Part shown: positions 1 through 32,000 of the stretch, piece by piece
How the letters are laid out: each line of letters starts with the position of its first letter
Position numbering within the stretch: the first letter of the stretch is position 1
Assembly: GCA_016699265.1 (NCBI GenBank)
Contig: CP064967.1
Coordinates: forward strand, 480,001 to 512,000
DNA from: Candidatus Saccharimonadota bacterium
GTDB taxonomy: Bacteria; Patescibacteriota; Microgenomatia; UBA1406; GWC2-37-13
Length of the DNA: 32,000 bases
Direction of reading: 5' to 3'
Position numbers and translations under genes: made by a program
Notes under the pieces: generated by a model
The model's input: only the letters and a program-made list of their open reading frames with translations
Database searches by the model: none
What the model was told of the DNA's origin: nothing

Positions 1-1179
1 GTGGTTAGAATGGAAGACGATCTCAAAAACACAGATGGCCACACGTCAAATGAAAAAAAAGCTGGTGGAGGATCTTTTTTATCGGAGCAACTGGCACTAT
101 TGAAATGCTTAGGGGAAGCAATTGAAAGATTCTCATGCTCAACTTATAAAAACACGGACCTTGTAACTTCGTCTGCAGAGAAATTAGAAGGTAGTATCGA
201 CGTCACTAAAATCGTCGGCTTAACAGAAAGACAAAAAAAACAAAATAAAATGTTTAACGTCACTCCAAAGTCTGTTTTACGTTGGAAACAGGGTTACTCA
301 CTTGGTACTGGCAAAAAAGCCTATATCCCCGCCCAACTTATCTACCATAATTATAAATTTGACTCTCAGGAAAATATGTTTTATTTACCAATCAGTACAG
401 GAGCTGCTGGTGGAGGAAGCTTGACCGCGGCTTTAACGAGAGGAATATTTGAGATAGTAGAAAGAGATTCATTTGTTATTGCGTATTTAAATAAGATACG
501 CTTCCCAAAAGTAAGTCTAGACTCAGTAAAAGATGAATACGTCCAATTCCTACTTGAGATGTTAAAACGATATAGGCTTGCAATTCATGTTATAGATATT
601 ACTAACGACTTAAAGATACCCTGCTTTCTGTCAATAATAGTCAATAAGACAGGTATTGGTCCTGCTGTATCTACTGGTCTTAAGTGCCATCTTGACCCAA
701 TCGAGGCGATAACAGGTTCTATAGAGGAAGCATTTAATGTTCGTACCTGGACTCGACAAAATTACGAGGACAATCCTAAGAAAGAAAAGAAAAACATGAG
801 TGGAAATATAAGTAACACTGATCAGAGAGGGGTTTATTGGTACCAAAAAGAAATGATACATAAATTGGATTTTTGGCTAGACCAAAATGAAAAAACCTAT
901 AACTTAAGCCATGTTAAGTTATCACAACAAAAAATTCTCAGCACCACTGTGCAATCCCTTTTTAAGAAAGGATATGAAATATACTACGCTGATGTAACGC
1001 TACCACTATTAAAGAGGGTCGGTTATAAAATTGTTAAGGTAGTAATTCCTGGATTACAACCTTTCTACATGAACGAGATTTTGCCATATTTAGGAGGCGA
1101 AAGATTAACAGAAGTACCTAAAAAACTACCTTATCAATTTTCACGCACTTTAAATAAGGTGCCACATCCTTTTCTATGA
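1..1179 (+). CDS. YcaO-family cyclodehydratase (TOMM/LAP D-protein), 5'-partial at window edge
   Basis: The frame is open to position 1 with no upstream stop. Only about 20 aa precede the first conserved block, so the N-terminus (and any fused E1-like/RRE domain) is probably outside the window. The translation shows AGGGSF...LGEAIERFS and STGAAGGGSLTAALTRGIFEIVERDSF, both typical YcaO motifs. The C-terminus ...KVPHPFL resembles the Pro-rich tail of azoline-forming YcaOs. The stop overlaps the next start (ATGA at 1176-1179). Confidence 0.85.
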   Translation: MVRMEDDLKNTDGHTSNEKKAGGGSFLSEQLALLKCLGEAIERFSCSTYKNTDLVTSSAEKLEGSIDVTKIVGLTERQKKQNKMFNVTPKSVLRWKQGYSLGTGKKAYIPAQLIYHNYKFDSQENMFYLPISTGAAGGGSLTAALTRGIFEIVERDSFVIAYLNKIRFPKVSLDSVKDEYVQFLLEMLKRYRLAIHVIDITNDLKIPCFLSIIVNKTGIGPAVSTGLKCHLDPIEAITGSIEEAFNVRTWTRQNYEDNPKKEKKNMSGNISNTDQRGVYWYQKEMIHKLDFWLDQNEKTYNLSHVKLSQQKILSTTVQSLFKKGYEIYYADVTLPLLKRVGYKIVKVVIPGLQPFYMNEILPYLGGERLTEVPKKLPYQFSRTLNKVPHPFL

Positions 1180-1955
1180 AAATCAATAACGAATTAAAAA
1201 AGAAATTTAATTTACTGCCATATTCTGAATCGCAACAGTACCATCATGCAACAAAACTTACAAAATTTATAGAAAAAAAAGGTTCTATAAATAATGGTCC
1301 CAAAGAGTGGTTTCATATTTTCTATAAAGGCTATCCAAAATTCGAAAAAATCGTATTACCGAAAAAAATCAATTTGGATAACGTAAAACTCCTACATGCT
1401 TTAAGCAAAAGAAAGACACTGAGAGAATACTCAGGAAAAGAGTTAAATTTTTCAAAACTAGGTACATTGCTTTACTATTCAGCAGGATTAAGAAATAAAA
1501 ATCGTAAGGCTGGGAATAGATTCTACCCTTCTGCTGGAGCAAGGTATCCTCTTGAGACATACATAGTAAGTTTTAATACTAAAGGGCTTAAACAGGGAAT
1601 TTATCACTACCACCTAAGAAGTGGCAAATTAGAGTTTCTTTGGACAAAGAAACATTTTAAGGAAGTGCTTATGAAAAACTTCAACCAAGATTGGATATCG
1701 AACGCAGGAGCATTGATCGTTATTTCAGCAGTTTTTTGGAGGAATGAAATGAAGTATCGAGACAGAGGCTATAGACATACTTTAACAGAATTAGGAGCTT
1801 TAACACAAAACATATATCTTCTTTCAGCGGTTCTAAAATTAGGCTGCGCTTCAATTGGAGGTTTCATTGACGATAAATTAAACTCATTATTGGATTTAGA
1901 TGGTGAAGATGAGTCCGTATTAGGAGTCATAGCGGTCGGTGAGATTGACAAATAG
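1176..1955 (+). CDS. SagB-type FMN-dependent dehydrogenase (nitroreductase fold; azoline to azole oxidase)
   Basis: Motifs FYPSAGARYPLETY and RDRGYRHTLTELGALTQNIYL...GCASIGGFID are characteristic of SagB/McbC-type dehydrogenases. A 4-nt ATGA overlap with the YcaO gene implies translational coupling. Confidence 0.85.
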   Translation: MKINNELKKKFNLLPYSESQQYHHATKLTKFIEKKGSINNGPKEWFHIFYKGYPKFEKIVLPKKINLDNVKLLHALSKRKTLREYSGKELNFSKLGTLLYYSAGLRNKNRKAGNRFYPSAGARYPLETYIVSFNTKGLKQGIYHYHLRSGKLEFLWTKKHFKEVLMKNFNQDWISNAGALIVISAVFWRNEMKYRDRGYRHTLTELGALTQNIYLLSAVLKLGCASIGGFIDDKLNSLLDLDGEDESVLGVIAVGEIDK

Positions 1956-1973
1956 TTTTTTCTGATATATATT
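1945..1973 (+). promoter_or_regulatory. Candidate sigma70-like promoter for the precursor gene (TTGACA-17 nt-TATATT)
   Basis: TTGACA lies at 1945-1950, inside the last codons of the dehydrogenase gene. A 17-nt spacer follows, then TATATT at 1968-1973. A GGGGGTG Shine-Dalgarno sits at 1991-1997 and the ATG at 2003. This rests on sequence pattern only. Confidence 0.35.
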
Positions 1974-2002
1974 TACGGTCGTAAGGGTTAGGGGGTGATT
2001 TT

Positions 2003-2248
2003 ATGAGCAGATCAGAATTATTGTTAGAAGCCAGACCAATTGCCAGGCCAACCAGTAGACCGGTCACTAAAGGCATTCCAACATCAGCAGGAAGTTGTGG
2101 AGGAGGTAGCTGTGGTGGAGGCAGTTGTGGTGGTAGTTGTGGCTGCGACGGTTGTTGTTCCGCAAGTTCACAAGGATGCGCTTGTGACAGCTGTCAGATT
2201 TTTCCGGCCAAACTAAAAAATAAAGGTGTACGTGTTGTAAAGAAGTAA
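2003..2248 (+). CDS. LAP/TOMM precursor peptide (leader + Gly/Ser/Cys-rich core + cationic C-terminal tail)
   Basis: 81 aa. A strong SD (GGGGGTG) ends 5 nt before the ATG. The core, residues 31-65, is SCGGGSCGGGSCGGSCGCDGCCSASSQGCACDSCQ, with 10 Cys, 8 Ser and 11 Gly in 35 residues. The gene lies immediately downstream of the YcaO and dehydrogenase genes on the same strand. Confidence 0.8.
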   Translation: MSRSELLLEARPIARPTSRPVTKGIPTSAGSCGGGSCGGGSCGGSCGCDGCCSASSQGCACDSCQIFPAKLKNKGVRVVKK

Positions 2249-2258
2249 TTACACATAC

Positions 2259-3176
2259 TTAGTACTTTAGACTATTAAGAATCTCTCCTGATTCAAGATA
2301 TTCTACTATTCTGTTCAAATAATCAAGAGCCCAGTGATAGTGAGAATGTCTAAATCTTCTATAAAAACTCACAGTATTTATTCCTACTTCCAGAACATAA
2401 TAAGATAACGACGCTACATCGTCGGTAGAAAGATCGCCAGTTATTTTGGAATATCCTCGTGCGAACTCGGTAATATCTGTAATCGGCTGCCTAGTTCTTA
2501 ACGTATGAAATATGTACTTTGCAATGTCTTTTAGAGGGTCCCCTTCAGACCATGACTCGAAATCAATGAGAGCCATGGTACCATCTTTAAGTACTAATAC
2601 TTGGTCATTGTGAAGATCGTTATGTGTGAATGAAGGTTCCATCTCAACTAAGCGCCCTCTCAATGCTTCGGAATTATTACCAATAAGAGAAGCTGCCTCA
2701 GATCTAAGCGTGTCAGTACCTACACTTTCTAGACGTAGCTGTAATTTGGATGCAATTCTCTCAAAATCAGAATATTCCGATTGCCTCCAGCTTGTTCCCT
2801 CAACGTAAACATCATCATGCATTGTGCGAACTATTTCTCCGAATCTCCTTCGCAATAATAAGTCTGGATTGGTGTAGAGGTTCGTTCCAGCAATCTTAGA
2901 CGTAATTAGCACCGTTTTCCCCTCTTCTGTCATAGCAAGTCCTACCGGAGGAGTTGTCTTTATACCAGCATCGCTTGCTTTGGTTAGCCCTTCCCATTCG
3001 TGTTCCGCGCCATGGGATAATTGCGAAAACTTTATCGCTATATGCTTTCCTCTATGAATTCCGAATAACACAACGCTCGAAGTAAATGGATTTGCCACTG
3101 CCCCGTATACCTGTGGCGCTAGATCTTCTTGCTCTGTACCCAGTAATTTGAGCGGAACTCGATATTCAGGCAACAT
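2259..3176 (-). CDS. APH/choline-kinase-fold phosphotransferase (protein-kinase-like superfamily)
   Basis: It has a catalytic-loop-like FTHNDLHNDQVLV, a metal-binding ALIDFESWSEGDPLKDIAKY (the IDxE...GDPxxDxA pattern of the APH family), and an upstream HIAIKF candidate ATP-binding lysine. It is convergent with the precursor gene, with only 10 nt between the stops. Confidence 0.7.
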   Translation of the reverse strand: MLPEYRVPLKLLGTEQEDLAPQVYGAVANPFTSSVVLFGIHRGKHIAIKFSQLSHGAEHEWEGLTKASDAGIKTTPPVGLAMTEEGKTVLITSKIAGTNLYTNPDLLLRRRFGEIVRTMHDDVYVEGTSWRQSEYSDFERIASKLQLRLESVGTDTLRSEAASLIGNNSEALRGRLVEMEPSFTHNDLHNDQVLVLKDGTMALIDFESWSEGDPLKDIAKYIFHTLRTRQPITDITEFARGYSKITGDLSTDDVASLSYYVLEVGINTVSFYRRFRHSHYHWALDYLNRIVEYLESGEILNSLKY

Positions 3177-3198
3177 ACGGTCACATTATATCCTATTC

Positions 3199-3705
3199 TT
3201 ATTGTTGTGAAGCCATAAATGATCTAATATATTCTCTTTTTTCACTGTCACTTAACTTAAGAACTGCAACCCATATTTTTTTTCTTTCTCCTTTTGACTC
3301 CTTTTTAACATTCGCATTAAGTACCTCGTCCCCATAAAGCTGCTTTAAAGTAAAGTAGAGAAAAAGTGAAATAATTTTATGTACTTTATAATCCCACTCT
3401 TTTGAATAAAATCTGCCTTCGAACTTAATCTTATTGTCTAGAAATATTCTATGGAATAATTCGTGAACTAAAGTTGTTTTTTTTAGAGTTTTAGAATGAC
3501 TAGCTCTGAGCTTTAGAGGATAAGAATAAGAAGAACCTTCGTATACTATTGCATTAATTTTTTTTGTCTTAAAATTTAAACCAGTTATATCACTGATTGC
3601 TTTTCCAATTTTTCCTCTTTCCTCTTTCCAAATAAGACCGTACTCTTCTGTGGCTTTAGAAAGCTTTAGATTATTGTGATCTGGATAAAAACATATATCA
3701 AGCAC
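3199..3705 (-). CDS. Hypothetical small protein with HExxH motif (possible Zn-metallopeptidase)
   Basis: The 168-aa ORF contains LVHELFHRI (HExxH). No signal peptide is visible. No family was recognised beyond the motif. It lies upstream of the kinase on the same strand, with a 22-nt gap. Confidence 0.5.
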   Translation of the reverse strand: MLDICFYPDHNNLKLSKATEEYGLIWKEERGKIGKAISDITGLNFKTKKINAIVYEGSSYSYPLKLRASHSKTLKKTTLVHELFHRIFLDNKIKFEGRFYSKEWDYKVHKIISLFLYFTLKQLYGDEVLNANVKKESKGERKKIWVAVLKLSDSEKREYIRSFMASQQ

Positions 3706-3828
3706 GGGTTTATTTTATCAGACGTTTACCCCTTTTGGGAGATACCTAAAGGGATTGGAACACTTTTAGCATCGTTATGTAAATACACAAAAGTTGAGAA
3801 TTTCGCTTAGCCTCAGATTTGCAAAATG

Positions 3829-3901
3829 TGAGCCCGCAGGGACTCGAACCCTGAACCAATTCCTTAAGAGGGAACTGCTCTACCAGTTGAGCTACGGGCC
3901 C
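3829..3901 (-). tRNA. tRNA-Lys (anticodon CUU), CCA not encoded
   Basis: The reverse complement folds by hand as a 73-nt cloverleaf: GGGCCCG TA GCTC AACTGGTA GAGC A GTTCC CTCTTAA GGAAT TGGTT CAGGG TTCGAGT CCCTG CGGGCTC A. It has a 7-bp acceptor stem (one G-U), a GTTCGAGTC T-loop, and U33-CUU-A37. Confidence 0.9.
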
Positions 3902-3972
3902 GTTATAGCCTAGGCCATTTACCAAGCTCATATTATACACGGTGCTTCCTTCTAAATAAAATCCTGACCAGT

Positions 3973-3998
3973 GCTTCAATTATTTAAATAATTGAAGC
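3973..3998. repeat. Perfect palindrome, copy 1 (core CTTCAATTATTTAAATAATTGAAG)
   Basis: The 24-bp core at 3974-3997 is its own reverse complement. The flanking G/C extends it to 26 bp. An identical core recurs at 25331-25354. Confidence 0.9.
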
Positions 3999-4115
3999 AA
4001 GGATATTTAAACTCGTAGTAATTGATGTTTTTTATTCTGTCTGGATAGGCTAAAGGTGTGTTTTTGTAGCATATATGCGACTGACAAGAAACTAACGAAG
4101 TGATTTTATGGTTAC

Positions 4116-6128
4116 ATGTTCGCAAATGTTTTTACTTTTAACCTTAGAGCCATTCGGTTGAAGATGAATTTGATTATTGTATTGATTTTTGTACTTGCGA
4201 ACTTTCTGTCAGGCACCGTAAATGCAGCTTCACTGCACTTAGAGAAGGATCAAAACAATCCTTTTAATACCAACTTCTATATACTTCAAAGTACCGTAAC
4301 AAAAGAAAATGGAGAGTACAAAATGTGGTTCACAGGTTCTAACGGTACTAATTTAAAGATAAGATATGCTAGTTCAATAGATGGACTTAACTGGCCCACC
4401 TCCGAACTAGTGACGGTAAATGACACCGGTGATAATCACGACCCATCGTTGTTTAAGCATGAAGGAAACAATTATATATATTATATTTCTGAGCCATCTG
4501 AAGGTTCTGGCACCGATATAAAGGTCAAAAAAGCAACGGCAACAGGCGCTCAGTTTGATACTCCAGTTTTAATCAATCTAAATAGGCAGCAATGGAACAG
4601 TCAAAAACTGTCTTGTCCTTTCGGTTACTTTGAAAATGGTACCTACTTTTTGTTTTACTGTGGGACTGCTGGATCAGGTTGGAACTTAGGACTTGCTAGT
4701 TCAATAGATGGTATAAACTTCACACCCTGCTCTAATAATCCAATCATCAGTGGTGGTGATGTGGGTAACACTCAACTCTACACTGATGAGCATAATGTTA
4801 AACATCTACTTTATCACTCAACTAGTGGAATAACTGAGGTTACATCGGTAGGTCCTCTATCATGTAACTCTGTTTGGACAAACTATCATACTTTTATATC
4901 AAGAGACAAACCGTATGATCAAACGTATATTATCGCACCATCTCTTTTATACGACTCCTCTCCAAAAGAACTCTTCTACACCGCAAAGGGACCGGCTACG
5001 TCTGGGGAATGGAAACTAAACCGGGCTGTTGAAAACACAAGTAAGTCAAAGATAATTATTATTCCCGGATTTTTTGCTTCTTGGAATCAAGAGGCTATTT
5101 TACACAATTCAGAAACCAATGATTGGATAATTCCAACATATGTTCATGAATACGATGGATTAATGCAATCTCTCGAAAATGTAGGTTACAAAAAAAATAT
5201 TGATTACTTTGTTTATCCTTACGATTGGAGAAAATCTTTGAGCGAATCAGCCGACAATCTTCATAATTTCTTACAAACAAATATCTGGAGCCTCGATGAT
5301 TCCAATACGGTCAGCTTGGTCGGGCACTCAATGGGAGGATTGCTAAGTAGGATATATGCTCAAAAGTACTCTAGCGACAAAATCTCACAGGTGGTCACTG
5401 TAGGATCACCCCATAAAGGAGTTGTGCAGGTTTACCAACCGTTAGAAGCGGGGGAAACCAAGAAGGATGACTCATTTCTTTGGTTAGGAACAAAACTGTT
5501 GATAAATTTGAATAGATATAACTTTAGAACTGACAGGGAGATTGTAAGGAATTTAATCCCCTCTTTATATGACCTGTTTCCAACCTATGATTTTTTGAAA
5601 AATAAAAAAGGGAACCGTATCTCAGTAAATTCTTTATCAATACAAAATAATGCATTAAACGAATACAGTGATACAACCTCAATTGACAATAAAATGACTG
5701 TAATCTATGGCAACAAAACGATCAATAAAACACCGAAGGAAATTGTCGTTGGCAACAGAGCGCTCTTTGATCTTCTAACTAGGGATTATCTTGATGGAAG
5801 ACCTTTGAGTTACATATATGGAGCAGGTGACTACCTCGTACCTTTAATTAGTTCCCAATTTGGATCTGCACAAGTACAACTACCATTAGATCACGGTGAG
5901 CTAATTTATAAATCGGAAGGGATCAAGCAGATATTTAGTAATTTAAATGTACCATTTTCCGATGATCAGATAGAGGAGGGAGAGGAGACTAAAATATCAC
6001 CTTCCATACTTATCACTGCTCAGTCTCCAATTGCAATAGAGCTGGAGTTAGGCGACAATACATATTCGTCTGAAGGAGGAATGATTTTCTACCTAATGCA
6101 GAGTCTGGGACCTACAAGCTTCATGTGA
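4116..6128 (+). CDS. Secreted two-domain protein: N-terminal beta-propeller-like domain + C-terminal LCAT/lipase-like alpha/beta-hydrolase
   Basis: A signal-peptide-like MNLIIVLIFVLANFLSGTVNA|AS is present; the true start may be the ATG at 4164. Repeated ASSIDG(L/I)N(W/F) blocks are typical of GH43/32/130-type or BNR-like propellers. The C-terminal half has IIIPGFFASWN, YPYDWRKS (LCAT-family YDWR) and LVGHSMGG (GxSxG nucleophile elbow). The 3' end appears frameshifted (see findings). Confidence 0.7.
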   Translation: MFANVFTFNLRAIRLKMNLIIVLIFVLANFLSGTVNAASLHLEKDQNNPFNTNFYILQSTVTKENGEYKMWFTGSNGTNLKIRYASSIDGLNWPTSELVTVNDTGDNHDPSLFKHEGNNYIYYISEPSEGSGTDIKVKKATATGAQFDTPVLINLNRQQWNSQKLSCPFGYFENGTYFLFYCGTAGSGWNLGLASSIDGINFTPCSNNPIISGGDVGNTQLYTDEHNVKHLLYHSTSGITEVTSVGPLSCNSVWTNYHTFISRDKPYDQTYIIAPSLLYDSSPKELFYTAKGPATSGEWKLNRAVENTSKSKIIIIPGFFASWNQEAILHNSETNDWIIPTYVHEYDGLMQSLENVGYKKNIDYFVYPYDWRKSLSESADNLHNFLQTNIWSLDDSNTVSLVGHSMGGLLSRIYAQKYSSDKISQVVTVGSPHKGVVQVYQPLEAGETKKDDSFLWLGTKLLINLNRYNFRTDREIVRNLIPSLYDLFPTYDFLKNKKGNRISVNSLSIQNNALNEYSDTTSIDNKMTVIYGNKTINKTPKEIVVGNRALFDLLTRDYLDGRPLSYIYGAGDYLVPLISSQFGSAQVQLPLDHGELIYKSEGIKQIFSNLNVPFSDDQIEEGEETKISPSILITAQSPIAIELELGDNTYSSEGGMIFYLMQSLGPTSFM

Positions 6129-6382
6129 AAAAAATTGAGTGAAGGCGATTACACAATTACATTAGCTCAAATTGCGGAAAAAAAACGATGTTTGGGAGCA
6201 GTTTACCGGTCAAATTACAGAAAAATATGTCGATGAAGAAGATATATATACAATTCGTTTTGATAGATCTAGCGCCCAATCTCAAATTTCTCATAAAAAT
6301 TGCTCTAAATTCATTAAACACCGAATGAAAAGACTTTTCAGATATGATTGTAAGATTAAAAAAAGAAGTTAAAGGTGGCTCA

Positions 6383-7054
6383 TTAAACCGACTTTTTTTT
6401 CGGTAATGATTTATTTTGAGGAGGCACTAAACGATTTATTGCTATCGTTGTGTCTGAGTAAGGAATGAAGTCTGGATGGAAGAAAGCTTGTCCATTTGTA
6501 GCTGCTATCCCTACGAGTCTTAATTTAGTTGAGTCCTGACCTTTACCTTCAAGATTGGCTAAACCTTCAAATATTACTTGACCATCTGGTAAAATTTTAC
6601 TGTTTACAATCGCGTGAAGAAACCCCTTAAACTTCTCGGCATTTGCCGGTAGCTCAACCCGTCTTACGTTGCCTATTTCTGTAATTTTAGGTACTAAAAT
6701 CTCAGTTTGCAGACCTGATGCTGCTAGTTCGTAAAATATACCTTCTAAGCCATGTCTATGGTACTCCATCCCAATTCTAATTACTCTCATAAACTCTGGA
6801 CTAAGAGGCCTTCCATCTACGAAATCCTCTGCAGTTTTGAGAAATGGCACGCCTTTTTCCTGCCAATTAGAAAATTCGATCAAATCCAGATTAAATGGAG
6901 ATTTATAGAGTCCTTTCCTGCTTTCAAAGGGAGGTAGTCCATTGTTTCCCGGTCCAAACATGCTAAGAGGCTTTAATGGCTTGATTGCTCCTTTTCCAGC
7001 ACTGGCTGCGAGAGGATCAGAACCGAACATACCAATAATTTTTCTTTCAAACAT
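6383..7054 (-). CDS. Hypothetical protein
   Basis: It is a long ORF with no recognised motifs. The track start at 7072 is a TTG. The first ATG (MFERKIIG...) is at 7054, so the start is uncertain. Confidence 0.5.
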   Translation of the reverse strand: MFERKIIGMFGSDPLAASAGKGAIKPLKPLSMFGPGNNGLPPFESRKGLYKSPFNLDLIEFSNWQEKGVPFLKTAEDFVDGRPLSPEFMRVIRIGMEYHRHGLEGIFYELAASGLQTEILVPKITEIGNVRRVELPANAEKFKGFLHAIVNSKILPDGQVIFEGLANLEGKGQDSTKLRLVGIAATNGQAFFHPDFIPYSDTTIAINRLVPPQNKSLPKKKSV

Positions 7055-7330
7055 AAGCACCAATTTTATCAAAAAATGGTGCTTTTTGCAACTATAGGCT
7101 ATTTACCTTCACACTCAGAGAATGGCATTATCATGGTTATCCCAGAACATACGATTGATGGAGCTTTTCTTGCACAACTTAAGTTGAAGTACCTTTAATT
7201 AGGGGTAATTTCGAGATCACTTCTCCTCGAACTGTGAAAAACTGTGGACAGTGCTGGATTTGTCCCGATGATAGTTTTCATACGGGATCCCGCGCGAATG
7301 AAATTCGTCGGGAAACCAGTTCTGTTTTAG

Positions 7331-7404
7331 TGGCCATTAAGGGACTCGAACCCCTGACCTTTCGAATGTGAATCGAACGCTCTAGCCAGCTGAGCTAAAT
7401 GGCC
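7331..7404 (-). tRNA. tRNA-Val (anticodon CAC), CCA not encoded
   Basis: The reverse complement folds as GGCCATT TA GCTC AGCTGGCTA GAGC G TTCGA TTCACAT TCGAA AGGTC AGGGG TTCGAGT CCCTT AATGGCC A. The acceptor stem is a perfect 7 bp, and the anticodon loop reads U33-CAC-A37. Confidence 0.88.
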
Positions 7405-7442
7405 TAACTCTTCATGTACATTATACCCTCCATGGTTGAATT

Positions 7443-8060
7443 ATGAGCCAAAACTCCTTACAATGGTTAGATCCTATGATTAAGTCTGTAATTGAGTTTG
7501 TAATGGATATTTTGGAGACTGTCGTCTTCATCGCTTCCATATTTCTTGTTTTCTACCTTTTTATAGTTCAGCCTAATCAGGTCAAAGGAGCATCAATGGA
7601 AGATACGTTTCACTCAGGTGAATATATCTTTACCAGTAAAATTGCGTATAAGTTCTCACCTATCAGAAAAGGGGACGTCGTTATCTTTAAGTCACCCAAA
7701 AATAATGACATCGAGCTGATTAAGCGAGTAATCGCGCTACCCGGAGATTCGGTAGTAATCAAAAATGCAGAGGTCTATGTTAACAACGAAAAGATTAAGG
7801 AGTCTTATACTAAAACGCCTACAAATCTCATTCCTGGTGGAGTCTTAATCGAGGGATCGCCAACAGTAATACCAGAGGGAAGTATGTTCGTAATGGGAGA
7901 TAATCGAGGTGCGTCGTCCGACTCTCGTGAGTTTGGTCCTGTTCCTGAAGCTCTCTTAATTGGGCAGGTGGTATATAGATACTTTCCGTTCGATACTATG
8001 GGGGTTATAAAAAATCCGCTTTCTGCTCTTCGACTGCCAAATTTTCTAGCAGCTTTATAA
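7443..8060 (+). CDS. lepB: Signal peptidase I
   Basis: It has an N-terminal TM segment, then GASMEDTF (catalytic Ser box), LIKRVIALPGD (Lys box) and GDNRGASSDSREFGPV (box E). Confidence 0.9.
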   Translation: MSQNSLQWLDPMIKSVIEFVMDILETVVFIASIFLVFYLFIVQPNQVKGASMEDTFHSGEYIFTSKIAYKFSPIRKGDVVIFKSPKNNDIELIKRVIALPGDSVVIKNAEVYVNNEKIKESYTKTPTNLIPGGVLIEGSPTVIPEGSMFVMGDNRGASSDSREFGPVPEALLIGQVVYRYFPFDTMGVIKNPLSALRLPNFLAAL

Positions 8061-8574
8061 TTTCTCGAAGCCGTACACTTGTTGTAATCAAATCTCCTTT
8101 TAACTCAAGAACACATTTTGAGCGTATTCTTGACTGAATGATCTTTGCTGTAATTCCTAATTTTCTCATTAGAACTGTGAAAGCTCTCACCTCATCTACC
8201 GAAAGATATTCTCCAACGCTCTTGATACCGTATAGAACAGAGCGAACCAATATTTCTGTATCAAATACCGATAAATTATTTGCTAGAACGTGTTCGTATG
8301 CTGCAATCATCTGCTCGTGATTTTGTAGTCTTGCGAGTATGTAAAGATGTGTAGGCATAATTGAGTTACTATAGTAACCATCAATGACCAGCGCAGGTAG
8401 TTTGTTAAGTCTCAGAATATGACTCACATACGAGGGCTTCATATTAAGATGCTTGGCTATCTCTACAATACGAACACCTTTATCTTTTGTAAGAGATGTA
8501 AGAAGCTGCGCTTTCTTGAAGATGTCTTTTTCCTGTAGGAATTGAGTGAAGATTTCTTTTATTTCGTCTCGCAT
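8005..8574 (-). CDS. ParB/Spo0J-like HTH DNA-binding protein (short form)
   Basis: VRIVEIAKHLNMKPSYVSHILRLNKLP matches the ParB-family HTH pattern. At 189 aa it is shorter than canonical ParB. Its 3' end overlaps the lepB 3' end by 56 nt (convergent), and its 5' end overlaps the rpmA stop by 16 nt. Confidence 0.55.
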   Translation of the reverse strand: MRDEIKEIFTQFLQEKDIFKKAQLLTSLTKDKGVRIVEIAKHLNMKPSYVSHILRLNKLPALVIDGYYSNSIMPTHLYILARLQNHEQMIAAYEHVLANNLSVFDTEILVRSVLYGIKSVGEYLSVDEVRAFTVLMRKLGITAKIIQSRIRSKCVLELKGDLITTSVRLREIIKLLENLAVEEQKADFL

Positions 8575-8813
8575 ACTTGCACGTATTGTACTCCGTGCTT
8601 TGTCTTAAATTCAACCTTTCCAGATCTCATTGCGATAATAGTAAAATCGTTTGAAAGTTTCGTACCTTCTCCGGCTCTAAACTTAGAACCTTTCTGCCTG
8701 ACAATAATGTTCCCTGTAGCTACTGCCTGACCACCATAGATCTTTACTCCACGACGTTTGGAACGTGAGTCTCTATTTCCTGCTGTAGCTTTTTGCGACT
8801 TTGTATGGGCCAT
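8559..8813 (-). CDS. rpmA: 50S ribosomal protein L27
   Basis: MAHTKSQKATAGNRDSRSKRRGVKIYGGQAVATGNIIVRQKGSKFRAGEG is the classic L27 N-terminus. Confidence 0.95.
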   Translation of the reverse strand: MAHTKSQKATAGNRDSRSKRRGVKIYGGQAVATGNIIVRQKGSKFRAGEGTKLSNDFTIIAMRSGKVEFKTKHGVQYVQVCETK

Positions 8814-8828
8814 GAGATTTGTTTAAAG

Positions 8829-9143
8829 TTAGGATATTTTGCTAATTTTTAGTTTGGTAAGCACTGGTCGAAAACCTGTAACCTTTCGGTATCGAGACTT
8901 AGCTCTGAATTTAGCAACTCTGATCTTTTCACCTTTTCCTTGCTCAACAATAGTTGCAGCTGCTTCTTTTTTTAACTCAGGAGTGCCGAGTTCCACGGTA
9001 TCTTTTTCTGAATCAAAAATAGCAAGGGTTTTGAGCTTAATCTGGTCATTTAAATTACCTTCAAGATGCTCGACGGTAATCTCTTCATTTTCTCCAACAA
9101 GATACTGCTTGCCTCCAGTTGTGACGACTGCTTTAACTGACAT
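8829..9143 (-). CDS. rplU: 50S ribosomal protein L21
   Basis: MSVKAVVTTGGKQYLVGENEEITVEHL... matches L21, and the gene sits in rplU-rpmA synteny. Confidence 0.95.
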   Translation of the reverse strand: MSVKAVVTTGGKQYLVGENEEITVEHLEGNLNDQIKLKTLAIFDSEKDTVELGTPELKKEAAATIVEQGKGEKIRVAKFRAKSRYRKVTGFRPVLTKLKISKIS

Positions 9144-9222
9144 TCACCTATTATACTCCATTTGGCAGGCTCATGGCAAGCAAAACTTCGCAATTCTTCA
9201 ATCTGGACTCACGCCTAGACGA

Positions 9223-10266
9223 TTAGTTCAAAAATGCCAACGAAGCAAAGATCGCAATCAATGATGAGCCTCCGTAAGAAATAAACGGTAGTGTAATTCC
9301 GGTAATGGGAAATAAGCCCATATTCATTCCGATGTTTATCCCCGCCTGAAAAACAATCGATGAAAAAATGCTTAACTGAAATAAAAACTTAAATTTGCTA
9401 TCGTCATCCTTCTGGTTATATTTTTTTCTAAGCTCATTTATACAGGCTCTTGCAAGAATTAAAAACAATCCTATAACCATTAGTCCTCCTAATAAACCAA
9501 ACTGCTCTACTAGAGAAGCAAAAGCAAAGTCAGTGTGAAACTCAGGAAGAAAATTAAGCTTAGCTTGAGTTCCGTACCCAAGTCCTCTACCCAGCACCTT
9601 ACCAGAGCCAATTGCAATGATCGATTGTACGAGATTATATCCACTTCCGTGTATATCAGCTTGTGGATTCAAAAAACTTAGTAGACGAACCTTTTGGTAT
9701 TCCTTTAAGATCATCCAGTAAATCGGTGCAATTACCATTCCACTTAAGGCTAGCTTTCCAAGAATTTTACGTGGCACTCCAGAGTAGACTAAAACAGGTA
9801 AAAACATCGCGACATAGACCAATGAGGTTCCAAGATCAGGTTGCTTTAAAATGAGAACGGTGGGAAGAAGGAAATAGGCTATCCCTGTAAATACCGTCTT
9901 ATAATTATATAGCCAGTTTTTATTTACCACAAAGTACTGAGCAATAAATATTGCAAAAAATGGCTTGAAAATTTCTGAGGTCTGTATACTAAAAAAATGA
10001 AGGTCGATCCACCGCCGAGAACCTCGAGCTTCAAAACCAATAACATAGGTAAGCACAAGAAGTGATATTCCCACCCAGTAGAGTAAGGTTGCGTTATTCT
10101 TGAAAAAATTAATACCAAGTATCTTAAGACAGATAAAAAACAGAACCGCTAATATACCTGCTATTACCTGCGTAATAATCAGGTCGCTTCTCACGCCGAT
10201 AAGATTAAAGATTCCAATCAAGAATAAAAGTATCGCGGGAAATAAAATGCTCCAGTTGAGTCTCAT
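9223..10266 (-). CDS. rodA: SEDS-family peptidoglycan polymerase (RodA-like)
   Basis: It is a multi-TM protein with GSRRWIDL, KQPDLGTSLV, GSGKVLGRGLGYGTQAKLNFLPEFHTDFAFA and LPFISYGGSS. It lies outside the dcw cluster. Its start shares 1 nt with the ileS stop. Assigning RodA rather than FtsW rests on context. Confidence 0.75.
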   Translation of the reverse strand: MRLNWSILFPAILLFLIGIFNLIGVRSDLIITQVIAGILAVLFFICLKILGINFFKNNATLLYWVGISLLVLTYVIGFEARGSRRWIDLHFFSIQTSEIFKPFFAIFIAQYFVVNKNWLYNYKTVFTGIAYFLLPTVLILKQPDLGTSLVYVAMFLPVLVYSGVPRKILGKLALSGMVIAPIYWMILKEYQKVRLLSFLNPQADIHGSGYNLVQSIIAIGSGKVLGRGLGYGTQAKLNFLPEFHTDFAFASLVEQFGLLGGLMVIGLFLILARACINELRKKYNQKDDDSKFKFLFQLSIFSSIVFQAGINIGMNMGLFPITGITLPFISYGGSSLIAIFASLAFLN

Positions 10267-13070
10267 TAAACTGTTGTAACTCTGGTAACCTTAAATTCAC
10301 CTTCGGTAAGCGTATCAACAAGTGCTTTCTTCTTTATTTCATCCTCCCAGTTCTTTGGCCAACTTGGAAGCGTCACCTCAACGAGCTCAGATCTGTCGGT
10401 CCCTAGATTCTTTCGTTCCGCCTGAATCTTTCGAATAATAACCCTCATCTCCCCTTCTTGCCTTAGATCATCATTAAGTTCGAAATCAAATTCAACACGC
10501 TCTGCTTCGCCTTTAATAAACTCGACTTTCTTTACGTTCAACTCATCCATAATCAGATTGTCTAAATCGGACTTAATTTTAACTGTACTATCGGTAACAA
10601 AAACCTTAAGACCTGCTAATGGTTGTTTCACAGCAAAATTTTTCTCCTTTCTCTGAGCATGACCCAACTCGACGAAAATTCTCAAACTTTTCATCTGGGC
10701 CAAGAGGTCTTTGTCGATAAATTTATTGTCTACCTGAGGCCAGTTTTCGAGATGTACAGACTCTCCACCAGTGAGATTTCTATACATTTCTTCAGTGACA
10801 AATGGAGCTATCGGCGCCATTAGTTTTGTCAGAGTTAATAGCACATGGTAAAGCGTAGATAGAAACTCTACATCGGATGAACGATCTCGGCTTCTTCGAA
10901 TATACCATGTTGAAACATCCTGAATGAATGAGTAATAAAGTTGAATAGTCGTAACCGAATCATACGACTCCATCGACATTGTCACCTGTTCTACGCAGTC
11001 CTGCAAGAGCGCTAGTACCCATTTATCTAGAACATTTTTGGAAGTAACCACCTTAAAATCTTCTGAAGTTTTTTCTGCTTGTTTCGCGTTCATTATAAAA
11101 AACTTGTAGGTATTCCATAGAATCAGAAGTATTCCTCTGATCTGGTCTCTGTAAGCCCCTTCCGAGATTAGAAGGTCTTCGGCCTTCATAACAGAACTAC
11201 CTGCCAAATAAAGTCTGAGTGCGTCTCCCCCGTACTTCTCCAACATTTCTTTTGGATCAGGATAATTCTTAAAATTCTTACTCATCTTTCTTCCATCCGT
11301 TCCAAGTATCACTCCTGTAACTACAACATTTTTAAATGCTGGAGCATCGTAAATTACAGCGCCAATGACATGAAGGACATAAAACCATGCGCGAATCTGG
11401 CCGGTGTACTCTGTTATAAAATCTGGAGGGAAAAAATCTTCAAGTTTATGCGTCGAGTCAAAAGGAAAATGCCTCTCTGCAAAAGACGCTGATCCAGCCT
11501 CTATCCAGCTATCCAAAACCTCAGGAGTTCTTTTCGCCTTCTTTAGGCATTTTTTACAGTTCACAGTCACCCCATCTATGAATGGTTTGTGTAAATCCTT
11601 AACCTCTATGCCGCTCGCATCCTCAAGTTCTTTTATGGACCCTGGGACAAAGCGTTCACCACATTCGCATTCCCATACTGGTACCGGACTCCCCCAGTAG
11701 CGATTTCGGGAGATATTCCAGTCGGGAGCATTTTCCATGCTCTTGAGGAATCTTCCATGTTTAAAGTGTGAAGGAAACCAGTTAATCTTTTCGTTAGTAT
11801 CCCTCATTTTTTTCTTCATCGACTGCACATCCACATACCATGCATTCATTGGATTATAAAAAAGTTGAGTTGCACAGCGCCAGCAATGCGCCGCTGAGTG
11901 AGTATAAGGCTCATCTTTAAAGATGAGATTTCGTTTAGACAGATCCTCATTCACTGCTTTATTTGCCGCTTTATAAAACATCCCTCCGAATAATGGCACA
12001 TCCTTGTAGATGTGGCCTTCGTCGTCTACGTGTTGCACTAGTGGGATATTTTCCCGTTGCATCACCTTCAGATCCTCTTCTCCGTATACTGCTATTGTCA
12101 CAATTCCAGTTCCTTCATCTGCCGTGACAAACTCATCGCCAACGATCTCAAAATAACGCTTTCCGTCATCTTGTTTGTAATAATCGTAGTGCGGAATAAA
12201 TTTTTTACCAATGAGGTCCCTCCCGTAAACCGTATCCCGTATTTCGTATTTCTTATCGATTACTGTGTCGAGCGTAGACTTGGCGAGGATGTATCTTTCA
12301 TCCGCAACTTCTATGGTGACGTATTCTAAGGTTGGGTTAACTGCGAGTGCGGGAGTGACAATTTTATTCCATGGAGTTGTCGACCATGCGAGGAAAAAGG
12401 TATTCTTCTCTCCTTCAACACGATATTTGTAGGTTGTGCCATGTTCGGTAACATCTTTATAGTTGTCGGCGTCCATGGCAACCTCAAAGTTTGAGATTGG
12501 TGTTGAGCAGTGAGGGCAGTATAGAGAAACGCGTAGACCCTTATAGATTTTTCCCTTTTCATACATCTGCTTAAATACCCACATCACCGACTCCATGTAG
12601 TTAATATCCCATGTTCGATATGCATTTTTAAAGTCTACCCAACGACCAACACGATCTACATACCACTCCCATTCTGCTGATGTTTCTGCAACATATTTTT
12701 TACACTCTTCGATAAATGTATCTATTCCGACTTTCTCCTCAATTTCTCGTTTATTCTTTATTTTTAGTTTATTCTCTACCTTATTTTCGATTGGAAGTCC
12801 ATGTCCGTCCCATCCCCATACACGCCGTACGCGATAACCCTTCATCGTCCAGTAACGACAGTAAGGATCCTTCACGATACTAGAGAGCAAAGATCCATAA
12901 TGTGGGTTTCCGGTAACAAAAGGAGGTCCGTCTAGAAATGTCCAAGGTTTATTCGCAGGACGTGACTCAACAGATTTCTCAAATATTTTATTTTTTTTCC
13001 AATAGTTTAGGGTTTCTTCCTCAAGTTTTGGAAAGGTTGGAATAGAAGTGACGTCTTTGAAGCTACTCAT
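10266..13070 (-). CDS. ileS: Isoleucine--tRNA ligase, eukaryote-like (type 2) sequence features
   Basis: 934 aa. It has LDGPPFVTGNPHYGSLL (HIGH region), WGWDGHGLPIE, and GRKMSKNFKNYPDP (KMSKS followed by KNYPDP, as in type-2/eukaryote-like IleRS). Confidence 0.93.
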   Translation of the reverse strand: MSSFKDVTSIPTFPKLEEETLNYWKKNKIFEKSVESRPANKPWTFLDGPPFVTGNPHYGSLLSSIVKDPYCRYWTMKGYRVRRVWGWDGHGLPIENKVENKLKIKNKREIEEKVGIDTFIEECKKYVAETSAEWEWYVDRVGRWVDFKNAYRTWDINYMESVMWVFKQMYEKGKIYKGLRVSLYCPHCSTPISNFEVAMDADNYKDVTEHGTTYKYRVEGEKNTFFLAWSTTPWNKIVTPALAVNPTLEYVTIEVADERYILAKSTLDTVIDKKYEIRDTVYGRDLIGKKFIPHYDYYKQDDGKRYFEIVGDEFVTADEGTGIVTIAVYGEEDLKVMQRENIPLVQHVDDEGHIYKDVPLFGGMFYKAANKAVNEDLSKRNLIFKDEPYTHSAAHCWRCATQLFYNPMNAWYVDVQSMKKKMRDTNEKINWFPSHFKHGRFLKSMENAPDWNISRNRYWGSPVPVWECECGERFVPGSIKELEDASGIEVKDLHKPFIDGVTVNCKKCLKKAKRTPEVLDSWIEAGSASFAERHFPFDSTHKLEDFFPPDFITEYTGQIRAWFYVLHVIGAVIYDAPAFKNVVVTGVILGTDGRKMSKNFKNYPDPKEMLEKYGGDALRLYLAGSSVMKAEDLLISEGAYRDQIRGILLILWNTYKFFIMNAKQAEKTSEDFKVVTSKNVLDKWVLALLQDCVEQVTMSMESYDSVTTIQLYYSFIQDVSTWYIRRSRDRSSDVEFLSTLYHVLLTLTKLMAPIAPFVTEEMYRNLTGGESVHLENWPQVDNKFIDKDLLAQMKSLRIFVELGHAQRKEKNFAVKQPLAGLKVFVTDSTVKIKSDLDNLIMDELNVKKVEFIKGEAERVEFDFELNDDLRQEGEMRVIIRKIQAERKNLGTDRSELVEVTLPSWPKNWEDEIKKKALVDTLTEGEFKVTRVTTV

Positions 13071-13101
13071 ACAGAAGATTATATCAGGTTTGGAAGCTAT
13101 G

Positions 13102-13884
13102 CTATATTCTTTCGTTTAGAGCAGTTGACGCTGCTTGAAATGCATTTTTTTCAGCCAATACGGCAAATGGGTATCGTTCGAAGGATTCCACCAATATTTC
13201 GGCCATCGGACGATTCAGATCTCGATCGGGTACCATTTTTGTTCTCCATAAAACAAAGGCGTTATGGTCATTCATGAGCTCACTAATTGCTTTAAGTTGA
13301 ATGGCGGAATCTTCACTCATCGCACCTATCCTATCCTTCTGCATCGACGCAAGTGCAGCTATCCAGTTTCCAAAGCTAAAATCAGAATAATATGCCTCAG
13401 GTCCCATAAGATTTTTAATGAGAACCTCACGATCGTACATTCGTGGGTCAAGAAGAGTTGCCGTGGCATGATTGGCCTCAAGCCAAGTTTTCTGAATTTC
13501 CACTGCTTCGTTATAAACCTCACGAAGAGGTCGATTAAATCCACGACCTGGATACTGCACAGCAACTGATACGGTACGTACTAACTCTGAATCGATAGTC
13601 CCAATCTTCGCGGCAGACATACGGTATGGATCAATGACTAGCACCCCTTCAGGTTGATGAGAGATCGGATCTTCTTTTACCTGAAAATCTATGACCCATG
13701 GTTGCACTAGCTCCCTCACTGGATCGATAACTTCAATTGTATAAAGTTCTTTTTCAAGCATCTGAGTAACCCAACGTGCATTGTCACTTATGGGTGGGTA
13801 CTTAACATCTGCAATTTTCGCCAAGCGCTCCATTGCTTTGCTAACTAACCCAAGATTATTCGGAGTTCTTTCTGGATGTGCCAT
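13102..13884 (-). CDS. Hypothetical protein (260 aa)
   Basis: It is a long ORF on the same strand as, and tightly packed between, ftsZ-side genes and ileS. No motif was recognised. Confidence 0.55.
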   Translation of the reverse strand: MAHPERTPNNLGLVSKAMERLAKIADVKYPPISDNARWVTQMLEKELYTIEVIDPVRELVQPWVIDFQVKEDPISHQPEGVLVIDPYRMSAAKIGTIDSELVRTVSVAVQYPGRGFNRPLREVYNEAVEIQKTWLEANHATATLLDPRMYDREVLIKNLMGPEAYYSDFSFGNWIAALASMQKDRIGAMSEDSAIQLKAISELMNDHNAFVLWRTKMVPDRDLNRPMAEILVESFERYPFAVLAEKNAFQAASTALNERI

Positions 13885-13924
13885 AATTTGTGAACCTATA
13901 GTATATCACACAGCAGTCGCGATT

Positions 13925-14515
13925 TTATTTAAATCTAATATTTCCTACTCCAATATGGGTAAAGATTGTATGTTCCCCATTTGGTAAATGAGACTCATAT
14001 GGATTTGAAATAGTCAGACCCTCAATAATGAATAGATCTCCCGCTTCAGTCTTCGGGCCCATGACGATGGTATGGTAGGTCGCTGGCATTAGCATTTTAT
14101 CTGTACTTAAGTGACTCCCCTCCCCATGACCGAAATCAAGGCTGAGAGGTAAAACTTCGCCCTCATCTTCGATCCAAACTTGCCACAAATTTTCACCCTC
14201 AACCTTATCAATCCTGAGCGCAGGTTTGAAGTCTTTTAGTCGTTGCGCCTTGTGGTGTCTATAGAATAGATTACATTGATTTGCAGTGTCATCAGCATTA
14301 AAGGGAAATACAAGAACGGGAGATTCTGCTATGTAATCGTCAAAAAAGTACTCACCAACCCCGAAGGGATACAGACTATTGTGAGGATGTGTGAATAGTA
14401 GTCTTACCGGTTCTTGGAGCAACCCAGTCCCGATTTGTTCATTCCACTGTTCTCCATTTTTAATCAATAAAGGAAACTTTGGCCTTCCAGGTTCATACTC
14501 TTTAGTAGGCGTCAT
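13925..14515 (-). CDS. Hypothetical protein (196 aa)
   Basis: The ORF lies 35 nt downstream of ftsZ on the same strand. No motif was recognised. Confidence 0.55.
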   Translation of the reverse strand: MTPTKEYEPGRPKFPLLIKNGEQWNEQIGTGLLQEPVRLLFTHPHNSLYPFGVGEYFFDDYIAESPVLVFPFNADDTANQCNLFYRHHKAQRLKDFKPALRIDKVEGENLWQVWIEDEGEVLPLSLDFGHGEGSHLSTDKMLMPATYHTIVMGPKTEAGDLFIIEGLTISNPYESHLPNGEHTIFTHIGVGNIRFK

Positions 14516-14550
14516 AGAAAAGGAATTATATCAGACGTAGAAGAAGCGGG

Positions 14551-15705
14551 TTATTTCTTTCTCAGAAATGCAGGGATATCGAAGCCTTCGTTTTCATCGG
14601 TGAACTCATCTTCCGGCATATCATCGAGTTGATGATCGAGCTCCTTCTTAAGCGGTGAGTCATTTGTGTTTACTAACAAAGGATCTTCCTCTCTCTTCAC
14701 CGACGTTGTCTCCTCCTTCAGCGTTGGCTTAAAGTTGAAGATGTTTAATTTACCCTCATCAAACTTGGTTGCTATAAGGGTGATCTTTATCTGGTCCATC
14801 ATTTTCTCATCGATCACGGCTCCAAAGATAATGTCTGCATTCGGATCAACTGTCTTCGCAATGATTGAAGCTGCTTCATCGACCTCGGTCATGGTCAAAT
14901 CTGGGCCTCCTACAATGTTAAATAGAATTCCCTTTGCGCCTTCGATTGACACATCAAGAAGAGGAGATGAGATCGCTTGCTTTATAGCTGCCATTGCTCG
15001 TTTCTCACCGCTACCAATACCCATTCCCATCAAGGCTGTACCAGCGTTACTCATCACAGTTCTCACGTCTGCAAAGTCTACGTTAATAAGACCAGCAACG
15101 GTAATTAACTCTGCAATACCCTTCACTCCTTGGTGAAGAACTGAGTCGATTCTTTTAAATGCATCTACGATAGAGGTTTTTTTATCTACTACCTGAAGAA
15201 TTCTTTGATTAGGAACAATGATGAGAGTATCAACCTTATCGCGAAGAGCAAGAATCCCATCGTCTGCTGCATGCCGGCGTTTAGCTCCCTCAAAATCGAA
15301 AGGCTTAGTAACTACTGCGATAGTAAGTGCTCCAGTTTCTTTTGCAACCTCAGCAATTATCGGAGCGGCTCCCGTTCCGGTCCCTCCACCTTCTCCACAG
15401 GTAATAAAGACCATGTCTGCGCCAGTAAGTTCTTCACGAAGTTTTTCTCTGGATTCCTCTGCAGCCAATCTACCGGTCTCCGGATTTCCACCAGAACCAA
15501 GTCCTCTTGTTACTGCGTCACCAATCTGTATCTTAATTGGCGCTTTATTATGAAGAAGTGCCTGCGCATCCGTGTTCACCACCATGAACTCAACTCCTGG
15601 AATTCCTCCATCGTCCATCATTGAGGTAATTGCGTTACCGCCACCACCACCTACACCGATTACCTTAATTTTTGCTGGTTGTCCTGATTTGGGTTTGATT
15701 AACAT
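14551..15705 (-). CDS. ftsZ: Cell division GTPase FtsZ
   Basis: It has GVGGGGGNA and the GGGTGTGAAP tubulin signature. The C-terminal DIPAFLRKK is the conserved FtsA/partner-binding peptide. Confidence 0.97.
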   Translation of the reverse strand: MLIKPKSGQPAKIKVIGVGGGGGNAITSMMDDGGIPGVEFMVVNTDAQALLHNKAPIKIQIGDAVTRGLGSGGNPETGRLAAEESREKLREELTGADMVFITCGEGGGTGTGAAPIIAEVAKETGALTIAVVTKPFDFEGAKRRHAADDGILALRDKVDTLIIVPNQRILQVVDKKTSIVDAFKRIDSVLHQGVKGIAELITVAGLINVDFADVRTVMSNAGTALMGMGIGSGEKRAMAAIKQAISSPLLDVSIEGAKGILFNIVGGPDLTMTEVDEAASIIAKTVDPNADIIFGAVIDEKMMDQIKITLIATKFDEGKLNIFNFKPTLKEETTSVKREEDPLLVNTNDSPLKKELDHQLDDMPEDEFTDENEGFDIPAFLRKK

Positions 15706-15708
15706 TGT

Positions 15709-16998
15709 TTACGGTATGAACTGTTTCATTAGGTCCTTCAATTTTGAGACTGAACTGCCTATCGAAAGATCCTTAAAAATTTTATTAAACTTCACCATGC
15801 TGGATTCGTGGTCAATTATATTTTTTCCGCCAGATAAAATCAACCCGACGTTCGTAGCATACTGTGGATCTAGAACCTCATCAACTAGACCGGAGACACC
15901 AGTTGGATACCCTATTCTAATTGGCAAACCAACCACCTTACGTCCCACCTCAATCATTCCGATAGTATGTGCTCCACCTCCGGTAATAACAAGTCCCGAC
16001 GGAACATTTGAGCTAAATCCACTTTTTTCAATTTCCGTTGAAATGAGTTTATATATTTCCTCAACACGTGCACCGATTATGCTGTCAAGAAGCAACTTTG
16101 GAGTTACATCATTCACAACCTCTGGTAGATGTAGAGCAGAAAAGTCGATGACATCGTGTTTTTTCTTTGCATTCTGAATAGGAACCTCGCGTTTTCCATA
16201 GTCCTGAAATTCTTTTGTTAAAAATAGTTTTATTCTTTCTGCTGATTCTAAGGAAACTCGCAAACCAACAGCAATGTCATTTGTTATATGTCTTGCGCCT
16301 ATTGGAATCGACGACGAATAAGAGATAGCTCCGTCGCTATAAAGACAGATATCTATTTTGCCTCCACCGATATCTACAAGAACTACTCCAAGCTCTTTTT
16401 CGGTATCTGTTAGCACCGCTTCTGCTGAAGCGTATCCAGCAAATACAAAGCCACAGTTCTCAATTCCTAAGTCCGAGAAGCAGCGATCAATATTTTTAAG
16501 GTTTGTTAATGAGGCTGTAATTATGTGAGAATCTACCTCGAGACGAATGCCACTCATCCCAACGGGGTTTTTGATACCTGACTGGCCATCAACAATATAC
16601 TCTCGGGGAGAAACATCAATTATTTGTCTTGTCGTTGAGAGAGAAATTGCGCGAGCTGCTTCTGCTACACGATCTACATCTTCTTGGCTAATTTCACCTT
16701 GTGGATTTGAAACTGCAACTACTCCATGCGAGTTTAGGGATGTAATATGGGGTCCTCCAACAGACGAAAATGCTCTGGTTATCTTTTGACCAGCCATCCT
16801 CTCTGCCTTCTCAACACTTTGATCAACCGCAGCGGTAACCTGATCTATGTCAACAACTAATCCTTTCTTTACTCCTCGAGACGGCGCCGTATGAAAACCT
16901 ATAATTCGTGGTTCTTTTTCTTCAGGAGAGTTTACAGCAACTAGAGTAGAAATTTTAGAACTTCCAATGTCGATTCCGCAAATAAATTGGTCAGGCAT
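15709..16998 (-). CDS. ftsA: Cell division protein FtsA
   Basis: It is actin-fold: GIDIGSSKI, VLVDIGGGKIDI, LVITGGGA. It lies immediately upstream of ftsZ with a 3-nt gap. Confidence 0.93.
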   Translation of the reverse strand: MPDQFICGIDIGSSKISTLVAVNSPEEKEPRIIGFHTAPSRGVKKGLVVDIDQVTAAVDQSVEKAERMAGQKITRAFSSVGGPHITSLNSHGVVAVSNPQGEISQEDVDRVAEAARAISLSTTRQIIDVSPREYIVDGQSGIKNPVGMSGIRLEVDSHIITASLTNLKNIDRCFSDLGIENCGFVFAGYASAEAVLTDTEKELGVVLVDIGGGKIDICLYSDGAISYSSSIPIGARHITNDIAVGLRVSLESAERIKLFLTKEFQDYGKREVPIQNAKKKHDVIDFSALHLPEVVNDVTPKLLLDSIIGARVEEIYKLISTEIEKSGFSSNVPSGLVITGGGAHTIGMIEVGRKVVGLPIRIGYPTGVSGLVDEVLDPQYATNVGLILSGGKNIIDHESSMVKFNKIFKDLSIGSSVSKLKDLMKQFIP

Positions 16999-17010
16999 TA
17001 TTATTATTTG

Positions 17011-17046
17011 TCTATAAAGTCTATAAAGCTCGTAAAGTCTCTAAAG
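17011..17046. repeat. 4 x 9-bp tandem repeat in the ftsQ-ftsA spacer
   Basis: The units are TCTATAAAG TCTATAAAG CTCGTAAAG TCTCTAAAG, read directly from the sequence. Confidence 0.9.
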
Positions 17047-17062
17047 CACTTTGCTTTATGGA

Positions 17063-17803
17063 CTACTTAGTCATTACTGGCTTATCAAAACGAACATCAA
17101 GACGTTTGAATTTGGTTCCATCCACTTTGAACTGTCTTAGAATGGACGAAATTTGGTATTCTTGTTTTTGAATATTCTTTTCAGTTGTAACCAAGACTTC
17201 TCTAGAGTCCTCCAACACTAATCGTATCATATAAAAACTGTCGATATCAACTTGGATAACTTTATATCCTAGAGTACGTAAGATGCGGATAAACTGAATC
17301 GCAATCTGCAGGTCCTTAAATGAGAGAACGTCACCTATTTTTACATCTTCCTTAAAAAGTTCTTGATAATATATTATCTCTGGTATATTGGTTGGCTTTG
17401 TTTTGACCTTCTGTAAGACTCTACCGATCGAGGTCAGTAGTACGTATTCATTACCCACCTTTAAGGATACTGATGGCCCCTCTGCGACAATTTTAATAAA
17501 CAGTTTATTTGGATATATCTTCTCAACGTACACCGTCGAAACTCCTGGATTTTGGGCAACTATAGATTCTTGTACATTTTTCTCAGATACGAGAGGAAGG
17601 AAGGTAGAATAGAAGGATTCATAGCCCCGTACCGATTCTGTATGAGAAGGATAATTTATGAGTATCTCTTTAACCGAGAAGGCGCTCCGAATATAAATAC
17701 ACACGAAAGCTACAACGCAAACAAGTAAACTAAGTAGAAGTAGCATTCGAAGCGTTCGCCAGAACCTCTTTTGAAATCTGCTTCGCTGATGACGTTGAAT
17801 CAT
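17063..17803 (-). CDS. ftsQ: FtsQ/DivIB-like cell division protein
   Basis: The call rests on its position between murG and ftsA, a basic N-terminus followed by a TM segment (MIQRHQRSRFQKRFWRTLRMLLLLSLLVCVVAFVCIYI), and a POTRA-like region. The track ORF extends to 17920, but that would overlap murG by 191 nt. The start chosen here is Met40 (17803); 17746 is an alternative. Confidence 0.6.
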   Translation of the reverse strand: MIQRHQRSRFQKRFWRTLRMLLLLSLLVCVVAFVCIYIRSAFSVKEILINYPSHTESVRGYESFYSTFLPLVSEKNVQESIVAQNPGVSTVYVEKIYPNKLFIKIVAEGPSVSLKVGNEYVLLTSIGRVLQKVKTKPTNIPEIIYYQELFKEDVKIGDVLSFKDLQIAIQFIRILRTLGYKVIQVDIDSFYMIRLVLEDSREVLVTTEKNIQKQEYQISSILRQFKVDGTKFKRLDVRFDKPVMTK

Positions 17804-18824
17804 AGGGTAGGTTAATAGTATCAAAGTTTTTCCTATACTTTTCAAGCGATCTGTACATTTCCGTAATGTGCAGAAGGAGCTTGTCTGAACCTTTGGTCTG
17901 ATCAAAAACTTCGGCCACACCTAAGGACTTCATGTACTCGGCATGTAGTTGCTGTTCGCCAAAAGCAGACCATGGTAATGGTATTAAAATCGAAGGTTTT
18001 TTTAAGGCGAGCAACTCAAATACAGTGTTTGCTCCTGCTCTCCCAATTACGAGATCTGCTTGTCCGTAAACAAACCCGACAAGATCGGACTCAATATGAT
18101 CATAGGAAAAATAATCCTGTGATTTGAGCGATTTTGCATATTCGTCATCTTTAAACTCCGTCGATGATCCTGTTTGATGAATGACTATATACGTTTTGAG
18201 TAGCTCTGGCAATATCTCAAACACCATTTTATTTATGTCGTGCGATCCAAGTGACCCACCGGTTATGTACAAGATGGGTTTTATTTTCTTAAAGTTAGGT
18301 ATTTCCCTTTGTATTAATCCGACTTCATGTCGAATTGGGTTGCCGCTTAGTATAACTTTAGATAAGGGAAAATATTTTTTCGCTTCAGGAAATGAAATGA
18401 AAATTCTTCTAGCTAGTCTTCCTATAAATCTGTTTGCTGCACCGGGGCGGATCGTTTGCTCATGAGTTATTACCGGAACATGATTGAGATATGCGGCCAC
18501 TGCTATGGGAAGTGCAATATAACCTCCAAAAGTAAGGACAACATTCGGCTTCTCTCTTTGAACGATCAAGAGCGCTTTTAAAAACCCTAACGATATTCTG
18601 ATTACATTGGTTATTGTCTGTAGTGTAAGAGTTCTTGTAAGGCGACCAGCTGGAAGATCTAAAAACGTAAAACCTCTTTTCTTAATCTCCTTAAACTCGA
18701 GCGATTCTGAAGAGTCAGATGATAGTGCAAATTTGCGGCCTACGAACACAACCTCAGCGTTTTTAAGCTCATCAGCCACTGCCAAAGCAGGCGTTATATG
18801 TCCACCGGTAATTAGTACTTTCAT
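17730..18824 (-). CDS. murG: Lipid II synthase MurG (UDP-GlcNAc:lipid I GlcNAc transferase)
   Basis: It has MKVLITGGHITPALAVADEL (the G-loop of MurG), a GT28 architecture, and dcw synteny. Confidence 0.9.
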   Translation of the reverse strand: MKVLITGGHITPALAVADELKNAEVVFVGRKFALSSDSSESLEFKEIKKRGFTFLDLPAGRLTRTLTLQTITNVIRISLGFLKALLIVQREKPNVVLTFGGYIALPIAVAAYLNHVPVITHEQTIRPGAANRFIGRLARRIFISFPEAKKYFPLSKVILSGNPIRHEVGLIQREIPNFKKIKPILYITGGSLGSHDINKMVFEILPELLKTYIVIHQTGSSTEFKDDEYAKSLKSQDYFSYDHIESDLVGFVYGQADLVIGRAGANTVFELLALKKPSILIPLPWSAFGEQQLHAEYMKSLGVAEVFDQTKGSDKLLLHITEMYRSLEKYRKNFDTINLPYDSTSSAKQISKEVLANASNATST

Positions 18825-18825
18825 A

Positions 18826-19932
18826 TTATTTAATGTGTCCTTTCTTGCGGATATTTAATAATATCCCAATCATCGCAAAAGAAATGAGGAGATTAGAGCC
18901 TCCATAAGAAATGAACGGTAGAGGCACACCTGTTAATGGCATCAAACCGACCATACCTCCGAGATTAACGACAATTTGAATACTAAAATATACAAAAATT
19001 CCTCCAGCCAGTAGCCTTGCAAAGCGGTCAGGGGCTTTATAGGCAATTTCGTAGATTTTATAGATCAATACAATTAACGCAAAAATAAGCATCGCAGATC
19101 CAACAAATCCAAATTCCTCTCCAATGATCGCGAATATCGAATCGGTGTGAGCTTCTGGTAGATAAAGAAATTTTTGACGTGATGCTCCGAACCCAAGTCC
19201 GAATAATCCCCCGTTCTGAAGTGATATAGCTATTTGATTTACATGGTATCCGATTCCTAACGGATCGAGTGATGGATTAAGAAACGCGTTAAACCTTCTC
19301 ATGCGGTAAGGAGAAATTTTAGTTAGTACATAAAATCCTATTAATGAAGCTGGAAGGAGCAATACTAGGTATCCTAACTGAGTTCCTGCAAGGTAGTACA
19401 TAACTATGCTGAGTATAAAAATCATGGTGGCGGTTCCAAGATCTGGTTGAAGAATTATGATGAAGACTAAAAAACCTAGCAGTGAAATAAAAGGAACAAA
19501 TCGCTTTTTTTCTCGATTCATAAACCATGAAGCAAGATAGATAATTACACTGAACTTAGCCAGCTCAGTAGGCTGAATATTGAAAAAGCCAAAGTTGATC
19601 CAGCTTTGAGCACCTCCCGCTGTACTTCCCAGACCTGGTAAAAGTACTAACATCAACATTCCTATCGTGGTCATCATTGCTGGGAACGAAAGGTAGTATA
19701 GTTTTTTGTAATCAAAAAATGAGAAAAACATCATTCCCACAATACCGAGACCTATCCAAACTGCCTGAAGTTTAAAATAATGAAAGCTGTCGCCAAATTC
19801 TTGCAAAGCTCTAACCGACGATGACTCAAAAACAAAAAGAAGACCTAATAGCGATAGAACTATTGGGAGATATATAATAGAACTTTTCTTATGAACTGTG
19901 GTTTTCCTCAGCCTCGCAAATCTTTCCGACAT
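18826..19932 (-). CDS. ftsW: SEDS-family cell division protein FtsW
   Basis: It has QPTELAKF, LQPDLGTA, GLGFGASRQKFLYLPEAHTDSIFA and LPFISYGGSN. The start is set at the ATG at 19932 (MSERFARLRK...), 8 nt after the mraY stop. The longer track ORF would overlap mraY. Confidence 0.85.
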   Translation of the reverse strand: MSERFARLRKTTVHKKSSIIYLPIVLSLLGLLFVFESSSVRALQEFGDSFHYFKLQAVWIGLGIVGMMFFSFFDYKKLYYLSFPAMMTTIGMLMLVLLPGLGSTAGGAQSWINFGFFNIQPTELAKFSVIIYLASWFMNREKKRFVPFISLLGFLVFIIILQPDLGTATMIFILSIVMYYLAGTQLGYLVLLLPASLIGFYVLTKISPYRMRRFNAFLNPSLDPLGIGYHVNQIAISLQNGGLFGLGFGASRQKFLYLPEAHTDSIFAIIGEEFGFVGSAMLIFALIVLIYKIYEIAYKAPDRFARLLAGGIFVYFSIQIVVNLGGMVGLMPLTGVPLPFISYGGSNLLISFAMIGILLNIRKKGHIK

Positions 19933-19940
19933 ACTTAATT

Positions 19941-20978
19941 CTACTTGAGGAATGCAAGCATGAGGCCGAAGACGGAGAAGAGTATAGATATGAGCCAAAA
20001 TCGCATAACAATCTTGGACTCTTCCCATCCCTTTAGTTGAAGATAGAGATGAAAAGGCGCAACTGCAAAAAGTTTTTTTCCTCTTAGTTTTTTGCTCATC
20101 AACTGCAAAAACGAACTAACGATCTCTACTAAAAAAATTCCACCTATGATTGGCAGACTGAAGGACTTGCCAAGAATTAGACCTATCACTGCAAATAAAG
20201 CGCCAAATGAAAGCGAACCGGCATCACCTAGGAATATGCGAGCAGGCGGAATATTAAAGTACAGAAATGCCATCAATCCTCCAAGCCAAATCCCAATAAA
20301 CAAAGACGTGGGCACATCAATGATAGAGGCCGCTATGATCCAGAAACTCGCAAGAGAAATCATGAGAATTCCAGTCGCCAGACCGTCCAGCCCGTCCGTA
20401 ATATTGACCGCGTTGGAGAAAGCAACAATGGTAAAGGCTGCAAATGCAATATAAAAATAAGAAATGTCAAAAACTCCAAAGAATGGGACATGTACGAAGT
20501 GAATGTGAAGATCTGCATAGAGCCAGTAGGAAATCACGAGAGCCAACAATATCTCAATGAGAAGTTTAAACTTCAGCGTCACGCCAAAGAAATTGAACTT
20601 CTTCCAGAAAAATATTTTCGCAAGATCATCGTACACGCCCAACAGACCAAAGCTGAGAATGGTAAAGAGAAGTATCTTAGACTCAGCGAACAGAGATGGG
20701 AAGTTCGACTGAAGAGGGATCTTAAAGATACTAAACATCGACAGGAAGAGAAGATATAAAAGAACGGTAGAGGTAATAACGAGAAGTCCCCCTCCAACCG
20801 GTGTTCCTGCTTTATGCTTATTGAACTTATCAAAGATTGGCGTAAGCTTATTGAATGCGTCTTTGGTCTTCTGCTCCGCTCGTTGCATCTTGGTCTTGTA
20901 GAGAAAGTTGATGAACGGAACGATAAGAATCACGTTGACGATGAAGGATATGAAGGTGGCAAAGAGATATATTGGCAT
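19941..20978 (-). CDS. mraY: Phospho-N-acetylmuramoyl-pentapeptide transferase
   Basis: It has NAVNITDGLDGLA, PARIFLGDAGSLSFG and a multi-TM profile. Confidence 0.95.
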   Translation of the reverse strand: MPIYLFATFISFIVNVILIVPFINFLYKTKMQRAEQKTKDAFNKLTPIFDKFNKHKAGTPVGGGLLVITSTVLLYLLFLSMFSIFKIPLQSNFPSLFAESKILLFTILSFGLLGVYDDLAKIFFWKKFNFFGVTLKFKLLIEILLALVISYWLYADLHIHFVHVPFFGVFDISYFYIAFAAFTIVAFSNAVNITDGLDGLATGILMISLASFWIIAASIIDVPTSLFIGIWLGGLMAFLYFNIPPARIFLGDAGSLSFGALFAVIGLILGKSFSLPIIGGIFLVEIVSSFLQLMSKKLRGKKLFAVAPFHLYLQLKGWEESKIVMRFWLISILFSVFGLMLAFLK

Positions 20979-20981
20979 TTA

Positions 20982-21347
20982 TTAAAGTCCGAGTAATAAA
21001 AGAATTCTAGGAACGAAGATTATACCAGCTATCACAAGAGCACCTAGGGAAAAGATAAGCATGGCCGCTGCTGATACATCTTTTGCAAACTTGATATCCT
21101 CTCTCCATTCCTTATCGATAGCATCTGTCGTAAGTTCAATTGCGGTGTTTATTGCCTCAACCATTATGCCGATGACAATCAGACTCAGGATAAGGAGAAA
21201 CTCAAAATATGAGATATGAAGGAACCATGAAGCGAGGAGGGCAAGAACAGAAAAGAGAAAATGAATTCGGTAGTTGATCTGTGTCTTAAAAGCCCATACC
21301 ATTCCTTCGTATGCATGCCGTATTGAGATTGTATGTTTCTTAATCAT
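20982..21347 (-). CDS. dgkA: DgkA-family lipid kinase (diacylglycerol/undecaprenol kinase)
   Basis: 121 aa with 3 TM segments. MVEAINTAIELTTDAID and FAKDVSAAAML match the E-x-(L/I)-N-(S/T)-A-I-E and AKD-x-x-S-A-A-V-L signatures of prokaryotic DgkA. Confidence 0.8.
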   Translation of the reverse strand: MIKKHTISIRHAYEGMVWAFKTQINYRIHFLFSVLALLASWFLHISYFEFLLILSLIVIGIMVEAINTAIELTTDAIDKEWREDIKFAKDVSAAAMLIFSLGALVIAGIIFVPRILLLLGL

Positions 21348-21380
21348 TGGTAAGTTATATTTTTTATAAACTGAGAAATA

Positions 21381-21409
21381 AGAACTAAGAACTAAAAACT
21401 AAGAAATAA
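21381..21409. repeat. Heptamer array (AGAACTA-type); inverted-repeat partner of 30034..30062
   Basis: The sequence is AGAACTAAGAACTAAAAACTAAGAAATAA. It matches the reverse complement of 30034-30062 at 27 of 29 positions (hand alignment). Confidence 0.85.
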
Positions 21410-21415
21410 ATAAAA

Positions 21416-22733
21416 TTATACTCTTTTCAATTTACCACCAATACCAGATATTTTTTCGACAATATTTTCATAGCCTCTTTCAAGTATGCTTGCATTACTA
21501 ACCACCGTCTCACCCTTAGCTATCAGAGCGGCAATGAGTAATGTTGCGCCAGCACGAAGATCTGAAATATTTATTGCACCAGAATGAAGAGGTGCTCCCC
21601 CAGTAATACTAATTTTTTGCTTTAGAGTTTTTGTGTCATCGGCATTGAAGTGATAGATTGTCTTTTTATCAGATTCTGAGGTCTCGACATATTCTATTTG
21701 AGCACCTAGTTTAAGCAGTTCATCGACGTAGGAAAATCTGTTTTCAAAGACCGTCTCATGAATTGTCGAAATTCCATTGGACTGTGTCATCAAGACAGCC
21801 CAGTTTGGCTGCCAATCGGTCATAAACCCAGGATGAGGTTCGGTGACTATTGAAACCGGAAGAATATTTTCACGGTAGGAATACTTGATCGAGTCTTCCA
21901 ACTCCTCTACTAAAACTCCTACCTTTTTCATTGCCTCATTGAAGGTCGTGAGATACTCGGCTTTCAGGCCGTGAATCTCTACCCAACCTTTCGTGGCAAC
22001 GGCTAAGATCGCGAAGGTAACGGCCTCATTCCGATCACAAAATATGAAATGGTTTTGCCTGTTTGAGCGATCTAACTCCAGTTACAATAATGGACGTTCC
22101 CATTCTTTCTATCTTTGCTCCTGCCTCATTCAAAAACTTGATCAGCTCGTCTATCTAAGGTTCAAGGGCTGCATTTTCAATCATGATCGTCTGTGAACCG
22201 ATGGCTGCAATCATAATGAGCAGTTCGGTGCCCGTATGTGTTGGTTTAGCAAACTTGTACGAACCGTTTGGTTCAGTAGGAAGCTTAGCATCATAATATC
22301 CATCCTCAGAATGATACTCAGTAGTTACACCTAATGCCTCCATACCCTGAACAATTCTATCGATCGGCCGCATGCCAATTCTACAACCACCTGGATTTGG
22401 GATTCTGCACTCTTTAAATTTGTGAAGTAATGGCGCAAAAAGTAAAAAAGATGCACGAAGTTTTGATGCGTGAAGTAGATCTGGTTTGCTGCTGCTAAGC
22501 GTGCTTGGGTCTATAGTAACCGTTCCCCCATCTTGCTCCACCGTTGCTCCAAGCTTTTTGATAAGGTGAAGAAGTTCGTGAATGTCGTTGATCTGCGGAA
22601 CGTTTGTCAAGATGACCGGTGACTCAAATAGCAGTGATGCAATCACCGTCTTAAGCGCAAGGTTCTTAGCGCCAGATAGAGTTACCTCACCTTTCAGTAC
22701 ACCCCCTCCTTGAATTATATATGAGTCTTCCAT
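21416..22733 (-). pseudogene. murA: UDP-GlcNAc 1-carboxyvinyltransferase (murA) disrupted by an in-frame TAG and a frameshift
   Basis: The N-terminal part (22155..22733) contains SGAKNLALK and NPGGCRIGMRPID with the catalytic Cys. It stops at a TAG exactly where MurA has ENAAxEP-E-IxDL. Past the TAG, the same frame still reads IDELIKFLNEAGAKIERMGTSIIVTGVRSLKQAKPFHIL. A 1-nt frame change at the A4 run (22039-22042) is then needed to reach FCDRNEAVTFAILAVATKGWVEIHG...MKKVG and the C-terminal part (21416..21931: FMTDWQPN, ETVFENRF, DLRAGATL, ERGYENI). Confidence 0.75.
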
Positions 22734-22741
22734 TGATTTAT

Positions 22742-22843
22742 TTTTTAATTTTTAGTTTTTAGTTTTTATTCAATTTGTAATGTTTAGTTTTTAAAATTCA
22801 AAATAGAATACCGATTTCAAACTTCAAACTTAAAATTTCAAAT
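22742..22843. repeat. Two 4 x 7-bp tandem arrays in the murB-murA spacer
   Basis: Positions 22742-22769 read TTTTTAA TTTTTAG TTTTTAG TTTTTAT. Positions 22816-22843 read TTCAAAC TTCAAAC TTAAAAT TTCAAAT. Confidence 0.9.
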
Positions 22844-23718
22844 TACTCAATGATTCTAACCTCTTCCTTTAACTCTACTCCAAACTTTGCTTTAACCTTT
22901 TCCTTTACGAGAGCTATGAGCTTCTTTAGATTTTCCATATTGTCGTCACCCTCATTAATAATGAAGTTGGCATGAATTTCCGAGACAACAAACTTACCAA
23001 CTCTCGTGCCCTTGAGTCCTGCTTTATCGATAAGCTCTCCTGCAGACTGCCCATTGATATTTTGGAATACACAACCACTTGAGGCAACTCCAAAAGGTTG
23101 TGTCTTTTTTCGGTATTCGATCGCCTCAGTCGCTCGATGCTTGAGGATATCCTTGTCGGTTTTGTTTAGTCTAAATGCTGCCTCAATAAGAACTTCATGT
23201 GTTTTTTGCAGCGTGCTATAGTCATACGCAAATTCAAAATACGCTCGGTCAACCTTTTTTTCATTACCTTCTTTATCTATGAGGGTTGCAGAGATAAGAC
23301 TATCGCCAAAATAAATGAGTGGTTTTGTCCATTTGGAATTCATATAGAGCGCGCCCCCGACCGAGCCTGGCAGTCCTTGATGATACTCAAAACCCTCAAA
23401 ACCTCTCTCAATTGTTTTTTGGACAAGCATCGAGACCGGGAGTCCGGCCGATACCTCAATATCTGCCGTAGTCTCAGTTTCACTCAGAACATTAAAATTA
23501 AAAAACTGATTACGAATCACTAATTTATCGATTTTTTCAGTTGCAAAAACGGTGTTAGAGCCGCCTCCAATAATCATTGTCTGAAGACCGTGCTCCTTCG
23601 CATATTTAAATGCTTCGATAAACTCATCACGAGTAGTAACCGTGGTGAATAAGGAGGCTACGGTGTTGGACTTAACGGTGGTAAACTGCTTAAGATTAAC
23701 GTTCTTTTGGATATTCAT
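22843..23718 (-). CDS. murB: UDP-N-acetylenolpyruvoylglucosamine reductase
   Basis: It has an FAD-binding N-terminus (...MIIGGGSNTVF) and the motifs GLPGSVGGALYMN and SSGCVFQN. Confidence 0.9.
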   Translation of the reverse strand: MNIQKNVNLKQFTTVKSNTVASLFTTVTTRDEFIEAFKYAKEHGLQTMIIGGGSNTVFATEKIDKLVIRNQFFNFNVLSETETTADIEVSAGLPVSMLVQKTIERGFEGFEYHQGLPGSVGGALYMNSKWTKPLIYFGDSLISATLIDKEGNEKKVDRAYFEFAYDYSTLQKTHEVLIEAAFRLNKTDKDILKHRATEAIEYRKKTQPFGVASSGCVFQNINGQSAGELIDKAGLKGTRVGKFVVSEIHANFIINEGDDNMENLKKLIALVKEKVKAKFGVELKEEVRIIE

Positions 23719-23798
23719 GTTGTGCCTTTTTGAAATTTGTGGCTTAGAACGTAGAACATTTTTAAATCCTAAAAAGTTCTATACTTCAAGTTCTATGC

Positions 23799-25208
23799 TC
23801 AAGGTCTATTTAGAGCTCTAATTATATCAGAATGGAGTTTATAAACATCGCCCGCACCCAAAGTCATGATAACGCAGGGAATAGGAGTTGAGGCTAGTTT
23901 TGAGCATAAATCATCTGTTCCTGACAGCGACTCGATCGAATCAAATCTTCGTTCTTTCGCTTTAATGACGATGTCTTTATGGGTAACTATGAAGTCGGAA
24001 ACATTTTCTCGAGCGGATGCAAAGATGGGTAGAATATACGCATGTTTGGAGCCCACGAAACTACCTGCAAACTCTTCAAGAAGTGCCTGAGTTCGTGAGT
24101 AAGTGTGAGGTTGGAAAATTACAATGGGCTTAGTTCCCCATCGCTCGGCTGCCGCCTTAATTACCGCCTTAATTTCCTCTGGATGATGCGCGTAATCATC
24201 GACTATAGTAATGCCTTTTTCGTTATAAACCACCTCAAATCTTCGTTTGGCACCAACAAAGTCCCGAACTGCTTTCTTTATATTTTTTTCGATGAATCCG
24301 AGCTTGAGAAGAACTACAACGACACCAGCAGCATTCACGATATTGTGGTCTCCGTGTAGTGAGAGATGGATATCTGAGATGACCTTATCCCCTGATATCA
24401 GATCAAATTTAGAACCCAGTGAAGTAGCCTGATGATTGATAATTCTGTACGTAGCATCTTCAGCAAATCCAAAACTAACAAACTGAACTCCAGATTTTAT
24501 AATAACCTCAATTGCTGGTTCACTGTCGGCACAGACAACGTTATACTCACTTTGTTTAAAAAATGTTTCGTACGACGACTTCACTTCCTCAAGGTTTGCA
24601 AAAATGTCGGGATGATCAAAATCAATGTTCGTGCAAAGACTAAAGGATGGTTTTAGTTGCAAAAACTTAGGTGTTTTATCCTGTGGAGGATTTACACCGT
24701 ACTCGTCCGCCTCGACAACAAAGTATGAGGTTGAATCATAGTCACCTGCTGGATAATCGTTGAATCCGGAGGATCCGGTAAAGTACGACGGCTTCACTCC
24801 TAACTTTATGAGCGCGTAACTCAATAGCGAAGAAGTCGTTGTCTTGCCATGAGATCCGCAGACTGCTATAGACTTCTCAAACATTATTACGAGGAATCCT
24901 AAGAGCGCTGCCTGAGAGACGGTCTTAAATCCCCGTTTTATCGCTTCTTTAATGATAGGGTTATTCGTTCCGCCGTGTGCTGCGCTGTAAACTACAAGAT
25001 CGCTATCAGAAGGAAGTGATGAAATATCGAAGTTCTCTACTATGGTAATCTGGTAACTTTTTAGTTCGTCATCGGTAATGAATTTCTCAGGGACGTCTAC
25101 GCCCACAACAACCTTTCCCATCTTATGAAGAATTATGGCAAGCTGCGCCATACCTACCCCCTTTATACCCAAAATAAATACTTTTTTCGCTGATTCTATA
25201 TCGATCAT
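23799..25208 (-). CDS. murC: UDP-N-acetylmuramate--L-alanine ligase
   Basis: It has KKVFILGIKGVGMAQLAIIL (MurC Rossmann N-domain), AVCGSHGKTTTSSLL (P-loop), VVEADEYG and DDYAHHPEEI. Confidence 0.9.
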   Translation of the reverse strand: MIDIESAKKVFILGIKGVGMAQLAIILHKMGKVVVGVDVPEKFITDDELKSYQITIVENFDISSLPSDSDLVVYSAAHGGTNNPIIKEAIKRGFKTVSQAALLGFLVIMFEKSIAVCGSHGKTTTSSLLSYALIKLGVKPSYFTGSSGFNDYPAGDYDSTSYFVVEADEYGVNPPQDKTPKFLQLKPSFSLCTNIDFDHPDIFANLEEVKSSYETFFKQSEYNVVCADSEPAIEVIIKSGVQFVSFGFAEDATYRIINHQATSLGSKFDLISGDKVISDIHLSLHGDHNIVNAAGVVVVLLKLGFIEKNIKKAVRDFVGAKRRFEVVYNEKGITIVDDYAHHPEEIKAVIKAAAERWGTKPIVIFQPHTYSRTQALLEEFAGSFVGSKHAYILPIFASARENVSDFIVTHKDIVIKAKERRFDSIESLSGTDDLCSKLASTPIPCVIMTLGAGDVYKLHSDIIRALNRP

Positions 25209-25329
25209 AGTGCTTATTGTACAACAAAGCTGAACTACTCAGGAAAGTTTGGAAGTTTCATACCTTCACGATGCAAGGGGGGGTAAAAGGGAGGATTACC
25301 GTCTTTCGAAAATAGGATGTCCGTATCGT

Positions 25330-25355
25330 ACTTCAATTATTTAAATAATTGAAGT
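25330..25355. repeat. Perfect palindrome, copy 2 (core CTTCAATTATTTAAATAATTGAAG)
   Basis: The core at 25331-25354 is identical to 3974-3997. The flanking A/T extends it to 26 bp. It lies 3 nt downstream of the pgeF stop and about 120 nt upstream of the murC start. Confidence 0.9.
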
Positions 25356-25357
25356 AT

Positions 25358-26035
25358 TTAGGCGTTATTGAGCATTATAAAAGAGAACTGTTCGGGAAAT
25401 TTTGTCTTATCCTGAGGTGATTCGAAGGGTAAATCTCTTGAGTTCCTGTAAGAGTAGAATCGCTTGGAGTAGCACTTTGTGCAGAAAGGAAATGTGTCAA
25501 TCTGTTCCTTACCCAAACCCGATTCAAGAAGTTGTTTCACATTATCTTCTAAAAGATTCATCGGATAACAGCAAGCACCGATTGCTGGACCGATTGCCAC
25601 GCGGATGTCTTGAGACTTAGAACCTAGAGCGTATAACTTATCAATCATCTTCATTGCAAGTTTTAGCTCTGTTCCTTTTCGACCATTATGAGATATTCCT
25701 ACAATATTTTTAACTAGATCAAGGTAAAGTATGGGTGCGCAGTCTGCGGTAATAACAGTAAGCGCCACTCCTTTTTCACTCGTAATCAAGCCGTCGCATT
25801 CATCGATATCTAAAATACCTTTAGAGTTATCGCTAGTAACATGAACGATGTGATCGCCATGCACCTGTTCAGGATCAACGATAGTTTTGTACGTAACGTT
25901 GTGCGTCGTAAGATAGTGCCTTATATCTTCAACATCTCTCCCGTTTCCGCTCATGCGAGTTCCGAATCCGTGGACAATATTTTTTGATAGTAATGAAGAA
26001 CTAATAACCTTAGAAGTGTCACTATAAGTTAGCAC
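25358..26035 (-). CDS. pgeF: YfiH/PgeF (DUF152) family protein, peptidoglycan editing factor / purine nucleoside phosphorylase-like
   Basis: It has HGFGTRMSG, EQVHGDHIVHV, TADCAPILYLD, ISHNGRKGT and IGPAIGACCY, in the order typical of the family. Confidence 0.85.
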   Translation of the reverse strand: MLTYSDTSKVISSSLLSKNIVHGFGTRMSGNGRDVEDIRHYLTTHNVTYKTIVDPEQVHGDHIVHVTSDNSKGILDIDECDGLITSEKGVALTVITADCAPILYLDLVKNIVGISHNGRKGTELKLAMKMIDKLYALGSKSQDIRVAIGPAIGACCYPMNLLEDNVKQLLESGLGKEQIDTFPFCTKCYSKRFYSYRNSRDLPFESPQDKTKFPEQFSFIMLNNA

Positions 26036-26036
26036 T

Positions 26037-27254
26037 TTATTTTTTAAGATTCATTGCATTTTCAACAGCAAGGAATTCATCCCATTGATTCTCGACCCCA
26101 TTTCGATTAAGACTTTTTTCATGCGCCTTTCCCGTGCACACTACCACATCTCCTTTTTTAGCCAACTTAATAGCATGATTAATAGCTTGCTGCCTATTCA
26201 TAATAAATAACAAAGTGCCTTCTTTAATTCTTAATTCTTTATTATCAATTCCATGAATTATTTCCTGATAAATTTTCTCAGGGTCTTCTGTTCTGTAGTC
26301 CTCCTCCGTAACAATGCTGATATCAGCGTATTTGCCGGTCTCAGCTCCCATCATTGATCTCTTCGATGCATCTCGTAAACCAGCAGAACCAAATACGTGT
26401 ATGAGTCTTCCCTTCATTTTCGTTGATTCTTTCTTCAGCTCAGGAAGAACACTTGCGAGTGCGTTTGGAGTATGAGCGAAGTCAACGTAAACTTTGAAAT
26501 CTCCATCGTGCACTAGATCAAATCGACCTATCGGAAGTTCGTAGGTCTTCAACCCAGTAAAGATTGCTTTTTTATCTATACCCAATTCCAGGCAAACAGA
26601 ATACGCTGCTAAAAAATTGTATCGATTATATTCTGGTATGTTCTTTTTCAGTTCCTTTTCTATGTACACCTTGTAATCCGCATCGTTTTTGAGTCCATAA
26701 GTTTTAATCTTGTTTTTCAATATTGTTTTCAGTTTTTCAAACGAAGTATCATCCCGATTGATAATTCCGATTTTTGAGCGCTTTAGGAGTTTTGCTTTTG
26801 TAAGGAGATATTTTTCATAGGTAATATGGTAGTCTAGATGCTCATGAGTGATATTTGTGATTACTCCAATTTCATAAAAAATACCAAAGTTACGGTTTTG
26901 ATCGAGACCATGTGAGGTAGTTTCTAAAACGAAATATTCATCTCCATGTTTTACCGATTCGCTTAACAGCTTCTGTAGTAACACCGCATCGGGAGTGGTT
27001 ACATGAAGTCCTGTCTCATATTCTTTGTCACCGATCTTTGCATACACTGTTGAGAGCATCGAAACTTTTTTTCCTGCGGATTTCAGAATGTGATATATCG
27101 CATGCGTTGTGGTTGTCTTACCATCGGTACCCGTTACGCCAATCACTCTCAATTTAGAGCTAGGATACCCATAGTAGACAGTAGCAGCCACAGCTCGCAG
27201 AAGATGGTAGATATTGATTAAGGGCTGGATGTGCCGTTTGAATTTTTCGTACAT
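26037..27254 (-). CDS. murE: Mur ligase, MurE-like, with a very short N-terminal domain
   Basis: The P-loop VIGVTGTDGKTTT already occurs at about residue 38. Other motifs are LETTSHGLDQNR, NITHEHLDYH, VDFAHTPNAL, FGSAGLRDASKR and TGKAHEKS. TEEDYRTEDP replaces the usual DNPR motif. Substrate specificity cannot be read from the sequence. Confidence 0.7.
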   Translation of the reverse strand: MYEKFKRHIQPLINIYHLLRAVAATVYYGYPSSKLRVIGVTGTDGKTTTTHAIYHILKSAGKKVSMLSTVYAKIGDKEYETGLHVTTPDAVLLQKLLSESVKHGDEYFVLETTSHGLDQNRNFGIFYEIGVITNITHEHLDYHITYEKYLLTKAKLLKRSKIGIINRDDTSFEKLKTILKNKIKTYGLKNDADYKVYIEKELKKNIPEYNRYNFLAAYSVCLELGIDKKAIFTGLKTYELPIGRFDLVHDGDFKVYVDFAHTPNALASVLPELKKESTKMKGRLIHVFGSAGLRDASKRSMMGAETGKYADISIVTEEDYRTEDPEKIYQEIIHGIDNKELRIKEGTLLFIMNRQQAINHAIKLAKKGDVVVCTGKAHEKSLNRNGVENQWDEFLAVENAMNLKK

Positions 27255-27258
27255 ACTA

Positions 27259-28896
27259 TCAATTGCTCGGTGGAATGTTGTAATAGTATAACAACTCTTT
27301 TGCTATCTCAAAGAAAATCGGGGCTGCGGTTTCCGATCCGTAAATCGAACTTTTTGGTTCTTTCAACACAACTAGAGCAATAAACTTAGGTTTATCTGCA
27401 GGAGCAAATCCAATAAACGAAGCAATTGTTTTTGAGGCATCATACTTTCCCCCAATCGCAATCTGAGCCGTTCCGGTCTTACCTCCAATATGATATCCTT
27501 CTGGAATTGCCCACTTATACTCTCCGTGCTCAACGGTGGATACCAGCATTTTTTTCACAATATCAGATGTTTTTTGACTCAATATTTTTTTATCAAGTTT
27601 AGGTTTAACCTCTTGAGTAGTCAGACCTGTTTTCATAGCCTTTACGATGTATGGTCTCATGAGATTTCCACCATTTATGACCGCGGAAAATGCCCGAACC
27701 ATCTGGATTGGTGTTACCACAATTCCCTGACCGAAGGTAACGGTAGCATAATCAATATCGGCCCAGTAATCTCGGATGTAGCCGGCACTTTCTCCTTGTA
27801 GATCGATGCCTGTTTTTTGTCCAAATCCGTATTCCTCAACATATTTTTTGACATTATTTTTTCCAAGTTTAGACCCTATGTACACCATTCCAACATTTGA
27901 CGATTTCTCTAAAATTCTGGTCATCGAAATCTTACCTTCGTACTTATTGTTCCAAGTTCTAATCGTGTACTCACCAATAGTAACTGGTCCCTTTTCATCA
28001 AATTTGGAGTCGGATTTAATCGCCTTCTCTTCAATACCCGCTGCTGTAATAAGCGGCTTGAAGGTGGATCCTGGCTCATAGAGTGAAGAGATAGATTGAT
28101 TATTGAAGGTTTGATCATTTGAGTCGTAATACAAATTAGGATCGTAGTCGGGTAGACACGTAAGTGCCAAAATTTCGAGTGTGTTTGGATTCGCGACAAT
28201 CACACATCCTTCTTTAGCTTGATAGCTTTCTAATCCACTCTTCAGCTTTGCTTTGGCAATATTCTGCACCGTTTTATCTACCGTTAAGATCAGATCTCTA
28301 CCGTTCTCAGAGTCGATCTTCTCTTGATCTCCGATCAAAATAGGTCTACCTATAAGATCGCGCTCGCTTTTGACAAATCCCAATAATCCAGCTAGGTCTT
28401 GCTCATAAAATCCTTCTACTCCAAAGTATCCAATCGGCTCTCCTGCTTTTCCTTTACCTACAAAGCCTAAAAGGTGGGCAGATAACGATGCTTCTGGGTA
28501 ATACCGTTGTGATTGCTCCTCAAACCCCACTCCTCGTAGTTTGAGCGCTTCAATTGTTTTCTTCGTCTTCTGTGAAACTCCCTCTGCCAACTTCACCCAA
28601 CTTAGCGATGGATCAAGTCGAGCCGCGATAGAAGCCTGGTCAGCAGATAACTCTTTAGCAACCTTCTCGGTAACGGTAGAAATATCCTTAATAATTTTAG
28701 GCTCGGCAAATACTAAGTAGGTCTTTCTGTTAAGGGCAAGAGGTTGTTGATTCCGGTCCAAAATCGTTCCCCGATCTGGATAGATCTGCTTGTACTTGAG
28801 GTATGACTGTGAGACGTTTGATGATGGAGCAACCTGAATAAAAAATAGCTTTACAGTATGGCAATAAAAATGAATAGAAAGAAGAAAAAACAGCAC
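27259..28896 (-). CDS. ftsI: Class B penicillin-binding protein (FtsI-type transpeptidase)
   Basis: It has PGSTFKP (SxxK), KSSN (SxN) and GKTGTA (KTG). The track start is a GTG at 28896. A better-placed ATG at 28909 is out of frame by one T (see findings). Confidence 0.9.
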   Translation of the reverse strand: MLFFLLSIHFYCHTVKLFFIQVAPSSNVSQSYLKYKQIYPDRGTILDRNQQPLALNRKTYLVFAEPKIIKDISTVTEKVAKELSADQASIAARLDPSLSWVKLAEGVSQKTKKTIEALKLRGVGFEEQSQRYYPEASLSAHLLGFVGKGKAGEPIGYFGVEGFYEQDLAGLLGFVKSERDLIGRPILIGDQEKIDSENGRDLILTVDKTVQNIAKAKLKSGLESYQAKEGCVIVANPNTLEILALTCLPDYDPNLYYDSNDQTFNNQSISSLYEPGSTFKPLITAAGIEEKAIKSDSKFDEKGPVTIGEYTIRTWNNKYEGKISMTRILEKSSNVGMVYIGSKLGKNNVKKYVEEYGFGQKTGIDLQGESAGYIRDYWADIDYATVTFGQGIVVTPIQMVRAFSAVINGGNLMRPYIVKAMKTGLTTQEVKPKLDKKILSQKTSDIVKKMLVSTVEHGEYKWAIPEGYHIGGKTGTAQIAIGGKYDASKTIASFIGFAPADKPKFIALVVLKEPKSSIYGSETAAPIFFEIAKELLYYYNIPPSN

Positions 28897-28910
28897 GAAT
28901 CTTTGGCATA

Positions 28911-30029
28911 TCAGTTGCGTCTTGCAACACCCATGGTGTGTAGGTAGTATGGCTTAGCTTTTGCAGTAAATGTAAGATCTGCGGCTCTGGATGCTGCATA
29001 CTGGAGTGAGTTAACGCTGTACATCGACTCCTCTAAATCGCTATTCTCCAATTTGAGCGCATAGGTTTTCGTCTCATATTCCTGAATGCTTTGGCTCTGC
29101 TTCATACTCATAACAAAGGCGAAGATGTTAGCAACTATCAAAACAGAAAATAATACACCAATTGTGCTTTGTATCTTTGAAATTTTCATATTGTTATTTT
29201 TGACAACTACCCTCATTAAGGCCGATCTCTCAAATGATTTGGCCATCTTCTTCTTTACCTTCCAATCGTTAGATATTAGTTTTTTGTTATTTGATATTAA
29301 CTTTTTGACCTGTCTGTCTTCTCCTGAATTAAAGGTTATTACGACGAGTACGCCACCTGACTTAAGAAGTGAAAGTCCGCCCATAAATCCTTTATGGAGA
29401 TTTTCCACTTCGTCATTCACTAACATTCGCAGAGCTTGGAAGATTCGACTATATATACGCGTATTTTTTGAAGGTGCTACGGCATCAATCGCATCGCACA
29501 GATCACCAACGGTCTTAATTTTTCGGTCATTTCGTCTACGCAATATTGATTTTGCTATCTTTTCCGATAATGGCTCCTCACCATATCGCGCCAAGATAAA
29601 ATATAGTTCTTCTTCATTTGCTGAATTGAGAAAGTCCGAAGCATCTTCTCTTGTCTGATCAAGTAACCTCATGTCTAATGGTTCTTCTCTGTTTTTGAAC
29701 GATAGTCCAATACCATTACTAGTCATCTGTCCGTATGAGATCCCCAGATCAAACAAAACTCCGTCTACTGGGTAAAAATTCTTCTCTTTTGCAATGGCCT
29801 CAATGTCCGCAAAGTTGCACTGCGCAAGCATCACGCCGGAGCCTTCAAGCTCCTTCGAAGCTCTCTTAATTTGCTCTTTATCATAATCAAGTCCCAGTAC
29901 CTCTCCTCCAAGCTCTCGAATTTTGTTAAGGTGCCCTAACTGTCCGATCGTCGCATCTATATATCTTTTACCTTTGTTTACCTGTAATGCTTCTATGGCC
30001 TCATCGAGCATTACTGGTGTATGTGTCAT
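28911..30029 (-). CDS. rsmH: 16S rRNA m4C1402 methyltransferase RsmH continuous with an FtsL-like TM/coiled-coil segment
   Basis: Residues 1-280 are RsmH: HTPVMLDEAIEAL, YIDATIGQLGH, DGVLFDLGISYGQ, EPLDMRL, FNSGEDR, ERSALMRVVVK. There is no stop codon. From Met281 (ATG at 29187-29189) the same frame gives MKISKIQSTIGVLFSVLIVANIFAFVMSM (TM) followed by a short coiled-coil-like ectodomain. That occupies the slot ftsL holds in canonical dcw clusters. Confidence 0.85.
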   Translation of the reverse strand: MTHTPVMLDEAIEALQVNKGKRYIDATIGQLGHLNKIRELGGEVLGLDYDKEQIKRASKELEGSGVMLAQCNFADIEAIAKEKNFYPVDGVLFDLGISYGQMTSNGIGLSFKNREEPLDMRLLDQTREDASDFLNSANEEELYFILARYGEEPLSEKIAKSILRRRNDRKIKTVGDLCDAIDAVAPSKNTRIYSRIFQALRMLVNDEVENLHKGFMGGLSLLKSGGVLVVITFNSGEDRQVKKLISNNKKLISNDWKVKKKMAKSFERSALMRVVVKNNNMKISKIQSTIGVLFSVLIVANIFAFVMSMKQSQSIQEYETKTYALKLENSDLEESMYSVNSLQYAASRAADLTFTAKAKPYYLHTMGVARRN

Positions 30030-30033
30030 GATC

Positions 30034-30062
30034 TTATTTCTTAGTTCTTAATTCTTAGTTCT
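30034..30062. repeat. Heptamer array (TTCTTAG-type) in the mraZ-rsmH spacer; inverted-repeat partner of 21381..21409
   Basis: The sequence is TTATTTCTTAGTTCTTAATTCTTAGTTCT, made of TTCTTAG/TTCTTAA/TTCTTAG/TTCTAG units. It is 27/29 complementary to 21381-21409. Confidence 0.85.
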
Positions 30063-30067
30063 AGTCA

Positions 30068-30454
30068 TTAATTCTTAGATTTCTCTACCCATTTCTCTTC
30101 GTCCCAGAACTCAAAGTGATCTCCTACTCCTATAATCACAACCTTCTTACTCAAACCTGCAAACTCAAGCAAGTTCTTCGGAATCACGAATCTTCCCTGC
30201 TCATCAATCTCAAGACTGCTCGCTGATGAAAAAACAAATCTTCTTTTATCTAAATTTTCTTGCTCGAGTAGGGAAACCTGCAACAACTCATTTGCCCGAT
30301 CTTCCCAGTCTTGTTTGTCGAATCCGGCAAGACATTTGTCGAATCCTTTTGTTACAATAAAACTGTTTCCTTTTAAAAGTTCTCTGATTTTTTTTGGTAA
30401 AACAATTCTTCCAAGTCCAGTAAACGATACTTGAAATTCACCAATAAAAACCAT
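30068..30454 (-). CDS. mraZ: Transcriptional regulator MraZ
   Basis: It has two SpoVT/AbrB-like halves, FTGLGRIVLPKKIRELL and IDEQGRFVIPKNLLEFAGL, plus GVGDHFEFWDEEKW. It is the first gene of the dcw cluster. Confidence 0.93.
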   Translation of the reverse strand: MVFIGEFQVSFTGLGRIVLPKKIRELLKGNSFIVTKGFDKCLAGFDKQDWEDRANELLQVSLLEQENLDKRRFVFSSASSLEIDEQGRFVIPKNLLEFAGLSKKVVIIGVGDHFEFWDEEKWVEKSKN

Positions 30455-30478
30455 ATATAACCATTTTGAACCATTTTA
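30449..30478 (-). promoter_or_regulatory. Three AACCAT (ATGGTT on the mraZ strand) direct repeats with exact 10-bp spacing; candidate MraZ operator
   Basis: AACCAT occurs at 30449, 30459 and 30469. The last two units are AACCATTTT. The first unit contains the mraZ start codon. The function is inferred. Confidence 0.3.
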
Positions 30479-30503
30479 AGTTAGTTGTCAAGCGTATAAA
30501 TGT

Positions 30504-32000
30504 ATGAATCGGCTCTTCACAGGAACCAAAAACCTTTTCTTAAGTAAACAGCGAACGATCATTTCTTCAACCCTGATAGTAGCAACCACGATCATCCTCT
30601 CAAGTCTCTTTGGATTCATGAGATACCGCGTATTAGCGGGCTATTTTAGTAAGGAGGAACTTGACATCTTCTTTGCCTCTTTCAGAATACCAGATATAGT
30701 ATTTGAACTTTTGATTTCTGGGGCATTAACAACCTCGTTTGTCCCTATTTTCATCAAATACCAAAAGGACAAAAAGGAGCTCGATGTCAATATCTCGTCC
30801 ATTATAAATATCACGACCTTAATTCTTTTTTTACTCATTCTAGTTCTGTTTTTTACAGCTGACTGGATAATTCCACTCATAACGCCAGGCTTTACGGGAG
30901 CTAAGATTCAAAGTGTAATTTACTACTCCAAAATCCTCCTTCTAGGACAACTTCCGTTTCTTGTCCTGAGCAATGTTCTGACAGGTCTAGGTCAAGCGAA
31001 CAAGACCTTTATAATCTCGTCGATCGCACCAATCGCTTATAACATAATTATCATCATTGCAACCATCGCCTTTTCAACCCAGTTTCATCTTCTTGCTCCG
31101 GTGGTAGGTGTAGTTGCGGGCTCAGCCGTTATGTTCTTGATGCAAATTCCCCTTTTTTACTCTTCACACTTCACCTATCAAAGAATAGTGAAGTTTACTA
31201 AGGGACTGAGAGAGTTCTATCGATTGGTAGTTCCTAGACTCGTAACCGTTCTTGCAGCTCAGATTGACGCAACGATCGACCTTACCCTAACGACTCTTAT
31301 GCAACCTGGGTCATACACAGTATTTTATCTTGCTCAGAGACTTCAACTATTACCTGTCTCTATAATTGGAATATCGTTTGGACAGGCATCCTTGCCATAT
31401 ATTACTGAGGTATATCAGGAGAAGAAAATCGAAGAATTTAGAAAAATAATTACCGAGTCCATACTAAGCCTGTTGTTTCTTACAATACCTATGGCAAGCT
31501 TTTTCATCATAGCGCGAACTCCGCTAGTTCGTATGTTTTTTGGAGGGGATAAGTTCGACTGGAATGCTACTGTACAAACAGCCATTACACTTTCATACTT
31601 TGCTCTAGCAATTCCTCTCCACTCTCTCTACTATTTTTTAACACGTTGTTTCTATGCATTTTTGGACAGTAAGACACCTTTTTACGCGAGCGTGTTTTCG
31701 ATCGGAATTAACATCTTACTCAGCTTAAGCTTTATTTTTATTTTCCATCTACCCGTTTGGGCATTGGCCATTGCCTTTACCGTTTCCATAACTGTCAATG
31801 TTTGGATTCTGCTATATAAACTTGCAAAAAGAATTCAGGGATTCGAGTATCGAGTACTAATCCACGAACTCCTTAAAATATTTTTTGTAACGTTCTTGGC
31901 CGCTTTCTTCTCCTACTGGCTAATGAAAATCCTTGACGGGCTAGTCCTCGATACGACTCGTACAATAAACGTTATTTTTCTTCTTGCGATTGTAGGAGTT
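30504..32000 (+). CDS. murJ: Lipid II flippase MurJ (MviN), 3'-partial; not in supplied ORF track
   Basis: Hand translation from the ATG at 30504 stays open to the window end (499 codons). It reads MNRLFTGTKNLFLSKQRTIISSTLIVATTIILSSLFGFMRYRVLAGYFSKEELDIFFASFRIPDIVFELLISGALTTSFVPIFIKY..., then ...YLAQRLQLLPVSIIGISFGQASLPY... and ...DSKTPFYASVFSIGINILLS. All are typical MurJ/MOP-family blocks. Confidence 0.85.
   Translation, partial: MNRLFTGTKNLFLSKQRTIISSTLIVATTIILSSLFGFMRYRVLAGYFSKEELDIFFASFRIPDIVFELLISGALTTSFVPIFIKYQKDKKELDVNISSIINITTLILFLLILVLFFTADWIIPLITPGFTGAKIQSVIYYSKILLLGQLPFLVLSNVLTGLGQANKTFIISSIAPIAYNIIIIIATIAFSTQFHLLAPVVGVVAGSAVMFLMQIPLFYSSHFTYQRIVKFTKGLREFYRLVVPRLVTVLAAQIDATIDLTLTTLMQPGSYTVFYLAQRLQLLPVSIIGISFGQASLPYITEVYQEKKIEEFRKIITESILSLLFLTIPMASFFIIARTPLVRMFFGGDKFDWNATVQTAITLSYFALAIPLHSLYYFLTRCFYAFLDSKTPFYASVFSIGINILLSLSFIFIFHLPVWALAIAFTVSITVNVWILLYKLAKRIQGFEYRVLIHELLKIFFVTFLAAFFSYWLMKILDGLVLDTTRTINVIFLLAIVGV

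Follow-up and report, generated by a model that had tools for sequence, protein, structure and literature searches.

A probable five-gene RiPP module of the LAP/TOMM kind, with a kinase, in a Microgenomates (CPR) bacterium

Introduction

Linear azole-containing peptide (LAP) clusters of CPR bacteria are, to our knowledge, known solely through genome mining, and none has been characterised. CPR bacteria live on other microbes and have minimal genomes; any specialised chemistry that they retain is therefore likely of importance to this way of life. Passages of the study of Sharrar et al. (2020, mBio, PMC7298704) report 110 LAP clusters in 93 CPR genomes, including 31 Microgenomates genomes, with a nitroreductase adjacent in 89 of the 110 clusters. 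Since these clusters were published in 2020, the CPR setting is not new, and RiPP machinery in CPR bacteria, which the initial annotation of the present locus had singled out as notable, had already been reported. A minimal LAP cluster consists of A, of D (with a partner “in most cases”) and of B (PMC7136475). The same source describes YcaO proteins that work without an E1-like/ThiF partner, namely bottromycin BotC/BotCD and the archaeal YcaO of McrA thioamidation. Here we describe positions 1..3705 of a 32-kb window, the whole stretch of DNA that was analysed, which probably constitute a five-gene Microgenomates (CPR) RiPP module of the LAP/TOMM kind, including the azole and kinase mechanism that we infer for it.

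Results

On the sequence evidence, the gene cluster is real and is an LAP-type RiPP module, which confirms the initial observation. The module spans 3.7 kb and five genes, in which a same-strand trio (YcaO, SagB and precursor) is followed by an APH-fold kinase and a small HExxH protein on the other strand. Its features are the following:

1..1179, plus strand: YcaO cyclodehydratase, C-terminal 392 of 440 aa (PF02624, TIGR03604)
1176..1955, plus strand: SagB-type FMN-dependent azoline dehydrogenase, 259 aa (TIGR03605, PF00881)
1945..1973, plus strand: promoter-like TTGACA-17-TATATT, an 11/12 consensus match that overlaps the sagB end, directly upstream of the precursor
1991..1998, plus strand: Shine-Dalgarno sequence GGGGGTGA, 4 nt before the precursor ATG, read from the sequence
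2003..2248, plus strand: precursor peptide, 81 aa, Cys/Gly/Ser-rich (conserved family, own Shine-Dalgarno sequence)
2259..3176, minus strand: APH-family (protein-kinase-like fold) kinase, 305 aa (PF01636, co-occurrence)
3199..3705, minus strand: 168-aa HExxH protein, putative minimal zincin-type metallopeptidase (conserved residues, AF2 fold)

The initial annotation had called YcaO from GEAIERFS, EIVERDSF and a PHPF-type end, and SagB from PSAGARYP and the ATGA overlap; both calls are borne out by HMM scores above the cut-offs, and the small ORF with its own Shine-Dalgarno sequence, read as a precursor, proved to be conserved in divergent genomes. The extent given at that time, three genes ending at 2248, was too short, since the module also takes in the kinase and the HExxH protein (2259..3705). 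The remainder of the 32-kb window is a dcw/ribosomal block, as expected from the housekeeping surroundings first described, and the guess of a CPR host agrees with the NCBI label of an identical protein, “Microgenomates group bacterium”.

YcaO scored 192.6 bits (E=1.5e-56) against Pfam PF02624 and 254.3 bits against TIGR03604 (TOMM_cyclo_SagD; cut-off 219.25). Its ORF contains LGEAIERFS and FEIVERDSF and ends in ...VPHPFL. Full contigs place the true start 144 nt upstream of the window, giving a protein of 440 aa (L001:8682-10004); the GTG start at position 1 results only from the cut at the window edge. The residues E87/E90/R91 and E199/E202/R203 (full-length numbering), which form a Mg/ATP motif, are invariant in 44 YcaO homologues. 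At the C-terminus, homologue alignments show no variation in P436, P438 and F439 and almost none in H437; compared with a PxPxP-type motif, V-P-H-P-F-L has Leu, not Pro, at the last position. The best PDB matches of the AF2 model (pLDDT 94) were LynD, MusD and the M. jannaschii YcaO, and the fold also matches TruD and McbD (McbD structures 6GRI/6GOS). SagB reached 140.1 bits against TIGR03605 (cut-off 78.4), and YPSAGARYP and a K-Y motif (E-x-K-Y-x-x-R-G-Y-R) are kept in all module loci. The sagB ATG overlaps the ycaO TGA (ATGA at 1176-1179), an arrangement that points to translational coupling of sagB to ycaO.

The module, the 10 kb upstream and the whole 32-kb window gave no ThiF/E1-like match. 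The initial annotation had supposed that an E1-like/RRE part was fused to the missing YcaO N-terminus or encoded just upstream, which is refuted by the 48 missing aa, the plain YcaO model and the unrelated genes upstream of the module. Judging by the model, YcaO is a stand-alone D-protein with no fused E1-like domain. A fused C-D cyclodehydratase hidden upstream was ruled out because the missing N-terminus has only 48 aa. An RRE-like domain in this N-terminus was also rejected, the model having there one helix and three strands integrated in the YcaO fold; the whole superposes on LynD and the M. jannaschii YcaO. Finally, an E1-like gene was sought among the five unannotated upstream ORFs and rejected, as these have no NCBIfam matches and are not conserved with the module elsewhere. 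The recovered upstream sequence contained no TfuA, McrA or RimO-type non-RiPP YcaO context. Neither HMM failure nor an unconserved small ORF nor a non-RiPP upstream context, the three outcomes named in advance as counting against the RiPP call, was found on examination. More distant relatives (L110, L038, L040, L043) have ThiF directly upstream. In CPR bacteria, many other YcaO-SagB pairs are accompanied by neither ThiF nor APH; thus, partner-less operation seems common. An E1-like partner might still be encoded elsewhere in the genome.

The precursor matched no Pfam or NCBIfam family. Its leader carries E-A-R-P at residues 9-12, its core consists of GSCGG(G) repeats and then G-C-D-G-C-C-S-A-S-S-Q-G-C-A-C-D-S-C, and the core is followed by Q-I-F-P and a basic tail at the C-terminus. 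Homologous peptides adjoin YcaO-SagB in 9 further non-redundant loci (L021, L023, L025, L108, L111, L112, L113, L115, L116). The resulting family, of 10 loci, shares E-[AG]-R-P as leader motif, and its core, G-C-D-x-C-C-S-G…D-S-C, is conserved to an unusual degree. In the 29-codon core block, comparison with the closest relative (L021) gave 10 identical codons, 14 synonymous and 5 non-synonymous changes; by all indications the precursor ORF is a real gene under purifying selection and not a chance ORF. The precursor region of 20 same-species contigs is 100% identical and therefore uninformative on selection. So strong a conservation of the core argues for one conserved target or structure. Moreover, an GGAGGTGA-type Shine-Dalgarno sequence precedes the precursor in 7 relatives, the promoter-like site is the sole 11/12 match within 1..4200, and a TTGACA box stands at a similar place in L021, L023 and L108. 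The precursor is probably strongly translated and separately promoted, from what is, as a consensus match, a candidate promoter.

The kinase scored 45 bits against PF01636 (cut-off 23.2) and gave weak, sub-threshold scores with LxmK, SrkA, homoserine kinase II and CotS models; its subfamily appears to be covered by no curated model. The catalytic set is intact (beta3 Lys, alphaC Glu, HxD, DFE), with K49, E60, H185-x-D187, Q192 and D205 invariant. Throughout the kinase subfamily, Gln192 stands in place of the metal-binding Asn usual in the APH catalytic loop, so that activity could be altered. Word-indexed homologue searches with the kinase, as a single sequence or as a profile, returned only 1-2 proteins and are uninformative. 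The histidine phosphatases of the module have conserved catalytic residues and begin at the RHG strand, with no N-terminal extension as a possible signal peptide. A histidine phosphatase is absent from the window's own lineage, in which the HExxH gene sits in the slot that it holds in most relatives. No PADLOC match was obtained for the kinase or the HExxH gene as a defence system.

The HExxH protein matched no family in Pfam or NCBIfam and has 258 relatives in a 50%-cluster library; H81 is invariant, and E82, H85, H109 and D118 are nearly invariant (at least 90%). The best 50 PDB fold matches of its AF2 model (pLDDT 97.5) are nearly all MA-clan zinc metallopeptidases (M1/M4/M30), together with two TFIID chains, and are weak (E at least 0.06, TM about 0.45-0.5). 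Two relatives match peptidase models, Peptidase_M78 just above the cut-off and Astacin below it. Synteny of the gene with APH, both flanks differing, is seen in two lineages only (the window and L021), and the family is also found in a housekeeping context without YcaO. A divergent histidine phosphatase was considered and rejected, as the protein has no RHG motif, no HMM match and a different fold.

An APH-family kinase is present with YcaO-SagB in 11 of the 12 informative loci, in which YcaO is 38-62% identical to that of the window. The third partner is a histidine phosphatase in 9 loci and the 168-aa HExxH protein in the window and one relative (L021). Gene order varies, being HisPhos-APH-YcaO-SagB-precursor, with stop and start codons that overlap, in L113, L115 and L116, YcaO-SagB-HisPhos-APH in L112, and convergent in the window, L021, L023, L025, L108 and L111, and the flanks carry different genes in each lineage. 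Unsupervised neighbour clustering of 88 YcaO loci gave YcaO, SagB, APH and HisPhos as the only recurrent neighbours in the window's YcaO clade. Judged from these 11 non-redundant loci with shuffled order and strand, the kinase is a conserved member of the module. It is absent within 5 kb in L107 (YcaO 43% identical) and from the matches in the genome-representative collection (at most 38% identity); the kinase-bearing subtype was found mainly in metagenome and Logan assemblies. No conserved exporter or recognised immunity gene was found among the annotated neighbours of the module or the recurrent neighbours in its YcaO clade, in line with the initial annotation, which had seen neither, and an extracellular antibiotic role is therefore putative.

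Discussion

We propose that YcaO, with ATP, would cyclodehydrate core Cys, and possibly Ser/Thr, to azolines, which SagB, with FMN, would oxidise to thiazoles/oxazoles. Leader recognition would take place without an E1-like/ThiF partner, the E-[AG]-R-P motif presumably being read directly by one protein of the module. The role that we infer for the kinase is most likely O-phosphorylation of a Ser/Thr hydroxyl of the peptide, with the invariant Ser of C-C-S as the likeliest target. Such phosphorylation could be a transient mask or a step of self-protection, or an activation for elimination to dehydroalanine; dehydrazoles provide a precedent for azole formation and phospho-Ser-based dehydration in one RiPP (PMC10676384). 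Neither a lyase (HopA1/OspF-like) nor a cyclase for a dehydration/lanthionine route is present in the module. In most relatives, a cytoplasmic histidine phosphatase would take the phosphate off, and in the window lineage the zincin-like protein in its place would probably trim the leader and/or the basic C-terminal tail. Against the proposal, a kinase and a phosphatase that share one cytoplasm would run a futile cycle if they did not work at separate stages. A bolder claim, possible but in our view doubtful, is that the module is the founding example of a kinase-dependent, E1-partner-independent azole pathway, in which the kinase, together with a dedicated histidine phosphatase or zincin, would put a reversible phospho-Ser/Thr “safety catch” or a dehydroalanine on the thiazole/oxazole peptide or would itself be a new class of YcaO leader-recognition partner, and with the near-invariant C-D-G-C-C-S-G…C-D-S-C as a pharmacophore toward hosts. 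If true, this pharmacophore would be used by episymbiotic CPR bacteria against their hosts or to communicate with them.

The kinase might be read otherwise. It is unlikely that the APH-fold protein replaces E1-like/ThiF, binding the E-A-R-P leader and presenting or activating the substrate, with phosphotransfer optional. Indeed, APH and ThiF are mutually exclusive within the window's YcaO clade, the APH stop overlaps the YcaO start in L115/L116, and a conserved leader motif requires a reader; however, the protein is a 305-aa kinase core only and lacks a winged-helix RRE, selection acts on its catalytic residues, for which a pure scaffold would have no need, the paired phosphatase indicates real phosphoryl chemistry, and the many CPR YcaO-SagB pairs with neither ThiF nor APH also argue against it. 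The archetypal kinases that inactivate antibiotics and give producers immunity are of the APH family (StrA/APH(6), Vph, Mph), which supports a role in self-resistance and not in tailoring, where the kinase would inactivate the mature azole peptide in the producer and the histidine phosphatase would re-activate it at or after release. In keeping with this, the module has no other conserved immunity gene, and other CPR LAP subtypes have different candidate immunity genes, e.g. an ABC-F ATPase. We nevertheless consider such a role quite unlikely, as phosphatases without a signal-peptide extension leave extracellular re-activation unsupported and the window's own lineage has no phosphatase; it also overlaps with the transient-mask branch of the main proposal, from which sequence cannot separate it.

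Instead of an antibiotic, the peptide itself might be a metal-binding or redox peptide, inside the cell or at its surface; some Cys only would be cyclised, and the conserved ones of C-D-x-C-C / C-D-S-C would stay free. The cores of LAP antibiotics are usually far less conserved than that of this peptide, exporter and immunity genes are not conserved, the Asp beside Cys is conserved, and cupredoxin/HMA genes adjoin one relative. Yet this metal-gene neighbourhood occurs in one lineage only, the SagB oxidase is invariably present, and the variable GSCGG repeats of the window peptide are like microcin B17-type azole sites, which makes a metal or redox function very unlikely. We give hardly any credence to a cluster of the three co-directional genes only, with the kinase and the HExxH gene as unrelated neighbours: in the window these two genes do have the opposite orientation, members of the 168-aa family are found elsewhere with no YcaO, and L107 has YcaO-SagB-precursor without the kinase, but the association of APH with YcaO-SagB in the clade persists despite differing flanks, strands and orders, and reading frames overlap in three loci.

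We retain the five-gene module with azole formation and peptide phosphorylation as the probable explanation. The kinase-coupled, E1-partner-less LAP subtype appears to be undescribed, as no description of a kinase-coupled, partner-less YcaO subtype (with an aminoglycoside phosphotransferase, histidine phosphatase or self-resistance) was found in the literature. The module bears on two questions of YcaO enzymology: by what means a SagD-type, azoline-forming YcaO recognises its substrate when no E1-like/ThiF partner is present, and what effect a dedicated pair of kinase and phosphatase has on an azole peptide. Being compact (3.7 kb, five genes), it is easy to synthesise and might serve as a test case. 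Moreover, its conserved core suggests a defined target, and it might be a tractable lead toward a new bioactive scaffold.

Among known systems, the clusters of Sharrar et al. (PMC7298704) likewise have, in the passages concerned, YcaO beside nitroreductase/SagB and a Cys/Ser-rich precursor in Microgenomates/Parcubacteria, the published example comprising YcaO, nitroreductase and peptidase. Those passages make no mention of a kinase, a phosphatase, an E-A-R-P / C-D-G-C-C-S-G precursor family or a missing E1-like partner. The locus resembles the microcin B17 system in its Gly/Ser/Cys-rich core with GSC/GGC sites and in the pairing of YcaO (McbD) with an FMN dehydrogenase (McbC), whereas McbB (the E1-like leader-binding partner), the McbEF exporter and the pentapeptide immunity protein McbG were not found among the neighbours here, the kinase is extra, and the window YcaO is closer in sequence and fold to LynD, MusD and archaeal YcaOs than to McbD. 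Similarly, with respect to streptolysin S/SagBCD, YcaO passes TIGR03604 and has about the length of SagD, and the dehydrogenase passes TIGR03605, but the locus has no SagC (TIGR03603-type) partner and no SagE-I (CaaX protease, ABC transport).

The products of the partner-independent YcaOs are amidines, a single thiazoline or thioamides, and these enzymes work without a paired SagB, in contrast to the window YcaO. The latter is a close structural match of the M. jannaschii YcaO (TM 0.73 by query, 0.83 by target), and its score of 92 against TIGR03266 is far below the cut-off of 365. Kinase-fold or APH enzymes that phosphorylate RiPP Ser/Thr are exemplified by LxmK (class V lanthipeptide), TvaC/TvaD (thioamitide) and CcaM (LanM-like, dehydrazole). 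The window kinase reaches 24.7 bits against the LxmK model NF038156 (cut-off 315), over the catalytic loop only. Unlike the kinase-lyase RiPPs, the locus has no HopA1/OspF-type lyase, LanC-like cyclase or LanM domain, and the companion of the kinase is a phosphatase or a zincin and not a lyase as in LxmK-LxmY and TvaC-TvaD. Dehydrazoles combine azoles with a dehydrated Ser that precedes the azole (PMC10676384), an arrangement with which the abundant GSC sites of the window precursor may be compared.

Extent and composition of the module

The initial annotation had described a three-gene TOMM/LAP cluster at window positions 1-2248. YcaO, SagB and the precursor hold, but the extent was too small: an APH-family kinase homologue accompanies YcaO-SagB in 11 non-redundant loci. 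The module occupies window 1..3705:

1..1179 (+), YcaO ORF
1176..1955 (+), SagB-type dehydrogenase
2003..2248 (+), 81-aa precursor peptide
2259..3176 (convergent), APH-family kinase (PF01636)
3199..3705 (-), 168-aa HExxH protein

The first ORF matched Pfam YcaO (E=1.5e-56, profile 5-324 of 325) and scored 254.3 bits with the TOMM SagD-family model TIGR03604 (curated cut-off 219.25), while the second scored 140.1 bits with TIGR03605 (cut-off 78.4), as had been proposed for both. The co-directional arrangement of the three ORFs, the ATGA overlap and the motifs PSAGARYP, GEAIERFS, EIVERDSF and C-terminal PHPF(L) were likewise all found. Among 44 homologues, YcaO residues E87, E90, R91, E199, E202 and R203 (Mg/ATP motif; full-length numbering) and the C-terminal P-H-P-F vary little or not at all, and the SagB motifs YPSAGARYP and K-Y-x-x-R-G-Y-R are kept across all module loci.

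YcaO homologues were examined at 62%, 47%, 41%, 40% and 38% identity, JGI metagenomes were scanned too, and a phmmer screen was applied to every locus. The loci with a kinase are our own, L021, L023, L025, L108, L109, L111, L112, L113, L115 and L116. Next to the kinase lies a His_Phos_1 histidine phosphatase in 9 loci, and a homologue of the 168-aa protein only in the window and L021. The order is HisPhos-APH-YcaO-SagB-precursor, with overlapping stops and starts, in L113, L115 and L116, YcaO-SagB-HisPhos-APH in L112, and convergent in the remaining loci. The flanking genes differ in each lineage, and unsupervised clustering of 88 YcaO loci gave only YcaO, SagB, APH and HisPhos as recurrent neighbours in this clade. 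In L107, a 43% relative, no kinase was found within 5 kb. We regard the kinase as functionally part of the module and the 168-aa gene as a probable member in this sublineage, with the caveat that one relative of the latter's family has a DnaK/DnaJ neighbourhood lacking YcaO.

Kinase residues K49, E60, H185, D187 and D205 are invariant, and Gln192 takes the place of the usual catalytic-loop Asn in the whole subfamily. No curated family matched; the best scores, all far under cut-offs, were with LxmK, SrkA-type Ser/Thr kinase, homoserine kinase II and CotS. The relatives' phosphatases retain the RHG motif and second His, start directly at the first strand, leaving no N-terminal extension that might serve as a signal peptide, and resemble CobC, dPGM, phosphoserine phosphatase and SixA, all below cut-off.

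The 168-aa protein has 258 relatives of ~170 aa (clusters at 50% identity), with H81 invariant and E82, H85, H109 and D118 nearly so. The top 50 PDB neighbours of its AF2 model (pLDDT 97.5) are nearly all MA-clan zinc peptidases, as weak matches (E >= 0.06), and two relatives match a peptidase model (Peptidase_M78 just above the cut-off, Astacin below it). This unannotated family (relatives P0123-P0271) has a confidently predicted, apparently zincin-like fold and occasional fusions to M23 peptidase/transglutaminase, TPR, Big_7 and SnoaL-like domains.

The precursor family

The small ORF was rightly credited with its own SD (GGGGGTGA at 1991-1998), and an SD-preceded ORF aligning with it is present at every module locus, which bears out the expected conservation in related genomes. 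The peptides begin with a short leader containing E-[AG]-R-P, continue with the core G-C-D-[GSA]-C-C-S-[GA]-[TS]-[CS]-G…[CS]-D-S-[CG], and have a conserved Pro three residues on; the tail after it is variable and in many cases basic. Ahead of the core, the window peptide also carries three to four GSCGG(G) repeats. No Pfam or NCBIfam model matched them. Of the 29 codons of the core block, 10 are identical to those of L021, 14 differ synonymously and 5 non-synonymously, and this is direct evidence for selection acting on the protein. A sigma-70-like promoter (11/12 match) is predicted just upstream, at 1945..1973, and its TTGACA box likewise occurs in three relatives.

The gene is also a local GC peak (0.46 versus 0.28-0.38 around) with strongly positive GC skew, owing to its GGN/TGY/AGY codons. 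In this region (10750-11049 on the same-species contig L001), the composition yields long spurious ORFs in the remaining frames and on the opposite strand, which some gene callers chose over the real frame.

Genomic setting

Identical SagB and small-peptide proteins occur on many public contigs (56 and 45 collection blocks), and L001, L002 and L008 are 99.9% identical to the window. The CPR and housekeeping setting had been correctly recognised, since NCBI labels the identical YcaO 'Microgenomates group bacterium' and the rest of the window carries IleRS, RodA, L21/L27, ParB and a full dcw cell-wall/division cluster. Further features were observed:

3828..3901 (-), tRNA-Lys(CTT), directly after the module
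4116..6128 (+), LCAT/PGAP1-like alpha/beta hydrolase, 670 aa
21416..21931 and 22155..22733 (-), MurA-like gene (EPSP_synthase family) in two ORFs within the dcw cluster

The same-species contigs L007 and L015 match window 1..3833 at 100% identity and diverge at the tRNA-Lys 3' end (beyond locus positions ~4574 and ~4280, respectively). There they carry PLD-like, HTH, PD-(D/E)XK and MmeI-type RM genes and a Gabija-like pair of UvrD-helicase and OLD/TOPRIM ATPase; together they form a defence island that varies between strains and has inserted at tRNA-Lys of a CPR genome. Contigs that are otherwise 99.9% identical encode a hydrolase of 751 or 735 aa, and three indels in 11.9 kb suggest a frameshift or strain variant. 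The MurA-like ORFs match profile positions 2-192 and 275-416 and lack the part in between, which could reflect a frameshift, pseudogene or intervening element.

Upstream of YcaO lie a type IV pilin-like gene (L001:7904-8365, directly before the module) and small unannotated ORFs on the opposite strand; GlmS, CofD and methyltransferases follow farther upstream. The L109 module is inserted in the middle of a T2SSE/T2SSF/pilin/prepilin-peptidase cluster (L109:1698-5705 and 9793-13347). In both lineages the module neighbours type IV pilus genes, perhaps by chance or perhaps through a link to loci for host attachment.

The missing E1-like partner and the proposed mechanism

An E1-like/RRE partner had been expected either fused to the missing YcaO N-terminus or encoded upstream, and neither the N-terminus nor the recovered upstream sequence contains it. 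Full-length YcaO is 440 aa on public contigs, so only 48 residues fall outside the window, and its AF2 model is a single YcaO domain (pLDDT 94) with no RRE, the N-terminal 75 residues contributing a helix and three strands to the core. Its best structural matches are LynD (TM 0.77), MusD and M. jannaschii YcaO (target TM 0.83), followed by TruD, E. coli YcaO and McbD. No E1-like, ThiF or RRE model matched the recovered upstream genes, and a ThiF/E1-like gene is absent from every APH-type module examined.

YcaO would cyclodehydrate and SagB oxidise, with the adjacent precursor as substrate; this well-supported core of the mechanism is inferred from family membership. The role of the kinase is less certain: in the simplest case, it would phosphorylate Ser/Thr of the peptide. 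Its conserved catalytic residues and paired phosphatase argue for real phosphoryl transfer. Kinase-based Ser/Thr activation has precedent in lanthipeptides and thioamitides. Azole-dependent Ser dehydration is described in dehydrazoles (PMC10676384). The phosphate might be a leaving group, or it might serve as a transient mask or for self-protection; the kinase might also be a surrogate YcaO partner. Sequence alone does not separate these three readings.

Comparison with known systems

More distant YcaO-SagB pairs (L110, Nitrospinaceae and Bacillus heterocycloanthracin-type loci) have a ThiF/E1-like gene directly 5'. Many other CPR pairs have neither ThiF nor APH, so partner-less SagD-type YcaOs look common in CPR; their accessory sets include beta-propeller/PRTase, TPR-cysteine-protease-like proteins, M16 peptidases, ABC-F ATPase and radical SAM. 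Among such loci (L029, L030, L142, L155, L158), one subtype has a two-domain ABC-F-type ATPase (ABC_tran x2 + ABC_tran_Xtn) adjoining YcaO-SagB; other subtypes carry a beta-propeller/PRTase protein, TPR plus C70-like protease, M16 peptidases or radical SAM. Since ABC-F proteins act in ribosome protection, this gene hints that the product of its subtype targets the ribosome. In reviews, the YcaO partner is present 'in most cases' and not defining (PMC7136475).

In targeted literature searches, no account turned up of a LAP subtype coupled to a kinase/phosphatase, nor of this precursor family or the subtype's missing E1-like partner. The presence of RiPP machinery in CPR, the main ground for the high interest initially assigned, was already known: Sharrar et al. 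2020 reported LAP clusters (YcaO and nitroreductase) in 93 CPR genomes, 31 Microgenomates included.

Follow-up and report, generated by a model that had tools for sequence, protein, structure and literature searches.

The 81-aa open reading frame that starts at position 2003 of the window (the whole stretch of DNA that was analysed, 32,000 nucleotides) is in all likelihood the precursor of a linear azol(in)e-containing peptide (LAP/TOMM) of an uncultivated Microgenomates (CPR/Patescibacteria) bacterium, and belongs to a cluster of five genes in which a YcaO/SagB enzyme pair without a partner protein is accompanied by an APH-like kinase. The features expected of a LAP/TOMM system are a small Cys/Ser-rich precursor beside its enzymes, a SagD-type YcaO and a SagB dehydrogenase, all of which are present, and a partner protein, which is absent. 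A polyazole peptide, secreted and bioactive, is the probable product. An earlier reading of the same DNA had likened the precursor to that of microcin B17 (MccB17); the likeness holds for the composition of the core peptide only.

The precursor gene and its product

The precursor comprises a leader, a core and a tail (table 1). The original prediction had placed a 35-residue core at positions 2093-2197 and had counted in it 10 Cys, 8 Ser, 11 Gly and a single C-C pair, besides S-C dipeptides in four G-S-C contexts and one D-S-C context, five in all; our recount agrees on each of these figures. In all six reading frames, the 32-kb window contains 16,189 stop-free stretches of 35 aa, and the runner-up among them has 6 Cys in a non-coding frame; the composition of the core is far beyond chance. 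Residues 31-44 of the core form a variable SCGG(G) expansion, and the remainder, SCGCDGCCSxSSxGCACDSCQ, is conserved. The boundary between leader and core, previously placed after an A-G pair, is plausible because the three closest homologues all keep SAG directly ahead of the first SC of the core. The frame runs on past Q65 into a 16-aa basic tail that was absent from the original prediction; this could serve as a follower peptide or stay on the product as a cationic tail. The precursor peptide gave no match in Pfam or NCBIfam.

Transcription signals lie directly upstream. The precursor ORF starts 47 nt downstream of the SagB gene, and the sigma-70-like promoter listed in table 1 overlaps the 3' end of that gene. 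The promoter matches the consensus at 11/12 positions and was the top site of a 4.7-kb scan, in which it lies at L001 10770-10798. By this consensus match, the precursor would be transcribed from a strong promoter of its own.

Table 1. Positions of the cluster genes, their signals and neighbouring features (window coordinates unless a contig handle is given).
Feature	Position	Strand	Remarks
YcaO cyclodehydratase, SagD family	1..1179	+	5' end cut by the window
SagB-type FMN dehydrogenase (azoline to azole)	1176..1955	+	4-nt overlap of its start with the YcaO stop
Sigma-70-like promoter TTGACA-17-TATATT	1945..1973	+	directly 5' of the precursor ORF; consensus match only
Shine-Dalgarno-like AGGGGGTGA	1990..1998	+	4 nt before the ATG; read from the sequence
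Precursor ORF	2003-2248	+	81 codons/aa; translation MSRSELLLEARPIARPTSRPVTKGIPTSAG-SCGGGSCGGGSCGGSCGCDGCCSASSQGCACDSCQ-IFPAKLKNKGVRVVKK, then stop
Leader peptide MSRSELLLEARPIARPTSRPVTKGIPTSAG	2003..2092	+	30 aa; motif E-A-R-P
Core peptide SCGGGSCGGGSCGGSCGCDGCCSASSQGCACDSCQ	2093..2197	+	35 aa; residues 31-65
Basic C-terminal tail IFPAKLKNKGVRVVKK and stop codon	2198..2248	+	16 aa
APH/eukaryotic-like kinase-fold phosphotransferase	2259..3176	-	convergent with the precursor gene; Pfam APH E=1.5e-11
168-aa HExxH protein, putative small zincin-type metallopeptidase	3199..3705	-	co-directional with the kinase
tRNA-Lys(CTT)	3828-3901	-	beside the cluster
LCAT/PGAP1-like alpha/beta-hydrolase (lipase-type), large	4116-6128	+	just past the tRNA
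murA, dcw cluster, apparently broken	21416-22733	-	split into 192-aa and 171-aa ORFs
Precursor loci with the K-K-x-K-x-x-F-F leader	L054 7985-8482; L026 4460-4810; L038 8415-8591; L035 7914-8129; L033 7368-7553		

Conservation of the precursor

The peptide is identical in 12 contigs assembled independently. Two diverged homologues (54-57% identity) contain ...SAGSCGGSCGCDGCCSGSSSGCACDSCQVTPTVMRRKGPRLARK and ...SAGSCAGSCGCDGCCSASSSGCACDSCQIFPRVKAGGRRAAISKK, respectively, and the locus of the latter encodes a YcaO (62% identity), SagB, the peptide, the kinase and a 170-aa protein, set among different flanking genes. Across three lineages, 14 of the 21 codon columns of the conserved core vary synonymously only and two vary non-synonymously; this predominance of synonymous divergence argues that the precursor ORF is a coding gene under purifying selection. 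Two other readings of the locus were discarded on the same codon-level conservation, which fits the 81-aa frame: that the ORF is not a gene or is read in the wrong frame, and that the product comes from an overlapping 58-aa ORF with a TTG start (2040-2216), which is annotated in L005. Homologous small ORFs were found beside homologous enzymes in relatives, where the original prediction had proposed to look for them. The original prediction had also named, as the observation that would speak against it, an ORF absent or disrupted in relatives that retain the enzymes; in these the ORF is kept, with the same gene order.

The array of repeated units fared differently. The codons of the SCGG(G) units had been quoted correctly, and their differences had been read as selection on the peptide rather than as a recent duplication of DNA. 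The copies do differ at synonymous positions only, and that part of the argument stands; the duplication itself is nevertheless recognisable at the DNA level, as a 15-nt tandem repeat at 2096-2133 with 2.5 copies and 86% matches (TRF). From the repeat and the synonymous differences between its units, the array is a tandem expansion that arose in this lineage and then drifted, not an old array under selection. There are four S-C-G units in the window and two in close relatives.

Conservation is concentrated elsewhere in the peptide. In an alignment of 12 kinase-linked precursors, leader Pro12, the unit S45-C46-G47-x-C48, Cys52 and Cys59 are invariant, and leader Ala10, two more Cys and the terminal Lys are nearly so. 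The terminal Lys is present in 11 of the 12 at any tail length (..KK, ..RK, ..NK, ..LK, ..TK, ..GK), which suggests a conserved C-terminal feature for recognition or processing. The array that had been singled out as the key feature is thus replaced by the S45-C46-G47-x-C48 unit, the only one invariant family-wide. In distant family members the G-S-C units give way to acidic D-C/Q-S-C patterns, as in DCAQSCGDCSSCACGDSSCGSCSSCASCGCDCAENRFNK, and one relative (L106) has a run of eight Gly ahead of SCGCDGCC.

Modifying enzymes

The full-length YcaO gene encodes 440 aa (L001 8682-10004), and the NCBI entry for the identical protein comes from a MAG named 'Microgenomates group bacterium'. The protein matched Pfam YcaO with E=1.5e-56 and TIGR03604 with 254.3 bits (cut-off 219.25), and the SagB protein matched TIGR03605 with 140.1 bits (cut-off 78.4) and Pfam Nitroreductase with E=2.7e-17. 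With TIGR03604 and TIGR03605 both above their cut-offs, the claim that a genuine precursor lies beside a YcaO/dehydrogenase pair is borne out. The AF2 model of the YcaO (pLDDT 94.2) was compared with the PDB using Foldseek, and the azoline-forming heterocyclases LynD (first, E=3.8e-27) and MusD were the top matches, with McbD ranking last of the solved YcaO structures (E=1.6e-12). A sequence search of the PDB matched LynD, TruD and MusD, and McbD was absent at E<=1e-3. The YcaO Glu/Arg residues are invariant in an alignment of 38 sequences. In the model, the N-terminal 75 aa form one helix and a beta-hairpin ahead of the YcaO core; this arrangement does not resemble a canonical RRE, and the matches obtained were dsRBD-like and insignificant.

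No E1-like or ThiF-like partner was found with Pfam and NCBIfam in the window and in the four upstream unannotated genes of L001, nor among the gene families common to 12 related loci. LAP synthetases normally need such a partner, 'in most cases' (PMC7136475). The absence here of the partner needed by characterised synthetases speaks against the LAP reading, under which the YcaO would have to be active and recognise the leader by itself.

On the proposed route, the stand-alone SagD-type YcaO would carry out ATP-dependent cyclodehydration of Cys, and possibly of the Ser ahead of Cys, to azolines, and the SagB-type flavoprotein (FMN) would convert the azolines to thiazoles and possibly oxazoles, both activities being those expected from family membership. 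Substrate recognition would most likely take place through the conserved leader motif (E/D)-A-x-P and, since the cluster family has no E1-like or ThiF-like gene, without a separate partner. The functional unit would consist of five genes, encoding the YcaO, SagB, the precursor, the APH-like kinase and the 168-aa HExxH protein, the last being a candidate peptidase for cutting off the leader, the tail or both.

The cluster family

A scan with the YcaO alignment, limited to one genome per species, gave 80 loci, with mostly Patescibacteria among the closest matches, and Cys-rich small ORFs adjoin YcaO-SagB at many of these loci. A metagenome scan from the side of the kinase gave 23 loci, 20 of them with enough flanking sequence. 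In each of these 20 the kinase adjoins a histidine phosphatase (PF00300), and where the contig goes on the phosphatase adjoins SagB, YcaO and a Cys-rich precursor; the kinase was counted as linked to YcaO-SagB clusters in 20/20 informative loci. In an all-against-all comparison of 12 related loci, the genes common to 12/12 were those for YcaO, SagB, the histidine phosphatase and the kinase only, a Cys-rich precursor ORF was present in every one, and all flanks differed. This common set describes a family without an E1-like or ThiF-like partner, a transporter, a dedicated immunity gene or any other protease. The kinase is a fixed part of the cluster throughout the family.

The clade of the window departs from this arrangement in having no phosphatase, the 168-aa protein taking its place beside the kinase. 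Neither a histidine phosphatase nor an M16 peptidase was found in the window or in the 10 kb upstream. Genes for an exporter or for immunity were likewise not found in the cluster, and PADLOC gave no anti-phage defence match for any of the five cluster proteins.

Several loci outside the kinase-linked group were recorded alongside. In the closest species-representative relative (L020, 47% YcaO identity), an M16 peptidase directly follows SagB and replaces the kinase module (1937-3181), which is the published CPR LAP architecture. This contig is CPR-like and is labelled as a Pseudomonadales MAG; several CPR-like cluster contigs, among them L020, L023, L024, L045 and L054, carry titles of the kind 'uncultured Gammaproteobacteria/Pseudomonadales', which probably reflect mis-binning of MAGs or mislabelling. 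A second, unrelated precursor type occurs without the kinase in other CPR YcaO-SagB loci (table 1); it has a K-K-x-K-x-x-F-F leader and very long Cys/Gly/Ser cores, which reach about 120 aa and contain runs of (SC)n or (CxC)n.

The APH-like kinase

The kinase conserves its catalytic motifs (K48, E59, H-N-D-L-H-x-x-Q and I-D-F-[EG]). All of its NCBIfam matches fall far below cut-off, that to the LxmK model NF038156 scoring 24.7 bits (cut-off 315) and covering the catalytic loop only. No HopA1-like lyase gene was found in the related loci compared.

A tentative reading, possible rather than probable, makes the kinase a tailoring enzyme acting on Ser, for example the invariant Ser before Cys or the SASSQ patch, with a stable phospho-LAP as the product or, after elimination, dehydroalanine-azole (Dha-azole) units, on the model of dehydrazoles or of the kinase-dependent dehydration in lanthipeptides and thioamitides. 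It is suggested by the strict linkage of an enzyme with intact catalytic motifs to the cluster, by the local, weak match to the class V lanthipeptide kinase LxmK and by the position of the invariant Ser immediately ahead of Cys. In dehydrazoles, a Ser ahead of the azole is dehydrated via phosphorylation (PMC10676384). The low LxmK score argues against this reading, as does the absence of a lyase of the HopA1/LanL type and of a LanM-like protein. Against the elimination route in particular stands the histidine phosphatase as usual partner of the kinase, since this pairing favours reversible phosphorylation over elimination.

It is rather unlikely that the kinase is instead a device for self-protection or for making a pro-drug, which would phosphorylate the mature toxin or a cellular target and be countered by the phosphatase of the sister clusters as a reactivating enzyme. 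Resistance kinases of the APH type occur in antibiotic producers, and the APH family fold of the present enzyme would suit such a role. In nearly all loci its gene is transcribed convergently and apart from the biosynthetic operon, and the unit is conserved without another immunity gene, both of which are consistent with protection. The phosphatases, however, have no signal peptide and their sequences begin at the catalytic RH motif, so that kinase and phosphatase would oppose each other in the same compartment.

Of the two, phosphorylation of a Ser of the precursor or product, reversed by the histidine phosphatase in the sister clusters, is preferred, at about even chances against self-protection. 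Whether or not in this form, the cluster could stand for a new LAP subclass, a doubtful but possible reading, in which a partner-less YcaO/SagB polyazole pair is joined by an obligatorily linked APH-like kinase (with a phosphatase or, in this clade, a small zincin) that acts directly on the peptide. Within such a subclass, the kinase would install phosphoserine (or a Dha-azole) or would take over the handling of the leader from the E1-like/RRE component.

The 168-aa HExxH protein

The 168-aa protein itself gave no family match in Pfam or NCBIfam. An exhaustive profile search found 414 relatives, and H81, E82, H85, H109 and E136 are conserved in 45 relatives. Eleven of these 45 HExxH relatives matched Pfam Peptidase_M78 weakly (best E=1.1e-5), and matches to SprT were also weak. 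With the AF2 model (pLDDT 85.8) as query, the top Foldseek matches in the PDB were all M1/M30 zinc peptidases, at weak scores (E ~0.1, TM ~0.45). From the conserved residues and the model, the protein is plausibly a small zincin peptidase.

The adjacency of kinase and HExxH protein is kept in the relative with 62% YcaO identity. The protein family is widespread in CPR genomes outside the YcaO context, with relatives in housekeeping surroundings and none in 80 other YcaO loci, and a RiPP-specific family was rejected on these grounds. Its wide occurrence elsewhere leaves adjacency within one clade as the sole argument for a role in the cluster.

Comparison with the microcin B17 system

The original prediction called the core microcin B17-like and made of its product a DNA gyrase poison, with the 4,2-fused oxazole-thiazole bis-heterocycles formed from G-S-C as the pharmacophore. 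In MccB17, the McbB-type E1-like subunit belongs to the B4C2D2 synthetase and the leader is removed by the metalloprotease TldD/E. Ser/Cys pairs give bis-heterocycles in MccB17, and binding of its leader requires McbB (PMC6395948). The four G-S-C units, the D-S-C unit and the C-C pair of the core would provide comparable sites, and the Gly run before SCGC in L106 is reminiscent of the poly-Gly of McbA.

A product of this type is nonetheless very unlikely. A search for homologues of McbB, McbE, McbF and McbG in the window, the 10 kb before it and 12 related clusters found none, and no ABC transporter or pentapeptide-repeat protein was present among the scanned ORFs of the 32-kb window or in the related clusters, so partner, exporter and immunity protein are all lacking. 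McbD is the least similar YcaO, both in structure and in the sequence search. The precursor gave no BLASTP alignment to an McbA sequence entered by hand, with low-complexity masking applied. The number of G-S-C units ranges from 2 to 4 among close relatives, and the distant members depart from the pattern altogether. The analogy with MccB17 therefore holds for core composition only and fails for every feature of membership that could be tested.

Still less probable is a metal- or redox-active Cys-rich peptide of the metallothionein or chalkophore kind with few heterocyclised Cys, for although the dense, conserved Cys pattern with its conserved Asp (C-x-C-D-G-C-C ... C-x-C-D-S-C) and the want of an exporter or immunity gene would suit it, the leader/core architecture and the constant co-occurrence of the YcaO/SagB pair, which is not known to have a role other than azole formation, stand against it.

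Genomic surroundings

The rest of the window is made up of housekeeping genes, among them those for ribosomal proteins L21 and L27 and IleRS, and a division and cell-wall cluster (FtsZ to MraZ). Over window positions 1-3833 the sequence of contig L011 is 100% identical, after which the contig continues with genes for a PLD-like nuclease, an HTH protein and a UvrD-like helicase (L011 4283-8785), a segment that looks like a strain-variable island at tRNA-Lys. This contig was considered as proof that the five genes form a mobile module and was rejected as such, because it equals the window up to position 3833 and splits off exactly at the 3' end of tRNA-Lys; a divergence at this point indicates that an island was inserted next to the cluster and that the cluster itself did not move.

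Two further genes of the window showed irregularities. The LCAT/PGAP1-like hydrolase has 670 aa in the ORF list of the window and 735-751 aa in other assemblies, with different start-codon calls. In murA, a TAG lies in frame at 22155-22157, at a position aligned with Glu (ENAALEP*IDEL), and the frame shifts near 22040-22050; the apparently broken gene could be a pseudogene or reflect strain heterogeneity or an assembly error.

Relation to known azole-peptide systems

CPR/Patescibacteria have tiny genomes with few biosynthetic clusters, and a five-gene azole cassette kept in many of their lineages is therefore likely to matter for the episymbiotic lifestyle, where it might serve to attack or manipulate hosts or to compete for them. 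Active peptides, if such they are, would offer new antibiotic scaffolds, although the gyrase claim in particular is so far unsupported. For RiPP enzymology, the YcaO and dehydrogenase alone would form a natural minimal azole synthetase, which could reveal leader recognition free of an RRE. Should the new-subclass reading prove true, the product would be a phosphorylation-gated azole peptide from ultra-small episymbiotic bacteria.

Each of the better-known systems shares part of the architecture. Microcin B17 (mcbABCDEFG, E. coli) likewise has a Gly/Ser/Cys-rich core with G-S-C, a YcaO with an FMN-dehydrogenase and a leader peptide; it differs in having McbB (E1-like, with the RRE), McbEF and McbG and in lacking the extra kinase and the basic tail of the present system, and furthermore the YcaO of the window is closer to LynD than to McbD and the precursor cannot be aligned to McbA. 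Streptolysin S and TOMMs of the heterocycloanthracin type have the SagD-family YcaO, the SagB-family dehydrogenase and contiguous runs of core Cys/Ser in common with it, but also have a SagC/ThiF-like partner, ABC transporters and a protease of the CaaX type, all of them missing here. With dehydrazoles, class III-V lanthipeptides and thioamitides the likeness lies in YcaO chemistry together with a phosphotransfer enzyme and in a Ser directly before the azole-forming Cys; in contrast to these, the cluster has no LanM-like protein or lyase, and its kinase stays below the LxmK cut-off and is paired with a phosphatase in the relatives.

The YcaOs of bottromycin form a single thiazoline or a macroamidine on a substrate with a follower peptide. 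They are known as partner-free 'standalone' enzymes (PMC7136475) and resemble the present one in having no E1-like, ThiF-like or TfuA-like partner gene; they differ from it in that a SagB dehydrogenase and a multi-site polyazole product are present or predicted here.

The nearest counterparts are the LAP clusters described from CPR Microgenomates by Sharrar et al. 2020 (mBio), with a YcaO, a nitroreductase, a peptidase and an 84-aa precursor, to which 110 LAP clusters in 93 further CPR genomes were added (PMC7298704). They come from Microgenomates and Parcubacteria, within the same phylum-level group as the bacterium of the window, and share with its cluster the YcaO, the adjacent nitroreductase/SagB, a Ser/Cys-rich precursor of about 80 aa and the lack of a described E1-like partner and of a characterised product (PMC7298704). 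As LAP clusters have already been mined from CPR Microgenomates, the kind of cluster is already known. The difference lies in the third enzyme, which is a peptidase in the published example (PMC7298704); the present cluster type has an APH-like kinase, accompanied by either a histidine phosphatase or the HExxH protein. No report of a coupling of kinase and histidine phosphatase, or of kinase and HExxH protein, with a LAP cluster was met in the literature searched, and the strict coupling of azole formation to a kinase/phosphatase pair, previously undescribed, could represent a new tailoring step or a pro-drug logic.
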